Positions 1 to 64,000 of a stretch of 64,000 nucleotides of DNA are shown piece after piece; position 1 is the first letter of the stretch, and each line of letters opens with the position of its first letter. Origin of the DNA: Chthoniobacteraceae bacterium (GTDB lineage Bacteria; Verrucomicrobiota; Verrucomicrobiia; Chthoniobacterales; Chthoniobacteraceae); contig JBBCKI010000002.1 of NCBI GenBank assembly GCA_037190965.1, positions 82,543 through 146,542 of the forward strand, given 5' to 3'. A program made the translations under genes and the position numbers. The notes below the pieces were generated by a model. The model was given only the letters and a program-made list of their open reading frames with translations. It did no database searches and was not told where the DNA came from.

Positions 1-1
1 G

Positions 2-865
2 TTGGATTGGACGCATCTGCAGTGCGACTTGATCTGGATCTATGATGGTCCCGTGCGGATGGATCACCTCTTCCTGAAGGAGTTCATGCCGGGACAATCC
101 GCGCTCCTGATTCGAGAAGGCGATGTCGAGGTTTCCACCGAGCGCGGAACAACTTCCGCCAAAGCCGGGGAATGGATCTTCCTCAACGAGGGAAGCCGTA
201 TGCAGAAGTTCTCGCCTCACTCGCAGATCCTTTCCATCCGGTTTCATTGCACGTGGCCGGGACGTCGTCCGCTCTTCGATTGGGATGTCGCCGTCGTGGT
301 TCCTTCGGCGGATATGCCGGAGTTGGAGGAGTGTGCCAAGGAACTGGAGCAACTGGTGGTGGAGATGTTTCCCACCGCCCGGCTGGAGCTAAAAAATGCG
401 TTAAGCGGGATCGGCAACTACCTGGAAGTGCAGCGCCTCTATATGCGCTGGGTTCAGATCTATGCGGAAACACTCTTCGCCAAAGGTTGCTGCCTCTCTC
501 TTTTTGAGGTGGTTGATCCACGCATCCTCCGCGCCATTCAGTTGATGGATCATCACTCGCTTGAGCAACCATTTCGGGAAGCAAATCTCGCCCGGCAGGT
601 CAATTTGAGCACGAGCCGACTCGGGAAGCTGTTTATCCGGCAATATGGAATTTCGCCATGCCGCTATTTTGAGCGGAGGCGGTTTGAAGAAGCCATCGTG
701 CGGGTAAGAACCACGACAGCCCCGTTGAAGGCGATTGCCCAGGAGCTTGGGTTTAGTTCGCTGCCGCACTTTTCATCCTGGTTCCGGCGAAAGGCACGAA
801 TTTCCCCAAACGATCTGCGAAAGAAGATTCTATCGCCTGCAACAACTACGGAATCGTCAGATTGA
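2..865 (+). CDS. AraC family transcriptional regulator (5' end may lie outside the window)
   Basis: C-terminal double HTH (LARQVNLSTSRLGKLF...IAQELGFSSLPHFSSWFRR) and cupin-like N-terminus. Confidence 0.9.
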   Translation: MDWTHLQCDLIWIYDGPVRMDHLFLKEFMPGQSALLIREGDVEVSTERGTTSAKAGEWIFLNEGSRMQKFSPHSQILSIRFHCTWPGRRPLFDWDVAVVVPSADMPELEECAKELEQLVVEMFPTARLELKNALSGIGNYLEVQRLYMRWVQIYAETLFAKGCCLSLFEVVDPRILRAIQLMDHHSLEQPFREANLARQVNLSTSRLGKLFIRQYGISPCRYFERRRFEEAIVRVRTTTAPLKAIAQELGFSSLPHFSSWFRRKARISPNDLRKKILSPATTTESSD

Positions 866-1232
866 GAACCAACTTCTGGGTGGAATGCTGCTTATCGTCA
901 GTCACGACTGTCAATCTCCGGGCCTGCACCCCGCTCATCTTGGCGTGATTGAACACGGCCTCGATCACACCCGCATCCCCGGGTTGATAGACGACCTTGT
1001 CGGCTTCAGCCCGGAAGCAGCCGCAGCAGGACCGGATGTTCTTGATCTTGACCGGATAACTTCCGGCGTTTTTGAAGATAAACTTCACCGTCGTCTGGTT
1101 GCTCCCGGCTTCCGCCTTGAGATCCAGATCAGGCTTCTCCCAGGCCAACTGCGCCTGCGCCGAGGCCGCAAAACCGAGGAAAAGGACTGATGCCGCCAAC
1201 GCAAAAGGAACCGAAAATTTGAGCTTGCTCAT
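846..1232 (-). CDS. DUF1573-like secreted Ig-fold protein
   Basis: Signal peptide, then FxFKNxG...SCCGC...PG pattern; ATG at 1232 chosen. Confidence 0.7.
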   Translation of the reverse strand: MSKLKFSVPFALAASVLFLGFAASAQAQLAWEKPDLDLKAEAGSNQTTVKFIFKNAGSYPVKIKNIRSCCGCFRAEADKVVYQPGDAGVIEAVFNHAKMSGVQARRLTVVTDDKQHSTQKLVLNLTIP

Positions 1233-1301
1233 AAGATTCTTGTTCACCCGGTTCGCCTTTGGCGACAAGCCAAATACCGATCCCGCACCCTGATCAAAAG
1301 C

Positions 1302-2201
1302 TCAGCGTTTCCACTGCTCGAACGGGTGCGCCTGCCCGCAATCAGGGCACGCAGTACCGGCAAACACCCGCTCGCAGGCAGGGCAGGCTCCGCCGGTTTC
1401 AAAAGTGTCGAAGGGCTCCTGACAATCTCCACAGGTCCACAAGGCCGCGCGCGGCGGGTGAACGCGACAGCCGGGACAACTGAAGCTGTTATGCCGGGGC
1501 CATGATTCAGCCCGCGCAAGAGCCTTGGCTTCCTGAAAACCATTCCATGACCGGCTGAGAGCAAAGAACGCGAGGATGCCAATCCAGGGGGACATCTCAT
1601 AAAGAGCCCACGCAATGAAGCCTGCACTCCCAAGCAGCCCGATGGCGCTCGCCACCGTCAAGCTCTTGGCGCGGCCCAAGGGAAACCAGAGAAGAGCGCG
1701 AAGGATCTGCCCGCCGTCGAGCGGGTAAATCGGCAGCATGTTGAAGATCAACAACACCGTGTTGATCAGTTGAAGCCGGGTGATGAGCTGGTAAGTCGCG
1801 GGAGCATCCCCCGGCAACCCGAAGCTTTTCGCGAGCGCAACCAGCACGAGAAAGACCGGCACCAGCACCAGATTGACGAGAGGACCCGCCGCGATGCTCC
1901 AGAGGATCGGGCCGGGACGCGGGGGTGGGCTGACGTAGGCGACGCCGCCCAATGGCCAGAGGATGATCTCCCGGGCGGAGCCCCCCACCTGGCGGCATGC
2001 GAGGGAGTGCCCGAACTCGTGCATCAGCACCAGCCCGAAAAGCCCGATATACTCCGCCGCGGCCCAGATCAGCGAACCCGAGTAGGCGGAACGGCGGTCG
2101 AGCTGCCAGGCGGCAACGAGAAACCACGACCAGTGGAGGAAGACAGTGATCCCGAAGGCATCAAAGAGACGATACGAGTTACGGGAGCCGGGAGCCATCA
2201 T
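1302..2201 (-). CDS. M50 (site-2) intramembrane metalloprotease with C-terminal four-CxxC domain
   Basis: HEFGH and NMLPIYPLDGG motifs, TM helices; CPGC, CGDC, CPAC, CPDC at the C-terminus. Confidence 0.9.
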   Translation of the reverse strand: MMAPGSRNSYRLFDAFGITVFLHWSWFLVAAWQLDRRSAYSGSLIWAAAEYIGLFGLVLMHEFGHSLACRQVGGSAREIILWPLGGVAYVSPPPRPGPILWSIAAGPLVNLVLVPVFLVLVALAKSFGLPGDAPATYQLITRLQLINTVLLIFNMLPIYPLDGGQILRALLWFPLGRAKSLTVASAIGLLGSAGFIAWALYEMSPWIGILAFFALSRSWNGFQEAKALARAESWPRHNSFSCPGCRVHPPRAALWTCGDCQEPFDTFETGGACPACERVFAGTACPDCGQAHPFEQWKR

Positions 2202-2276
2202 TTATCACGATATAGTAACTGAATTGGAAGTCGAAAACTGTTCGCATTTCGCCGGAGTTCATCTTAGCCTGAGCGC

Positions 2277-2882
2277 ATGAAACACGGCAAACTTATCGCA
2301 TTGACGTTCTTGACGGCGGTTTCGGCTCACCTGGCACTCCCAGCGTCGGCTCTCGCCGCGCCCGAGACTTACGAGATCGACTCGGCCCACTCAAGCATCG
2401 GTTTCAAGGTGAAGCACCTTTTCTCCTACGTCACCGGGCGCTTTGACACCGTGGAGGGTGTCATCGTCCTCGACCCCGATAAGCCAGAGGCCTCCACGGT
2501 TAACGTGAGCATCAAGGCCGACAGCATCAACACCGCCAACGCCAAACGCGACGCTCACCTCAAAACGGAGGATTTCTTCGCCGTCGAGAAACACCCGGTC
2601 CTCACCTTCGCCAGCAAGAGCGTGCAGAAGACCGGGGATGACACCGCCGACGTGATTGGCGACCTGACGATGCACGGCGTCACCAAGGAGGTGCCGCTCA
2701 AGGTGCAGTTCCTCGGCAAAGGCCCCGGCATGCAGGGCGAAACCCGTAGCGGCTTCCAGGCCACCACGTCGCTCAAGCGGAGCGAATTCGGCCTGACCTG
2801 GGGCAAGGTGGTCGAAGGCACCCAACTGGTGGGCGACGACGTGATCATCAACCTCGAAGTCGAGGGCGTCAAAAAACCTTAA
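2277..2882 (+). CDS. YceI family polyisoprenoid-binding protein
   Basis: Signal peptide; IDSAHSSIGF, RDAHL, GDLTMHGVTK motifs. Confidence 0.95.
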   Translation: MKHGKLIALTFLTAVSAHLALPASALAAPETYEIDSAHSSIGFKVKHLFSYVTGRFDTVEGVIVLDPDKPEASTVNVSIKADSINTANAKRDAHLKTEDFFAVEKHPVLTFASKSVQKTGDDTADVIGDLTMHGVTKEVPLKVQFLGKGPGMQGETRSGFQATTSLKRSEFGLTWGKVVEGTQLVGDDVIINLEVEGVKKP

Positions 2883-2929
2883 TTTTTCCCAAAAACAACC
2901 TGACGATAACTGACGAACCTTAAAAAACG

Positions 2930-3757
2930 ATGGCTTCTGATTTGTTTGATCTGACCGGCGAAGTGGCAGTGGTAATCGGCGCGACGGGGGTGCTTGGCGG
3001 GGCATTGGCCGAAGGGCTGGCCCGCGCGGGTGCCCGCGTGGCCGTTCTGGGCCGCAACGCGGAGCGCGGCAATGCGTGCGTGCAGAGGATTACGCAATGC
3101 GCCCCTGCCGACGGCGGAGAACGGGCGCGCTTCTTTGCAGCCGACGCGGCCGATCGCGCAAGCCTCGCGGCGGCTCGCGAGGCGGTGGAAGCCGCCTTCG
3201 GCCCTGTCACGGTGCTCGTCAACGCGGCGGGCGGCAATGATCCCAAGGTGACCGTCACGCCCGAGCGGCCTTTCGAAACCATCGAGGCGGGCGACTGGAA
3301 AGCGGCCTTCGACCTCAACCTCGTCGGCGGCGCGCTGCTGCCGTGCCAGGAGTTTGGCCCCGCGATGGTCAAACAAGGCAAGGGAAGCATCATCAATATC
3401 GCCAGCGTTTCCGCACATCTTCCGCTGTCCCGGGTGGTGGCGTATTCGTCGGCAAAGGCAGCGGTACTTAACCTCACTCAGTTCCTCTCCCGCGAATGGG
3501 CGCAGAGCGGCGTCCGGGTCAATTCGATCACCCCGGGGTTCTTCCCAGCGGAACAGAATCGCCGCCTTCTCTTCAACGAAGACGGCACCCCGACGCCGCG
3601 CGCGCAGTCGATCCTCGGGCACACGCCCGCGGGCCGCTTCGGCGAGGCGCAGGAATTGATCGGCGCGGCCGTCTTTCTCGCCAGCCAGCGAGCGAGCGGT
3701 TTTGTGACCGGCATCGACCTCCGGGTTGACGGCGGTTTCCTCTCGCAGACGATCTAA
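2930..3757 (+). CDS. SDR oxidoreductase, D-mannonate oxidoreductase (UxuB)-like
   Basis: GATGVLG, YSSAK catalytic motif; PGFFPAEQNRxLLxNEDGxxTxR segment resembles SDR-type UxuB. Confidence 0.8.
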   Translation: MASDLFDLTGEVAVVIGATGVLGGALAEGLARAGARVAVLGRNAERGNACVQRITQCAPADGGERARFFAADAADRASLAAAREAVEAAFGPVTVLVNAAGGNDPKVTVTPERPFETIEAGDWKAAFDLNLVGGALLPCQEFGPAMVKQGKGSIINIASVSAHLPLSRVVAYSSAKAAVLNLTQFLSREWAQSGVRVNSITPGFFPAEQNRRLLFNEDGTPTPRAQSILGHTPAGRFGEAQELIGAAVFLASQRASGFVTGIDLRVDGGFLSQTI

Positions 3758-3788
3758 TCCGATCCAATCCCCTTCCCCACCCATCCCC

Positions 3789-5066
3789 ATGTCCGTTATC
3801 TCCCGCACCTCGACAACGTCCGTTACCGCCGAAGAAACCGCCTCCGCGATTGCCGAAGCGTTTCCCGCCAAGGACTTCCGCGACAAACGTGTATTGGTCA
3901 TCATCCCCGATGCGACACGCACCGCGCCCGTCGGTCTTCTGTTTGCCACGCTGCACCGGCAGATCGCCGCCGCAACGAGCGCGTTCGACATCATGATCGC
4001 GCTCGGCACGCATGCGCCGATGAGCGAGGCGGCCATTTGCGAACGGCTGGAGATTTCGCGCGAGGAACGCAGTTCGACCTATTCCAAGGTACAGTTCTTC
4101 AACCACGAATGGGACAACCCCGAGGCGCTGCGCGATCTCGGCACCATTCCGGCATCGGAGATCAACGAACTCTCGGGCGGGCTGTTCGCGATGGATGTGC
4201 CGGTGCATATCAACAAGCGGCTCTTCGATTACGACCAGATCGTCATCATCGGCCCGGTGTTCCCGCATGAAGTCGTCGGCTGCTCGGGCGGCAACAAGTA
4301 CCTCTTCCCCGGCGTTTCCGGGCCGGAGATCCTGAACTTCTTCCACTGGCTGGGCGCGGTGATCACCAACCCGATGATCATCGGAAACAAGTGGACCCCC
4401 GTGCGCCGCGTCGTGGATCGCGCCGCCGCGATGGTCGACATCCCGAAGCTCTGCTGCTCGATGGTGGTCAACAAGACCGGCTTTGCGGGGCTCTTCATCG
4501 GCACGCCGGAGGAGTCGTGGGATCAGGCCAGCGAACTCTCCCGCGAGCTTCACATCGTTTACAAGGAGAAGCCCTTCCACACGATTCTCTCCTGCGCCCC
4601 CGCGATGTACGACGAGCTTTGGGTCGGCGGCAAATGCATGTACAAGCTCGAACCGGTGCTGGCCGACGGCGGCGAACTGATCATCTACGCGCCGCACATC
4701 AAAGAGATCTCCGTGGTGCATGGAAAACTGATCGAAGAGATCGGCTACCCTTGCCGCGACTACTTCCTCAAGCAGTGGGACAAGTATAAAGACTACCCAT
4801 GGGGCGTGGTGGCGCACTCCACCCACGTTCACGGCGTGGGGACTTATGAAAACGGCGTGGAGAAACGCCGCGCAATGGTGACCCTGGCGACCGGCATCCC
4901 GAAAGAGATCTGCGAGAAGGTGAACTTCGGCTATCGCGATCCCGCCACGATCCGCATGGAAGACTATGCCAATCGGGAGGACGAAGGCGTTCTCCTTGTG
5001 CCGAAGGCGGGCGAGATGCTCTACCAGCTCAGAGAGCCCGCGCCGTGGGCCAAGGGGAGCAACTAG
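3789..5066 (+). CDS. LarA-family nickel-pincer racemase/epimerase (candidate gluconate/mannonate 2-epimerase)
   Basis: PDATRT, ALGTH, PHEVVGCSGGNK motifs; ATG at 3789; lies between SDR and gluconokinase. Confidence 0.85.
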   Translation: MSVISRTSTTSVTAEETASAIAEAFPAKDFRDKRVLVIIPDATRTAPVGLLFATLHRQIAAATSAFDIMIALGTHAPMSEAAICERLEISREERSSTYSKVQFFNHEWDNPEALRDLGTIPASEINELSGGLFAMDVPVHINKRLFDYDQIVIIGPVFPHEVVGCSGGNKYLFPGVSGPEILNFFHWLGAVITNPMIIGNKWTPVRRVVDRAAAMVDIPKLCCSMVVNKTGFAGLFIGTPEESWDQASELSRELHIVYKEKPFHTILSCAPAMYDELWVGGKCMYKLEPVLADGGELIIYAPHIKEISVVHGKLIEEIGYPCRDYFLKQWDKYKDYPWGVVAHSTHVHGVGTYENGVEKRRAMVTLATGIPKEICEKVNFGYRDPATIRMEDYANREDEGVLLVPKAGEMLYQLREPAPWAKGSN

Positions 5067-5113
5067 CTCGTGACCAGAGGGACGACTCACGTCGAGAGGA
5101 AAGGCATAGGCGA

Positions 5114-5259
5114 GCGCCTTCGGCGTTACCGGCGTCGCGGAGCTCCGCCCTCCGTCGATGGCGCTACCGCGCCAGTCTTCCACCCTCGTCCTGCGCGCGC
5201 TTGTCGCGCGATTCACCGGAGGGCGGAGCTCTGCGACGCCGCCCTTGGCCGCAGGCCCT
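5114..5259. repeat. REPIN-like family C, copy C1
   Basis: Inverted arms CGGCGTCGCGGAGCTCCGCCCTCC / GGAGGGCGGAGCTCTGCGACGCCG; homologous to 49441-49588 and 62843-62922. Confidence 0.85.
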
Positions 5260-5292
5260 CTTCTTTGTCTTTAAACATACCCCACTAGCGAC

Positions 5293-6750
5293 ATGGATCT
5301 GATTCTTGCCTTCGACATCGGCACTTCGTCACTGCGCACTTCGCTCTTTACCTCGAATGCCGAGCGGCTGGTGCATACCACGGCGCAGGAAACCTATCCC
5401 CTTCACACCACACCCGACGGCGGGGCGGAGCTTACCCCCGCCCTCCTTCGCGAAGCGGCACTCCGTTGCCTGGAGGCGACGCTGCACACGCTGCGCCATG
5501 ATAAATCATTGGCCGGGGCGCGGGTGGTGGGAATCGGCGCGTCGTGTTTCTGGCACAGCTTTGTCGGCATCGCCAGGGATAATACCGCCATCACGCCCGT
5601 GATTACATGGGCCGATTCCCGCTGCAAGGGAGACGCGGCGGCGTTGCGCGAAGAGTTTGACGAACGCGACACCCATGCCCGCACCGGGTGCATGTTGCGC
5701 GCCTCCTTCTGGCCCGCCAAGCTCGTCTGGTTGCAACGCGCGAAGCCGTCGCTTTTCAAAAAAGTACGCGAATGGATTTCCCCGGCGGAATGGCTCCAGC
5801 GCGAGCTTTGCGGCGAGGCGTTTTGCGCCTACGGCATGGCGACCGGCACCGGTCTTTTCAACCCGACCAAACTGGCATGGGTCCCCGGTCTGCTGGAACG
5901 CTGCCGCGTTACACCGGATCAGTTGGGGCAGCTCGGCGATACGCCCACGGAACTCCAGCCTGCGTGGGCGGCAAAGTTTCCCGAACTCGCGGGCGTTCCA
6001 TGGTTCCCGGCCATCGGCGACGGCGCGGCAAGCAATCTCGGTTCCGGGGCGACAAGGCCCGGTCTCGCGGCGATCAACGTCGGCACCAGCGCCGCCCTTC
6101 GCGTCATGACGGAAGGAAGCCGCGCCCGCGCGCCGTTTGGCCTCTTCTGCTACCGGGTGGACGCCACGCGCTTCCTGATCGGCGGCGCGGTGAGCAACGC
6201 GGGAAACCTCCGGGCATGGTGCCTGAGGGAACTGCAACTCCCCACCGACGCGGTGGAAATCGAGCGAGAACTCCAGGCCCGTTCGCGCCCGGAACATGGC
6301 CTTACCGTTCTTCCGTTCTGGACGGCGGAACGCGCTCCCACCTGGCGCGACGATGTGCAGGGTGCTGTCGCGGGCCTCACCCAAAGCACCACAGCCATGG
6401 ATATTCTCCAGGCGACAACGGAAGCCGTCTACTATCGTATCGCCCGCATCGCGGAAATGGTGATGAAACACGAGGGCTCGCAGCCGAAGTTCATTGTCTC
6501 CGGCGGTATCCAGAAATCGCCGGCCTCCATCGCGCGGCTGGCGAACATTCTCGACGCGCCGCTTTACGCCAACGACGAAGCCGAAGCCTCCATCCGGGGC
6601 GCGGCGGTTTTCGTGGCGGAGAAACTCGGGCTCTCCATCCCTCCCTTCAAAAACGGCAGGCCGGTGAAACCAAACCGGCGCAACGCCGCCGTTTACCGCG
6701 AACATCGTGCGACCCAGGAGAAGCTGGAGAGCTTGCTGACCGGGGCGTAG
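5293..6750 (+). CDS. gntK: Gluconokinase, FGGY family
   Basis: DIGTSS, TWADSR, GDGAASNLG, VGTSAALR, ERAP motifs typical of FGGY gluconokinases. Confidence 0.8.
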   Translation: MDLILAFDIGTSSLRTSLFTSNAERLVHTTAQETYPLHTTPDGGAELTPALLREAALRCLEATLHTLRHDKSLAGARVVGIGASCFWHSFVGIARDNTAITPVITWADSRCKGDAAALREEFDERDTHARTGCMLRASFWPAKLVWLQRAKPSLFKKVREWISPAEWLQRELCGEAFCAYGMATGTGLFNPTKLAWVPGLLERCRVTPDQLGQLGDTPTELQPAWAAKFPELAGVPWFPAIGDGAASNLGSGATRPGLAAINVGTSAALRVMTEGSRARAPFGLFCYRVDATRFLIGGAVSNAGNLRAWCLRELQLPTDAVEIERELQARSRPEHGLTVLPFWTAERAPTWRDDVQGAVAGLTQSTTAMDILQATTEAVYYRIARIAEMVMKHEGSQPKFIVSGGIQKSPASIARLANILDAPLYANDEAEASIRGAAVFVAEKLGLSIPPFKNGRPVKPNRRNAAVYREHRATQEKLESLLTGA

Positions 6751-6775
6751 AATTACGCCCCGTTCCCTTCCTCGC

Positions 6776-8113
6776 TTATTCGGCGGCCAGTTCCGCGGCC
6801 GCTTTTCTCATCCGTCTCACCGTCCGCTCGCGTCCGAGCACTTCCAGCATGTGGTAAAGGCTCGGGCCGACGGAGCGGCCGCTGACGGAGACGCGAGTAG
6901 GGTGGATCAGTTCGCCCGTCTTGACGCCCAGTTCCACGGCGGTCGCCTTGAGGGTCGCCTCTAGCGCTTCCACCGTCCAAGCGTCCAGCGCCTCGTAACG
7001 GGCCGCCAGCGCGTTGAGCCGCCCGGCCGCTCCCGGCTTGCGCAAAGTTTTCTCCACTGCTTCCGCGTCGAACTCCACCGCGTCGGAGAAGAAATAGCCG
7101 ATCCATGCCGGAACTTCGTTCAAGTGCTTGATCTTCTCCTTTACGATCGCCAGCACCGGCTTGAGCGCGTCGGGCGAGCCGTAGGCAATCCCCGCCTTGT
7201 CGATGAAGGGGAGGCTCAATTCGGCGAACCGGTCGAGGCTCATCTGGAGGAGATACTGACCGTTGATCCAGTAGCACTTATCAAGATCGAAAGAGGCGCT
7301 GCGCCGGTTGATCTTGGGAAGGTCGAAGAGGGAGATGATCTCGTCGATGTCGAGAACCTCGCGGTTATCCTTGGGCGACCAGCCGAGCAGGCAGAGGTAA
7401 TTGCGAACCGCCTCGGGTGCATACCCCTGCTCAATATACCCCGCGATGGAGGCCCCCTGGTCGCGCTTGCTCATCTTGGAGCCGTCGCGATTGAGAATCA
7501 GCGGGATATGCGCAAAGCGGGGCGGCTCCACGCCGAGAGCCTGATAAAGCTCGATATGCTTCGGCGTGTTGGAGAGGTGATCCTCGCCGCGAATCACGTG
7601 CGTCATCTTCATCTCGATGTCGTCGACGACGTTGACGAAGTGGAAAATCCACCCCCCGTCCGGACGGCGGATGGTGATGTCCGGGTGCGTCATCGGGTTG
7701 GAGAGGTCGAAGGAAATCTTCCCGCAAACGAGATCTTCCAGCACGACCGTCTTCCGGGGTGAGCGGAAACGCCATGCGCCACCATCCTCATAAAGATGCC
7801 CGGCGGCTTTGAGCTGCTCGAAATAGCGGAGATAGACCGCCTCGCGCTCGCTCTGAAAATAGGGGCCGTACTCGCCCTCGTTCTCCAACTGGGGGCCTTC
7901 ATCCCAGTCGAGCCCCAGCCAACGGAGCCCGTCGTAAATCGCCTGGGTGGCTTCCACCGTGTTGCGCGCCTTGTCGGTATCCTCAATGCGCAAGATGAAC
8001 TTGCCCCCGGTGTGCCGGGCGTAAAGCCAGTTGAACAGCGCGGTACGGGCGCCACCCACATGAAGGTAGCCGGTGGGCGAAGGGGCGAAGCGAACACGAA
8101 CGTTGGAACTCAT
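6776..8113 (-). CDS. gltX: Glutamate--tRNA ligase
   Basis: RFAPSPTGYLHVGG, LRIEDTD, KMSKR; ATG at 8113. Confidence 0.97.
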   Translation of the reverse strand: MSSNVRVRFAPSPTGYLHVGGARTALFNWLYARHTGGKFILRIEDTDKARNTVEATQAIYDGLRWLGLDWDEGPQLENEGEYGPYFQSEREAVYLRYFEQLKAAGHLYEDGGAWRFRSPRKTVVLEDLVCGKISFDLSNPMTHPDITIRRPDGGWIFHFVNVVDDIEMKMTHVIRGEDHLSNTPKHIELYQALGVEPPRFAHIPLILNRDGSKMSKRDQGASIAGYIEQGYAPEAVRNYLCLLGWSPKDNREVLDIDEIISLFDLPKINRRSASFDLDKCYWINGQYLLQMSLDRFAELSLPFIDKAGIAYGSPDALKPVLAIVKEKIKHLNEVPAWIGYFFSDAVEFDAEAVEKTLRKPGAAGRLNALAARYEALDAWTVEALEATLKATAVELGVKTGELIHPTRVSVSGRSVGPSLYHMLEVLGRERTVRRMRKAAAELAAE

Positions 8114-8197
8114 AGGAACCCGCAATCTTGCACGAGACTCCGCGCTTTTTCACCCCTGATTTTCGGATATTTTACGCTCAAAATTACCCACACCGGC

Positions 8198-8225
8198 TTG
8201 CACTTTTGTAACCGGCATCTAGGAT
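8198..8225 (+). promoter_or_regulatory. Putative sigma70 promoter of hisC
   Basis: TTGCAC-16 nt-TAGGAT, ending 12 nt before the ATG. Confidence 0.6.
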
Positions 8226-8237
8226 GCGGCGAATTTT

Positions 8238-9338
8238 ATGTCCATCTGGAACTACGCCAACCCGCAGCTTCGTGAACTGATCTCCTACGAACCGGGTAAA
8301 CCGGTGGAGGATGTGGCCCGCGAACTGGGGCTCAAGCCTTCGGAAATCATCAAGCTCGCTTCCAACGAAAACCCGCTGGGCCCCTCGCCCAAGGCGCTGG
8401 AAGCCATGCGCGAGGCACTGGAGCGTTCCCACTTTTACCCGGATGGCGGCGGCTACTACCTGCGCGAAGCCATCGCGCAGAAGTTCGATCTCAAGCGCGA
8501 GAACGTCATCCTCGGCAACGGCTCGAACGAAATCATCGAATTTATCGGCAAAGGCTTCCTGAAACCGGGGGACGAGATCGTCACCGCGCGGCACTCTTTT
8601 GCCGTCTACAAGCTGATGGCCCAGCTCTTCGGCGCGAGAACCATCGAGGTGGACGACCCGCATTTCACGCATGACCTCACTGCCATGGCGGCCGCGATCA
8701 CCCCGCGCACGAAGGAAGTTTTCGTCGCCAACCCCAACAACCCGACCGGCACCCTCGTCTCCCAAGCGGAGATCGACCGGTTTGTGGACCGCGTGCCGGA
8801 GCATGTGGTGATCGTCTTCGACGAGGCGTACTACGAGTTCCTCGACACCCCGCCGGACACTCTCAAGTTCATCCGCCAGGGCCGCCCCAACATCATTGTC
8901 TTGCGGACTTTCTCGAAGATTCAAGGGCTGGCCAGCCTTCGCATCGGCTACGGTCTCGGGAGCCCGGAGCTGGTTGATGTCCTCCAGAAGACACGCCAGC
9001 CCTTCAACGCCAACGGCATTGCCCAGGCGGGAGCTTTGGCCGGGTTGCTCGACGACGAGCACCAGCGCGCGACCCGCGAGTTGACCCACGAAGGACGCGA
9101 CTACCTGCAAAGGAGCTTTGCCTCCCTGGGGCTCAAATTCGTCCCCAGCCAGGCGAATTTCGTGCTCGTCAAAGTCGGCGACGGCAAGGCGCTTTTCCAG
9201 GCGCTGCTCAAACGCGGTGTAATCGTGCGCGACATGAATTCCTACGGCCTCCCCGAGTGGATCCGCGTCTCCATCGGCACGATGGAGCAGAACCGCCGTT
9301 TCATCCGGGAACTGAATCTGGTCCTCGGGTCGGCGTAA
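8238..9338 (+). CDS. hisC: Histidinol-phosphate aminotransferase
   Basis: YEPGKP, KLASNENPLG, NPNNPTG, DEAY, RTFSK (PLP lysine). Confidence 0.95.
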   Translation: MSIWNYANPQLRELISYEPGKPVEDVARELGLKPSEIIKLASNENPLGPSPKALEAMREALERSHFYPDGGGYYLREAIAQKFDLKRENVILGNGSNEIIEFIGKGFLKPGDEIVTARHSFAVYKLMAQLFGARTIEVDDPHFTHDLTAMAAAITPRTKEVFVANPNNPTGTLVSQAEIDRFVDRVPEHVVIVFDEAYYEFLDTPPDTLKFIRQGRPNIIVLRTFSKIQGLASLRIGYGLGSPELVDVLQKTRQPFNANGIAQAGALAGLLDDEHQRATRELTHEGRDYLQRSFASLGLKFVPSQANFVLVKVGDGKALFQALLKRGVIVRDMNSYGLPEWIRVSIGTMEQNRRFIRELNLVLGSA

Positions 9339-9358
9339 CCGAACGTCCATCGGCGATT

Positions 9359-9524
9359 GGTAGACCGCTCTCGCCGAGAGCGTGGGATTGATGATGAGCC
9401 ACGTTTGACGCTCATCCCCGCCGGACGGGCCGAACGGGCTACTGCGATTGGGATGTGGCCTCATGAAGCATCGGAAGCTGATACCCGCGCTCGACGGCGC
9501 GAGCGGGCTACCGGTGCTGCCGCA
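9359..9524 (+). repeat. GTAG-type REPIN-like family A, copy A1
   Basis: GGTAG+palindrome ... palindrome+CTACC, conserved spacer and tail; 8 copies in the window. Confidence 0.92.
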
Positions 9525-9558
9525 TCCGTTACTCCGGCCCAAACCTTCAGAAATTTTT

Positions 9559-9600
9559 CATTTACATTTGTAATCAATTCAACGATTACAAATGTAAATG
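9559..9600. promoter_or_regulatory. Double BlaI/MecI/CopY-type operator (two TACA-NN-TGTA boxes)
   Basis: TACATTTGTA at 9563-9572 and TACAAATGTA at 9587-9596, inside a perfect 17-bp inverted repeat that reaches the ATG. Confidence 0.88.
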
Positions 9601-9978
9601 GACAACACGCCGCGTATTTCTGACGCCGAGTGGCAGGTCATCAAAGTCATTTGGCAACGACCAGGCATTTCCGCGCAGGAAATCATTGAGGAACTGGAGC
9701 ACTCCTCGAGTTGGAGCCCGGCTACCATCAAGACGCTTCTCAATCGGCTCCTTAAAAAGAAGGCTCTTCGTTTTGAAAAAGAGGGCAAGGCGTATTGCTA
9801 TCATGCGCTGGTCTCCGAAGAGGAATGCCGCCAGTCCGAATCGGACTCATTCCTTTCCCGCGTCTTCGACGGAGCGCTTTCCCCGATGCTCGCACACTTC
9901 ATCCGCTCCAGGCCGTTGAGCGAGGAGGAACTGAACGAACTTGAATCGCTCGTTCGCCAAAAGAAGGGGAAGCCATGA
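9598..9978 (+). CDS. BlaI/MecI/CopY family repressor
   Basis: ISDAEWQVIKVIW, WSPATIKTLLNRLLKK winged helix. Confidence 0.95.
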   Translation: MDNTPRISDAEWQVIKVIWQRPGISAQEIIEELEHSSSWSPATIKTLLNRLLKKKALRFEKEGKAYCYHALVSEEECRQSESDSFLSRVFDGALSPMLAHFIRSRPLSEEELNELESLVRQKKGKP

Positions 9979-11357
9979 CCCTCCTCTATCTTTCCTTGGC
10001 GGGCTCCATTACGACGCTCTTCGTCATTGCGCTGGATCGTTTGCTATCCCGCTCCATGAGCACCCGCTGGCGACGGGCATGGTGGATCTTCCTTCCTCTC
10101 TTCTTTCTTCACCCTCCCATCCAGCTGGCGGTAATCCCTGCCCCCTCCCTGAACGGAAAGTCTCCGGCCACCGTCAAAGCCGAGAAGATCGACTTTCCTC
10201 AAAACACAGAATCCCTACCCGAGACAACACTCACTGCGTGGGAACCACTGCTGTCGTTCACCCTATGGACAGGATGGGCTCTGGGAGCAATAGGCACCCT
10301 GATCGTCGTCATGGTTCAAACCCACCGCGCCGCGCGCCGCTGGGCGACCGAGCCGCTTTGCATCGATTCGGATCTGCTCGGACTGCTTGAAGATTGCAAA
10401 GCGAAGGCGGGCGTCACCGCACCCATCGGCCTCGTCCTCTCAGACCATGTCGCCTCCCCCGCTCTCCTCGGCTGGCTTCGCCCGCGCATCCTCATCCCAG
10501 CCTCGCTCGCAAAAACGCTCCCGCATCGGCAACTCCGTGCCATCCTCCTGCATGAGCTGGCGCACTTCCGCCACTTCGATATTCCTGCCGGATGGTTATT
10601 CAACCTCGTGCGGGCGGTTCACTGGTTTAATCCCTTCGCTCACCTTGCCGCGCACGCCTGGGCTCGCTTCCGGGAGGAAGCCGCGGACGAAACGGCCATT
10701 CAATGGATGCAGTCTGAGGCGGATGACGCCCAAACCTATCAAGAAGCCCTGCTTTCTGCCCTTAGAGACGCCAACAAACCCTCGCCCTCGGTCCCGGTCG
10801 GCGCACTAGCCATCGGAGAATCCATCGCCGCCATCAAACAACGATTCATTATGATCCAAAACCACCCAAATCGATCCATGCGCCCCGCACTCGGCATTGC
10901 AATCGCCCTGCTTCTTCTGACTCCGATTTTCTTTAGGCCCGTCTATGCCGAGGATAAAGCCCCAAAGAAGGAAATCTCAGCAAATGACGCCGCCAAAGCC
11001 GAGGCGGTCAAAGCGATGACCTCATGGCTCAACACCATCGACGAAGGAGACTATCCAAAGAGCTGGAAGAACGCCTCCAAATTCTTCAGAACCGCCGTCA
11101 CCGAAGAACAGTGGATCGCCGCCTGCAAGAGCGTGCGCGGTCCTCTGGGAAAACTGATTGAAAGGGAACTCGTCTCTGCACTGTACCAGACCGAGATTCC
11201 CCTCCCCGATGGAACCCTCAAGAAAGCCAAGGTCGTCATCGCTCAGTTCGACGCCTCCTACGAGAATCTCGATTCCGCCCGCGAAACCGTCACCTTCGAG
11301 CAAGAGGAAGACGGCTCCTGGAGAGCCTCGGGCTACTACGTGAAACCTAAACTTTAG
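9975..11357 (+). CDS. M56 (BlaR1-like) metallopeptidase with C-terminal DUF4019-like domain
   Basis: HELAH, HWFNP, EEAADE; ATGA overlap with the repressor; tail WLxxIDxGxY...ETVTF...DGSWRASGY. Confidence 0.88.
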   Translation: MTLLYLSLAGSITTLFVIALDRLLSRSMSTRWRRAWWIFLPLFFLHPPIQLAVIPAPSLNGKSPATVKAEKIDFPQNTESLPETTLTAWEPLLSFTLWTGWALGAIGTLIVVMVQTHRAARRWATEPLCIDSDLLGLLEDCKAKAGVTAPIGLVLSDHVASPALLGWLRPRILIPASLAKTLPHRQLRAILLHELAHFRHFDIPAGWLFNLVRAVHWFNPFAHLAAHAWARFREEAADETAIQWMQSEADDAQTYQEALLSALRDANKPSPSVPVGALAIGESIAAIKQRFIMIQNHPNRSMRPALGIAIALLLLTPIFFRPVYAEDKAPKKEISANDAAKAEAVKAMTSWLNTIDEGDYPKSWKNASKFFRTAVTEEQWIAACKSVRGPLGKLIERELVSALYQTEIPLPDGTLKKAKVVIAQFDASYENLDSARETVTFEQEEDGSWRASGYYVKPKL

Positions 11358-12630
11358 AGCGTTTCCGTCCGTTTCCGTTACCGTTCTCTCCCCGCATTCC
11401 CACCGTCTTGAGCGCCGCGCCGGTCCCCGACGGAACACTGGCGGCGCGGCCTCCCGATTTCACCTTTCCCAGCGACACCAGTTTCCCCGAGCTATTGCCG
11501 TTCTTCCCGTTCCCCCGCTTCACTCCGGCCGCTTCCGCAATATGATTAAACAGGGTCAAGGCCTGCGCGACCACCTGATCCATGTTGTAGTACCGATAAG
11601 TCGCGAGCCTTCCGGCAAAATGAACGCCCGGCGTCGCGTGCGCGAGCTCCTGATAACGTCGATATAGCTCCGCATTCTTCGGCTGCGGCACGGGATAATA
11701 GGGATCGCCCTCAGCTTGTGGAAACTCGTAAACGATGCTGGTCTTCGCGTGTTTCTGGCCGGTCAGGTATTTGAATTCGGTGATCCGCGTGAAGAGATGC
11801 TCATTCGGGTAGTTGACCACGGGAGCAGCTTGAAAGAACTCCACATCGTGCGTCTCATGCCGGAACTCCAGACAGCGATAGGGTAGCTTTCCGAACCGGA
11901 AATCGAAGAACTCATCCACCGGCCCCGTGAAGATCATCTCCCCATACGGGATTGCGTCCACAATCTCCCGGTAGTCGGTGTTGAGAAGCAGTTTGATGTT
12001 GGGATGGTCGAGCATGTTCTCGAACATCCGCGTATAGCCCAGCTTCGGCATCGCCTGGTAGGCGTCGGTGAAATAGCGATCGTCGCGATTGGAACGCGTC
12101 GGCACACGGGCCGTGACCTGGGCGTCGAGCTCGGAGGGGTCGAGCCCCCACTGCTTGCGTGTGTAACCCCGGAAGAACTTGTTATAGAGTTCACGCCCCA
12201 CTTTGCTGACGACAACATCCTCGGAGGTGCGGATCACGCTCTTGCTTTCCGCCACGGATTTGAAGAAATCCTCCACCTGCCGTGCGTTGAGGTTCAACCC
12301 ATAGAGCATATTGATCGTGTCTAGGTTGATCGGAATCGGCACAAGTCGTCCGTCGACGCTGGCCCGCACACGATGTTCATAGTTGCGCCACTCCGTGAAC
12401 TGCCCGAGGTACTCGAAGACCTCCCGCGAGGCGGTGTGGAAGATATGCGGCCCGTATTTATGCACGAGCAGGCCGTCTCCATTGTAAAAATCGTAAGCGT
12501 TCCCGGCGATATGATTGCGCCTGTCGACGATGAGCACCCGCTTCCCCAATCCACGCGCGAGCCGCTCCGCGAGCACGCTTCCGGCGTAGCCCGCACCGAC
12601 GATCAGATAGTCGAAGAGCGGCGTTTTCAT
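11347..12630 (-). CDS. glf: UDP-galactopyranose mutase
   Basis: GAGYAG, HKYGPHIFHT, PYYP, GRLATYRYYNMDQ. Confidence 0.96.
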   Translation of the reverse strand: MKTPLFDYLIVGAGYAGSVLAERLARGLGKRVLIVDRRNHIAGNAYDFYNGDGLLVHKYGPHIFHTASREVFEYLGQFTEWRNYEHRVRASVDGRLVPIPINLDTINMLYGLNLNARQVEDFFKSVAESKSVIRTSEDVVVSKVGRELYNKFFRGYTRKQWGLDPSELDAQVTARVPTRSNRDDRYFTDAYQAMPKLGYTRMFENMLDHPNIKLLLNTDYREIVDAIPYGEMIFTGPVDEFFDFRFGKLPYRCLEFRHETHDVEFFQAAPVVNYPNEHLFTRITEFKYLTGQKHAKTSIVYEFPQAEGDPYYPVPQPKNAELYRRYQELAHATPGVHFAGRLATYRYYNMDQVVAQALTLFNHIAEAAGVKRGNGKNGNSSGKLVSLGKVKSGGRAASVPSGTGAALKTVGMRGENGNGNGRKRSKV

Positions 12631-13841
12631 GCAGCGACCGTTTTCTTTGCGGCAAGAGCCTCGAGAATATGCGCTTCGAGCTTGGCCACAATCGCCTCCC
12701 AGGAATTCCGCCGCGCCAGCTCGATACCCCGCTCGATCGCGGGACGATTCGGTGCCTCCAGCGCGCGGCGGCAGGACTCCACAAACTCGTCGTGCGAACG
12801 GGCAATCGTCGCAACGTGACTGAATTGCGACACCACATCCTCAACGGCGGAAGATATCACCGGCCTTCCGGTCGCCATATACTCAAGCGCCTTGGTCGGG
12901 TTAATGTATTCCGTGGCCTCATTGAGCGCGAACGGCATCAGGCAGACATCGAAACGCTTTGCATAGGCGGGCAACTGGCTGTAGTCCCTCCCGCCCAGCC
13001 AATGAATGTTGGGGCGTTGCGGCAAAGTAGCTTCATCCACCTTCGTCCTCGGGCCGACGATGACCAGATGCCACGTCGGGTCTGCGTCGGCAAGGGCGGC
13101 AATCAGTTCATAGTCCATCCGTTCGTCCACGACGCCGAAGAAGCCCAGCACCGGGCCCTGCAGCGCGGCGATATCCGCGGGGATCTCCGTGGCCTCGTCG
13201 CGCGCTTTTGCAAAGTGCCGCACATCGACGCCGCACCCGAAGGCGTGGCAGTTGGAGTGATGCACCGACTTGGCTCGATGGATCTTGGGCCCGCCCGCGA
13301 AGACAACATCGGCCAACGCAAGCAGTTCCCGCTCCCGCCGCACCAGTTCAGGCGGCGCCCCGCGAAATTGGGAGAGCTGATCCATGCAATCATAAACGAT
13401 CACGGCTTCGTTCATTCTCCCCGCAAACGCCTTTACGGCCATCGGATCGTAGAACCATTGCACAGGATTGGCGAACTCGCGGGCGAGCGGCCCCGCCAGC
13501 ATCTGCTGCACGAGCCTGCGCCGCTGCTTGTCGAGCCACGCGGCGTCGCGGGCCTGCTTCTCGGGAAAGCACGACTGGAGCACCATGATGTTCGGGTAGT
13601 CCGAAACATCGCGAAGGATTGAACGTGGGCCCTCCGCCGCATCGCCGATACGCGGCTCTTCGACAAATAATATCCGATGCCGCCGCGAGAGCCGCGACAA
13701 AAATTGCTGAGGTCTTTGCCAGACCCAATCCCACCCGAGATGCGAATGCACGATGATCGGGAAACCGAGGTTCTCCTCCGCAATCCGTACCCGGGCGGAT
13801 CTCCGCCCGCCTTCGCCGTATTCGTCGGGATGCGTTCTCAT
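12627..13841 (-). CDS. GT-B glycosyltransferase (GT4-like) of the kind commonly paired with glf
   Basis: HLGWDWVWQRPQQ, YDCMD, NPTKALEYMATG; GGAGGAG upstream of the ATG at 13841. Confidence 0.9.
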   Translation of the reverse strand: MRTHPDEYGEGGRRSARVRIAEENLGFPIIVHSHLGWDWVWQRPQQFLSRLSRRHRILFVEEPRIGDAAEGPRSILRDVSDYPNIMVLQSCFPEKQARDAAWLDKQRRRLVQQMLAGPLAREFANPVQWFYDPMAVKAFAGRMNEAVIVYDCMDQLSQFRGAPPELVRRERELLALADVVFAGGPKIHRAKSVHHSNCHAFGCGVDVRHFAKARDEATEIPADIAALQGPVLGFFGVVDERMDYELIAALADADPTWHLVIVGPRTKVDEATLPQRPNIHWLGGRDYSQLPAYAKRFDVCLMPFALNEATEYINPTKALEYMATGRPVISSAVEDVVSQFSHVATIARSHDEFVESCRRALEAPNRPAIERGIELARRNSWEAIVAKLEAHILEALAAKKTVAA

Positions 13842-13986
13842 ACTCCTCCGAATCGCCAACCCTCTACGAGTTGGCCTTAGGGCTTTCCCCGTCGAATTCC
13901 CCACAGGTCGGCACCGCAACGATCTTGCAATCAGAGTGGGCCATAAGCCCACGCGCAACCTGACACCCGAAACCGTCATAACGGTT

Positions 13987-16782
13987 ATGTCTCATCGATC
14001 CCATTACCCACGCCCCGAATATCCGCGCCCAGAGAAACAACGAGGGCTGATCGAGGGGGTGGACTGGATCAACCTCAACGGTCCCTGGCAATTCCGTTTC
14101 GACCCCGACCGGCGCGGCCTGCGGGAAAACTGGTTCAGAGAAGAGGCGGAAGAATGGCATGAGCAGATTATCGTTCCGTTCTGCTGGGAATCGCTTGCGG
14201 CCTGGGGCCAGGGCAACGCTGCCAGCAACGAGAATTATTATTCCACGCGAATCTTTATTAACCCGCTGGAAGTCACCCGCGCCAATCACCGCGTCGCCCG
14301 GCGCTTTGAAGTCGGATGGTATCGCCGCGAAATCAGGGTGCCGAAGGAGTGGCTCGACTCGCGCCGGGTCATCCTTCACGTCGGTGCGGCGGACTTTTTT
14401 ACGGACTGCTGGTGCAATGGCGTTGCCATGGGGCGACATGAGGGAGGCTATACCCCGTTTGAATTCGACATCACCGATGCGCTCAAAGACCAGAAGGGAG
14501 TCATCGTCTTTCGCGTGGAAGACCCGATGGACAACCACGAGCAACCCGTCGGCAAACAGTGGCAGTGGTACACCACGGTGAGCGGCATCTGGCAAACGAT
14601 CTTCCTGGAACCGCGCACACCCGCCTATATCGAGCACTTCAACATTTCGACAGAAATCTCTACTGGTACGGTCGCCTTCGACATCGCGTGCAAAGAGACC
14701 GACGAGGGCGCGCCTCTCGAAATCGCCATCACCTCCCCCGACGGGGATCTGCATGAGGGAGATACCACGGTTAAGAACGGACGTGCTTTTTTCAAAACCA
14801 CCATCTTTCCCGTGGAACTATGGGAGCCCGATACGCCTCACCTCTACCGGGTCGTCCTCCGGCTGCAAGGGAAGTCAAACAGCCCCAAGGACATCATCCG
14901 CACCTATTTCGGGATGCGCGAGATCACCACCGCGCCGACGGAACAGGAGGGAGCCCCCTCCGCGCTCTGCCTTAATAACCGGCCGATCTATCTTCGCGGA
15001 GCGCTGTATCAATCCTACTATCCGGATGGCGTCTACACAGCGGGAGACGCGCATACACTGCGCGAGGATATCGCGGTTGCCAAAAAGGCGGGGTTCCAGT
15101 TTCTGCGCATCCATATCAAACTCGACGACCCGCTTTTCCTCTATTATGCGGACACGATGGGCATTCTGCTCATGGAGGATTTCCCCAATTTTGGCGAAGG
15201 CGGCGACACTCCGCTCGGGCGCCGCCGCTTCGAAGAGATGATGCGCGAGGGCATCCAGCGCGATCGGAACCATCCCTCGCTCATCGCGTGGTGTCTCTTC
15301 AACGAAACCTGGGGGTTCGGCGGGCAGGTGGAACTCGTAAAACACTTCGGCCCCAACGCTCACGCCCTGCTCACGGAGAAAACCGCCGTGCGGATCGAGA
15401 ACAGGAGCGCGCAGCAATGGGTGCAACAGATGTGGGAACTCGCCAAATCGCTTGACAGGACCAGGCTCGTCGAAGACATGAGCGTCGTCCACTGGGAACA
15501 CCTCCATTACTACGCCCATGGCGACACCGACATCAACTCGTGGCATTTCTATATCGACGATTACGAAAAGGCAAAAACGCACATCGACGGCGTCGTCACC
15601 CAGACTTACGCCGGCTCCAAATTCAACTATGAGGAGGGCTACGCCCAAGGCCATCAACCGTTGTTCAACAGTGAATTCGGCGGCGTCGGCGCGCTCGACG
15701 GGGATCGCGATATATCATGGAGCTTCAAATTTCTCACCAACGAGCTACGGAAACACGGCAGCCTCTCTGCCTATATTTTCACGGAGTTGCATGATGTCGA
15801 ATGGGAGTACAACGGTTTTCTCAACTATGACCGTACCGCCAAAGAATTCGGTTACGATCCCAATATCATCAACCAGGGCGACGTCCTCCCCATCGACGCG
15901 CCTCCCATTCAGCAATGCCTCCCGGGTGAGAAAAAGAAAATCGAAGTCTATGCTTCGCACTATTCCCGCCATCATCCGGCGAAGGTGACATTTCATTGGC
16001 GCTTGAGCGGCATCGACGCACTGGGCCGCGTCATCCAGGATCTGGACTCCGGCCGCAAACAGATCCCTTTCCGACATCACCGCGTCGATCTGGCCGGGGT
16101 CGTTCAGTTTACCCTGCCCGATGAGATGATGCTCTGCACGCTCTGGGTCCACGCGATTGGTGACGACGGCGCGGTACTGGCAACCAACTATGTCCAGTTT
16201 TTCGTCACGCCCGGAGAGTCAATCCGAAGGGAAGAATGCCCGGGGCGGATCATTCTGCGGGCGCGCACCGCAGAGTGGACGCGAGCCGAATGGAGCGGCG
16301 ATATTTGCGGGCGCGAAGAGGCGGCGAGGACGGGACGATGCTATGCTTTCGGCCACGGTTTCTTTGAATGGGAACTTCAGCTTTCCCGCGAAGAACTGGC
16401 CCGAACCACACGACTGCGCCTGCTTTGCGAAGCCTCCGCGCGACGGATCGATCATCCGCAAACCGATTCTCAACACTACCCGACCACCTTCGAAATCCTG
16501 GTCAACGGCGTCCGGGTTCACCACGCCATCCTGCCGGACCACCCGCATGACAGTCGTGGCGCGCTTTCATACCTGAACGGCGGCTATGGAGGATACGGCT
16601 ATCTCGCCCAGATTCTTGCGGAAGGCGAGCTGCTTCAGGCCATTCGCGATCACGCCACCGACGGAACCCTTCTTCTCCGTTGCGGCGTTCCGGCCGACGC
16701 GCGAGTGCAAGGGGGGCTCTCCATCTATGGCGCGAGGAGCGGGCGTTTCCCGACCAGTCTTACCGTAATTTCGGAGTGGTGA
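13987..16782 (+). CDS. Glycoside hydrolase family 2
   Basis: EYPRP, NLNGPWQF, HEGGYTPF, RNHPSLIAWCLFNETWG, SEFGG; ATG at 13987. Confidence 0.9.
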   Translation: MSHRSHYPRPEYPRPEKQRGLIEGVDWINLNGPWQFRFDPDRRGLRENWFREEAEEWHEQIIVPFCWESLAAWGQGNAASNENYYSTRIFINPLEVTRANHRVARRFEVGWYRREIRVPKEWLDSRRVILHVGAADFFTDCWCNGVAMGRHEGGYTPFEFDITDALKDQKGVIVFRVEDPMDNHEQPVGKQWQWYTTVSGIWQTIFLEPRTPAYIEHFNISTEISTGTVAFDIACKETDEGAPLEIAITSPDGDLHEGDTTVKNGRAFFKTTIFPVELWEPDTPHLYRVVLRLQGKSNSPKDIIRTYFGMREITTAPTEQEGAPSALCLNNRPIYLRGALYQSYYPDGVYTAGDAHTLREDIAVAKKAGFQFLRIHIKLDDPLFLYYADTMGILLMEDFPNFGEGGDTPLGRRRFEEMMREGIQRDRNHPSLIAWCLFNETWGFGGQVELVKHFGPNAHALLTEKTAVRIENRSAQQWVQQMWELAKSLDRTRLVEDMSVVHWEHLHYYAHGDTDINSWHFYIDDYEKAKTHIDGVVTQTYAGSKFNYEEGYAQGHQPLFNSEFGGVGALDGDRDISWSFKFLTNELRKHGSLSAYIFTELHDVEWEYNGFLNYDRTAKEFGYDPNIINQGDVLPIDAPPIQQCLPGEKKKIEVYASHYSRHHPAKVTFHWRLSGIDALGRVIQDLDSGRKQIPFRHHRVDLAGVVQFTLPDEMMLCTLWVHAIGDDGAVLATNYVQFFVTPGESIRREECPGRIILRARTAEWTRAEWSGDICGREEAARTGRCYAFGHGFFEWELQLSREELARTTRLRLLCEASARRIDHPQTDSQHYPTTFEILVNGVRVHHAILPDHPHDSRGALSYLNGGYGGYGYLAQILAEGELLQAIRDHATDGTLLLRCGVPADARVQGGLSIYGARSGRFPTSLTVISEW

Positions 16783-16817
16783 GCCTAAAAGTGACGAGCG
16801 ATATTTCGCTATTTTCA

Positions 16818-16975
16818 GGTAGTCCGCTCTCGCCGAGAGCACGGGATCGATGAAGAGTCGCGTTTGACGCCCATCCCCTCAGGACGGGCTGCTGGGCACC
16901 AGGATGAGGCCCTCTTGAGGCCACGGAAGTTGGTACCCGCGCTCTACGGCGCGAGTGGGCTACCGGTGCTGCCGC
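16818..16975 (+). repeat. REPIN-like family A, copy A2
   Basis: Same arms, spacer and tail as A1; between convergent genes. Confidence 0.92.
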
Positions 16976-16984
16976 TCCTTGCCG

Positions 16985-17833
16985 CTATCCCACCCCGAAC
17001 CTCAAGGAGTTTCCCTCATCCAGATCGTCCGGAGGAGCGGAATCGGGCATATCGTCGTTCGACGGATCAACAGGAGGATCCATCGGGAGTAATTCCGGCT
17101 GGGAAAGCACTTGTTCCCCGATGAAGAGTTCGCCCACGAAGACGCCTCCCTTTTCGACGACGATCCCTCGGGCGACGACCGATCCCTCCAGCCACCCTTT
17201 CTTTTCCACGGTGACGGTCCCGTCCACTTGCAGGCGGGCCGCCAACTTTCCTTTGATCGTGACCGACTTCGCCTTGAGAGGCCGAATCGCCTCCACGTCG
17301 GCTCGTTTTTCCACGGTCAACTGCTTCGTGTCCACAGACCCGAGCAGCTTTCCTTTCAGTTTGATACTGGTCTCGCCCGTACAGAGGAGGTTGCCACGGA
17401 TCTTGCCTTCGATGTACGCCTCGCGGCAGGAGACCTTGGCACTGGTGACATCTCCCTTGGAGGTGACGTGCAGTTTACCCTGGGTCTCAATGGTGCGATT
17501 GAGCGACTCTTTGATTTTGAAGTCGCTCAGGTCGATATACACCCCGCAATGAGGGCACGAACTCGATTTGGCCGAATTATTGACGATCTGCGTTCCCGCG
17601 CAATGGAAGCAGGTGATCTCCCATTCCCGATGGCGGGAGAAAATAGTGCCAAGCCGCGCGAGAAGCGACGGTGCGGCATCGCGCGGCTTGGCGAGAGGCT
17701 TTCCGATGTCCCAGTGCTCACTGCACTTCCGGCAAAACGTGCTCTTGGCAAACGGAGACTCAAGTTGCTTGAAGCCGCAATGCGGACATTCTACGGCAAC
17801 TTTGCTGGTAGTTTGTGGAGCCTTTCCGGACAC
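16985..17833 (-). CDS. Bactofilin-domain protein with two N-terminal Zn-ribbons
   Basis: CPHC/CRKC and CFHC/CPHC pairs, then extended beta-helix repeats ending VEKGGVFVG. Confidence 0.8.
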   Translation of the reverse strand: MSGKAPQTTSKVAVECPHCGFKQLESPFAKSTFCRKCSEHWDIGKPLAKPRDAAPSLLARLGTIFSRHREWEITCFHCAGTQIVNNSAKSSSCPHCGVYIDLSDFKIKESLNRTIETQGKLHVTSKGDVTSAKVSCREAYIEGKIRGNLLCTGETSIKLKGKLLGSVDTKQLTVEKRADVEAIRPLKAKSVTIKGKLAARLQVDGTVTVEKKGWLEGSVVARGIVVEKGGVFVGELFIGEQVLSQPELLPMDPPVDPSNDDMPDSAPPDDLDEGNSLRFGVG

Positions 17834-17885
17834 GTAAGCGCCTGTTAATCAGCGGAATTGAGCGAACCTCGAACGATTGGCGATC

Positions 17886-18299
17886 TTAGCGCCCGGTGTT
17901 CACTGCGGCCTTCTGAAGCTCCGGGGTGCGGAGAATCTCGGGCTGCTTCATGGCAACGCGGTTCGGGGTCACTTCGGACTTACCGACGAAGGTGGCGCCT
18001 TCCTCGATCACGAGGCGGGCTGCCTTGAGATCGCCGATCAACTGAGCGCGCCCTTTGAGCTCGCAACGCTCTTCCACGGTGATGTTCCCCTGCACTTTGC
18101 CGTGCACGGTGACGGATTTGGTCTTGATCTCGCCGCGAACCTCGGCGTTTTCGCCGACGATCAGGACGCCGGGAGAAAGGATCTCGCCCTCAACCTTGCC
18201 GTCGATGGTCAGGTCGTTCTGAAACTTGATCGATCCTTTGATTTCGACGTCGGAGGAGAGGTTATTACGGGTGGATGTGGTGGGATTGAGTTCAGCCAT
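17886..18299 (-). CDS. Bactofilin (polymer-forming cytoskeletal protein)
   Basis: IDGKVEGEI...VHGKVQGNI...LVIEEGATFVG. Confidence 0.95.
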   Translation of the reverse strand: MAELNPTTSTRNNLSSDVEIKGSIKFQNDLTIDGKVEGEILSPGVLIVGENAEVRGEIKTKSVTVHGKVQGNITVEERCELKGRAQLIGDLKAARLVIEEGATFVGKSEVTPNRVAMKQPEILRTPELQKAAVNTGR

Positions 18300-18574
18300 A
18301 GGATTTCTAGTTTTTGTAAAGACGAAGCGATGCCGCCGCGAGTTTTATTGAGGATAAGGTACGTTTTTCCCGCTTGAACGGGCAAATTTTCAGCCAATTT
18401 TGGAGGTTCGGGGGAATGGCAAACTTTCGGGGAAGACCGAAAGGCCGGTGTGACTATCGAGTTTGCAAAAACCGATGTCAACCCGGGTTTCCCCAAGGGC
18501 GAAAAAAGGCGCCTGGCAAGGCATGCATAACACCCCCGGTGGATAATCAATCGCAAAAAAACCGGGGTTGCCCG

Positions 18575-19987
18575 TTACGCCAATTCTTCCGCCGGATACG
18601 TCCAGATTTCGCTCAACGTCGGGTGATAATGAGGGACGTCGAGGAGATCCCGCGCTGTTGCCCGGAAGCGCATGGCGACCACGATCTCGTGGATCAATTC
18701 GGAAGCGTGCGGCCCGATGACCGCCGCTCCGACGATCTCCTTGGTTTCATCGGAAGTAAGCAGCTTCACGAATCCATCGGTCTCCCCGGCGATCATCGAC
18801 TTGCCGTGATCATCGAACGCGTAGCTTGCGACATTGTAACACACTGAGGATGCTTGAAGCTCCTGCTCTGTCATCCCGACCATCGCCACCTCCGGGGAGC
18901 TGAAAACGGCAAAAAGCCGGAGCCGGTAATTGATTTCTTCCAGCGCGGACGGCATCGCCTTGCCGCCGCGGCTCTTCAGGAGTCGCGCGGCGTTCCGGGC
19001 AGCCAATTCGGCTTGCTGAATGGCGATATGCACGACCTCATAAGGCCCCGACACGTCGCCTGCCGCGAAAATGTGAGGCACGCAGGTCTGCTGGGTCGGT
19101 TCGACATGGATCCGTCCGTGAGTCGCTTCCAGGCCGGCGTTCGCCAGGTTCAATCCTTCCGTGTGCGGCTCCCGGCCCAGCGCGCAGATGATCTCTTCGG
19201 CCTCAACCGAGCGGTTCTTCCCGGATTGCTCAAAATGAACCCGTTTGGCCCCCGTTTCCGTTCGTTCCACCTTTTGAAGGCGAGTGTGGCAGTAGACCCG
19301 CATCCCGCGTTTGCGGTAAGCATTCTCCAGAGCGCAGCTGATGTCGCCATCCATCTCCTTCAAAAGCTGTGGGCTCCGCTGGATGACGGTGACTTCCGTG
19401 CCGAGCGCGGCGTAAAAATGGGAGAATTCCATGGCCGTTGCACCGCCGCCGAGGATGATGACGGAGCGCGGGATGTGCGTCATCTCCAGCACCTTGTCGC
19501 TGTTCCAGAACCCCACTTCCGCCAGGCCGGGAACTTCCACACACTTGAAGCGGGAACCGGTGGCCAGAAGGAATGTCTCGGCGGAAATCGACTTTTTCGT
19601 TCCGTCGGGCAGAGAAATCTCGATGGTATGGGGATCAGTAAACGCAGCCCACCCCCTATGGAGATCAAACCGGCCGCTGGCAAGCTGCTTGGCCCGGTAG
19701 TCGGCAAACTCCTGCACCAACCGCTCTTTGCGGGCGCGGATCTCGGCGCAGGCAAAGCTGATCTCACCGGCGATCAGACCAAAATCTCCGGCCCGTCGGA
19801 GGGTCATGTAGCGGTTGGCCGACTCCAGCAGTGCCTTGCTGGGCATGCATCCGCGCAGGATGCAAAGGCCGCCCAGCTCGTCGCTGCCTTCCACAACCGC
19901 GACCCGCAAGCCAAGCTGGCATGCCGCCGCCGCGCCGTTGTAACCGGCGCTCCCGCCACCGAGGATGATCAGATCGTAATCCTTCAT
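18575..19987 (-). CDS. Class I pyridine nucleotide-disulfide oxidoreductase (dihydrolipoamide dehydrogenase-like)
   Basis: GGGSAG, GGLCILRGCMPSK redox disulfide, HPTLSE. Confidence 0.9.
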   Translation of the reverse strand: MKDYDLIILGGGSAGYNGAAAACQLGLRVAVVEGSDELGGLCILRGCMPSKALLESANRYMTLRRAGDFGLIAGEISFACAEIRARKERLVQEFADYRAKQLASGRFDLHRGWAAFTDPHTIEISLPDGTKKSISAETFLLATGSRFKCVEVPGLAEVGFWNSDKVLEMTHIPRSVIILGGGATAMEFSHFYAALGTEVTVIQRSPQLLKEMDGDISCALENAYRKRGMRVYCHTRLQKVERTETGAKRVHFEQSGKNRSVEAEEIICALGREPHTEGLNLANAGLEATHGRIHVEPTQQTCVPHIFAAGDVSGPYEVVHIAIQQAELAARNAARLLKSRGGKAMPSALEEINYRLRLFAVFSSPEVAMVGMTEQELQASSVCYNVASYAFDDHGKSMIAGETDGFVKLLTSDETKEIVGAAVIGPHASELIHEIVVAMRFRATARDLLDVPHYHPTLSEIWTYPAEELA

Positions 19988-20051
19988 AAGATAGAAATCG
20001 CGCCCTCCGCATTGGCGAGCGCGATCAAAGCCTAGAAGGATTCGGCCCCGG

Positions 20052-20615
20052 CTACAAACTCAGAAAATTCGCAAGCAGCCGTTTTCCTTCGATCGTCAGG
20101 ATCGATTCCGGATGAAACTGCACACCGTGGATTGGAAACTCGCGGTGCCGCAGCCCCATGATCTCCCCCTCGGCAGTTTCCGCCGTAATTTCCAAAACGG
20201 CGGGAAAGGTGTCGCGCTTGACGAGCAGCGAGTGGTAGCGGGTTGCCGCAAACGGGTTCGGCAACCCGGCAAAGATCCCCTTTCCGTCATGATGGATCGG
20301 CGAGGTCTTCCCGTGCATGAGCCGCCCGGCCCGCACGACGTCCCCTCCGAACACCTGACCGATGCACTGATGCCCCAGGCAGACACCAAGCAGCGGGAGA
20401 TGCGGCCCGAAACGGCGAATCACCTCATTGCTTATCCCCGCCTCATTGGGCGTGCAGGGGCCGGGAGAGATGCAAATCCGCGCCGGTTTGAGCTCCGCGA
20501 TGGCGTCCGGAGTAATTTCGTCATTGCGGCGCACCACCATCTCCGCGCCGAGTTCGCCGAAATACTGCACCAGATTGTAGGTAAACGAGTCGTAATTATC
20601 GATGACAAGAAGCAT
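20052..20615 (-). CDS. trpG: Anthranilate synthase component II (glutamine amidotransferase)
   Basis: [31 protein letters not shown] at 20615. Confidence 0.93.
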
Positions 20616-20629
20616 GGCGTTTATCCTTT

Positions 20630-22168
20630 CTAGTGGCGGTGAAGATGAGAGTGAGGGTGTGGCGATCCGGCACGTTTCGCGTGCTCGATGGCGCGCATCA
20701 TTCCCATCGCCTTGTTGACCGTCTCCTGATATTCGCCCTCGGGCGTGGAATCGGCAACGACCCCCGCCCCTGCCTGCACGTAAGCCTTCCCGTCCTTCAG
20801 AACCACGGAGCGCAGGGTGATGCACGAATCGTGGTTTCCATCGAACCCGAAGTAACCGACCGCACCCGCGTAGGTTCCGCGCCGGTTCTTTTCAAGCTGG
20901 TTGATGATCTGCATGGCCCGCACCTTGGGCGAGCCTGAGACTGTCCCCGCCGGGAACGTCGCCCGGAGTACATCGTAGGCATTGCTCCCCTCGCGCAACT
21001 TTCCAACGACGTTGGAAACGATGTGCATGACGTGGCTGTACCGCTCGATCGTCATGAAATCGGTCACGGTAATGCTCCCGAAATCGGCGATCCTGCCGAC
21101 ATCGTTGCGAGCGAGATCGACCAGCATCAGGTGTTCCGCGCGTTCCTTGGGGTCGGCCAGAAGATCGGCGGCGTTGGCGTCGTCTTCCTCCGGGGTTTCC
21201 CCTCGCCTGCGAGTCCCGGCGATGGGCCGGATCGTGATGTTCCCGTCAACGGCGCGGACATGGACTTCCGGCGAACTCCCGACCAGCGAGAACTTCCCGC
21301 CAAATTTAAGGCAGAAGAGGTAGGGCGATGGGTTGATGAAGCGCAACGCCCGGTAGAGCTGGAGCGCGTCGCCGTCGTAATCGGCCTCGAACCGCTGGGA
21401 GAGCACCACCTGAAAGATGTCCCCGGAATGAATGAACTCGTGCGCCTTCTTGACCATCCCGTGAAACTCCTCGCGCGAGGTGTTGCTGCGGGGCGCTTCG
21501 TCCGGAGCTTTTGAGGCATCGCGATGCACGTTGATCTGAGGGAGCAACGCCGGGCGGGCCAGCCGTTCCAGCAATGCCTCGATTTTCTCGCAGGCGATGT
21601 CGTAGGCGGTGCCGGGATCACCCTCCACCAGCGCGTTGGAAAGAATCCGGATCCGGCGCAGGCGATGATCGAAAATCAGGACGGTGTCCGTGATCATGAA
21701 GACCATATCGGGCACGCCGACCTCTCCGGGAGGCAGCGCGCCGATGCTCGGCTCAAAGAAGCGGACCATATCATAAGACATGTAGCCGACCGCGCCCCCG
21801 GCAAACGGAGGCAGCCCCGGCAGCGGTACAGGACGGAACCGGGACATCAGCTTCTGGAGCTCCTGCAACGGCTCGGCCTCGGTCTGGAACTCGCGCGTCT
21901 CCCCTTTTTCGGTGATGCGGATGGTCCGTCCCGTCGCTTCGAACAGAACGCGGGGATCGCTCCCCACAAACGAGTAGCGCCCTCCCTGTTCGCTGTTCTC
22001 CGCCGACTCCAGCAGGAAGGCGTAGCCGTCGCCGCTGTCGAGCTTCCGGAACGCGGAAACCGGGGTCTCCGCGTCGGCGATCAGCTCCGTGCTGACCGGA
22101 ATGAGATTGCCGTGCGCCGCGAGCTCACAAAACTGCTCGCGCGTCGGCTGGATCAAATGTTTTGTCAT
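20630..22168 (-). CDS. trpE: Anthranilate synthase component I
   Basis: [33 protein letters not shown]. Confidence 0.95.
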
Positions 22169-22554
22169 TTGGAATAAGTCTTTTCGGGATCGAAAACTCT
22201 TGGCTCCTCAATCGACTCGGGCGATCCGTCCCGCGTCAGGGCCTGGAAAAAGCAGGAGGAATATCCGGTGTGGCACGCGCCCCCCTCCTGATCGACTTCA
22301 AAGAGCAGCGTGTCGGCGTCGCAATCGACATACCATCGCAGCACCCGCTGGGTGTGCCCGCTCGTCTCCCCCTTCAGCCAGAGCTTCTGGCGGGATCGGC
22401 TCCAGTAATGCATGAACCCTGTCTCCAGCGTTTTCTCGATGGAAAGACGGTTCATCCACGCCATCATCATCACGCGGCCGGCGTTCGGCTTGCCGTTCTG
22501 GGTTTGCTGCACAATGGCTGGGATAAGTCCGTCGGAGTTGAATTTGAAGTTCAT
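22165..22554 (-). CDS. hisI: Phosphoribosyl-AMP cyclohydrolase
   Basis: YWSRSR, KGETSG, DCDADT, CHTGYSSCF; ATGA overlap with trpE. Confidence 0.96.
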   Translation of the reverse strand: MNFKFNSDGLIPAIVQQTQNGKPNAGRVMMMAWMNRLSIEKTLETGFMHYWSRSRQKLWLKGETSGHTQRVLRWYVDCDADTLLFEVDQEGGACHTGYSSCFFQALTRDGSPESIEEPRVFDPEKTYSK

Positions 22555-22570
22555 GAAGCAGTGATTTCGG

Positions 22571-22612
22571 AAAAACAAAAAACCCGACGATTCGGTCATT
22601 TGAATCATCGGG
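22571..22612 (-). terminator. Intrinsic terminator (attenuator) just upstream of hisI
   Basis: Minus strand CCCGATGATTC-aaatgacc-GAATCGTCGGG then TTTTTTGTTTTT. Confidence 0.85.
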
Positions 22613-22689
22613 CGAAAAGTGCGACGCAAGGCGCGACGACTGGGTTAAGCCTGGGAGGTCGAAAATTCCCCGGCAAAACCGCAAGCCCT

Positions 22690-22722
22690 TCAGCGATGCC
22701 ACCAATGCAGGATGCGTCTCAC
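22690..22722 (-). CDS. Putative His/Trp leader peptide MRRILHWWHR
   Basis: GTG AGA CGC ATC CTG CAT TGG TGG CAT CGC TGA, upstream of the terminator and hisI-trpE-trpG. Confidence 0.78.
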   Translation of the reverse strand: MRRILHWWHR

Positions 22723-22729
22723 GAGGGAT

Positions 22730-22758
22730 TGCCTACACCGCCCCGGGAAATGTGGCAA
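22730..22758 (-). promoter_or_regulatory. Putative sigma70 promoter of the leader-hisI-trpEG transcript
   Basis: TTGCCA-17 nt-TAGGCA with 7 nt to the leader GTG; -10 lacks the final T. Confidence 0.5.
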
Positions 22759-22820
22759 GCGGAAATCGCTTGGCTGGCGTGAACCGGGTCATAGCGGGCA
22801 AGTGACAAAAGAAAGGAAAA

Positions 22821-22982
22821 TGGTGCGGCAGGATCGGTAGACCGCTCGCGCCGTCGAGCGCGGCGTTCGGCTGCGCTGGCTTATGAGAGCGGCATCCCAA
22901 CACCAGCGGCCCGTCCTCCGGGGATGGACGTCAAACGCTCTTCACGAGTCGTCTCCCGCGCTCTCGGCGAGAGCGGGCCACC
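22821..22982 (-). repeat. REPIN-like family A, copy A3
   Basis: Reverse-orientation copy with both arms. Confidence 0.9.
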
Positions 22983-23012
22983 TTCGCTGGTCCTCAAAGC
23001 AGCCCGTAGGTT

Positions 23013-24113
23013 CTACGCAGCCGCGCCGCCGTTCACCTCGAGCATCCGCAGGGCGTTCACCGCATGGCGAATCTCCTCGCGCAGTTCGGCAAGCATCTCC
23101 CGGGTCACTTCGAGATCCTCGGCCCGATGCTGTGCCCACTGTTGGGCCGTCGTCTGAATCCGCTGGCAGGTCGCGGTGAGATAGGCGTGGGCGGTTTCCG
23201 TAAGACCCGGTGTGGCGAGCTTGATCTCCAGGTGGCGTTGCGCCTCGGCGAGTTCCGCCAACATGATCTTTTCAGCAGGGACGCGGCGGAGCTTCTTGGC
23301 CAGGCCGACTTTGGAAAGCGTCCAGATGATCCACTTCGTCGGATCGAACTGCCACGCCTTCACGCCGTTACGGTAGTCGTGCTGAAACTCGTGATGGTAG
23401 TTATGATACCCCTCACCAAAGGTGACGAGCGCCATGATCCAGGAATCGCGCGCGCTGCAACGGGTGGAATAAGGACGGTCACCCAGATAATGGCAGAGCG
23501 AGTTGATGCAGAAGGTGCAATGCTGGAGGAAAACGACGCGAGCAACGCCCGCGATCAGGAAAGCACCGAGAGCGGAAATCCAGCCACCCCAAGCGAACCC
23601 AATGGCGGCGGGAAGCACAAAGGCCACGAAAGAGCCGATCCAGTGGATGTAGCGGTGCTGCCACATGACGAGCGGGTCCTTCTGGAGATCCGCTACGTTG
23701 TCATAGGGAGGTGGGGGATTGAGCTTGAACATCAACCAGCCAATGTGAGCGTGGAAAAGCCCCTTGTTGATGTTGTAGGGGTCATCATCGTGATCGACAT
23801 GCTTATGGTGCGTCCGATGCTCGCAGGACCAGAGCAGTACGGAATTCTCAAACGCACCGGCGCCGAAGATGATTGTAAAGAGGCGTACGCTCCAATGCGC
23901 CTGGAAGGAGAGGTGCGAAAAGAGACGGTGATAGCCGAGCGTGATGGAAAAACCGCACGCGCAGAACATTACGAAGAACAGGATGATCTGAAACCAGTCG
24001 ATTCCAAAAAACCAAATGTAGGCCGGCACCGCCGTCAGAGAGAGAAACAGGGTACCGATCAGGAATGAACTCGTGGTCCAGTTGACTTTGTCGAAAGGAA
24101 TTCTCGAAAACAT
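23013..24113 (-). CDS. Delta-9-type membrane fatty acid desaturase
   Basis: His boxes HRLFSH, HRTHH, GEGYHNYHH; DPTKW. Confidence 0.94.
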   Translation of the reverse strand: MFSRIPFDKVNWTTSSFLIGTLFLSLTAVPAYIWFFGIDWFQIILFFVMFCACGFSITLGYHRLFSHLSFQAHWSVRLFTIIFGAGAFENSVLLWSCEHRTHHKHVDHDDDPYNINKGLFHAHIGWLMFKLNPPPPYDNVADLQKDPLVMWQHRYIHWIGSFVAFVLPAAIGFAWGGWISALGAFLIAGVARVVFLQHCTFCINSLCHYLGDRPYSTRCSARDSWIMALVTFGEGYHNYHHEFQHDYRNGVKAWQFDPTKWIIWTLSKVGLAKKLRRVPAEKIMLAELAEAQRHLEIKLATPGLTETAHAYLTATCQRIQTTAQQWAQHRAEDLEVTREMLAELREEIRHAVNALRMLEVNGGAAA

Positions 24114-24234
24114 GAATCAGGATTTGGGCGCGATCTGCGAGAGACAATGGAACTGAGTTCTTTTTACCCAACCCTGTACACCGCCGAGGCGGGAGGAGCA
24201 TACACGGTTAATGCCCGAGCGCAAAGAGTCTGTG

Positions 24235-24274
24235 AAAAAAAATAGGCGGAGGGGAGGATCTCTCCCCCTCCGCC
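24235..24274 (-). terminator. Intrinsic terminator after the flotillin gene
   Basis: GGCGGAGGGGGA/TCCCCTCCGCC stem followed by a T-run on the minus strand. Confidence 0.8.
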
Positions 24275-24287
24275 GATCAAAAACGTC

Positions 24288-25733
24288 CTATTCCGCCGCC
24301 GCAGGCCGGCTCTTGACCTCGCCGTTGGCAGGTGCGGGGCGTCCCCCGTCGGCCTGAGGAATCTCCATCTTCCCGAGGTAATCAGGGAGCCGCAACCCGG
24401 CCTGGCGGGCGAGTTCCTGCAACGGTGGGAGGCTGCGGATGAGGCCCGAGAGGAAATTGGAGGTGGAGCCCCCGTTCTCGCCGCCGTTGCCGCTGTCCCA
24501 GACGGTGATTTTGTCGATCTTGATGCCGGAAATCGCCTTCGCCTGGGCGTCGACGAGCTTCGGCATCTGCTCGCCAAGCAGTAGGGTGATGGCAATTTGC
24601 GGGTTGTTCCCGGCAGCCGCGATCATGTTCTTGAAGCCGTCAGCCTTCGCCTCAAGGATTTGCTTGGTGCCTTCGGCCTCCGCGCCAAGCCGGGAGGAGA
24701 TCCCGAACGCGTCGGCTTCCGCGGTGGCCTTGATGCTGGCGGCCTGCGCGTTGGCGTTGATCTTGATCTGCTCGGCGTCCGCTTCCGCCATGACCATGAT
24801 TTTCTGTTTCTGCACCTCGGCGGGGATAACCTCGTTGGCGTACCGGGTGGCCTGCTCCACTTCGGCGCGGGCGAGTTCCGCTTCGCGCTTGGCGGTGTAG
24901 GAGTCGCGTTCGGCATTCGCGTTGGCGACCCGCTCCGCCGTGACGGCGAGCCGGTTGGCCTCGGCAATCTGGACGCTCAAAGCGGCGTTCGAGTTTGCGA
25001 TTTCGATTTGGGCCAGGTTCTTCCCCTTGGTCCCTTCGGCGATGGCATTGGCCACCTCGACCTCTTTTGCCCGGTTCGCCTGCGCCGCGCCGATGTCACC
25101 GTCGCGTTCGGCTTCGGCGACTTTCACCTTGGCTTCCGCGATGGCTTTGGAGGCGGCCTCTTTACCCAGCGCCTCGATGTAGCCGCTCTCGTCGGTCACG
25201 TCCTGAATGTTGACGTTGATGAGCCGCAACCCGACTTTCTTCAACTCGACTTCCACACCGTTGGCGATGTTGGAAATCAGTTTATCGCGGTCGGAGTTGA
25301 TCTCCTCGATGCTCATTGTGGCGATGACCACGCGCATCTGGCCGAAGATGATGTCCTTGGCGAGATCGCGGATACTCTCGTGCGTGAGCCCGAGAAGCCG
25401 CTCCGCCGCATTTTCCATCACGCCCATTTCCGTCGCGACACCCACGGTGAAGGTGGACGGAGTATTGACGCGGATGTTCTGCCGGGAGAGCGCGCCTTTG
25501 AGCGGGATCTCAATCGGCATCGGAGTCAGGTCGAGATACTGATAAGACTGGAAAAGCGGCCAGATAAAGGTGGCCCCACCATGGATACATTTGGCGGACT
25601 TTCCCCCGCCGACTTTTCCGTAAACGACCAGCACGCGGTCGCTCGGGCAGCGTTTATAACGACTGCCGAGGGCAAGAACTGCCGCTCCGAGAAGAACAAA
25701 AACACCTCCAATAAGGATCAACGCTTCAAACAT
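24288..25733 (-). CDS. Flotillin / SPFH family protein
   Basis: N-terminal TM, SPFH domain, AEA-rich coiled coil, KIDKITVWD. Confidence 0.93.
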   Translation of the reverse strand: MFEALILIGGVFVLLGAAVLALGSRYKRCPSDRVLVVYGKVGGGKSAKCIHGGATFIWPLFQSYQYLDLTPMPIEIPLKGALSRQNIRVNTPSTFTVGVATEMGVMENAAERLLGLTHESIRDLAKDIIFGQMRVVIATMSIEEINSDRDKLISNIANGVEVELKKVGLRLINVNIQDVTDESGYIEALGKEAASKAIAEAKVKVAEAERDGDIGAAQANRAKEVEVANAIAEGTKGKNLAQIEIANSNAALSVQIAEANRLAVTAERVANANAERDSYTAKREAELARAEVEQATRYANEVIPAEVQKQKIMVMAEADAEQIKINANAQAASIKATAEADAFGISSRLGAEAEGTKQILEAKADGFKNMIAAAGNNPQIAITLLLGEQMPKLVDAQAKAISGIKIDKITVWDSGNGGENGGSTSNFLSGLIRSLPPLQELARQAGLRLPDYLGKMEIPQADGGRPAPANGEVKSRPAAAE

Positions 25734-25802
25734 AGGACTCTCCTTTCAATTCACCGGTTGGTTGGACAAGAGAGGATGGGCTCTTAAGGAATCAGTGGTT
25801 CC

Positions 25803-26363
25803 CTAACCCACCCTCTCGACTTTGACGGTTTCTTGATCAATCACCGCCAAAACTCTTATTTTCTCGCCGCTGGCGATCTCTTCGTCACTCATTGCGCCGA
25901 GCGTGACCATGCGCGACTGCGCGACCACTTGAATCTGACCGCCACTTTGACGCGACGGGATGCGAATGTACGCCGTGCCGACTTTTCCGACACTGTTGCG
26001 AATGTCGAAGGTATTATCCTCCTTCAATCCGTTGAAGGCGCGCATGAGAAAGAAAAATACCGCCCCGACCGCCAGCCCGGTCGCCGCGCCGCCGAGCGCT
26101 GCAACGGGAATGCTGAATTTCGCATTCAAGAGGAGCGAGCCGACGGAGCCGAACCCGAGGGCGAACCCGGCCACGGTTGTCCATGAAATGGCATGGCCTT
26201 CATCGCCGACACCGTCATGTAAATCCACGTGATCACCGAAACCAACCAACCTCAGGATGATCTGGAGCAAAGCCATCGCCAACCCGATCACCGCGATAAT
26301 GCGGAAGATCTGATGCACCAAAGTCCCCTCACTGATCCAGTCGTTAATGCCCAGTAATCCCAT
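25803..26363 (-). CDS. NfeD-like membrane protein
   Basis: Three hydrophobic helices plus OB-fold tail (VGKVGTAYIRIP...GQIQV); upstream of flotillin. Confidence 0.85.
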   Translation of the reverse strand: MGLLGINDWISEGTLVHQIFRIIAVIGLAMALLQIILRLVGFGDHVDLHDGVGDEGHAISWTTVAGFALGFGSVGSLLLNAKFSIPVAALGGAATGLAVGAVFFFLMRAFNGLKEDNTFDIRNSVGKVGTAYIRIPSRQSGGQIQVVAQSRMVTLGAMSDEEIASGEKIRVLAVIDQETVKVERVG

Positions 26364-26476
26364 GGTAAAAGCCTCCGGGCGGAACAAGTAGTGCTTTCCC
26401 CCCGGCGAAGCAACCAATTCTTCGCATTTTCGCCACATTGCCTCCGGGGCAAAATCTCTGTAACTTCCATCGGTTT

Positions 26477-27391
<915 letters not shown>

Positions 27392-27478
27392 TTTTGCAAA
27401 AAACAGGCTTCTCCGGCCTCCTGTTTTGCGGAATGTTAATTTCAGGCAAAACCAAGCCACCGCCAAGCCTGTCAACTC

Positions 27479-28414
27479 ATGAACCCGTTCGACCAAGCCC
27501 TCTCCTATGTTCAAGATGCGTTAGCCCAGAAAAGGCAAGGCGCGTCGGGTTCCCGCGCGTCGCACGCCTCCTTGCAGCGGCTTGTAGAGGCGACGCGCGG
27601 CTTCCAGCCTCAACCAATGGCAGAACGGACTCCTGAGCCCAAACCCGAACCCGGCTCGAGCCAGGGAGCCAAAGGGCTTGCCGCGCGCGTTCGCGCCGCG
27701 ATGGGTGAAGCTCCTCCTCCCAATTCTGCAACGTCCAAAACGCCCGACGCGCCGATTTCAAAATCCATGGCAACAGCGTCCTCCGAAAGCTCGCGGGAAG
27801 AACGGATGGAGCGTCTGCGCCAAAAGGTGCTCACCTGCGTCACCTGCGCCGACCTCGCCCATAAGCACCCACACGTGGTCTTCGGGGGAGGCGACGTGAA
27901 TGCAGAGTTGATGTTCGTGGGCGAAGCACCGGGAGCCGAAGAAGAACTTACGGGCGAACCGTTCGTCGGCAAGGCAGGCCAGTTGCTCACCAAGATCATC
28001 GAGGCGATGGGCTTCCGTCGGGAGCAGGTCTATATGGCCAACGTGGTGAAATGCCGCCCGACGATGCCGTCGGGAGAATCCGGCAATCGGGAGCCAAGCC
28101 CCGATGAAATCGCCCTCTGCCTCCCCTACCTGATCGAACAGATCGAAATCATCCGCCCAAAGTGCATTGTCGCGCTGGGGGGCACCGCCGCAGAAGGCTT
28201 GCTCAACAAAGCAACCCCGATCGGCGAACTCCGGGGGCATTGGCATTCCTTCAAGGGCATCCCGCTCATGGCCACGTACCACCCTGCTTACCTGCTCCGC
28301 AACCAGAGTAACACCGAAAAGCGGAAGGTCTGGGAGGACATGCTGCAAGTGCTCGAGCTGCTCGGAAAGCCGATCACCCCCAAGCAGCGCGGATATTTCC
28401 TTTCGAAGGGATAG
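27479..28414 (+). CDS. Family 4 uracil-DNA glycosylase with N-terminal low-complexity extension
   Basis: CxxC, GEAPG, PFVGKAG, NVVKCRP, YHPAYLLR. Confidence 0.93.
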   Translation: MNPFDQALSYVQDALAQKRQGASGSRASHASLQRLVEATRGFQPQPMAERTPEPKPEPGSSQGAKGLAARVRAAMGEAPPPNSATSKTPDAPISKSMATASSESSREERMERLRQKVLTCVTCADLAHKHPHVVFGGGDVNAELMFVGEAPGAEEELTGEPFVGKAGQLLTKIIEAMGFRREQVYMANVVKCRPTMPSGESGNREPSPDEIALCLPYLIEQIEIIRPKCIVALGGTAAEGLLNKATPIGELRGHWHSFKGIPLMATYHPAYLLRNQSNTEKRKVWEDMLQVLELLGKPITPKQRGYFLSKG

Positions 28415-28442
28415 GAAGTAAGAGCGACTTTTCTTCGCCGAA

Positions 28443-28526
28443 TGGCGCGGCAGCGCCGGTAGTCCGCTCGCGCCGCTGGGCGCGAGCATCGGCTCTCATG
28501 CCTGCATTGAGGGCGCATCCCAAACA
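28443..28526 (-). repeat. REPIN-like family A, half copy A4
   Basis: Tail, one arm and half the spacer (to GCATCCCAA); second arm absent. Confidence 0.8.
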
Positions 28527-28639
28527 CGCGGGAACACAATAAACGTGCCTCCCGGCCCCTCCCGCACCCTAGGCAAGAGATGCTATCCCCTACACTCGGG
28601 GCGCAGCTTCTTTTCGATTATCCGTGACCATCAAATAGC

Positions 28640-29914
28640 ATGATTGCCAAAAGCCAATACCCGATGAGGTCGAGAAAGGTGGAGCTATCATGGGAATTAT
28701 TGAACCACCTGGGCAAAAACTTCGGTGATTCTTTTTACATCCTCGACCTGCAGCGTTTTGAAGACAACTACAGGGAGTTCTCCCGTTCATTTCAGACGAT
28801 CTATCCCAAGAGCCAAATCGCTTACTCCTACAAAACGAATTACATCCCAAAATTATGTCAGTCCGTGAACGCCGCAGGGGGGTATGCCGAGGTGGTCTCC
28901 GGGATGGAATATCAACTCGCCCTTCGAGTCGGGGTTTCCCCACAGCGAATCATCTTCAACGGCCCCTCCAAAACTTACGATGAACTGGAGAACGCGCTTT
29001 TAGCGGGATCCATCGTCAATCTGGATTCATCCCGCGAGGTTGAACTTGCCGAGACCATTGCGGCACGATTTCCAAACACAACACTCCATGTCGGTCTCCG
29101 GTGCAGCTTTCCCATCGGTGACGAAAACGTCTCACGGTTCGGATTCGACGCGTCCTCCGGCAACCTCGAGATGGCGATCAATCGCCTCCGCAAACTCGCC
29201 AACTGCGACATTGTCGGTCTGCACTGCCACTTTTCCACGAAGCATAGAAGCCTGGAGTCCTTCACATTAAGGACGTCCAAACTGTTGGAGCTTTGCCGCT
29301 ACTACTTCGGCCCCGCGGGCCCGCGCTTGATCGATATTGGTGGTGGTTTCTTCAGCCCGATGAGTAGCGACCTCCAGAAACTATTCGAAGTTGAGGCGCC
29401 TGGTTACGGCGAATATGCCGCTGCCGTCGCTCCGCTTCTCGCGAAGGCCTACCCCGCCGGGAATGGCCCAGAACTGATCGTCGAACCTGGTTCAGCTCTC
29501 GTTGCCGATGCCATGCTATTCGTGGCGCGGATCGTTGAGATCAAGACGATCGCGTCCCGCCGCCTGGCGGTGGCCGCGGGCAGCATTCACAATATAAAGC
29601 CCACCCTGCACAACAAGAACATGCCCGTCCGCATCTTCAGCGCATGTCAACCGTCCGAACAGAGAACCGCGCCGGTTGACATCGTTGGCTACACCTGCAT
29701 GGAGCATGATTGCCTCCACCACGGATGCGATCAGGAAATTTCGATTGGCGATTACGCAGTGTTCGAAAACGTCGGAGCCTATACGATCGTCATGAAGCCT
29801 CCGTTCATCCAACCCTCCCCCGCCATCGTCGCCACAAAGCCTGGTTCTCCGGGATTTGAACTGGTCAAACACAGGGAAGAAATGTCGGACCTGTTTTCAA
29901 CCTATCTATTTTAA
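28640..29914 (+). CDS. PLP-dependent diaminopimelate decarboxylase-like enzyme
   Basis: YSYKTN, SRFG, GLHCH, DIGGG, EPG, GYTCMEHD, GAY. Confidence 0.85.
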   Translation: MIAKSQYPMRSRKVELSWELLNHLGKNFGDSFYILDLQRFEDNYREFSRSFQTIYPKSQIAYSYKTNYIPKLCQSVNAAGGYAEVVSGMEYQLALRVGVSPQRIIFNGPSKTYDELENALLAGSIVNLDSSREVELAETIAARFPNTTLHVGLRCSFPIGDENVSRFGFDASSGNLEMAINRLRKLANCDIVGLHCHFSTKHRSLESFTLRTSKLLELCRYYFGPAGPRLIDIGGGFFSPMSSDLQKLFEVEAPGYGEYAAAVAPLLAKAYPAGNGPELIVEPGSALVADAMLFVARIVEIKTIASRRLAVAAGSIHNIKPTLHNKNMPVRIFSACQPSEQRTAPVDIVGYTCMEHDCLHHGCDQEISIGDYAVFENVGAYTIVMKPPFIQPSPAIVATKPGSPGFELVKHREEMSDLFSTYLF

Positions 29915-29955
29915 CCGAACTCATGGGCAGGCCACTTCCTTGACCCTTACAGAAC

Positions 29956-31125
29956 ATGAATATCCTTCTGACTTGCGCCGGACGCCGAAACTATCTCGTG
30001 CAATACTTTGCCGAAGCCCTCGGCCATGAGGGAAAGGTCTTTACCGCTGACTCGAATCCCAATGCTCCAGCGCTTCAGGAAGCGGACGAAGGCATTATCT
30101 TACCGACCGTCGATCACCCGGATTACATTGACCGCCTTCTCGCCATTTGCCGTGAGAACCATATATCGCTACTGATTCCGCTCAATGACTTGGAACTGCC
30201 GCTGCTTGCCGGGCACAGGCAACGCTTTAGCGACATCAACACGACCCTGCTGGTTTCGTCGTCCACGGTCATTGATACCTGCTTTGACAAATGGGCGACC
30301 GCAAAATTCCTGCAACGGGCCGGCATTGCAGGGCCTAAGACCTATCTTGCCCCAAGCGACGCCCACGCTGCAATTCGCAGCGGTGAACTGGCTCTTCCGC
30401 TGATCCTCAAGCCAAGATGGGGCTCCGCTTCAATAGGCGTCGAAACGATCTTCGACAACAAGAACATCGAACCCAGCTATCATCTGGCGAAGGAACGCCT
30501 CCGCCGGAGCATTCTGGCAAATCCAAGCGCGAAAGCCCCTGATGCATCGCTGATTTTTCAGGAACGCTTAAACGGACAGGAATACGGCCTCGACGTGATT
30601 AACGACCTTTCGGGGCGCTATCTATTTACCTTCGTCAGACGAAAACTTGCCATGCGGGCAGGCGAAACCGATCACGCCGTCGCAATCAGGAACAGCAGGC
30701 TGGAAGCCTTGGGAGAACAGATCGGGAGATCTCTCGGACACGTCGGTATCCTTGATTGTGACGTGTTCGATTGTGACGGCAAGTTGAGCGTTCTCGAAAT
30801 GAATGCCCGTTTTGGTGGAGGGTATCCCTTTACCCATACGGCGGGAGCCAATCTTCCTGCAATTCTGATTACGTTGATCAAAGGGGGAACCCCAAGTCCC
30901 GACCTGTTTGCCATCAGAGAGAATACTGCCATCAGCAAATGCGACCGCCTCGTGGTCATAGAGCGCGATTTCAAACCAATCCTCCGTCCTGGAGAGAGCG
31001 GAATCGCAAGCACCTTTGTGCCTGCGGCCTGCGCCATGCTTGAAGAAATCGGCCTCTCGCTAAAAAACTGCTGCAAGCCCGAAGGGTTGCTTGCCACGAT
31101 TGAAATGGCCCTGGCCGCAATTTAG
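29956..31125 (+). CDS. ATP-grasp domain protein
   Basis: ILLTCAGRR, DKW, KPRWGSASIG, EMNARFGGGYP. Confidence 0.88.
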   Translation: MNILLTCAGRRNYLVQYFAEALGHEGKVFTADSNPNAPALQEADEGIILPTVDHPDYIDRLLAICRENHISLLIPLNDLELPLLAGHRQRFSDINTTLLVSSSTVIDTCFDKWATAKFLQRAGIAGPKTYLAPSDAHAAIRSGELALPLILKPRWGSASIGVETIFDNKNIEPSYHLAKERLRRSILANPSAKAPDASLIFQERLNGQEYGLDVINDLSGRYLFTFVRRKLAMRAGETDHAVAIRNSRLEALGEQIGRSLGHVGILDCDVFDCDGKLSVLEMNARFGGGYPFTHTAGANLPAILITLIKGGTPSPDLFAIRENTAISKCDRLVVIERDFKPILRPGESGIASTFVPAACAMLEEIGLSLKNCCKPEGLLATIEMALAAI

Positions 31126-31170
31126 TGCATCGTCAGTTAAATAACTGGCGTATTCATTTCCCTCATTCCC

Positions 31171-31322
31171 CCTCGTTACCAATCTCCAGATTGGTAATGC
31201 CAATGCCCCCGAATCTCTGATTCGAAAGCCTTGTCATCTCGTGCAGGGTGTCGGAACGGAAAGGCTTGCGAAACTGGAGTTTCGAAGACACGGGCGTCCC
31301 CAAACAGAGTTTGAGAACGAGG
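31171..31322. repeat. Four-hairpin REPIN/MITE-like family B, copy B1
   Basis: CCTCGTT...AACGAGG ends; homologous to 35057-35179, 43516-43676 and 62808-62836. Confidence 0.9.
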
Positions 31323-31400
31323 AAAATACTACAAAATTTATCCAACCCATGTGAACGAAGCATTGACGGCTGCGCTGAAGATTGCAAGATCGCCCGACCT

Positions 31401-32372
31401 ATGAAAGTGGCTATCGTTGGCGGAACCGGCAACATTAGTACCAGCATCGTTCGGGTGCTGATCAGGGAAGGACACGAAGTCGTTTGTTTCAATCGAGGGA
31501 AGCGCAGTTCTCCTCCGCCAGGGGTTCGGGTCATTACCGGCGACCGGAATGACCGGGCCCGTTTTGAACAGGCCATGCAGCAGGAAAAGTTCGATGCGGC
31601 GATCGATATGATCTGCTTCAATCCTGAAGAAGCGCGCAGCAGTGTACGTGCCTTCCAAGGGGTCCGGCACTTTGTGCAATGCTCCACGGTTTGCACCTAC
31701 GGCGTGAATTACGATTGCTTCCCCACCCCCGAAGATCACCCGTTGCGCCCCATCACAAGCTACGGCCAAGGCAAGGTCGAAGCGGACCGCGTTTTCATGG
31801 AAGCCTGGGAGCAGGAGGGGTTTCCCGTAACGATCATCAAGCCATCGACTACCTATGGGCCGCAGATGGGTTTACTGCGACAGGTGGCGTGGGACTTTGG
31901 ATGGATCGACCGCGTTCGCAAGGGCAAGCCGATTTTGATTTGCGAACAGGGCATTGCCCGACATCAATTTCTTCATGTGGATGACGCCGCTCTCGGATTC
32001 GCTGGGGTCCTGGCCAAATCACATTGTATCGGGCAGACCTACAATCTCGTTGCCCGCGGGTATACGACGTGGGCGGAGTATCACCGCCTGGCGATGAACG
32101 TTTTGGGAAGAGAGGTTGAATTAGTCAGTCTTCCGTTGCGGACGCTGATGGATATCGACGCGACCCGCTTCGATATTTGTGACAAAATATTTGCCCACTC
32201 CACGCACTACAGTTCCGAAAAGCTGTTCCGCGATGTGCCCGAATTCCAGCCCTGCATTGGCTTGGAAGAAGGGATGAGGCAAATCGTCGAGATCATGGAT
32301 CGCCAAAATCGAATTCCCAATTCCGATCTCGAAACGTGGGAAGACACAGTGATCGCATCGATCAGCAACTGA
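31401..32372 (+). CDS. NAD-dependent epimerase/dehydratase family protein
   Basis: GGTGNIS, YGQGK; ATG at 31401. Confidence 0.9.
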   Translation: MKVAIVGGTGNISTSIVRVLIREGHEVVCFNRGKRSSPPPGVRVITGDRNDRARFEQAMQQEKFDAAIDMICFNPEEARSSVRAFQGVRHFVQCSTVCTYGVNYDCFPTPEDHPLRPITSYGQGKVEADRVFMEAWEQEGFPVTIIKPSTTYGPQMGLLRQVAWDFGWIDRVRKGKPILICEQGIARHQFLHVDDAALGFAGVLAKSHCIGQTYNLVARGYTTWAEYHRLAMNVLGREVELVSLPLRTLMDIDATRFDICDKIFAHSTHYSSEKLFRDVPEFQPCIGLEEGMRQIVEIMDRQNRIPNSDLETWEDTVIASISN

Positions 32373-32407
32373 TTTGAACTCTTTCCTCGTGACTATACCG
32401 ACGGGCG

Positions 32408-34753
32408 TCAATTTCGACCCGCCCCGCGAGACATGATGTCCACGATGGCCGCATCCAGGATGCTCATTTCCACCGGCTTGGTGAGGTGATGCGAGAACCC
32501 GGCACGCAGGCTTTTTTGAATATCGTCTTCCGTGCCGAAACCGCTGAGAGCAATGCTGGGGAGGCCATGGCCATCGGACCGGAGTGCCACCGGAATATCG
32601 AGTCCCGAACCATCGGGAAGACCGATGTCGCTAATGACGAGATCGAAGGGATGATGGCGAAAGAGCTCGACGGCTTCGGCCACCCCGGAGGCGGTTCGGA
32701 CCGTATGACCGCGCCGTTCCAGCAGACGCTGTAGGGTCACGCGGGTGTCTTCATGGTCCTCGACCAATAAAATCCTCACCTGTTTCACTTCATTCGCGCT
32801 GCGTATCTCCGGCTTTGTTACGCTCTGATCGGTCAGGCAGAGGTCAAAGAAAAACTCGGCCCCTCCTCCCGAACTTTCCGCGCGAATTGTACCGCCATGG
32901 GCTTCCACCAATCCCCTGACGATGGCCAACCCCAGACCGAGCCCGCCATACCGCCGGGGAATCGATTGTTTCCCCTGCTCGAAGGCATCGAAGATCCGCT
33001 CCAGATTGCCAGGTTCAATACCGACGCCCGTGTCGGCCACCCGGATGTGAATGGGATCGCAGGATCCCCTCCTCTCCTTGTCCATCGAAGTTTCGAGGGT
33101 GATGATCCCCCCCGGCGGCGTAAACTTCATGGCATTGTCGAGAAGGTTCAGAAAAATCTGACGCAGCCGAATCGGGTCGCCATTAACGATATGCCGGGGA
33201 GCGTTAAGGAGCAGCCGGCAGCTAAGCCCCTTGCTGTGCAAGGCACTATCGATCCCCAAGAGCACCTCCTCAATCAAGACGTGAAGATCAACCGGCCTCA
33301 ATTCAAGCTTGAGCTTGCCACTGGACGATATACGCGTGAGATCAAGCAGATCATTAATGATGGAAGTCTCGTGCTCGATGTTGCGGCGCATCATTTCGAT
33401 CGTCGCGGGATCGGCAAGGCTCTGACCCTTGCCGATTTCACCCGAAAGGGCGGCGAGAACCGGGGTAAGCGGCGTCCGAAGTTCGTGAGAGATGACGGAG
33501 ATAAATCGATCCTTGGCTTTGCTGGCCGCCTCCAACTCTTCCTGGGTTCTCTTCCAATTTGAAATATCCTCCACCACCGAGATGAAGTATTTCGGCTCTC
33601 CTGCCGGAGTCCGCAACAAGGCCACCGTCAGATTACCCCAGACAAGGGAGCCATCCTTCTTCGAATAACGTTTTTCCGTCGTATAGCAGGAGAGTTCGCC
33701 GCTCAGCACACGCCGAAAGTAATCAAGATCCATTTCCAGATCTTCCGGGTAGGTGATGTCTTGAAAGGAAAGTTTGGCGAACTCCTCCCGGCTATATCCG
33801 AGAATTGTCGAAAGCCGATTATTGGTCCGCAGGAAGCGGCCGGTAACCGAGACGTGGGCAATGCCAACGGCGGTTTGTTCAAATGTCGCGCCAAAGTCGG
33901 TTTCCCGCATCCGTCTGCGGTGTTCCTCCTTGCGCCGGAGCATCTCCGATTTCGAAAGACGCGCTCCAAGAATCACCATTAGCAGGATAAAAACCCCGAG
34001 GCTGCAAACCACCAGCAGAGCAACTCCAAACTCCGAGGGATGCCACCCTTTTCGTTGCAAGAAAAGTTGCGCCCAACCAAGCAATGGGAGCGCGATCACA
34101 ACAACAAGAAGAAACCGCCGGAGGATTCGCGCGGTGGTGCTCGCGTTGACGAAGACAAGCATCAGCCCACTTTTAGCCCAAGCGCACAAAATTCCAAAAG
34201 CCAGCGTAACGATGATCAAAGCGCTCGACGCCCTCATCGGGCCATCGCCGGGAAAATAGCCACTCCGGTGATAAACATCGCGGAGCAGCGCGAAGAACCC
34301 CAAAGCCAGAGCGAGAGCCGCGAGGTACTCCGCAGGACGGATTCTACGGCGAACCGTCCAGTTCAATGTAGCGAGAGCCAACCCCAGGAGGACCAAAGAG
34401 AGCGCCTCACGTGGAGCAACGCCTGCGGTGCTTTCTGCCAGGGCGGCAATGCCGAAGCTTCCCCCGACGAGCCGATCGAAAAGAGCCAATCCCCCAATGG
34501 CGCAGACAACACCGCCCAGCGCCTTCGCCATTGACTGCACCGGCGGGTTTGCCGCTCTTCGTGTCCAAAACCAGAGAGAGAGACAACAAAGAAGAAAGGC
34601 AGCTGCCGGAAGAAAATGGATCCCGACAGCACCGATTACCCTAGAATCAGGGGTGTTGAAAAATGAGGCAGCGTAGGCCGCCAAGGTGAAAGCCGCGGCA
34701 AAGAACGGTACTTTTCGGGCGCAGGCCTGATAGCGCTCTTTGAGTGGATTCAT
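32408..34753 (-). CDS. Membrane hybrid sensor histidine kinase (multi-TM, PAS, HisKA, HATPase, REC)
   Basis: SHELRTPL, NLLDNAMKFT, DTGVG, GLGLGL, SDIGLPD. Confidence 0.95.
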   Translation of the reverse strand: MNPLKERYQACARKVPFFAAAFTLAAYAASFFNTPDSRVIGAVGIHFLPAAAFLLCCLSLWFWTRRAANPPVQSMAKALGGVVCAIGGLALFDRLVGGSFGIAALAESTAGVAPREALSLVLLGLALATLNWTVRRRIRPAEYLAALALALGFFALLRDVYHRSGYFPGDGPMRASSALIIVTLAFGILCAWAKSGLMLVFVNASTTARILRRFLLVVVIALPLLGWAQLFLQRKGWHPSEFGVALLVVCSLGVFILLMVILGARLSKSEMLRRKEEHRRRMRETDFGATFEQTAVGIAHVSVTGRFLRTNNRLSTILGYSREEFAKLSFQDITYPEDLEMDLDYFRRVLSGELSCYTTEKRYSKKDGSLVWGNLTVALLRTPAGEPKYFISVVEDISNWKRTQEELEAASKAKDRFISVISHELRTPLTPVLAALSGEIGKGQSLADPATIEMMRRNIEHETSIINDLLDLTRISSSGKLKLELRPVDLHVLIEEVLLGIDSALHSKGLSCRLLLNAPRHIVNGDPIRLRQIFLNLLDNAMKFTPPGGIITLETSMDKERRGSCDPIHIRVADTGVGIEPGNLERIFDAFEQGKQSIPRRYGGLGLGLAIVRGLVEAHGGTIRAESSGGGAEFFFDLCLTDQSVTKPEIRSANEVKQVRILLVEDHEDTRVTLQRLLERRGHTVRTASGVAEAVELFRHHPFDLVISDIGLPDGSGLDIPVALRSDGHGLPSIALSGFGTEDDIQKSLRAGFSHHLTKPVEMSILDAAIVDIMSRGAGRN

Positions 34754-35056
34754 TCTCTAGACGCCGCCTGCATTTCGCAACACCCCCGGACGGCTGCGAA
34801 TATCACCCTCAGCCTCCAACGTCGGATCTCAACCGTTCCGTTTGCTTTTTGCTCCATTGACAGCGGCATACACATCGGTTTTCGCCCCATCGGGAGGTAA
34901 CATCCTTCAAAAAGGAGCGAACGACCAGAGGAAAGTGCATGTCCTCGACGCATCCGCCCTGGAACGAAAACACTGACGCGCCGTCACCTTAATCAGGCCG
35001 AACTAACGAATCTGCCGAGTGGTAAAAGGCGCTTTTCGGCCAAAAATCGGCCTTTT

Positions 35057-35179
35057 CCTCGTTACCAATCTCCAGATTGGTAACGTCATTGTCCCCGAAT
35101 CTCTGATTCGAAAGCCTCTTCATCTCGTGGGTGCCGAAACGAACAGGGTTGTGAAACTGGAGGTTCGAAGACACGAGGC
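35057..35179. repeat. Family B, truncated copy B2
   Basis: First three hairpins present, fourth missing. Confidence 0.85.
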
Positions 35180-35208
35180 AAATACGAAACTTTTCTGACT
35201 GCAGGACA

Positions 35209-37935
35209 CTACCGGATCAAGTCTTCGAGCGTCTTGTCCGGCTCCGAACCGAGCAAGACCGCCTTCTTGTAATGCTTGCGGGCGTTCTCCTTGTCCGGCG
35301 GCTGTGCGGTGGCCAGCACGACGGCGAGATTGAAATGCGCATCGGCGTAAGCAGGATCGATCTGGAGCGCCGTTTCGATCTCCCGTTGCGCGGCTTCCTT
35401 CCACCCCTTCTGAGCCGCCGTCACCCCCAGATAATTGTGAGCCGTCGGATTCTTCGGGTTGATCGCCAACGAACGGGTAAGAGAGGTCACCGCCTCGTCG
35501 TACTTGCTCTGCTTGTAATAAACGATTCCCAGTGTGGCGTAGGAAAAAGCGTCCTCCGGAGCGATCGCGATCACCTTCTTAAAGGTCTCCTCCGCCAACT
35601 TCAGCTTTCCGGCACGGTAACGCGCGGCCCCGAGGTTGGAGAGCACGTACACACTGGAAGGCGCTTTACTGGCAAGCTTTTCGTAGGCGCGCTCAGCTTC
35701 CACGTACTGCCCCCGGTCGAATTTCTCCTTGGCCTCGCGTGCCAGCGGCTGGAGGTCATCGGGAAGGTTCGGGCGGGTGCCCGTCTCGACCGTGGGGGCG
35801 TCGCCGCCCTTGGCCGCCGCCTCACGCAAGGAGTCCCCTCCTTTGCCCACGCCCGCCGTCTCCGCGCCATCGGCATTGTTGGCGTTCATCTGGGGGGCGG
35901 CAATGGAGATCGCCATCGCATTGGTTTCGTTGTCGATGATCTCCATCTGCGGCGTCTTGAAGAGCGCACTCTCTTTTTCGCTCAACTTGATGACCGGTTG
36001 GCCAAGAAGCGCCACCTGCTCGTTCAAAGCCTTGGAGCGGACCTGCAAACGGCCCAATTCGGAGACGATCAGCTTGCGGGCCTGCTCCCGCCGCGCCTGG
36101 TTCTTGAGTTCCCGGGTCACGATGCCGCGAAGCAGTTCGTTCTCCTCCGTCAGCTTATTGACCTCCTCAGGATTCCCACCGGCTTCGGCGGCTGGCTGCG
36201 CTTTTGCGAGATCAAGCTGCGCCTGAAGTTCCTTGATCGTGTTGCTGCTCTTGTCGCTCTCCTGCTGGACGGCGACCAACTGCTCCTGCACGCCGGTCAG
36301 CTTTTGCTTGAGATCGGCGATCTCCTTCTCTTTTTCCGGGGCGCTGCTGTTGAATGAGGCGATCGTCGCCTGGGCTTCGTCGAGCTTTTTGACGAGCTCG
36401 CCCTTCTCTTCAAGCAGCTTCTCGAATTCCTCCTTCGCCTTGGCGGCCTTGGCGAGTTCGCCCAGCGCCTCGTCGCGCTGCTTGGTAGCGGCGTCACGCT
36501 CGCCGGTGATGGTTTCGACCTCCTTGCGGCTGGCTTCGAGCCGACCGGTCAGTTCGGTGCTTTCCGTCCGGGCGGTATCGCGTTCCTGGGTCATCGCGAT
36601 GAGCTTCTTCTCCGCTTCGGCAAGCTCCTCCGCCTTCTCCTCCACGGTCTTCTGGACGTCGGCAAGTTTCCCGGTCAACTCGGTGTTCTTATCCTTCTCC
36701 GCGTCGCGCTCCTTGGCGAGTTGCTTGCCGGTGCTCTCCAGCGTCTCGATCTGCTGCTGCGCGGCGGTCAACTGCTCGGTAATCTTCTCGTTTTCGGCAG
36801 AAATCGTCTTCGCCCTTTGTTCCGCCTCGGCCAGTTTGCCGGAGAGATCGGGGCGCTTGGCGAGGTCCGCCATCTTCCTGGCCATGATTTCTCCCTGCTC
36901 CTCGGCCACTTCGCGGTCTGCCCGCGCGTCATTGAGAGCTTCCTGAAGCTTGCTGATCTGCCTCTTCACACGAGCGCTAACTCCCGCCCCGGCGGTACCA
37001 TCCCCCTCCAGTTCCTTCCGTGCGGCGGCCAACTGGGCGACAAGATCGCCCTCGCTCGCCTTCGCCTTCTCCAACTGATTCTTGGCGTCGGCGGCGGCGG
37101 CCTTGGCCTCCTCCAATTCCGCCCGGAGCTGCCGGGTGGCCTCGTCGGAAGGGGCGCTGTCGCCGCCAGGGGTTTCTTTTTCCCCAGTCTTCGCCTGTTC
37201 CAACTCCGCCTTAAGTTTGACCTCGGTCTCATGCGCGGCGGTTAAAGCCTGCGTGGCGGACTCCGCCTGCGCTTTGGCCGCCTCGGTCTCTTTCGAAAGT
37301 TTATCAACTTCGCCGCTGGCGCGTTTCGCCTGCTCCACGGCTTGCTCCAACTGATCCGTAATCGTGGCCTTTTCCTTGCGGACCTCTTCAAGCTGCCGCT
37401 GGGAGAGATCGAGTTGATGCTTGAGCGCCGCCATCTGAGAGCGAATCTCCTGCGCCGCGGCCACAAGATCGGTCGGCCCGCCAACGGAACGCCCCGCCTC
37501 GGGAGAGGAAAGCGCCGCCGCACCACCAGCATCGCCTGCGCCAGCGGATGGATCGGTAATACCGGGCAGCAAATCGGTATTCAACTGATTCGCTGGAGCC
37601 GGAACTCCCGACATGGAAGCCGTGGCCGGTTCCTCCAGGGCCATCCATTGTTCAAGCTTTGCGATGGCGTCCCCGGTCTTCTTCTTACGGTAGGCGACGA
37701 TCAATGCCTGCCAATCGGGGTGACGATCATGCAGTTGATCGAGAAGGCTTCCCGCGTAGCGGTACTTGGAGAGCGCCGCCTTGTAATTTCCGTTCCCCTC
37801 CAGCTTTTCGGCCTGTTGCACGCTCATATAGGCGTTGAGAAAAATCTCCGAGGGGTCGGATTGCGCTTGCGCACGGGTCACGGGAGCCCAAGCGACCGCG
37901 CAGGCGACAGAAAGGAGGATCAGGGGGTGCCGCAT
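35209..37935 (-). CDS. Large secreted coiled-coil protein with C-terminal TPR repeats
   Basis: Signal peptide, long E/K/A heptad region, TPRs (SNLG, AHNYLG, AHFNLA); ATG at 37935. Confidence 0.88.
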   Translation of the reverse strand: MRHPLILLSVACAVAWAPVTRAQAQSDPSEIFLNAYMSVQQAEKLEGNGNYKAALSKYRYAGSLLDQLHDRHPDWQALIVAYRKKKTGDAIAKLEQWMALEEPATASMSGVPAPANQLNTDLLPGITDPSAGAGDAGGAAALSSPEAGRSVGGPTDLVAAAQEIRSQMAALKHQLDLSQRQLEEVRKEKATITDQLEQAVEQAKRASGEVDKLSKETEAAKAQAESATQALTAAHETEVKLKAELEQAKTGEKETPGGDSAPSDEATRQLRAELEEAKAAAADAKNQLEKAKASEGDLVAQLAAARKELEGDGTAGAGVSARVKRQISKLQEALNDARADREVAEEQGEIMARKMADLAKRPDLSGKLAEAEQRAKTISAENEKITEQLTAAQQQIETLESTGKQLAKERDAEKDKNTELTGKLADVQKTVEEKAEELAEAEKKLIAMTQERDTARTESTELTGRLEASRKEVETITGERDAATKQRDEALGELAKAAKAKEEFEKLLEEKGELVKKLDEAQATIASFNSSAPEKEKEIADLKQKLTGVQEQLVAVQQESDKSSNTIKELQAQLDLAKAQPAAEAGGNPEEVNKLTEENELLRGIVTRELKNQARREQARKLIVSELGRLQVRSKALNEQVALLGQPVIKLSEKESALFKTPQMEIIDNETNAMAISIAAPQMNANNADGAETAGVGKGGDSLREAAAKGGDAPTVETGTRPNLPDDLQPLAREAKEKFDRGQYVEAERAYEKLASKAPSSVYVLSNLGAARYRAGKLKLAEETFKKVIAIAPEDAFSYATLGIVYYKQSKYDEAVTSLTRSLAINPKNPTAHNYLGVTAAQKGWKEAAQREIETALQIDPAYADAHFNLAVVLATAQPPDKENARKHYKKAVLLGSEPDKTLEDLIR

Positions 37936-38007
37936 AAAAATAAGAAACGGGACGGTAGAGGAAAACCTGAGCCGTTGCAACTGCCTGCTTTTCCCCTTGC
38001 GGTCAAA

Positions 38008-38166
38008 TGGTGGCAGCACCGGTAGCCCGCTCACGCCGCCGAGCGCGGGGTTCGACCACCGTGTCTCCTCGAAGTCACATCGTAACAGCCGGCAGCCTGT
38101 CCTGCGGGGATGAACGCCAAACGCGACTCCTCACCGATCCCGCGCTCTCGGCGAGAGCGGGCTACC
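38008..38166 (-). repeat. REPIN-like family A, copy A5
   Basis: Both arms present; between divergent genes. Confidence 0.9.
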
Positions 38167-38234
38167 CGGCCTGTCCTCCCCCCTCCCATTCCCTCTTGAC
38201 GGGTACGGGCATGCCATAGGTTAATCCCGTACGC

Positions 38235-38930
38235 ATGTCGCTGACCATCCATGAGCTTCCCCCGGAGGAACGCCCCCGGGAAAAACTCGCCGAACGTGGC
38301 CCGGAAGCCCTAAGCGACAGCGAATTGATCGCGATCCTCCTGCGCACCGGTCTCCCGGGGGCCAACGCCGTGGAGATCGCCCGGCAATTGCTGATCCGCT
38401 ACGGTTCGCTCGGCAACCTGGCCCGGTGCTCCGTGGCGGAGATCGCCGGCATCAAGGGAATCGGCCCCGCGAAAGCCGTCCAACTCGCCGCCGCGTTCGG
38501 TCTCGGCGCGAGACTGGCGCGCGAGACGTTATCGCGAGAGAAGATTGACGAGCCGCAATTGGTCTACGATCTCCTGGCTCCGGAGATGCGGCATCTCCAC
38601 CAGGAATCGCTCCGGGTTCTCCTGCTCGACACCCGCCACCGGCTTATCCGGATCGAGGAGGTTTCCCTCGGCTCCGTGAACGAAAGCGTCGCCCACCCGC
38701 GCGAAATCTTTCGCCCCGCCCTGATCCATTCCGCCTTCGCGGTGATTGTCGCACACAATCATCCTTCGGGCGATCCAACCCCGAGCAGTACCGATATTCG
38801 CCTCACCCGGCGGTTGAAAGAAGCGGCGGAACTCCTCATGATCCGGCTGCTCGACCATGTCATTATTGGAGCCCCGGGAGCCGACAACCGCCACGGGTAC
38901 ACCAGTTTCCGACAACTCGGGCTATTATAA
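38235..38930 (+). CDS. radC: RadC (JAB/MPN domain) protein
   Basis: RPREKL, GIGPAKA, HPREIF, HNHPSGD, LDHVII. Confidence 0.95.
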   Translation: MSLTIHELPPEERPREKLAERGPEALSDSELIAILLRTGLPGANAVEIARQLLIRYGSLGNLARCSVAEIAGIKGIGPAKAVQLAAAFGLGARLARETLSREKIDEPQLVYDLLAPEMRHLHQESLRVLLLDTRHRLIRIEEVSLGSVNESVAHPREIFRPALIHSAFAVIVAHNHPSGDPTPSSTDIRLTRRLKEAAELLMIRLLDHVIIGAPGADNRHGYTSFRQLGLL

Positions 38931-38964
38931 AGAGAGACGTCATCCAAGCCGCCCAGTCGCTTCC

Positions 38965-39771
38965 ATGAGTTCCATTCACCCCACCGCCCTTGTCCATCCC
39001 GACGCCAAGCTCGGCCCCGGCGTTCAGATCGGCCCCTATGCCATCATCGAAGGCCCGGCACAAATTGGGGCCAACTGCGTGATCCGCGCGCATGCGATCC
39101 TTTCGGGGTACGTCAAAATGGGAGCCAACAACACCATCGGCTACGGGGCCGTGATCGGGGGCGACCCGCAGGACACCTCCTTTAATCCCGCCACGGAGAG
39201 CTGGGTGGTGATCGGCGACAACAATCGCCTCGGCGAATACACCACCCTCCACCGGGGGACCGGCGCGGGCACGGAAACCCGAGTCGGGAACCACTGCTTC
39301 CTGATGGGAGGCGCGCATCTTGCTCACAACGTCTCCCTCGAGGACCGGGTCATCATCGCCAACAATTCGTTGCTTGGGGGCCACGTCCAGGTGGAGTCCG
39401 GCGTTTTCATCGGCGGCGGCTGCGTTTTTCACCAATTCGTCCGCGTGGGGCGCAACGTCATCGTGCAAGGGCAAAGCGCCTTGAGCAAGGACGTCCCCCC
39501 GTTTCTCCTTGCCTGCCGCCGCAACCGGGTGGCCGGGCTCAACAGCGTGGGTCTGAGGCGAAGCGGTTTCAACGCGGCCCAACGGCAGGAAATCAAGGAG
39601 GCTTTCAAGCTCCTTTACAAAAGCGGGTTCAACACGACCCAGGCACTCGCCGCCGCCAAAGAGCGTTGCTGGGGCCCGGAGGCCGAAATCTTCTTCAGCT
39701 TCGTGGCCGCCGCCAAAAAACGGGGCATCTGCGATCTGGCGGATTCCCGCCGTGGCGCGGAGGAAGAGTGA
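38965..39771 (+). CDS. lpxA: UDP-N-acetylglucosamine O-acyltransferase
   Basis: IHPTA, hexapeptide repeats, PQD, HRGT, HQF, GLNSVGLRR. Confidence 0.9.
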   Translation: MSSIHPTALVHPDAKLGPGVQIGPYAIIEGPAQIGANCVIRAHAILSGYVKMGANNTIGYGAVIGGDPQDTSFNPATESWVVIGDNNRLGEYTTLHRGTGAGTETRVGNHCFLMGGAHLAHNVSLEDRVIIANNSLLGGHVQVESGVFIGGGCVFHQFVRVGRNVIVQGQSALSKDVPPFLLACRRNRVAGLNSVGLRRSGFNAAQRQEIKEAFKLLYKSGFNTTQALAAAKERCWGPEAEIFFSFVAAAKKRGICDLADSRRGAEEE

Positions 39772-39874
39772 CCGGAAAAAGTAGGCGCAATCCTCAATCG
39801 ACAACGCGCCATTTGCATCATAGGTTTTTTGTCCGCTTCGTCAGATTAAGTTATCCTTTTTTATCCCTTTTTCA

Positions 39875-41854
39875 GTGAGCAGCTACCAGGTTTTTGCCCG
39901 TAAGTACCGTCCGCAGACCTTCGACTCCGTCGTGGGGCAGGAGCATATTACCCAGACGCTCAAGAACGCGATCGCGGCCAACCGGTTGGCTCACGCCTAT
40001 CTTTTTGTCGGCCCGCGCGGCACAGGCAAGACCTCCACGGCGCGCATTCTCGCGAAAGCGCTCAACTGCGTCCACGGCCCCACGGTGAACCCGTGCGGAG
40101 AATGCGATGTCTGCCGCGAGATCGCCGCAGGCAACTCCCTCGACGTGCTGGAGATCGACGGCGCGAGCAACAACGGAGTGGAGCAGGTGCGCGAACTGCG
40201 GGAGAACGTCCGTTTCGCTCCGACGCGAGGCCAGTACAAGGTCTACATTATCGACGAGGTGCACATGCTCACCACGGCGGCCTTCAACGCCTTGCTCAAG
40301 ACGCTTGAGGAACCGCCCGAGCACGTCAAATTCATCTTCGCGACAACCGACGTGCAGAAAGTGCTGCCGACGATCCTCTCCCGCTGCCAGCGGTTCGATC
40401 TCCGGCGCATTCCCGCTGAATTAATCGCGGGACACCTCGGCTATATCGCCCGGGAGGAACAGATCGATCTCGACGGCGACGCCGCCCGCACCATCGCCAA
40501 AGGCGCGGAAGGCGGATTGCGCGATGCCGAATCGATGCTCGACCAGCTCGTGGCGTTTTGCGGCGAGAAGATCACCGAAGCGGACGTCCTTTCCGTCTTC
40601 GGCTTCACTGCTTCAGAAACCGTCTCTTCGCTTTGCGACGCGTTGCTCGATCAGGACTCATCGGCGGCGCTGAGCGTCGTCCAGCAGCAGGCCGAAGCGG
40701 GGCGCGATTTGAGCCGCCTCATGGCGGACCTGATCGGCCACCTCCGCAATCTTCTCGTAGCCAAGGCGGATCCGGAGGGGATCAAAGCGGAAGTCGGCGA
40801 GGAGGAATTGGCGGTTTTGCAGGATCAGGCGGCTCGGATCGGCCTCGACCGGTTGCTTGATCTCATCGAACAGTTCGCTTCGGCGGAAGGCCGGATGAAA
40901 TGGGCTCCCAACAAGAAGCTCCATTTTGAGATCGCCGTCATCAAAGCCATCCAAACGCTTGGCCAAGCCACGCTGACGGAAGTCATCGACACCCTCACGG
41001 CCATCCGTACTGGGGGCGAGCTTCCCCCTGCCCCGGTGAAGCCGCCCAAACGCGAAGCGCCTCCGCGGCCCACGCCCGCGCCAAAACCGGTGGCCGTCGC
41101 AAAACCGACGCCTGCGCCTGCTGCCAAGCCAACACCCGCTTCCGTTCCAGCGCCCGCGCCGGTGCGCGAGCCAAAGCCGGAGCCAAAGCCGGAACCCACA
41201 CCTGAACCCAAGGCGGAAATGCCACCGGAGCCCAAAGCTCCCGAGCCGATCCAGCCTGAACCCAAGCCGCTGCTTCGCGAGGAAGAGGACCTTGCGCCCT
41301 GGGATGAACGTCCCGTGCCCCAGCCTCAGTTCACACCGGAGCCGCTCCCCGACTTCGGCAGCCTGCCATTGGAAGCAGCGACACCGGAACCTGAGCCCGA
41401 ACCGGAACCCGAGCCCGAGCTCGTGAAAGCTCCCGCAGCCGTCCAATCCACCCCCGCGCCCGCGGCCTCCGGTGACCTCATGGGGATATGGATCAAGGTT
41501 TTGGGAGAAATCCGGGCCAAAAAGCCGCTATTGCGCGTCTGGGTCGAAGCGGGAACGCTTCTGAGCCTTCAGAACGGCACCGCGCTCATCGCCTTCCCTG
41601 AAGACCAGGCGTTTGCGATGGAATCCCTTTCCAACAAGCCCGCCACCCGTAGATTCCTTGAGGAGACCCTGACCGCGATCATCGGCAGCCCCGTGGATCT
41701 GAAATTTGAGAAACGGGCGGGATTGAAGGTCGAAGCGGTGGAACTTCCCGAAGTACCCGTACAGGCCCCGCCTGACCCGTTGGCCGAATTCAAAAACGAC
41801 CCGCTGATCCGGCGGGCACTCGAACTCTTTAAAGCGGAAATTCAACAGAGCTGA
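39875..41854 (+). CDS. dnaX: DNA polymerase III subunit gamma/tau
   Basis: ARKYRP, GPRGTGKT, IDEVHML, SRCQ; Pro/Glu-rich linker; GTG start. Confidence 0.96.
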   Translation: MSSYQVFARKYRPQTFDSVVGQEHITQTLKNAIAANRLAHAYLFVGPRGTGKTSTARILAKALNCVHGPTVNPCGECDVCREIAAGNSLDVLEIDGASNNGVEQVRELRENVRFAPTRGQYKVYIIDEVHMLTTAAFNALLKTLEEPPEHVKFIFATTDVQKVLPTILSRCQRFDLRRIPAELIAGHLGYIAREEQIDLDGDAARTIAKGAEGGLRDAESMLDQLVAFCGEKITEADVLSVFGFTASETVSSLCDALLDQDSSAALSVVQQQAEAGRDLSRLMADLIGHLRNLLVAKADPEGIKAEVGEEELAVLQDQAARIGLDRLLDLIEQFASAEGRMKWAPNKKLHFEIAVIKAIQTLGQATLTEVIDTLTAIRTGGELPPAPVKPPKREAPPRPTPAPKPVAVAKPTPAPAAKPTPASVPAPAPVREPKPEPKPEPTPEPKAEMPPEPKAPEPIQPEPKPLLREEEDLAPWDERPVPQPQFTPEPLPDFGSLPLEAATPEPEPEPEPEPELVKAPAAVQSTPAPAASGDLMGIWIKVLGEIRAKKPLLRVWVEAGTLLSLQNGTALIAFPEDQAFAMESLSNKPATRRFLEETLTAIIGSPVDLKFEKRAGLKVEAVELPEVPVQAPPDPLAEFKNDPLIRRALELFKAEIQQS

Positions 41855-41857
41855 TCT

Positions 41858-42169
41858 ATGAACATCCAGAAGATGATGAAACAGGCGCAGAAGATGCAGG
41901 AGCAACTTGCGCGCACCCAGGAAGAACTCGCCGACAAAACCGTGGAAGTCTCCGCCGGCGGAGGCAAGGTGACCGTGGTAGCCACCGGCGCCGGGGATGT
42001 CGTCTCCATCAAGATCAGCAAGGACATTGTCGATCCTGAAGACGTGGAATTCCTCGAAGAACTCGTTCTGAGTGGGGTGAAACAAGCCATCGCGAAGGGG
42101 AAGGATCTCTCCCAGCAAGAGATGGGCAAACTTACCGCGGGGCTTGGCCTTCCGCCAGGGCTCCTCTAA
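41858..42169 (+). CDS. ybaB: YbaB/EbfC nucleoid-associated protein
   Basis: MMKQAQKMQ, AGGGKV, DPEDVEFLEELV; follows dnaX. Confidence 0.93.
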   Translation: MNIQKMMKQAQKMQEQLARTQEELADKTVEVSAGGGKVTVVATGAGDVVSIKISKDIVDPEDVEFLEELVLSGVKQAIAKGKDLSQQEMGKLTAGLGLPPGLL

Positions 42170-42259
42170 TCATCACCCCGGAGGGCACGCGCTTTCCTTG
42201 CGGATGCCCGGCGTTGATTCAACCGCCGGGCTCGCAGGTCCGCACCCTCTTCCCCATCC

Positions 42260-43429
42260 ATGGATTTTAACCGTTACATCGCCAACCACGTTCGCGACAT
42301 CCCGCGCTCGGGCATTCGCGACTTCTTCGAGGTCGTCCAGACCATGTCGGACGTCATCTCCCTCGGCATTGGAGAGCCTGATTTCGACACCCCGTGGCAC
42401 ATCCGGGAGGCTGCCATCTACTCGCTCGAACAAGGCCGCACCGGCTACACCTCCAATCTCGGCTCGCCCGAGCTTCGGGGCGCCATCGCCAAGTACGTCA
42501 AAAAGACCTTCAACATCGCCTACGAGCCCAAGAGCGAAATTATCGTCACGGTCGGCGTCTCGGAGGCAATCGATCTTGCCCTGCGCGCGCTGCTCAACCC
42601 GGGCGACGAAGTGCTTTACCACGAGCCGTGCTATGTCAGCTATTCGCCGAGCATCGTGCTCGCCTTCGGCATCCCGGTGGCCATCGCCACCCGGCCCGAG
42701 GAAAACTTCCGCCTGACTGCCGAAGCCGTTGCCGAGAAGATCACCCCACGCACCAAGGTGCTCATGCTCAACTTCCCGACGAACCCAACGGGTGGCACGC
42801 AGACACGCGAGGAGTTGGAAAAAATCGCCGCGCTTTGCATCAAGCACGACATCATCGTGCTCTCCGATGAAATCTACAGCGAACTGACCTACGACGGCGC
42901 GGAGCATATTTCGATTGCCTCCATCCCCGGCATGAAGGAACGAACCGTGTTCCTTCACGGGTTCTCGAAGGCGTTCGCCATGACCGGCTTCCGCATCGGG
43001 TACGCCTGCGCGCCCAACGCGCTCACCGAGGCGATGATGAAAATCCACCAGTACGGCATTCTCTGCGCCCCCACCACCGCGCAGGACGCCGCGCTTGAGG
43101 CGCTCGAAAACGGAGCCGACGAGATGGAGCGGATGCGCAAGGAATACGAGGCCCGCCGCAACTTCATCGTCCGCAGCTTCAACGACCTCGGCCTGGAATG
43201 TTTCAAGCCGCTTGGGGCTTTCTATGTTTTCCCTCGCATCTCAAGCACAGGCTTGACCAGCCGCGAGTTTTCACTCGGCCTGCTGGAAAAAAAGAAAGTC
43301 GCCGTCGTTCCCGGCACCGCCTTCGGGCCCGGCGGAGAAGGGTTTGTCCGTTGCAGTTATGCGACCGGCATGGACCAGATCAAAGTCGCGATGAAGCGAA
43401 TCGGCGAATTCATCCGCGAGATCAAATAG
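42260..43429 (+). CDS. Class I/II PLP-dependent aminotransferase
   Basis: GEPDF, NPTG, DEIY, SKAFAMTGFRIG. Confidence 0.93.
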   Translation: MDFNRYIANHVRDIPRSGIRDFFEVVQTMSDVISLGIGEPDFDTPWHIREAAIYSLEQGRTGYTSNLGSPELRGAIAKYVKKTFNIAYEPKSEIIVTVGVSEAIDLALRALLNPGDEVLYHEPCYVSYSPSIVLAFGIPVAIATRPEENFRLTAEAVAEKITPRTKVLMLNFPTNPTGGTQTREELEKIAALCIKHDIIVLSDEIYSELTYDGAEHISIASIPGMKERTVFLHGFSKAFAMTGFRIGYACAPNALTEAMMKIHQYGILCAPTTAQDAALEALENGADEMERMRKEYEARRNFIVRSFNDLGLECFKPLGAFYVFPRISSTGLTSREFSLGLLEKKKVAVVPGTAFGPGGEGFVRCSYATGMDQIKVAMKRIGEFIREIK

Positions 43430-43451
43430 ATCCAGGTTCAAGCAATCCAAC

Positions 43452-43490
43452 AGCCGCCCGGGGAGTCTCAACGCTTCCGGGCGGCTTTTT
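43452..43490 (+). terminator. Intrinsic terminator
   Basis: AGCCGCCCGG/CCGGGCGGCT stem plus T-run. Confidence 0.85.
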
Positions 43491-43515
43491 GCATTTCAAT
43501 ATCCGCCGCTTCCCT

Positions 43516-43676
43516 TCTCGTTCTTTCCCCTCTCAATCTCCAGATTGGGAATGCCCTTGTCTTCGAATCTCTGATTCGAAAGCCTTGTTATCTCGGGCAG
43601 GGTGCCGGAACGGACAGGATTGCGAAACTGGAGTTTCGAAGACACAGGCGTTCCCAAACAGAGTTTAGGAACGAGG
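43516..43676. repeat. Family B, copy B3
   Basis: All four hairpins; short insertion in the left end. Confidence 0.9.
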
Positions 43677-43700
43677 CGGATTCGGCAAAGACTTCAGCAA

Positions 43701-45572
43701 CTAAATCAGATACTCAGCCTTTGCATAATCGCCCGACTTGATCTGCGCAGGGGTGACATCCAGACGGGCGAAACGAAGGAAAAATCCCCAGGCTTGGCCG
43801 CGATTGATATCCATCGCGATCCGGACCTCATGCATCCCGGCAGCAAGCGACGCCTTCTTGCTGCTTTCGTCGGCATAACAAGGATTGGTTCCGTTGAGAT
43901 CCTTGAAGAACGGCTTGCCGTTGAGCCACAGGCGAAAAGGCCCGTCATAACCCATCAGAAACTCAAGCCGCATCGGTTCCGGCAGGCAAAGCCTGGCTGA
44001 AAAATAGGCAAGCCCAGGCTCGCTCTCCGCCCACCGGGGATTCTCGTTGACGAAACCCGCAGGCTCTTCGTTGTAAGTCCTGATTGTCGCGCCAGGGGCG
44101 TCGACATCCGGCAAGCCGATCTTCCCGAGAGAAGCGGAAGTTCGGTCCACCTCGGAAACCTTCCACGTTGTCACAAAGGGGAGGAACGCCTTCGGCTCGG
44201 TCAAAGCAAAAGGCCCAAAGACCGGCAAGGAAAAGCCCCGGCCATCGATGATGTTGCAACGCGGTGTCACGCCGTGCCCATAAGAAATAAATACCGGCGG
44301 CGTTCCACCCCGGGTCCAATAGATCTGCGCGGTATCCCCTTGAAGGGCGATCCTGAAGATCGAGGGAATCTCTTTGCCGTAACTGTCCAGCAAAGCAAAT
44401 CCGCTCGGAGAGCCCGCCGAATGAAGCCCTTCGACCCCATTTTCGAACTTCACCTCGAACATGGAGCCCGTCGTCAAGTGGCGAGGCGTGATCTTGCCGA
44501 GTTGAGGGGGACGATCCTCCCGCAAATTTCCCAGCACCATTCGATCCGCGACGCGGGCAAAACGCTTTGCCAATACCGGGAAGGAATCCGCGCCAATGTG
44601 AATGCAATCGTCAAGTTCGAGGTCGATTGCGGCAACGGTCTCCAGATTCTTGATTTGACGCGGCAACAGGCGTTGCTGCTCCTGGATGGAATTCCACGCC
44701 CGCGCTCCCTCCTCGGGGCGCCCCTCGATCACGCGCGCCAACTGGACGATGATCCACGGGAGTTGCGGCTGGCGCAGATCCCGGCGGGTCGCCGATACCA
44801 ATCGCTTCATGCGATCAGTATAGAGAGGAGCCGCGCCAACAGTGGCATCACTCTCGCCCTGGTACCAGAGCACCCCCGCGACCGGCTGCCCGGTGGCCTT
44901 CACCGAAGCCAGCATCGAAGCATAGAGCGACTCTCCCCCGAGACTCTTTCGCTCCGGATTCCATTGGTTCATGCTGGTTCCGCCATGCGCAACACAGATC
45001 AACCCTTGCGGAACCCCGGAGCGCTCCACCATCTCGCGACCAAAAAACAACCCCACTCCAACCCCTTTGACGGCGGATTCGCGCAACCGCTCTCCCTCCT
45101 CGGGGCTGCACTGACTGCCCCCGTGGTGACAAAAGTCCGGTGACTCCCCCAGCACATGCAACGGCTCAACCGCCCGCCGCCATTCCCGCCGCATGGAAAA
45201 AGCACGGACCAATGGATGCGGCTTGGCCGCGCCCTCGCGATTGCCACAACCCTGCATGTTGCTCTGCCCCGACAGAATCCAGACATCCCCGACAAAAAAC
45301 TCTTTAACCCGCGCCGTCTCTCCCGCCTTCGAGCGCAATTCGAGCCGGTAGGGTCCACCGGCAGGAATTCCGGAAAGCTCGGCGGAAAACCGCCCGCGCG
45401 AAACCGCCCCCACCCGCCGCGCATTCCAGCCCTTGAGCACTCCTGCGGCGTTGGAAATCGTTGCGAACAAAGGACCGTCCTCTCGCGCATCGCCGGAAAC
45501 GACAACAATCGCTCCCTTTCGCCCCAGCCGTTGCAAAACCTGTCCCTCAACAAGACCGTCAATCAGTTTCAT
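43701..45572 (-). CDS. Sialate O-acetylesterase (SASA)-family carbohydrate esterase with extra C-terminal domain
   Basis: SGQSNM, WYQGESD, DCIH; ATG at 45572. Confidence 0.85.
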   Translation of the reverse strand: MKLIDGLVEGQVLQRLGRKGAIVVVSGDAREDGPLFATISNAAGVLKGWNARRVGAVSRGRFSAELSGIPAGGPYRLELRSKAGETARVKEFFVGDVWILSGQSNMQGCGNREGAAKPHPLVRAFSMRREWRRAVEPLHVLGESPDFCHHGGSQCSPEEGERLRESAVKGVGVGLFFGREMVERSGVPQGLICVAHGGTSMNQWNPERKSLGGESLYASMLASVKATGQPVAGVLWYQGESDATVGAAPLYTDRMKRLVSATRRDLRQPQLPWIIVQLARVIEGRPEEGARAWNSIQEQQRLLPRQIKNLETVAAIDLELDDCIHIGADSFPVLAKRFARVADRMVLGNLREDRPPQLGKITPRHLTTGSMFEVKFENGVEGLHSAGSPSGFALLDSYGKEIPSIFRIALQGDTAQIYWTRGGTPPVFISYGHGVTPRCNIIDGRGFSLPVFGPFALTEPKAFLPFVTTWKVSEVDRTSASLGKIGLPDVDAPGATIRTYNEEPAGFVNENPRWAESEPGLAYFSARLCLPEPMRLEFLMGYDGPFRLWLNGKPFFKDLNGTNPCYADESSKKASLAAGMHEVRIAMDINRGQAWGFFLRFARLDVTPAQIKSGDYAKAEYLI

Positions 45573-45720
45573 GAAGTTATAATGATTGAGCGCCATTCGT
45601 AGCTGCAACGGAACTCATTACAACTCGAAATGCATGGAATCTTTGGGAGGCGACCCAGCCCCCCGAAGATCAGAAAAACCGCCGCAATGGCTAACCCGAA
45701 ATCCGGGTTCTTGTCCCCAC

Positions 45721-46764
45721 TTACAGCTTCACCGGCAGCCCCTTCTCCGCCGCTTCGTAAATCGCGAGAATCAGGCGGACAGCATTGCGGGCGTCTTCAC
45801 CCTTGATCAGCGGGGCGCGGCCCTCGCGGATGGAATTGGCGAGATCCTCGATTTGGAGGCGATGCCCTTCGATGCTAATCGCCTTGGGATCGCTCGCGCC
45901 GGAACCGAGCTTGGCCGCTCCACATTCGGCGAGAATCGCCTGATCTTCATCCTGCTCCTGAGCAAACTTCCAGAAGACGATCTTCCCGTCCTCCAACACT
46001 GCCGACCCCTTGTCTCCCGAAATTTCGATGCGGGTGGAAAAACCGGGCCACGTCGCGGTCGAGGCTTCGATCACCCCCAATGCGCCGGAAGGATATTTCA
46101 ACAAGGCTACGGCGGTGTCTTCGACCTCGATGCGCTCATGCGCGAGGGTGTCGATCCGTGCCTGAACTTCGGCAGGCATCCCGACCAGCCATTGCAACAG
46201 GTCGAGCCCGTGAATGCCCTGGTTGAAGAGAACCCCGCCGCCGTCGAGCGCTTTTGTGCCGCGCCAGGCTCCCTGATCGTAATACTCCTGCGAGCGCCAC
46301 CACTTGATATAGCAACTCGCCAGCGTCAAACGGCCAAACCGCTCCTGCTCGATCGCGCGCTTGAGACGCCCCGCCCCTTCCCCGAAGCGCATCTGGAATA
46401 CCGCCGCGAGATTCCGCCCGCTTGCGCGGGAGGCTTCGATGATTGAATCCACCTTCTCCAAAGTGACATCAAGCGGCTTTTCGCAAATGAGATGCTTGCC
46501 TGCCTGCAGAAGCGGTACGGCGACTTCCGCATGGCTGCCGCTCGGCGTGGTAATGCATGCCGCGTCGAGCCCCGGCAGGGCGATGAATTCCTCCAGCGAG
46601 CCGACGGCGACTGTCTCATGACGCCGGGCGAACTCGGCAGCCTTTTCCGGCGAACGGCTGTAAACGCCGATCAACCGGGTTCCCGGTACGGCAGCGATGG
46701 CCTTGGCATGAAAATCGGCGATCATTCCCGTGCCGACGATTCCGAAATTGATGACTCTGCTCAT
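45721..46764 (-). CDS. Gfo/Idh/MocA family oxidoreductase
   Basis: GTGMIA, CEKP, NQGIHGLD. Confidence 0.93.
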   Translation of the reverse strand: MSRVINFGIVGTGMIADFHAKAIAAVPGTRLIGVYSRSPEKAAEFARRHETVAVGSLEEFIALPGLDAACITTPSGSHAEVAVPLLQAGKHLICEKPLDVTLEKVDSIIEASRASGRNLAAVFQMRFGEGAGRLKRAIEQERFGRLTLASCYIKWWRSQEYYDQGAWRGTKALDGGGVLFNQGIHGLDLLQWLVGMPAEVQARIDTLAHERIEVEDTAVALLKYPSGALGVIEASTATWPGFSTRIEISGDKGSAVLEDGKIVFWKFAQEQDEDQAILAECGAAKLGSGASDPKAISIEGHRLQIEDLANSIREGRAPLIKGEDARNAVRLILAIYEAAEKGLPVKL

Positions 46765-46776
46765 AATGAAAGATTT

Positions 46777-47943
46777 TTAGCAGCCGGGAAGATGCCAGTC
46801 TTCAGGACCAATGGCAATCGGAAGACCAAGACGGGCAGACTCCAGGAACTTCACGGCGATGCGGTTGACCGGGATGGAGCTCTCCACATCGCACGGGTTC
46901 GGGCCGTTGCCTTCGAGATGCGTCACAAACCGGTCGAGTTGACTGGCGTGTCCTTTGATCACGTTGATCCAGCGAACGTTGCGCCCCTCCTCGCGGGCGG
47001 TTTTGTGTTCGGCTTCCATCTCCTCGAAATATCCGTCAATCCCCTCTTTCTTCGCCCAGGAAGCACTGGGATCGTAAGGAAACGCCTGCTTCATCGGCTC
47101 GTCGGGCAGCCCGCACTGCCGGACTTCGATGTGGTGATCGAGGGCGAGGCTGACGTGGTTCGCCGTCACTTCGATCAGTTCCTTTGGATAATCGAAACTG
47201 CCGACAAAGGTGTGGTGCAGATTGGCGATGGACCCGTCCGCAAACCGGAGCATCAGGACGAAATTCCCCCGGACGGACCCTTCGGCGAACACCCGCACCG
47301 GCGGCGACGGATGCAGCCAGAGCGCGAGATCGATGAAATGAACCATCTCCGCGAACATGATCCCGTCTTCATCCCAGAAGATCCAATCCTTCCAACTCCT
47401 CACGTCGTCGTTGACCCGCATCAGGAGCAGCGTCTGGCTCTGCTCGGGGAGCGGCTTGCGAGTCGGATCGCGATCGACGGAAGGCCGCACCGACGAAACG
47501 GAGGAACGCGCCTTGTCCAGCAAGCGCTTGAACTCCAAGACCGCCGGGGAAGAACGCCGGTTATGGCCGACGCAAACGGGGATCCCGGTCTCGCGGGCGG
47601 TGCGGACAATCTCGATCATCTCTTCGCGGCGCGCGGAGAGCGGCTTCTCCGTATAGACAGGCTTTCCGGCGCGAAGCGCGGGAATAATCAGGTCGCCGCG
47701 CACGTTGGTATGGGTCGCCAGCACGATGAAGTCGACATCGTCGGCTTCGATCACCCGCCGCCAGTCGCTTTCCGCGCGGTCGGCGCCAAATTTTTCGCGG
47801 CACATCTGCGCCGTCGCGGGATCCACATCGCACGTTACCGCCAGGTGCAGCCGGGGATTGTTTTTGATATTCGGGAGATGAACACTTTGCGCGAGCATTC
47901 CACAACCAACCACGGCGACTCGATGGATCTTCACGGGATTCAT
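46777..47943 (-). CDS. Gfo/Idh/MocA family oxidoreductase
   Basis: GCGMLA, TEKP, GHNRR, HFIDL. Confidence 0.9.
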   Translation of the reverse strand: MNPVKIHRVAVVGCGMLAQSVHLPNIKNNPRLHLAVTCDVDPATAQMCREKFGADRAESDWRRVIEADDVDFIVLATHTNVRGDLIIPALRAGKPVYTEKPLSARREEMIEIVRTARETGIPVCVGHNRRSSPAVLEFKRLLDKARSSVSSVRPSVDRDPTRKPLPEQSQTLLLMRVNDDVRSWKDWIFWDEDGIMFAEMVHFIDLALWLHPSPPVRVFAEGSVRGNFVLMLRFADGSIANLHHTFVGSFDYPKELIEVTANHVSLALDHHIEVRQCGLPDEPMKQAFPYDPSASWAKKEGIDGYFEEMEAEHKTAREEGRNVRWINVIKGHASQLDRFVTHLEGNGPNPCDVESSIPVNRIAVKFLESARLGLPIAIGPEDWHLPGC

Positions 47944-48141
47944 GGGATATGTTGACTGCCGCAGGATTCCACCGAACGCAACATAAATTCACGGAATGAC
48001 GCCCGCTTGCATCAATAGTTTATTTCCGCGCGAAAAGGCTTCACCCCCGAGGTAACCACCCAGTATACTTAAGGAGACGCGGACTGTGCCAATCCGCCCC
48101 GTTTTACACCCGATCGCCGATTGCCAATTTCCTTGATGTTC

Positions 48142-49407
48142 ATGAAATCCGAAGTCCTTAGCGCCTCCGTCGAGTTTATCGATCGCACCCTCAGTCATCC
48201 CCTCCAGCTAAGTTCCGGGTTGATCACCGAAATTACCGAAGCACAAGCAACCGTGCATGTGCGGATTGACAGCAGGGAAGCAATGGGCGTCGGCTCCATT
48301 TATCTGAGCGATCTCTGGGCATGGCCCGACCCCACCCTTTCGCACGCTTTCCGGGATGAACAAATGCGAGCCCTTTGCCGGAATATCGCGGAGAACCTTC
48401 CGCAGTGGTGCCAGCCCGCCGCGCATCCGCTGGAACTGGGTTTGAGGCTGCACGATCGCGTCTGTCACGGCAATGAGGCTCTCCCTGTTCTGGCGAGAGC
48501 CCTCTGCATGAGCCCGTTTGACGCCGCCATTCACGATGCCACGGGCCACGCCCTGCATCGCTCGGCTTTCTCTTTCTACAACGGAGACCTCGCGCTGCCT
48601 GCCGTGGACGGTTATTTCAAAGGCGGCAGTGCGTGCCACGCGATCCGCCAATGTCTGAACCCGCAAAACGAACTTAAAGTGTCGTTGGACGCATGGTGGA
48701 TCGTCGGCGCGAAGGACGCCCTCCCCTCGGCGTTGGAAGACCCGATCCGACGCGGCGGTTACCGTGGCTTCAAGATCAAGCTCCTGGCCAAAAGCGTCGA
48801 TGAAGATCTCGGCCGAACGATCGCGGTTTTCGAGGCCGCCAAGGGCCTCGGCGCAGAGCCCCGGTTGAGTCTCGACTCCAACGAGGGTAATAAAGACTCG
48901 GGCGAGGTGCTCGAATTCCTGGAACGCCTGCGCGCCGTGAGGCCCGACGTGTTCGAAGCCCTCGAATACCTTGAGCAGCCGACCGGCCGGGATATCACCG
49001 TCCATTGCCATGACTGGCGCAAGGTCTCGGAGCTAAAGCCCATTTTTCTCGATGAAGGCTTGACCGATTTAAGCCTCCTTCCGCTGGCCAAGGAGCAAGG
49101 CTGGAGCGGCCTTGCGCTCAAGACCTGCAAAGGCCACAGCTTCACCCTGGTGGCCGCCGCGTGGGCCCACGAACAGGGAATTCCCGTGGCGATGCAGGAT
49201 TTGACGAATCCGGGCTATGCCGCCATTCACTCCTACCTGATCGCGGCGCACCTCGACACGATCAACGGCATCGAGTTGAACTCGCCCCAATACACCCCAA
49301 ATGCCAATCAAGCCTGGCTGCCACGCCGCAGCGATCTCTTTTTGATCACGGACGGGAAGCACCGTCTCCCCTTGAGGTCCCTTATCGGCCTGGGCTCCGA
49401 TCTGTGA
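48142..49407 (+). CDS. Enolase-superfamily (mandelate racemase/muconate lactonising-like) enzyme
   Basis: KIK, DSNE, EQP, DE, LKTCKG; start 48136 or 48142. Confidence 0.8.
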   Translation: MKSEVLSASVEFIDRTLSHPLQLSSGLITEITEAQATVHVRIDSREAMGVGSIYLSDLWAWPDPTLSHAFRDEQMRALCRNIAENLPQWCQPAAHPLELGLRLHDRVCHGNEALPVLARALCMSPFDAAIHDATGHALHRSAFSFYNGDLALPAVDGYFKGGSACHAIRQCLNPQNELKVSLDAWWIVGAKDALPSALEDPIRRGGYRGFKIKLLAKSVDEDLGRTIAVFEAAKGLGAEPRLSLDSNEGNKDSGEVLEFLERLRAVRPDVFEALEYLEQPTGRDITVHCHDWRKVSELKPIFLDEGLTDLSLLPLAKEQGWSGLALKTCKGHSFTLVAAAWAHEQGIPVAMQDLTNPGYAAIHSYLIAAHLDTINGIELNSPQYTPNANQAWLPRRSDLFLITDGKHRLPLRSLIGLGSDL

Positions 49408-49440
49408 CTAGGCTGTGTTGTTTACGAATTGAGAAAAAGT

Positions 49441-49588
49441 GAGCCTTCGGCTGCAAGGATTGCGGCGTCGCGGAGCTCCGCCCTCCGTTAGAGGGTATTT
49501 CAGACTGGAAGCTTTCGCCCTGCGCGCGCTTGCCGCGCGGTAGATGGAGGGCGGAGTTCCACGACGCCGCCTTTGGCCATAGGCCCTC
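49441..49588. repeat. Family C, copy C2
   Basis: Same arms, inner GCGCG hairpin and TTGGCC..AGGCCCT tail as C1. Confidence 0.85.
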
Positions 49589-49608
49589 TATTTCTTCTCT
49601 AAAATGAA

Positions 49609-49655
49609 TTTGGCCGGTCCGTCCGGGAATCGCTTTCCCAAACAAACCGGCCAAA
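49609..49655. terminator. Hairpin between convergent genes, possible terminator
   Basis: TTTGGCCGGT/ACCGGCCAAA with inner GGGAA/TTCCC. Confidence 0.5.
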
Positions 49656-49668
49656 ATGCTGACTGAGC

Positions 49669-49968
49669 TTACCGCCAGTTCGCCGTATCGTAAGGCCCGT
49701 AGGGCCATGGACGCTCCCAACTCCGGGTCATCGGATTATAATACCGATCGCCCGGGGAAGTGATGCAGAGCGGCCGGCTGCGGATCATGCAGGATTCGCC
49801 CACCGGTTCCACCCTCCGGACGACGCGCGAGCGATAGACGCCAGGGCATTCCGTCTGGATCGATTCTCCGATGATTTCCCGCTCCCCGACAGGGCATGCA
49901 CAGCCCGCAAGCAGCATTGCTCCCGCCAACAGGGGGAGCCCAACCCCGACCATTCCATTTGTTTTCAT
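49669..49968 (-). CDS. Small lipoprotein, PVGE family, paralog 1
   Basis: GGAGGAG SD, lipobox LAGC, two PVGE motifs, YNPMTRSWERPWPYGP. Confidence 0.8.
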   Translation of the reverse strand: MKTNGMVGVGLPLLAGAMLLAGCACPVGEREIIGESIQTECPGVYRSRVVRRVEPVGESCMIRSRPLCITSPGDRYYNPMTRSWERPWPYGPYDTANWR

Positions 49969-50023
49969 TGCTTCTCCTCCAAAGCCGACGGCGGGGTCCC
50001 GCAGGCCATGATATGCTATCGTT

Positions 50024-50434
50024 TTACCACCACTGCGACGGGCTCGTGGGAGAAATCGGCCCGTAGGGAGAATAGCACTCCCAATTCCGTGTTATTGGGT
50101 CATAAACCCGCGACCCAATGAAGGGGCGGCGATAGTAAATCCGCTCGCCAATAGGTTCGATGCCGAAGGGGCGATAATACGGCCTCACTCGAATCCCCAA
50201 ATCATATTGCGTTCCCGCCGTCAGGAACGGACGGGGAGCCCCTCCGGCAAAGGAGGGAAGGTAACGTCTCGTTACCGGATAATTGCAGGGGCGCACCCAA
50301 TCAGGCCGGTACGCTGCTACCGGCGCAGGACATCCATCGACCGGCGCGAGGCATTCGCCAACGGGCGAAGTACTGCAGCAGCCCCCCAACATTCCCATCG
50401 CAAGAATGGACAATGCCATGGATTTTGTTTTCAT
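50024..50434 (-). CDS. Small lipoprotein, PVGE family, paralog 2
   Basis: AAGGAA SD, lipobox LGGC, PVGEC and PIGE, YDPITRNWECYSPYGP. Confidence 0.8.
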   Translation of the reverse strand: MKTKSMALSILAMGMLGGCCSTSPVGECLAPVDGCPAPVAAYRPDWVRPCNYPVTRRYLPSFAGGAPRPFLTAGTQYDLGIRVRPYYRPFGIEPIGERIYYRRPFIGSRVYDPITRNWECYSPYGPISPTSPSQWW

Positions 50435-50550
50435 AGGGCATTCCTTTTCCAAATTTCCTTCCATCCCTGGGGGGGGCGCGCCACGCGCGCCCCCCTGCCG
50501 CACGCCCCCCGCCCCGTTTTGCATTGGGGCGGAGGCGCCGTCAGGTTCGA

Positions 50551-50772
50551 TCAATAGCAGCTCGGTGCCGTCGTCGTGGTAATGACCCTCTCACGGATGG
50601 GTGCAGGGCACGAACTGAACCGCGTTGGGCATGAGGCCACCGGCTCGAGGCATTCGCCGACAGGCGCGGGGCAATCGGTTGCGCATTCGCCGACAGGCGA
50701 ACATGCGCAGCCCGACAGCATCGTCGCGGCAACGGCGAACAGTGACATTCCGATCATGTGTTTTGTTTTCAT
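50551..50772 (-). CDS. Small Cys-rich lipoprotein, PVGE family, paralog 3
   Basis: Lipobox LSGC, 8 Cys in the 52-aa mature part, PVGEC twice. Confidence 0.8.
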   Translation of the reverse strand: MKTKHMIGMSLFAVAATMLSGCACSPVGECATDCPAPVGECLEPVASCPTRFSSCPAPIRERVITTTTAPSCY

Positions 50773-50807
50773 ATTATGCATTTTTCCTTTCCCAAATTTT
50801 CAAGGCT

Positions 50808-52337
50808 TCAAACCTTTCGAGAGCCCCCCGTTCTTCCGGGGCGGCAGGGCCGGGGCACCTGGCGCAAGCCATGCCCGGGAGCTTCTTCATCCACTCCATT
50901 GAAAGCTACGGATTCGTGATACTCCGCGTCCTGATTGACAGCCCATAAATCGTAAATTTTTTTGCCAGCGAGGATGTTTTCCACGCAAAGCATCGCCGTC
51001 ATCATGGCGTGATCCTGGTTATTATACTTATGCATTCCATTACGCCCCACGAGATGGAGACTAGGGAACGCTTGGGCGAGTTCCCGCCTCACCAAGCCGA
51101 CGCGCCGCGCATAGCCTTCATCGTAAACCGGGTATGCCTTTTTCTGCCGAACCACGCACCCGTCGATGATTTCATCGGGCCGCGCGAGACCGATCTGCGC
51201 GAGTTCCCGGGCGGCAAGCGCCTTGAGGGTTTCGTCGTCGGACTCCCAGAGACCGTCGCCCTCGAAGCAAAAATACTCCAGCCCATAGCAAGCCATCGCG
51301 GGATCTGGAACCATTTCCGGCGACCATGATTTGTAGTTCTGGATCCTCCCCACCTTGACGCCGGGATCATGGATATAGACCCAGTTATCATCGAAAAGAT
51401 TCCGGTCGCGGAGCATCACGGCGACGGTCAGAAAATCGCGATACCGGAGCGACGCCGCCGCCTGCAATGCCTCATTGGAAGGGCGCGGTTCCAAACCCCG
51501 CAACAGGTAAGGGATCGGCGCGGAAGAGATCACGTGATCGGCCTCCATCACACCGGCTTCCGTGCCTTCATGGCGCACTCGCCAGCGGCTCTTCGCCGCA
51601 TCGTAAGCACAACCCTGCACCCGGGTTCCCATGACGACTCTCCCCCCGTTCGCGCACACCTTGTCGGCGCAGGCATCCCACATCATTCCGGGGCCGCGCC
51701 GTGGATAGCGAAAGGCATGGATCAACGTTTTGATCACTTCACCGTGCCCATTCTTCCCCGGCATTACCGCGTTGCGAATGGCCTTGCCTAGTGAAAGCCC
51801 CTGGATGCGCTGCGCCGCCCAGTCCGCCGAGATCTCCCGGCAATCCATGCCCCACACCTTTTCCGTGTAGCTCTTGAAAAAGATCGAAAAAAGCCGCCGC
51901 CCGAATTGATTGCTCACCCATTGCTCGAAGTTTTCCGGGTTCCGCTCCGGGAATGCCTGGGCTTTGAGCCAGGAGAGGACGCATAGGGAGGAGTTGACGA
52001 CGCCCAGTTTCAGCAATGCCTCCGCCGGGCGCAACGGGTAGGCAAAGAACTTGCCGTTATAGTAGATGCGTGAAGAACGTGGGCGCTCCAGCAGGTCATC
52101 AGGAAGGATTTCCTGCCAGAGCGCCTCCACCTCGGGCGACTTTGAGAAGAACCGATGGCCACCAATATCGAAGTGGAAACCGTTGTATTTCACCGTTCGG
52201 GCAATCCCGCCCACGTAGACAGGATCCGCCTCGAAAACCGTCACCGCCGCGCCGCGTTTGGCCAGGAGATAGGCCGCCGTCAATCCGGCAGGGCCTGCAC
52301 CGATGATCGCCACCGTTGGTTTTGATTCACCGTTCAT
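50808..52337 (-). CDS. FAD-dependent oxidoreductase/mutase (UGM-like motifs)
   Basis: [39 protein letters not shown] overlap with the upstream gene. Confidence 0.85.
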
Positions 52338-53695
52338 CAAGCAAACCAGCCTCCCCTGGTGAATACCGCTGCGTAATAGCCCTGCAACCACCACCCCGCC
52401 GCCGTGAGCAACGCGGCCGCCACCCAGAACGCCCCGCGTACCATCACGCTCTGCGGAGGGACTTTGGCGAGAAGATGAGCCGCCGCCAACGCCCCCAGGG
52501 CATAGGTGCAGAACTGATACCGAATCATGCTCTCGAATCCGACGGAGGCCACCCCTGCCGCCGAGACATAGAAGATCGCGGCCGCGCAGAAGTAGAACGG
52601 AAGCCGCTCCCGAAATCCGGAGCCGATACCCCGCCGCCGCGCCTGCCACAGAGCCGCAAGCTCCGCCAACGCCATTCCTGCTGCCAGCCAGAGCGTCACC
52701 GCCATGCTGAACCGGCTAACCTCCCGGGGCGCTTCCCAATCGGGCGTCAGCAAAGAATAGTGACTCCAGCGAAGCGGTTCCAAATAGTCCGGGGTAACAC
52801 CCCACCCGGCCTTCTGCGTTTGCATATAAAAATCCCAGGAGCCAAACCGCGCCTGACAGAACGCGAAGAACAACACAGCGCCGAGCACGGAGACAAACAG
52901 GATCCAGAACCGCCGTTCGAGACGACGCAGGATGCCACCCTCGCCCCCGCCTGCGGCCGCGGCGCACGGAATGCCGACGATCCGTGTGGCCGTCATGCAA
53001 AAGCCGTGCGCCGCCGCCAACAATGCCGCCGCTTTTCCGGGACGGGAGGACCAGAAAAGAAAACCCAGCAGCGCCGCAAGAAAGAGAGATTCCGAATAAG
53101 CCGCGACCATGAAGAACGCCGCCGGGTGCGCCGCTATGACGATCAGGATCGCCGCCCCCACCGGCCACGGAACGCGCCACCGCATCATGAACGCCGCGGC
53201 ATAGCTCCAGACTAGCCACGCGCTCAATTGCGCGGCAAGCAGCAGGGCGTTGCGCGGCTCGAGATCCCACCGCTGCTGGATCCACCCGGCAAGCAACGGA
53301 TAACCCGGAAAGAAGGCGACGTTGGAGACTTCGAAGGACTTGTAAGGCGCAGGAGGAACCGGGCTGCCGTAGCCCCGCGCCATGATGTTCTCGAACCAAA
53401 AGCTGTCATGCTGCACCAGCGAGGCATACCGCCCTGGCACCCCCTCGTCGTCGGGCGCAAAGGAGAGAACGATCATGAGTTGAATCAGCGTGAGACACAG
53501 CCCGGCGAACAATGCGAGCGCCGAGCGGGCGATCACCGAACCTAAGCGGCTCTTTCCGGCCTGCATCCCGACGAGAGAAGCATCGACCTCTCGCACTGGC
53601 GCGGGCTCGCTCACCCTCGGTTCATGGCTCTCACCGCCGCCATTGACCCGCCCCGTCCTGCCGTACTCCGAGTTGTCTTGTTCCTGCCGGTTCAT
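52337..53695 (-). CDS. GT-C fold membrane glycosyltransferase (PIG-V/mannosyltransferase-like)
   Basis: [27 protein letters not shown], many TM helices. Confidence 0.8.
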
Positions 53696-54153
53696 ACACG
53701 CCACGTCACAAGATTGTTGAGGCCGAAGTTCCACACGGCCGCCATGGCCGCGCCCACCACATTGGCCATTTGATAATGGAGCGACTGGTGATGATGCAGG
53801 AAAAGCAGGACCTGCCAGTTGATGAGCATCCCCACGCTATTGATGACAAAATAAAGCGCGGAACGCGTCGGGAACGAGCTGCGTACAGGGCGATCCCCCC
53901 AGGTCCAAAGCTCATTAAGCAAAAACGTCACCGCCATCGACGCGAAGATCGCCACGATCGAAGCCCTGGAGAGCGGTATTCCAAGCTTGCCATGCAGGAG
54001 CCAGAGCCCCGCCAGGCTCAGCCCCAGGCCGAGTGTGCCGACGAGAAGGAACTTCTCCACTCGCGCGGCCATTTGCGCCGTCCGGCTCAGCCGCCAATCT
54101 TCTTTGGAATATAAACTTGACATACCCCCTGTCATGAGCCGGATCGGCTTCAC
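53692..54153 (-). CDS. GtrA family protein
   Basis: KFLLVG, FLLNELWTW, WNFGLN; four TM helices; start uncertain. Confidence 0.88.
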   Translation of the reverse strand: MKPIRLMTGGMSSLYSKEDWRLSRTAQMAARVEKFLLVGTLGLGLSLAGLWLLHGKLGIPLSRASIVAIFASMAVTFLLNELWTWGDRPVRSSFPTRSALYFVINSVGMLINWQVLLFLHHHQSLHYQMANVVGAAMAAVWNFGLNNLVTWRV

Positions 54154-54200
54154 CGAGGGTCATGGTTGTGTAGGGGGAGCCGGGGTTTATCCGGAAAATC

Positions 54201-54812
54201 TCAAAACAAACCGTGCAGCCATTGGAGGCCCGTTTTTCCCAGTACGAGCCATGCTGCCAGATAAGCCCACGCGAACACCCCCATGAAATAGCCCGCCAGC
54301 ACTACCAGCCCGTCGCGCTCCATCATTCCCGCCGCGAGAAGGAAGATGGACAGAGCCGGGAACGTATTGGAAAAAGGGATCGGCAATGGAAGCAGAAGAA
54401 AGCAGCCCCCCGCGAAGATCCCGAACCCGATCAGGTTCAACATTCCCGGCCAATGCTGGAGAAAATGCATGCGAGGCTTCACCACCTTCTCCATCCGCGT
54501 GGTGATCTTGATCAGCAGGCCAACCAGCTTATCCAGCGTTTTCCGCGATAGTTCCTTGCGGAGAATAAACTCCGGCAGCCATGGTTTACGCCCGACCGCG
54601 ATCCGCAAACCCATGATGCCGATGGCGACTCCGAACGGGGTGGAGAGCCCCGGAATATTCGGGACAAGGAAAGGCGCGGAAAGGAGCATGATCAAAAGCG
54701 CAAAACCCCGGCCTTTGAGCCGGGCTTCGATCTCCCCCAGCGTCAAGGGACGTCCCTCTTCGAGCAGCGCGCTCAAATCATCGGAAAGACGGGTTTCGGG
54801 TTGTTCGCTCAT
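54201..54812 (-). CDS. exoD: ExoD family protein
   Basis: IPGLSTPFG, PWLP, LPLPIPFSNTFP, ERDG. Confidence 0.88.
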   Translation of the reverse strand: MSEQPETRLSDDLSALLEEGRPLTLGEIEARLKGRGFALLIMLLSAPFLVPNIPGLSTPFGVAIGIMGLRIAVGRKPWLPEFILRKELSRKTLDKLVGLLIKITTRMEKVVKPRMHFLQHWPGMLNLIGFGIFAGGCFLLLPLPIPFSNTFPALSIFLLAAGMMERDGLVVLAGYFMGVFAWAYLAAWLVLGKTGLQWLHGLF

Positions 54813-54921
54813 GTGGACGCCTGCGGATACTCCAATTTCCCACCCTCTTGGCAATTCCGGAAATTATTTTCGAGAGATGCTCTAGCCAAGTGCCACCCGC
54901 TTCCTTATGTTGTTCCTTCCT

Positions 54922-56757
54922 ATGGAAGCCGAAATTGAAAAAGCCGTACAAGCGGGAAAGCTCACCCCGGAAGCCGCCAAAGCCCTGGAGAGCCTGCCAC
55001 CCGGAGTTTACTGCTTACACAAAAGCTGGGGCTTCGGGCGCATCGCGCAGGTCGATTTTCTCCTCAATCAAGTGGTCATCGACTTCAAGACCAAGAAGGG
55101 GCACACGATGCAGCCCCAGTATGCTGCCGAATCGCTCGTAGCGCTCCCGGAAGAACACATCCTCGTTCAGAAGACCATCAAGACCGACGCCGTAAAGGCT
55201 TTGGCCCGGGAAAACGCGGGGGATCTGGTTCGCATCATCCTCAAAAGCTACGGCGGCAAAGCCACTCAGGACCAGATCGCGCAGGCGCTTTCCGGCGAAA
55301 TTTTCAACGAAGCGGAGTTCAAGCGGTGGTGGGACGCCACCAAGAAGGTCCTCAAGAAGGACGGGCACATCGCCCTTCCCGCCAAGAAGACCGAACCCAT
55401 CGTCCTGCGTGAAGAAGCCGTCTCCCACGCCGACGAACTCCTCACCGCCTTCACCTCCGCCCGCCAGACCAAGGCGCAGATCGCCGCGCTCGACCAGATT
55501 CTCCGCAACTTCCGCGAGTTGGAGACTGAGAAACTCAAGATCGTCATCGCCGCCGCGGAAGATGCCGCGCAGAAGAGCCGCCGCCTCAACACCGCGCAAA
55601 CCGTGGAGCTCCTCCTTGGCCGCGACGAACTGACCGAGGCTGCCGAGCTTCCCGCCGGTTGTGGTTCCCTGACCCTTGCGGAAGTGATCCGCGATGAGGA
55701 ACGCCGCTTCCACGAGATCATCGTCGAAATTCCCGCCGCCAAGCAGCGCCGGGTGCTTTCCGCCTACCCGAAAGCCTGGGAAGACCCGATCTGGGTTGAA
55801 AAACTGCTCTCGCTCATCAGCCGTTCCGGCCTGCGTACCGTCACCGAAGGAGCCCGCCTGATGGTGGAACTCGGCAAGCCGGCCGAACTGCGCCGCGAGT
55901 TGGGACGCTGGATCAGCGATCACACGATTTCCACGGAAGTCCTCACCTGGCTCTGCAAAGAACGCGAAGGAGCCTTCGCCGATCTCGTCGATGCCCGTGT
56001 GCTCAGCGCCATCCTTTCCGCCCTGGAGCGCGACCAGTTCAACGAAATCAAACGAGGCGGCAAGCTCCACGACATTCTGTTGGAGGACCGCGAACTGGTT
56101 CCCGACATGCTCAACGGCGCGGAGCCCGAAACCGTCCGCGACACCATCCGCAAGGTGATGCTCTCCGGCGTGTTCGAAGAGCTCAACAAACGCTCGATCC
56201 TGGGGCGCATCGTCCGCGTTTTCCCCGAGATGGAATCGCTCCTGACCGGCGGCGACACCGCTGAGAAGCAGGAAGCCCTCGTCGTCTCGTGGGAGAGCCT
56301 GGAGAAGCGCAAAAACGACTACGAAGAGCTCATCACCAAAAAAATCCCGGAAAACACCAAGGAAATTTCGGTCGCCCGTTCCTACGGTGATCTTCGGGAG
56401 AACTTCGAGTTCAAGGCCGCCAAGGAAATGCAGCGCGTTCTCATGCGCCGCAAAGCCGAAACCGAACGCGAGCTCTCGCTGGCGCGCGGCACCGACTTTG
56501 CCAACCCCGACACCAATCAGGTTTCCATCGGCACCATCGTCACCTTGCGCGAGGTGAAAAGCGGGAAGGAAGAGGTCTTCACCATCCTCGGCGCATGGGA
56601 CAGTGATCCCGCCAAGGGGATCATCTCCTACAAGGCCGCCATCGCCCAGGCGCTGCTCGGCCACAAGGTAGGCGAGCAGATCGAAGTGCCCGCCGAACAC
56701 GGCGAACGCACGGCGGAGATCGTCTCCATCGCCGCCTACCGCAAGCCGGAGGCTTAA
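54922..56757 (+). CDS. greA: GreA elongation factor with long N-terminal extension
   Basis: C-terminal GDLRENFEFKAAK and Gre C-domain; N-terminal HKSWGFG segment. Confidence 0.9.
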   Translation: MEAEIEKAVQAGKLTPEAAKALESLPPGVYCLHKSWGFGRIAQVDFLLNQVVIDFKTKKGHTMQPQYAAESLVALPEEHILVQKTIKTDAVKALARENAGDLVRIILKSYGGKATQDQIAQALSGEIFNEAEFKRWWDATKKVLKKDGHIALPAKKTEPIVLREEAVSHADELLTAFTSARQTKAQIAALDQILRNFRELETEKLKIVIAAAEDAAQKSRRLNTAQTVELLLGRDELTEAAELPAGCGSLTLAEVIRDEERRFHEIIVEIPAAKQRRVLSAYPKAWEDPIWVEKLLSLISRSGLRTVTEGARLMVELGKPAELRRELGRWISDHTISTEVLTWLCKEREGAFADLVDARVLSAILSALERDQFNEIKRGGKLHDILLEDRELVPDMLNGAEPETVRDTIRKVMLSGVFEELNKRSILGRIVRVFPEMESLLTGGDTAEKQEALVVSWESLEKRKNDYEELITKKIPENTKEISVARSYGDLRENFEFKAAKEMQRVLMRRKAETERELSLARGTDFANPDTNQVSIGTIVTLREVKSGKEEVFTILGAWDSDPAKGIISYKAAIAQALLGHKVGEQIEVPAEHGERTAEIVSIAAYRKPEA

Positions 56758-56784
56758 ACCCAGGCCCAGGCCAGGATCAGGAAT

Positions 56785-56815
56785 GCAAGGGGAGCCGCGC
56801 GCTCCCCTCGCCCTT
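56785..56815 (+). terminator. GC hairpin after greA
   Basis: AGGGGAGC/GCTCCCCT stem, weak T-tail. Confidence 0.45.
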
Positions 56816-56826
56816 CACCAGAATTC

Positions 56827-57576
56827 ATGAGCGATTATCTCAAAGCCGCCATTGAGGCCGCCCGCGCCGCGGGCCGGCTTCTCAAGGAAAACTTCGGCAA
56901 GAACCTTGATGTCAATGCCTTCGAGGCGCACGACATCAAGCTTGAGCTCGATGTCCGTTCGCAGGAACTCATCACCGGCATTATTCTGGAGCGCTTCCCC
57001 GATCACGCGATCTACGGGGAGGAAGGCATCGCGGGCAACCAGGAGAGTCCGTTCCAGTGGATCGTCGATCCCATCGACGGCACCGTGAATTTCTTCTACG
57101 GCGTCCCCCACTTCTGCATCTCCATTGCCCTCCGCAAAGGGAGCGAGATGATCGTCGGCGTCATTTACGACCCGATGCGCGACGAACTCTGGGAAGTGCA
57201 ACGCGGCGGCCCAGCCCTGCTCAACGGGCAACCCTGCAAGGTCAGCAGCCGCACGAAGCTGAGCGACGCGGTGCTCTCCGTCGGTTTTTCCAAAACGAAA
57301 ACCACCATCGCCACCGGCCTTCCTCTTTTTGAGAAAATGATTGGCAAAGCGCGGAAATGCCGCCTCATGGGAAGCGCGGCCCTCGACCTCGCCTATATTG
57401 CTTCTGGGCGGCTCGACGCCTACATCGAATCGTCCGTGAGCCTCTGGGACATCGCCGCCGGGCAGCTTCTGGTGGAAGCCGCGGGCGGAAAAGTCGAAAC
57501 GCATCCGCGCGAAGACAATCCGGACAAAATTTCCATCGTCGCCTCCAGCGGCGTCGTGGATCTCAACGTCGATTGA
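56827..57576 (+). CDS. suhB: Inositol monophosphatase family protein
   Basis: GEE, DPIDGT, GSAALD, WDIAAG. Confidence 0.88.
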   Translation: MSDYLKAAIEAARAAGRLLKENFGKNLDVNAFEAHDIKLELDVRSQELITGIILERFPDHAIYGEEGIAGNQESPFQWIVDPIDGTVNFFYGVPHFCISIALRKGSEMIVGVIYDPMRDELWEVQRGGPALLNGQPCKVSSRTKLSDAVLSVGFSKTKTTIATGLPLFEKMIGKARKCRLMGSAALDLAYIASGRLDAYIESSVSLWDIAAGQLLVEAAGGKVETHPREDNPDKISIVASSGVVDLNVD

Positions 57577-57590
57577 ACCAGCAAAACGCC

Positions 57591-58082
57591 ATGAACCTCG
57601 TCGGCATCGGTTACGACATCCACGCCTTCGCCCCCATCTCCGCCGGGCGCAAACTCGTCCTCGGGGGGGTGGAAATCCCGCATGAAGCGGGCCTCGACGG
57701 TCATTCCGACGCCGACGTGCTCTGCCACGCCATCGCCGACGCCATTCTTGGCGCGGTCGGCGACAACGATATCGGCCATCATTTCCCGAATACCGACGAA
57801 TCGATCCGGGGGATCAGCAGCCTGGAGATCGTCCGCAAAAGCGCCGCCATCGTCGCTGCCCAAGGGGGCCGGGTCATCAACATTGACTCCAGCCTCATCG
57901 CGGAAGCGCCCAAGATTGGCCCACACCTCGCAGCCATGCGCCAGAACCTCTCGGAAGCCCTGGGGCTTGACCCAAAGCGCATCGGCATCAAGGCAACGAC
58001 CAACGAACGCCTCGGCTCCATCGGCCGCAAGGAAGGCATCGCCGCCATGGCGGTCGCCAGCGTGGAATTGCCCGGGGCGTAG
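57591..58082 (+). CDS. ispF: 2-C-methyl-D-erythritol 2,4-cyclodiphosphate synthase
   Basis: GYDIH, GHSDADV, DIGHHFP, KATTNE; ATG at 57591. Confidence 0.96.
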   Translation: MNLVGIGYDIHAFAPISAGRKLVLGGVEIPHEAGLDGHSDADVLCHAIADAILGAVGDNDIGHHFPNTDESIRGISSLEIVRKSAAIVAAQGGRVINIDSSLIAEAPKIGPHLAAMRQNLSEALGLDPKRIGIKATTNERLGSIGRKEGIAAMAVASVELPGA

Positions 58083-58111
58083 TTTTATCTCGAACGCCGA
58101 TTTTGGAGAAA

Positions 58112-58277
58112 GGTAGCCCGCTCTCGCCGAGAGCGCGGGATTGATCAAGAGTCGCGTTTGACGCTCATCCCCGCAGGACGAGTTGAACGGGCTGCTGGTA
58201 TTGGGATGAGGCCCTCATGAAGCACGGAGTCGATACCCGCGCTCGACGGCGCGAGCGGGCTACCGGGGCACCGCACC
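58112..58277 (+). repeat. REPIN-like family A, copy A6 (near consensus)
   Basis: GGTAGCCCGCTCTCGCCGAGAGCGCGGG ... CCCGCGCTCGACGGCGCGAGCGGGCTACC. Confidence 0.93.
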
Positions 58278-58317
58278 GCTGATTTCTGGTGCAGCCGCGA
58301 AACCAGCGGCATCTTCG

Positions 58318-59652
58318 CTACTCCCCCTTCGTCTGAAAATCCTCCGGACGATAAGTCATCATGGGCAGATCAGGAATGGAAGCGGCCATCGCGGACGGGG
58401 GTGGCGACGAAGGCGTAGGGGCAATCAGTTGCTGCACCGGAATCAAAAACTCTTCGGAGGTGGGCACATTGAGATCGTCCTCATAATGAACAAGCGTCAC
58501 CAACCGGCTTAAGCCGTCAAAGTTATCGAACAGTTCCGTCGCCGGTGCATCACTGATCTCAAAGCCCGGTTGCGCCATGCGGCGGGCCGCCCGCACCCTG
58601 TCGGCGGGGCTTGGATGGGTATCGAGCACCCGCGTCTTCTCAAGCCCGACCCCATTCCGGATTTTTTCCCTTCTCTCCTCGGACGTGCGCGCCAGACGAT
58701 GAGCCAACAGCACCGGCAGATTGTCCGGAAGCTGATATTGCCTGTCCCACGTGCGCCGCATCTCCCGGTGGACGTCCGACATCTCGGCACCGAGAATGGC
58801 CAGCTTCAACGTCGTTGATTCGAAGGCTTCGCTCCCTGCCAGCGTAATCTCGGCGGCATCCGCGTCATATTCCATTTGCCGGAGCAACAGCGCGCAGATC
58901 GAATGCCCCACGATCATCAACACCCATAGCACGCGCCGGGAGAGCCATACCCCAAACCGGACGCAGTTCGCCATGAGGTTGACCCATAACTCTTCCGTCT
59001 CCGCCCACGATTCAATGGTCTCGTCCCAACCATCCCGTTCGTAAATCACCCGTGCAAACCAACCGTTGACCCGCCGGATCACGTAGCTCAACCGCATTCC
59101 CACCCCTTGCCGGAAGTGACCGAACTCATGCGCGATCACCCCCGCCAACTCCCGCTCGGAGAGCCCCGCGACGAGCGGTAAACCAAGCGTCAGAATCAGT
59201 TTATTGCGAAACAAACCGCTCCATCCTCCCTCAAAATGCGCGGAGGCATTGACGGCACAATCGAGCTGAATCCGTGTAGGGGCCGGAGCGGCAAGCAACC
59301 GGCAAATTTCATTGACGCAGGAATAGACACGCGGCTCCATCTGCGGGTCGAGCGCCAGCGGTTGCATCTGGCGCGCCCTGCGGGCGAAGAACGGCTTCAC
59401 CATGAACAACGCGATGGTTCCTCCCGCGAGCAGTGGCGTCACCGAGCAAATCACCTTGATGGCAAGGGCATACTTGGTGTGGCCGAGCGACCACCCCCAG
59501 ATGGCCATAAAGTCATTGACCGCGAAGTAATAAACACCCCAGCAAACCGACGCGATCAGCGCGGCATAAATACAGGGAAGAATCAGCATCCCTATCGCCA
59601 CCAAAAACAACCCAAGCTGATAGAGTATCGTTGGCCTTCGTGCCGGAACCAT
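58318..59652 (-). CDS. M48 family metallopeptidase
   Basis: HEFGH, EYDAD, THPS, TM helices. Confidence 0.9.
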   Translation of the reverse strand: MVPARRPTILYQLGLFLVAIGMLILPCIYAALIASVCWGVYYFAVNDFMAIWGWSLGHTKYALAIKVICSVTPLLAGGTIALFMVKPFFARRARQMQPLALDPQMEPRVYSCVNEICRLLAAPAPTRIQLDCAVNASAHFEGGWSGLFRNKLILTLGLPLVAGLSERELAGVIAHEFGHFRQGVGMRLSYVIRRVNGWFARVIYERDGWDETIESWAETEELWVNLMANCVRFGVWLSRRVLWVLMIVGHSICALLLRQMEYDADAAEITLAGSEAFESTTLKLAILGAEMSDVHREMRRTWDRQYQLPDNLPVLLAHRLARTSEERREKIRNGVGLEKTRVLDTHPSPADRVRAARRMAQPGFEISDAPATELFDNFDGLSRLVTLVHYEDDLNVPTSEEFLIPVQQLIAPTPSSPPPSAMAASIPDLPMMTYRPEDFQTKGE

Positions 59653-59821
59653 GGGTGGCGATCTTGCCTCGGATCGCCGATTTTTCTAGAAAATAGTGGA
59701 TCAAATTGCCGGGTAGGCCGAGCCTTTCAGGGGCTTTCACTGAGGACAAACTCGGGGAGAACATCGTTTTTTGAAAAAAAAGCGGCCAATTGCCGAAATT
59801 GCGCTACGCTCCGCGCCTGTC

Positions 59822-61225
59822 ATGTCGATCCGCTTCTTCAATACCTATTCGCGGCAACTCGAAGAGTTCCGGCCGCTCGATCCGTCCGGGAAAACGGTGA
59901 AAATGTACACCTGCGGGCCGACGGTCTATAATTTCGCGCACATCGGGAACTTTCGCGCCTACATCTTCGAGGATCTGCTTCAGCGGCATCTGGAGCTTCG
60001 CGGTTATCAAGTCCAGCGGGTGATGAACCTGACGGACGTGGACGACAAGACGATTCGCGGCTGCCGCGCGGCGGGCCTGCCTCTCGGCGAGTTCACGCAG
60101 AAATACAAAGACTCCTTCTTCGAAGACCTTCGCACGCTCCGCGTAAAACCGGCGGACACCTTTCCCGCCGCCACGGAGCCGGTCTACGTGGAGCGGATGA
60201 TCGAGATGATCAGCACGCTAGTCGAACGCGGCTTCGCTTACCAGGCCGAAGACGGCTCGGTCTATTTCCGCCTCAGCCGCTTCCCCGATTACGGCAAGCT
60301 GGCCCATCTCAACCTGGAGGAACTCCGGCCCAGCGGGCGGATTCGCAACGACGAATACGAGAAGGAGAGCATCGGCGATTTCGCGCTCTGGAAGGCATGG
60401 GACGAAGCCGACGGCGATGTCGCCTGGGAGAGCCCATGGGGCCGGGGGCGTCCCGGCTGGCATATCGAATGCAGCGCGATGGCCACGGCATTGCTCGGGC
60501 CGGAGATCGACATCCATTGCGGCGGCGTCGACAACATCTTCCCGCACCACGAAGCCGAAATCGCCCAAACCGAGTGCTGCACGGGCAAACGCTTCGTCCG
60601 GTACTGGCTCCACTGCGCGCACCTGATGGTGCAGGGGCAGAAGATGGCGAAATCGTTCGGCAATTTCTACACGCTCCGCGATCTCATCGCCAAGGGATGG
60701 AGCGGCCGCGAGATCCGCTACACGCTCCTGAGCGTCAACTACCGGCTGCCGCTCAACTTCACCTTCGAAGGGCTGGAAGGGGCGCGCGGCGCATTGGGAC
60801 GGATCGACGAATGGGTGGCTCGCCTTACCGAAAAAGCGGGCAATGAACAGACCGCCTCCGAACTCCCGCTGGCCACGCAAACCCGTTTCGAAGAAGCGCT
60901 GGACGACAACCTCAACATCTCCGGCGCGCTCGGCACTCTTTTTGACATCCTCCGCGAATCCAACCGGCTGCTCGATCAGGGCGCCCTGACGCCCGCCGAC
61001 GCTCGGGCGTTGCTCCAATGGTGGAGCCGCGCCAACAGCGTGCTGGAGTTCCAGCGCGAAGAGGAAGCAGTGCCGCCCGCCGTACTGGCGGTGCTGGAAT
61101 CCCGCGCCGCCGCGCGCGCCGCGCGTGATTTCGCCGCGAGCGACCGGCTTCGCGCCGAGATCGAGGCGCTGGGATGGATCGTCAAAGACACCAAGGAAGG
61201 CCAGAAGCTCTCCCGCAAAGCGTAA
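59822..61225 (+). CDS. cysS: Cysteine--tRNA ligase
   Basis: CGPTVY, HIGN, GRPGWHIECS, KMAKS; ATG at 59822. Confidence 0.97.
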   Translation: MSIRFFNTYSRQLEEFRPLDPSGKTVKMYTCGPTVYNFAHIGNFRAYIFEDLLQRHLELRGYQVQRVMNLTDVDDKTIRGCRAAGLPLGEFTQKYKDSFFEDLRTLRVKPADTFPAATEPVYVERMIEMISTLVERGFAYQAEDGSVYFRLSRFPDYGKLAHLNLEELRPSGRIRNDEYEKESIGDFALWKAWDEADGDVAWESPWGRGRPGWHIECSAMATALLGPEIDIHCGGVDNIFPHHEAEIAQTECCTGKRFVRYWLHCAHLMVQGQKMAKSFGNFYTLRDLIAKGWSGREIRYTLLSVNYRLPLNFTFEGLEGARGALGRIDEWVARLTEKAGNEQTASELPLATQTRFEEALDDNLNISGALGTLFDILRESNRLLDQGALTPADARALLQWWSRANSVLEFQREEEAVPPAVLAVLESRAAARAARDFAASDRLRAEIEALGWIVKDTKEGQKLSRKA

Positions 61226-61234
61226 GTTTTTTCC

Positions 61235-61924
61235 ATGAACACCGTGTTCTCCCCGTCCGACTACCTTGACCTCGATCACACCGACCACCGCACTCTTTTT
61301 GAGAACACCACCAATGCGTGGGATGCGCTAAGGCAGATCAGCTCGTACCTTCAGTTCCGGCTCAAGCCGGCCATCCACGCCCGCCTGATCGGCAAGCCGT
61401 TCGTGAGCGGCGCGGTGTTTGTCGGGCGCGGCACGGTGATCGAACAGGGCGCGATGATCAAAGGCCCCGCCTGGATCGGCGAAGGGTGCGAAATTCGCAA
61501 CGGCTGCTACATCCGCGAGAACGTCATCATCGGCAACGGCGTGGTGCTGGGAAATTCGTGCGAGTTCAAGAACTCGATCATCTTCGACGAAGCGCAGGTT
61601 CCCCACTTCAACTACGTGGGCGACTCGATCCTCGGTTACAAGGCGCACCTCGGCGCAGGCGTGATCCTCTCCAACGTGAAGCTCGACAAGAGCGAGATCA
61701 CCGTCTCGGTGGACGGCGGTTTTCTTCCGACGGGCCTCAAAAAATTCGGCGCGCTGATCGGCGACCGCGCGGAGATCGGCTGCAACTCGGTGCTCAGCCC
61801 CGGCTCGGTCATTGGCCGCGACACCATCATCTATCCCGGCACCCAATGGCGCGGGGTGCTCCCCGCCAACAGCATCGTCAAGCACCGGCAGAGCTTGGAG
61901 GTCGTCACCCGACGCAGCCGATAA
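61235..61924 (+). CDS. GlmU-like left-handed beta-helix acetyltransferase (no nucleotidyltransferase domain)
   Basis: Hexapeptide repeats, PHFNYVGDSILG, KFGALIGD. Confidence 0.85.
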   Translation: MNTVFSPSDYLDLDHTDHRTLFENTTNAWDALRQISSYLQFRLKPAIHARLIGKPFVSGAVFVGRGTVIEQGAMIKGPAWIGEGCEIRNGCYIRENVIIGNGVVLGNSCEFKNSIIFDEAQVPHFNYVGDSILGYKAHLGAGVILSNVKLDKSEITVSVDGGFLPTGLKKFGALIGDRAEIGCNSVLSPGSVIGRDTIIYPGTQWRGVLPANSIVKHRQSLEVVTRRSR

Positions 61925-61929
61925 AACAG

Positions 61930-62092
61930 TGGTGCGGCAGCACCGGTAGCACGCTCGCGCCGCCGAGCGCGGGTATCGGCTCCCGTGATCCCCTTGAATC
62001 CGCATCCCAACAACATCAACCGCATCCTGCGGGGATGAATGTCAAACGCGCCTCCAGGTCATCTCCCGCGCTCTCGGCGAGAGCGGACTACC
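61930..62092 (-). repeat. REPIN-like family A, copy A7
   Basis: Both arms plus tail. Confidence 0.92.
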
Positions 62093-62180
62093 TGGCCGTC
62101 CCCCAACCAGTCGTCATTCCGGCATTAAACCGCTGATTTCAGGTTGAGTTTTGCTTCACCCTCTGAAACCTTATCGCCTT

Positions 62181-62786
62181 ATGTCGACTGAACCCGCATC
62201 TCCGGACCTTTTTGAATCGGCTGACTTTTGGGAGGAGAACAAGACCAAGATTCTTCTCTACGGCTCTGTGCTGGTGCTCGCCCTTGCAAGCTTTGGCGTC
62301 TACGAGTTCCAGCGGCAAAGCAAGGCCGCCAGTTCCCAAGCGGCCTACGCACAAGCCTCGACCGAGACGGAGTTGAAGGCCGTAGCCAAAGATTTTGCGG
62401 GCACCCCTTCCGCCGGAGATGCCACTCTCCAACTCGCCGACAAGCTGCGCGAAGAGAAAAAGTACGACGAAGCCGTCACGGTTCTGCGCGATTTCATCGC
62501 CAAATACCCGGAACACCCGCTGATCGCGGGCGGCTGGACCAGCCTCGCAGCCACTTACGAGCTTCAGGGCAAACAGGACGAAGCGCTTGAGGCTTACCAG
62601 CAAACGGCCTCGAAGTTCCCCACTACCTACGCCGCCCCGGTCGCCATGAACGCCCAGGCGCGCCTTCTCGCGGCCAAGGGGAACAAGGACGCGGCATCCC
62701 GCATGTATGAGGACGTGGTCGCCCGTTATCCCGAAAGCATCTACGCCCGCGAAGCGATGCGCGAGATGCGATTCTTGAAGCGCTAG
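62181..62786 (+). CDS. Membrane-anchored TPR protein (YfgM-like)
   Basis: FWEENK, single TM, TPR-like helices. Confidence 0.8.
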   Translation: MSTEPASPDLFESADFWEENKTKILLYGSVLVLALASFGVYEFQRQSKAASSQAAYAQASTETELKAVAKDFAGTPSAGDATLQLADKLREEKKYDEAVTVLRDFIAKYPEHPLIAGGWTSLAATYELQGKQDEALEAYQQTASKFPTTYAAPVAMNAQARLLAAKGNKDAASRMYEDVVARYPESIYAREAMREMRFLKR

Positions 62787-62807
62787 ACGCTCAGGGAAAC
62801 AATCGCT

Positions 62808-62836
62808 CTCGTTCCCAAATTCCGTTTGGGAATGCC
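62808..62836. repeat. Family B, single terminal hairpin B4
   Basis: CTCGTTCCCAAATTCCGTTTGGGAATGCC. Confidence 0.75.
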
Positions 62837-62842
62837 AGTCAT

Positions 62843-62922
62843 GGAGGCGAAGACCCGACCGGCGCGGCAGCGCCCTCGACGGAGGGCGGAGCTCCGCGAC
62901 GCCGCCACCGCCAAAGGCGCTC
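62843..62922 (-). repeat. Family C, half copy C3
   Basis: Reverse complement matches the left half of C1. Confidence 0.8.
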
Positions 62923-62941
62923 AATTCTGCCTCCTCGAAAA

Positions 62942-63502
62942 TTATCGCGCCAGCCTTTGCCATTCCTCCAAAACGCTTCCTTGTAGATTGAAACAAGGAA
63001 TCCCCAACCGGCGAGCCAAGGTGATCGCCATGGCCGTGCCACCCTGCACCATGCCGTCGCGTTCGGGTGCCCAGTAGAGGACGAAATCCACGGGGGAAAG
63101 AACTGACTTCCCGAGAATCTGATGGCAATTTCGGGCGTGGAGCCGCTTTGCAGCGGGAGAGCAGGCGTTCCATGCCGGATGAAGAAACCTCGCAAGAAGG
63201 AACGCAGCACGGCATGGAGAATAGAGCAGTGATGGATGCTCGTTGAACCCTCTCCACGGAAGATAGATTTCCTTCTTCCCGTTCTTGAAGTCGCATCCCG
63301 CTTCGAACGCCGCGTCAGCTCCCGTTGAACCGCCGCTCCGCAGAGTCAGCCCGGCTTCCGCCAACGTCCCGCCCAGTGAGACCATGACCCGAAGGATAGG
63401 GTCTAGGGTGCTACGCGAACCGATGCCGGCGTAAATTTTTGACGTCTTGAGAAGGAGCGAGGGAGGGAAACCGCTCTTGGTACTTATCAACATGAAACCC
63501 AT
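62942..63502 (-). CDS. SLOG-superfamily (DprA/Smf-like) protein
   Basis: YAGIGSR, LRSGGSTGADAAFE, IYLPW, HARN, GGTAMA; start uncertain. Confidence 0.8.
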   Translation of the reverse strand: MGFMLISTKSGFPPSLLLKTSKIYAGIGSRSTLDPILRVMVSLGGTLAEAGLTLRSGGSTGADAAFEAGCDFKNGKKEIYLPWRGFNEHPSLLYSPCRAAFLLARFLHPAWNACSPAAKRLHARNCHQILGKSVLSPVDFVLYWAPERDGMVQGGTAMAITLARRLGIPCFNLQGSVLEEWQRLAR

Positions 63503-63587
63503 TCTGCCGCATGACAGGGTGGAACGCCAGCGTCAAATGAGACGCCAGCGTCTCACATCAAAAGCGATTCGTAAGCACTGTTTGCTT

Positions 63588-63833
63588 ATGAGTGAGCGCC
63601 TCTGCCCTCGCCCCCATCGAGGAAAAATGAACGTAACCGGAGCGAAGCTGAGAAAGCTCCGCGAGGCAGCTGGCTGGAGCCAGGCGGGATTTGCCGCCGA
63701 ACTCCAACGCCACGGCTGGGACATCGATCGCGCCGTGCTGGTACGACTGGAAAGCGGGAAACGCTCGACCGTCGATTACGAGATCGAGTTTATTCTGAAG
63801 GTCCTCGGGAAAACATGGACGGATCTAGGATAA
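63588..63833 (+). CDS. XRE-family HTH regulator
   Basis: LRKLREAAGWSQ..FAAELQ..GW.IDR..LVRLESGKR; start 63588 or 63627. Confidence 0.85.
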   Translation: MSERLCPRPHRGKMNVTGAKLRKLREAAGWSQAGFAAELQRHGWDIDRAVLVRLESGKRSTVDYEIEFILKVLGKTWTDLG

Positions 63834-63846
63834 TGCTCCAAAAGTA

Positions 63847-64000
63847 TGGTGCGGCAGCACCGGTAGCCCGCTCTCGCCGAGAGCGCGAGTATCGGCTCCC
63901 GTGGCTTCATAAACGTCGCATTCCAATACTAGCAACCCGTCCGGCGGGGGATGTACGCCCAACGCCCCCCCTTCACTGATCCCGTGCTCTCGGCGAGAGC
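63847..64000 (-). repeat. REPIN-like family A, copy A8 (runs off the window)
   Basis: Tail, arm, spacer and most of the second arm. Confidence 0.9.

What the first reader, a model, noticed from the sequence alone, without database searches (positions are those of the whole stretch)
22556..22758. Candidate dual His/Trp-sensing ribosomal attenuator (leader MRRILHWWHR) on a mixed hisI-trpE-trpG operon
Seen: a 10-codon minus-strand ORF (22722-22690), too short for the ORF track, has the core CAT-TGG-TGG-CAT (His-Trp-Trp-His). An 11-bp stem with a T-tract (22612-22571) follows, ending about 17 nt before the hisI ATG. hisI overlaps trpE by ATGA, and trpG follows. Just after the leader stop, GGGC-t-TGCGG can pair with TCGCA-cttttc-GCCC, which overlaps the terminator's left arm. 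Established: tandem Trp codons plus a terminator define trpL-type attenuators, and classical trp and his attenuators are separate. Inference: one leader reads both tRNA-His and tRNA-Trp charging, matching the operon's mixed content, and so couples two PRPP-consuming pathways. I do not know of a described HWWH leader but cannot search the literature.
Basis: partly seen in the sequence, partly recalled or inferred. Interest (0 to 1): 0.88.

Follow-up and report, generated by a model that had tools for sequence, protein, structure and literature searches.

The report
Leaderless histidine/tryptophan leader-peptide attenuator
A tiny upstream reading frame that always carries both histidine and tryptophan codons, followed by a switchable transcription stop, most likely turns on a mixed histidine/tryptophan operon in a group of soil and freshwater Verrucomicrobiota when either amino acid runs short: a textbook mechanism wired to two different pathways.

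Summary
The element is real. A 10-codon ORF (22722-22690, GTG start, VRRILHWWHR) lies 7 nt behind a promoter-like site, followed by an antiterminator arm, two hairpins and a terminator, then hisI-trpE-trpG. It is conserved in Chthoniobacterales: 32 of 34 assessable genomes of the family have it. All 96 non-redundant leaders contain His and Trp. The conserved core is His-Trp(-Trp), not HWWH. His looks selected as a codon, not only for RNA pairing: CAT/CAC occur at this position in 83 of 88 leaders, Gln codons in 0, although Arg, Gln or Cys codons fold as well. All 8 leaders that lost this His keep one elsewhere. Thirteen Trp leaders of pure trp operons have no His beside the Trp run. Folding with a ribosome at the His or first Trp codon favours the antiterminator. 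Missing: any expression or starvation data, and any copy without hisI downstream. Ten literature searches and Rfam found no description; two key comparative papers could not be read. This scan earlier noted a similar His/Trp leader before hisI-trpE-trpG in Poribacteria (untested here). Verdict: new variant of ribosome-mediated attenuation; dual sensing about 75% likely.

The parts
22753..22758 (-). -35-like hexamer TTGCCA
   Evidence: TTG lies 33-40 nt before the leader start in 92 of 96 leaders, against 6 of 96 in a control window. Most leaders were collected with a rule that asked for such a site, so this count is not fully independent.
22730..22735 (-). -10-like hexamer TAGGCA, 17 nt after the -35 box and 7 nt before the leader GTG (inferred leaderless start)
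   Evidence: TA lies 11-15 nt before the start in 85 of 96 leaders (control 3 of 96); Shine-Dalgarno-like words in 7 of 96. The sigma-70 consensus scan does not list it. No start site was measured.
22690..22722 (-). leader ORF, 10 codons, VRRILHWWHR (GTG start)
   Evidence: Homologous ORFs in 143 loci.
22699..22707 (-). conserved control codons His6-Trp7-Trp8; also the 5' strand of the anti-antiterminator
   Evidence: CAY 83 of 88, TGG 87 of 88, TGG 81 of 88; pairing in the free RNA.
22696..22698 (-). second His codon (His9), variable, at the edge of the control window
   Evidence: His in 39 of 88 (CAY 39 against CAR 4). A stall here gave no antiterminator in the window's own leader with a 12-nt footprint.
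22685..22688 (-). antiterminator 5' arm GGGC, 1 nt after the leader stop
   Evidence: Pairs with GCCC in 58 of 58 aligned sequences, invariant, so no covariation. 16-19 nt after the first Trp codon in the 88 anchored leaders.
22643..22680 (-). variable hairpin (free sequence and length, kept pairing)
   Evidence: 5 of 6 base pairs show changes on both sides; 78% of cells paired (helix 1).
22619..22640 (-). conserved switch segment: pairs with the His/Trp codons in the free RNA, or folds on itself inside the antiterminator
   Evidence: Core pairs kept in 54, 57 and 56 of 58 sequences (columns 120-122 with 140-142).
22582..22613 (-). intrinsic terminator hairpin; its first four bases GCCC are the antiterminator 3' arm
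   Evidence: 97% of cells paired over 12 pairs in 58 sequences (helix 3). Part of that set was collected by a pattern containing these arms.
22571..22582 (-). U-tract of the terminator
22165..22554 (-). hisI, phosphoribosyl-AMP cyclohydrolase (129 aa)
   Evidence: NF000768, 157.7 bits against cut-off 126.
20630..22168 (-). trpE, anthranilate synthase component I (512 aa); ATGA overlap with hisI
   Evidence: TIGR00564, 564.7 bits against cut-off 517.7.
20052..20615 (-). trpG, glutamine amidotransferase subunit (187 aa)
   Evidence: TIGR00566, 266.1 bits against cut-off 121.05. This subfamily model does not separate TrpG from PabA.

Best explanation
A ribosome-mediated transcription attenuator that reads both charged tRNA-His and charged tRNA-Trp and controls hisI-trpE-trpG. 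Inferred steps: (1) transcription starts at or next to the GTG and a ribosome initiates on the leaderless ORF. (2) In free RNA the His-Trp-Trp codons pair with the switch segment, the GGGC arm is tied up, and the terminator forms. (3) With both amino acids plentiful the ribosome runs to the stop codon, covers GGGC, and the terminator forms. (4) If His or Trp is short, the ribosome waits on that codon; the switch segment folds on itself, GGGC pairs with GCCC of the terminator's left arm, and polymerase reads into hisI-trpE-trpG. Shown: the parts, their conservation and spacing, and that these folds are computed to be feasible. Not shown: transcription start, translation, termination, response to either amino acid. 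With usually one His codon against two Trp codons, the His response is probably the weaker one.
For: Leader in 32 of 34 assessable family genomes. 96 of 96 non-redundant leaders contain His and 96 of 96 contain Trp, while codons 2 to about 5 vary widely; background in six window proteins is 3.3% His and 0.9% Trp. Codon before the first Trp: CAT 71, CAC 12, CGC 3, TAT 1, CTT 1, CAA/CAG 0 of 88. Its middle A is 95% conserved but predicted paired in only 58% of leaders, whereas the base just before the codon is 74% conserved and paired in 75%. Swapping the codon in silico to CGC, CGU, CAG or UGC makes the fold as stable or more stable on average (-1.8, -0.8, -0.5, -0.3 kcal/mol), yet these codons occur 3, 0, 0 and 0 times. 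All 8 leaders without the canonical His keep a His elsewhere, against 44 of 88 with a second His among canonical ones. Seven of the 8 are on the HisI tree, on six separate branches. Related rows L154 (H-W-R-W-W-H) and L248 (Y-W-H-W-W-H) swap the His position. His and Trp persist where the downstream RNA is different (L030, L055, L056). 0 of 13 alphaproteobacterial trpE(G) Trp leaders have His within two codons of the Trp run. Mean antiterminator probability: free RNA 0.18; ribosome at His 0.95-0.99; at first Trp 0.98-1.0. hisI follows in 138 of 138 loci with room, trpE in 83 of 83, trpG in 37 of 42.
Against: No measurement of any kind. The His codon does lie in a helix: its C pairs in 81% of free folds, and Tyr, Leu, Pro, Asn and Asp codons would weaken the fold by 1-2 kcal/mol, so structure explains part of the conservation. 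No copy without hisI exists to show His being lost. In 3 of the 8 exceptions (L051, L055, L112) the only remaining His lies after the first Trp, where the computed effect depends on the footprint assumed (1.0, 0.58 or 0.0 at +2). Stalls one or two codons before the His also give the antiterminator with longer footprints, and the zero at the stop codon follows from the constraint itself. The antiterminator pairs are invariant and show no covariation. The other his and trp genes of this genome are scattered, with no such leader seen, so His control would reach only one mid-pathway his gene. 13 of 88 leaders fold as antiterminator even when free. Kin are not independent, and the HisI tree is poorly resolved (11 of 103 branches starred).
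Confidence: 0.75

Rival explanations
1. A plain Trp attenuator. The His codon is kept because its bases pair with a segment that is itself constrained by two alternative helices, and any His response is incidental.
For: His-codon bases pair with the switch segment in the commonest free fold. The +2 codon starts with C in 87 of 88 leaders for structural reasons. trpE is the main target. In E. coli, stalling on a neighbouring Arg codon of the trp leader also prevents attenuation (PMC1183508, passage seen).
Against: Structure-compatible Arg, Gln and Cys codons are almost never used. Only synonymous change is common. His reappears elsewhere in 8 of 8 exceptions and persists with a different downstream RNA. 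CAY outnumbers CAR 39 to 4 at +2.
Confidence: 0.13
2. An attenuator in which His is selected as a residue or codon for another reason: it tunes ribosome speed or stalling at the following Trp codon, or the peptide has a role of its own, without His supply being the signal.
For: His sits directly before Trp in 88 of 96 leaders. CAT is strongly preferred over CAC (71 to 12). A trans-acting role is reported for the S. meliloti trp leader peptide (PMC7298713, abstract in search listing).
Against: The position of His shifts in several lineages, and peptide length (7-11 aa) and N-terminal sequence are free. The first gene of the operon is always a his gene.
Confidence: 0.08
3. A riboswitch or protein-binding leader in which the ORF is a by-product of conserved RNA sequence.
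For: Long conserved RNA motifs and a covarying hairpin. No Shine-Dalgarno before the ORF.
Against: Start, frame and stop are kept while length changes in whole codons, all three stop codons are used, and the stop sits 4-8 nt before the antiterminator arm in 86 of 88 leaders. No Rfam family matches.
Confidence: 0.03

Closest known systems
E. coli trp operon leader trpL (Rfam RF00513 Trp_leader)
   Same: Short ORF with tandem Trp codons, mutually exclusive anti-antiterminator, antiterminator and terminator, upstream of trpE (PMC6614838 and PMC1183508, passages seen).
   Different: No Rfam match even at E up to 10. Added conserved His codon, hisI as first gene, probable leaderless start, and a short-stem antiterminator closing two inner hairpins.
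Sinorhizobium meliloti trpL-trpE(G) attenuator
   Same: Leaderless Trp leader that controls only the trpE(G) unit while other trp genes lie elsewhere (PMC6614838, passages seen).
   Different: 13 alphaproteobacterial leaders extracted here have no His next to the Trp run, and 3 of 13 have a His anywhere; the target there is a fused trpE(G), not hisI-trpE-trpG.
E. coli / Salmonella his operon leader hisL (Rfam RF00514)
   Same: His codons in a leader ORF govern termination ahead of his genes (PMC3896937, passage seen).
   Different: Seven consecutive His codons ahead of a whole his operon there; one to three His codons, Trp codons and a single his gene here; no Rfam match.
Multi-amino-acid attenuators: ilvBNC of Corynebacterium, ilvB motifs, thrL, ilvL
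   Same: One leader reads more than one amino acid (PMC10272879, passages seen; thrL and ilvL recalled). The C. glutamicum ilvBNC leader is translated without a ribosome binding site (title of a reference seen).
   Different: Those amino acids share one branched pathway. His and Trp are made by separate pathways that share only the precursor PRPP (PMC3896937).
Mycobacterial polycysteine leaderless ORF attenuators
   Same: Leaderless short ORF as amino-acid sensor (10.1101/834739, title and start of abstract in search listing).
   Different: Single amino acid, long Cys runs, another phylum.

Membership tests
Ribosome-mediated transcription attenuator (class) | Short ORF upstream of a biosynthetic operon, enriched in codons for the operon's product | tested here: met
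   96 of 96 with Trp and His; followed by hisI 138 of 138 and trpE 83 of 83.
Ribosome-mediated transcription attenuator (class) | Intrinsic terminator between ORF and first gene | tested here: met
   Weak or different in L055 and L056.
Ribosome-mediated transcription attenuator (class) | Antiterminator that excludes the terminator and is freed by a ribosome at the control codons but covered at the stop | tested here: met
   By computation only; the pairs are invariant, without covariation.
Ribosome-mediated transcription attenuator (class) | Translation of the ORF, termination in vivo and read-through on amino-acid limitation | not testable with these tools
   Needs starvation experiments and end mapping.
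Trp_leader RF00513 / His_leader RF00514 | Match to the Rfam model at gathering score | tested here: not met
   No match at gathering score in the window and none to these families at E up to 10.
Dual His/Trp sensor (claim under test) | His codon conserved beyond what RNA pairing explains | tested here: met
Dual His/Trp sensor (claim under test) | His codon lost when hisI is not in the operon | tested here: inconclusive
   No copy without hisI among 240 pattern hits; outside control 0 of 13.
Dual His/Trp sensor (claim under test) | Read-through responds to His limitation | not testable with these tools
   Needs a reporter or starvation RNA data.
Leaderless uORF | Transcription start at the start codon, no Shine-Dalgarno | tested here: inconclusive
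   Promoter-like spacing and lack of SD fit; no start site measured.

The most novel reading that the evidence does not exclude
A two-pathway OR-gate attenuator: His shortage alone switches on anthranilate synthase and Trp shortage alone switches on hisI. It arose on an old hisF-hisI-trpE junction after hisF moved away, and the same His/Trp logic recurs on hisI-trpE-trpG in a second phylum (Poribacteria, from unchecked notes of this scan), by convergence or transfer. This would be a bacterial RNA-level form of cross-pathway control and would show that leader codons track operon content.
Probability: 0.45. Interest if true: 0.72.

Novelty: new variant of a known kind. Interest (0 to 1): 0.56.

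Why it matters
The known attenuators that read several amino acids, as far as I found or recall them, serve one branched pathway. This one appears to join two separate pathways in a leader of only 7-11 codons. It gives a compact natural test of how leader codons adapt to the genes behind them and of how much control one codon can give. It also adds a regulatory RNA, absent from Rfam, for Chthoniobacterales, for which my searches found no attenuator described. The mechanism itself is textbook, and nothing is measured yet.

Tried and rejected
Looked for the natural control (this RNA, or any Trp leader, before a trpE without hisI). None in 10 stand-alone trpE loci and 15 stand-alone hisI loci of the order, two of them cut short by contig ends. 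None in 80 loci of the class (40 hisI-led, 40 trpE-led; the few short Trp ORFs listed with a hairpin lie inside upstream hisF). None in 52 hisI loci from other Verrucomicrobiota and Planctomycetota. A genome-wide scan for other leaderless ORF plus terminator units gave 63 candidates, none other with an evident attenuator peptide; it would miss leaders with a Shine-Dalgarno start. A test for leaderless genes genome-wide was uninformative. RF00513 in 151 Gammaproteobacteria gave 0 matches over cut-off, so that control failed and Alphaproteobacteria were used. mis-anchored some leaders (78 used) and was redone. Helix 2 and helix 2 were entered out of register and are ignored. Sequencing runs: no RNA holder listed. 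The Poribacteria lead could not be tested: no handle in that phylum was reachable. Literature: searches returned 0 papers; some searches returned listings with no description of this element. Term look-ups in PMC8632094, PMC11109978, PMC3766115 and PMC4833913 (main text passages only) found no Verrucomicrobia mention. Their supplements were not read and could list such a leader.

Full report
Observation. The minus strand carries a 10-codon ORF at 22722-22690 that starts with GTG and reads VRRILHWWHR. After its stop come one base and GGGC (22688-22685), a hairpin (22680-22643), a conserved segment (22640-22619), a 12-pair terminator (22613-22582) and a U-tract ending 16 nt before the hisI ATG. 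The three genes pass curated cut-offs as hisI, trpE and trpG. A TTGCCA-17-TAGGCA site ends 7 nt before the GTG. Alone, neither the terminator (1 found, 1.3 expected) nor the fold (z = -2.0) is remarkable. Rfam has no match.

Conservation and range. I searched 60 relatives with HisI and TrpE and read the DNA upstream. Of 35 hisI loci in the window's family, one is cut by a contig end; 32 of the other 34 carry the leader (L026 and L061 do not). Of 8 linked hisI-trpE loci in other families of the order, 4 carry a His/Trp leader, three of them with a different downstream RNA (L030, L055, L056). The hits with a leader all come from Verrucomicrobiota where a title is given, mostly named Chthoniobacteraceae, Chthoniobacter or Spartobacteria; about half of the hits are chance terminators. 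A peptide-blind rule found 136 leaders among 169 loci. Seven more were added by hand with a motif that did involve the codons. L142 (duplicate), L235 (truncated), L241 (start unresolved) and L056 were left out. Removing copies over 90% identical left 96. hisI follows in 138 of 138 loci with room, trpE in 83 of 83, trpG in 37 of 42. No such leader was seen in 80 loci from the rest of the class or in 52 hisI loci from other Verrucomicrobiota and Planctomycetota. hisF hits occur in 31 of the 80 class loci and in both linked hisI-trpE loci from other classes. So hisI-trpE adjacency looks older than the leader (inference).

The peptide. All 96 leaders contain His and Trp, and 83 contain Trp-Trp. 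Length is 7-11 codons apart from three with a lost stop, and the first codons vary freely. Starts are GTG 110 and ATG 26 of 136, lying 5-10 nt after a TA box. With starts chosen without regard to promoters, TTG lies 33-40 nt upstream in 92 of 96 and Shine-Dalgarno words occur in 7 of 96. A leaderless start is therefore inferred; the collection rule favoured such promoters, and no start was measured. The conserved core is His-Trp-Trp; the His after the Trp pair is present in 39 of 88.

The switch. In 58 of the 96 sequences, chosen for diversity and aligned, the terminator keeps 97% of its pairs and the variable hairpin shows changes on both sides in 5 of 6 pairs. GGGC:GCCC is invariant, which fits function but gives no covariation. 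For 88 anchored leaders (8 dropped: 4 with divergent RNA, 4 with other spacing) I folded the transcript up to the terminator's left arm with the ribosome-covered part held unpaired. The mean antiterminator probability is 0.18 when free, 0.95-0.99 with the His codon in the A site, and 0.98-1.0 at the first Trp, for footprints of 6-12 nt. It falls to 0 at the stop, which follows from the constraint. Codons one or two before His also fall in the window with longer footprints, but they are not conserved. In the window's own leader, with a 12-nt footprint, His6 and Trp7 give 0.99 while Trp8 and His9 give 0.

Is His there for the RNA or for the ribosome? This was the main test. The His codon does pair in the free RNA, so structure explains some conservation: its C is paired in 81% of leaders, and Tyr, Leu, Pro, Asn or Asp codons would cost 1-2 kcal/mol. 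But the middle A is 95% conserved and paired in only 58%. The third base is always U or C although paired in 48%. Arg, Gln and Cys codons that fold as well or better are seen 3, 0 and 0 times in 88, against His 83 times with both synonymous codons. The 8 leaders without the canonical His all keep another one, while only 44 of 88 canonical leaders have a second His. With about seven independent events that is roughly 1 in 100 by chance, a loose figure given kinship and a weakly resolved tree. In three of the eight the remaining His lies after the first Trp, at the edge of the computed window. As an outside control, 13 Trp leaders found before 22 alphaproteobacterial trpE(G) genes have no His within two codons of the Trp run, and 3 have one anywhere. 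The direct control, a copy without hisI, was not found.

Physiology. hisG, hisD, hisF, hisBHA, trpD, trpC and trpB lie on seven other contigs with no such leader seen. The attenuator thus controls the first trp step and one mid-pathway his step, much as S. meliloti attenuates only trpE(G) (PMC6614838, passages). The simplest rationale is that hisI is co-transcribed with trpE, so a Trp-only attenuator would starve His synthesis when Trp is plentiful, and a His codon gives an override (inference). Modelling says that few regulatory codons give low sensitivity, and E. coli trpL already responds to a neighbouring Arg codon (PMC1183508, passages). So the His response may be modest.

Known work. It works like trpL and hisL but is a member of neither Rfam family. 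Multi-amino-acid leaders are known for branched pathways (PMC10272879, passages). Ten full-text searches found no His/Trp leader on hisI-trpE and no attenuator in this order. The library lacks most subscription papers, two comparative surveys of attenuation were seen only as references, and no supplements were read. Eight earlier notes of this scan, at least six of them naming Poribacteria or a sponge bacterium, describe a His/Trp leader before hisI-trpE-trpG. They share no sequence words with this locus, are unchecked, and were not used as support.

Verdict. Real attenuator-like element, about 95% likely to be a ribosome-mediated attenuator and about 75% likely to sense His as well as Trp. 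New variant of a known kind; interest 0.56.

Noticed in passing
G000 and 40 relatives: No hisE (phosphoribosyl-ATP pyrophosphatase, TIGR03188) over cut-off in 41 genomes of the order, while 14 of 14 control genomes have it and HisI here is the short unfused form. The only weak Pfam hit in G000 lies in a 327-aa protein that looks like MazG (label recalled, not scanned). Another enzyme may fill this step.
   Followed up: partly
L055 (G054), L056 (G040), L030 (G046): His/Trp leader peptides before hisI-trpE with a downstream RNA unlike the family consensus; L055 and L056 lack a strong terminator, so control could be translational there.
   Followed up: partly
L006/L142, L250, L265: Leader stop codon lost, so the ORF runs through the antiterminator arm (17-18 codons); may be degenerate or work by run-through.
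   Followed up: no
L026 (G019), L061 (G030): Family members with linked hisI-trpE but no leader; their HisI nests among leader-bearing ones, suggesting secondary loss.
   Followed up: partly
L154, L090: Records titled Prosthecobacter or Verrucomicrobiales carry the leader, and the HisI of L154 groups with Chthoniobacterales rows; labelling, binning or transfer not resolved.
   Followed up: no
L311-L347, L463, L464: hisF-hisI-trpE adjacency is common in other Verrucomicrobiota, and hisF lies directly before trpE in L352, L353, L355, L360, L363.
   Followed up: partly
window 18575-19987 (-): Dihydrolipoamide dehydrogenase / mercuric reductase-like oxidoreductase 64 nt behind trpG, below all listed cut-offs; not seen in the other loci checked, most of which do not reach that far.
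   Followed up: partly
window 22555-22570: No Shine-Dalgarno-like word before the hisI ATG; several hisI and trpE genes in related genomes also have promoter-like boxes right before the start codon.
   Followed up: no
window 24288-26438 (-): Flotillin-like gene (NF058507, below cut-off) behind a small membrane protein gene, upstream of a fatty-acid desaturase-like gene (23013-24113).
   Followed up: no
window 16985-18299 (-): Two adjacent ORFs (137 and 282 aa) with repeats that look like bactofilin domains (label recalled; no NCBIfam match over cut-off).
   Followed up: no
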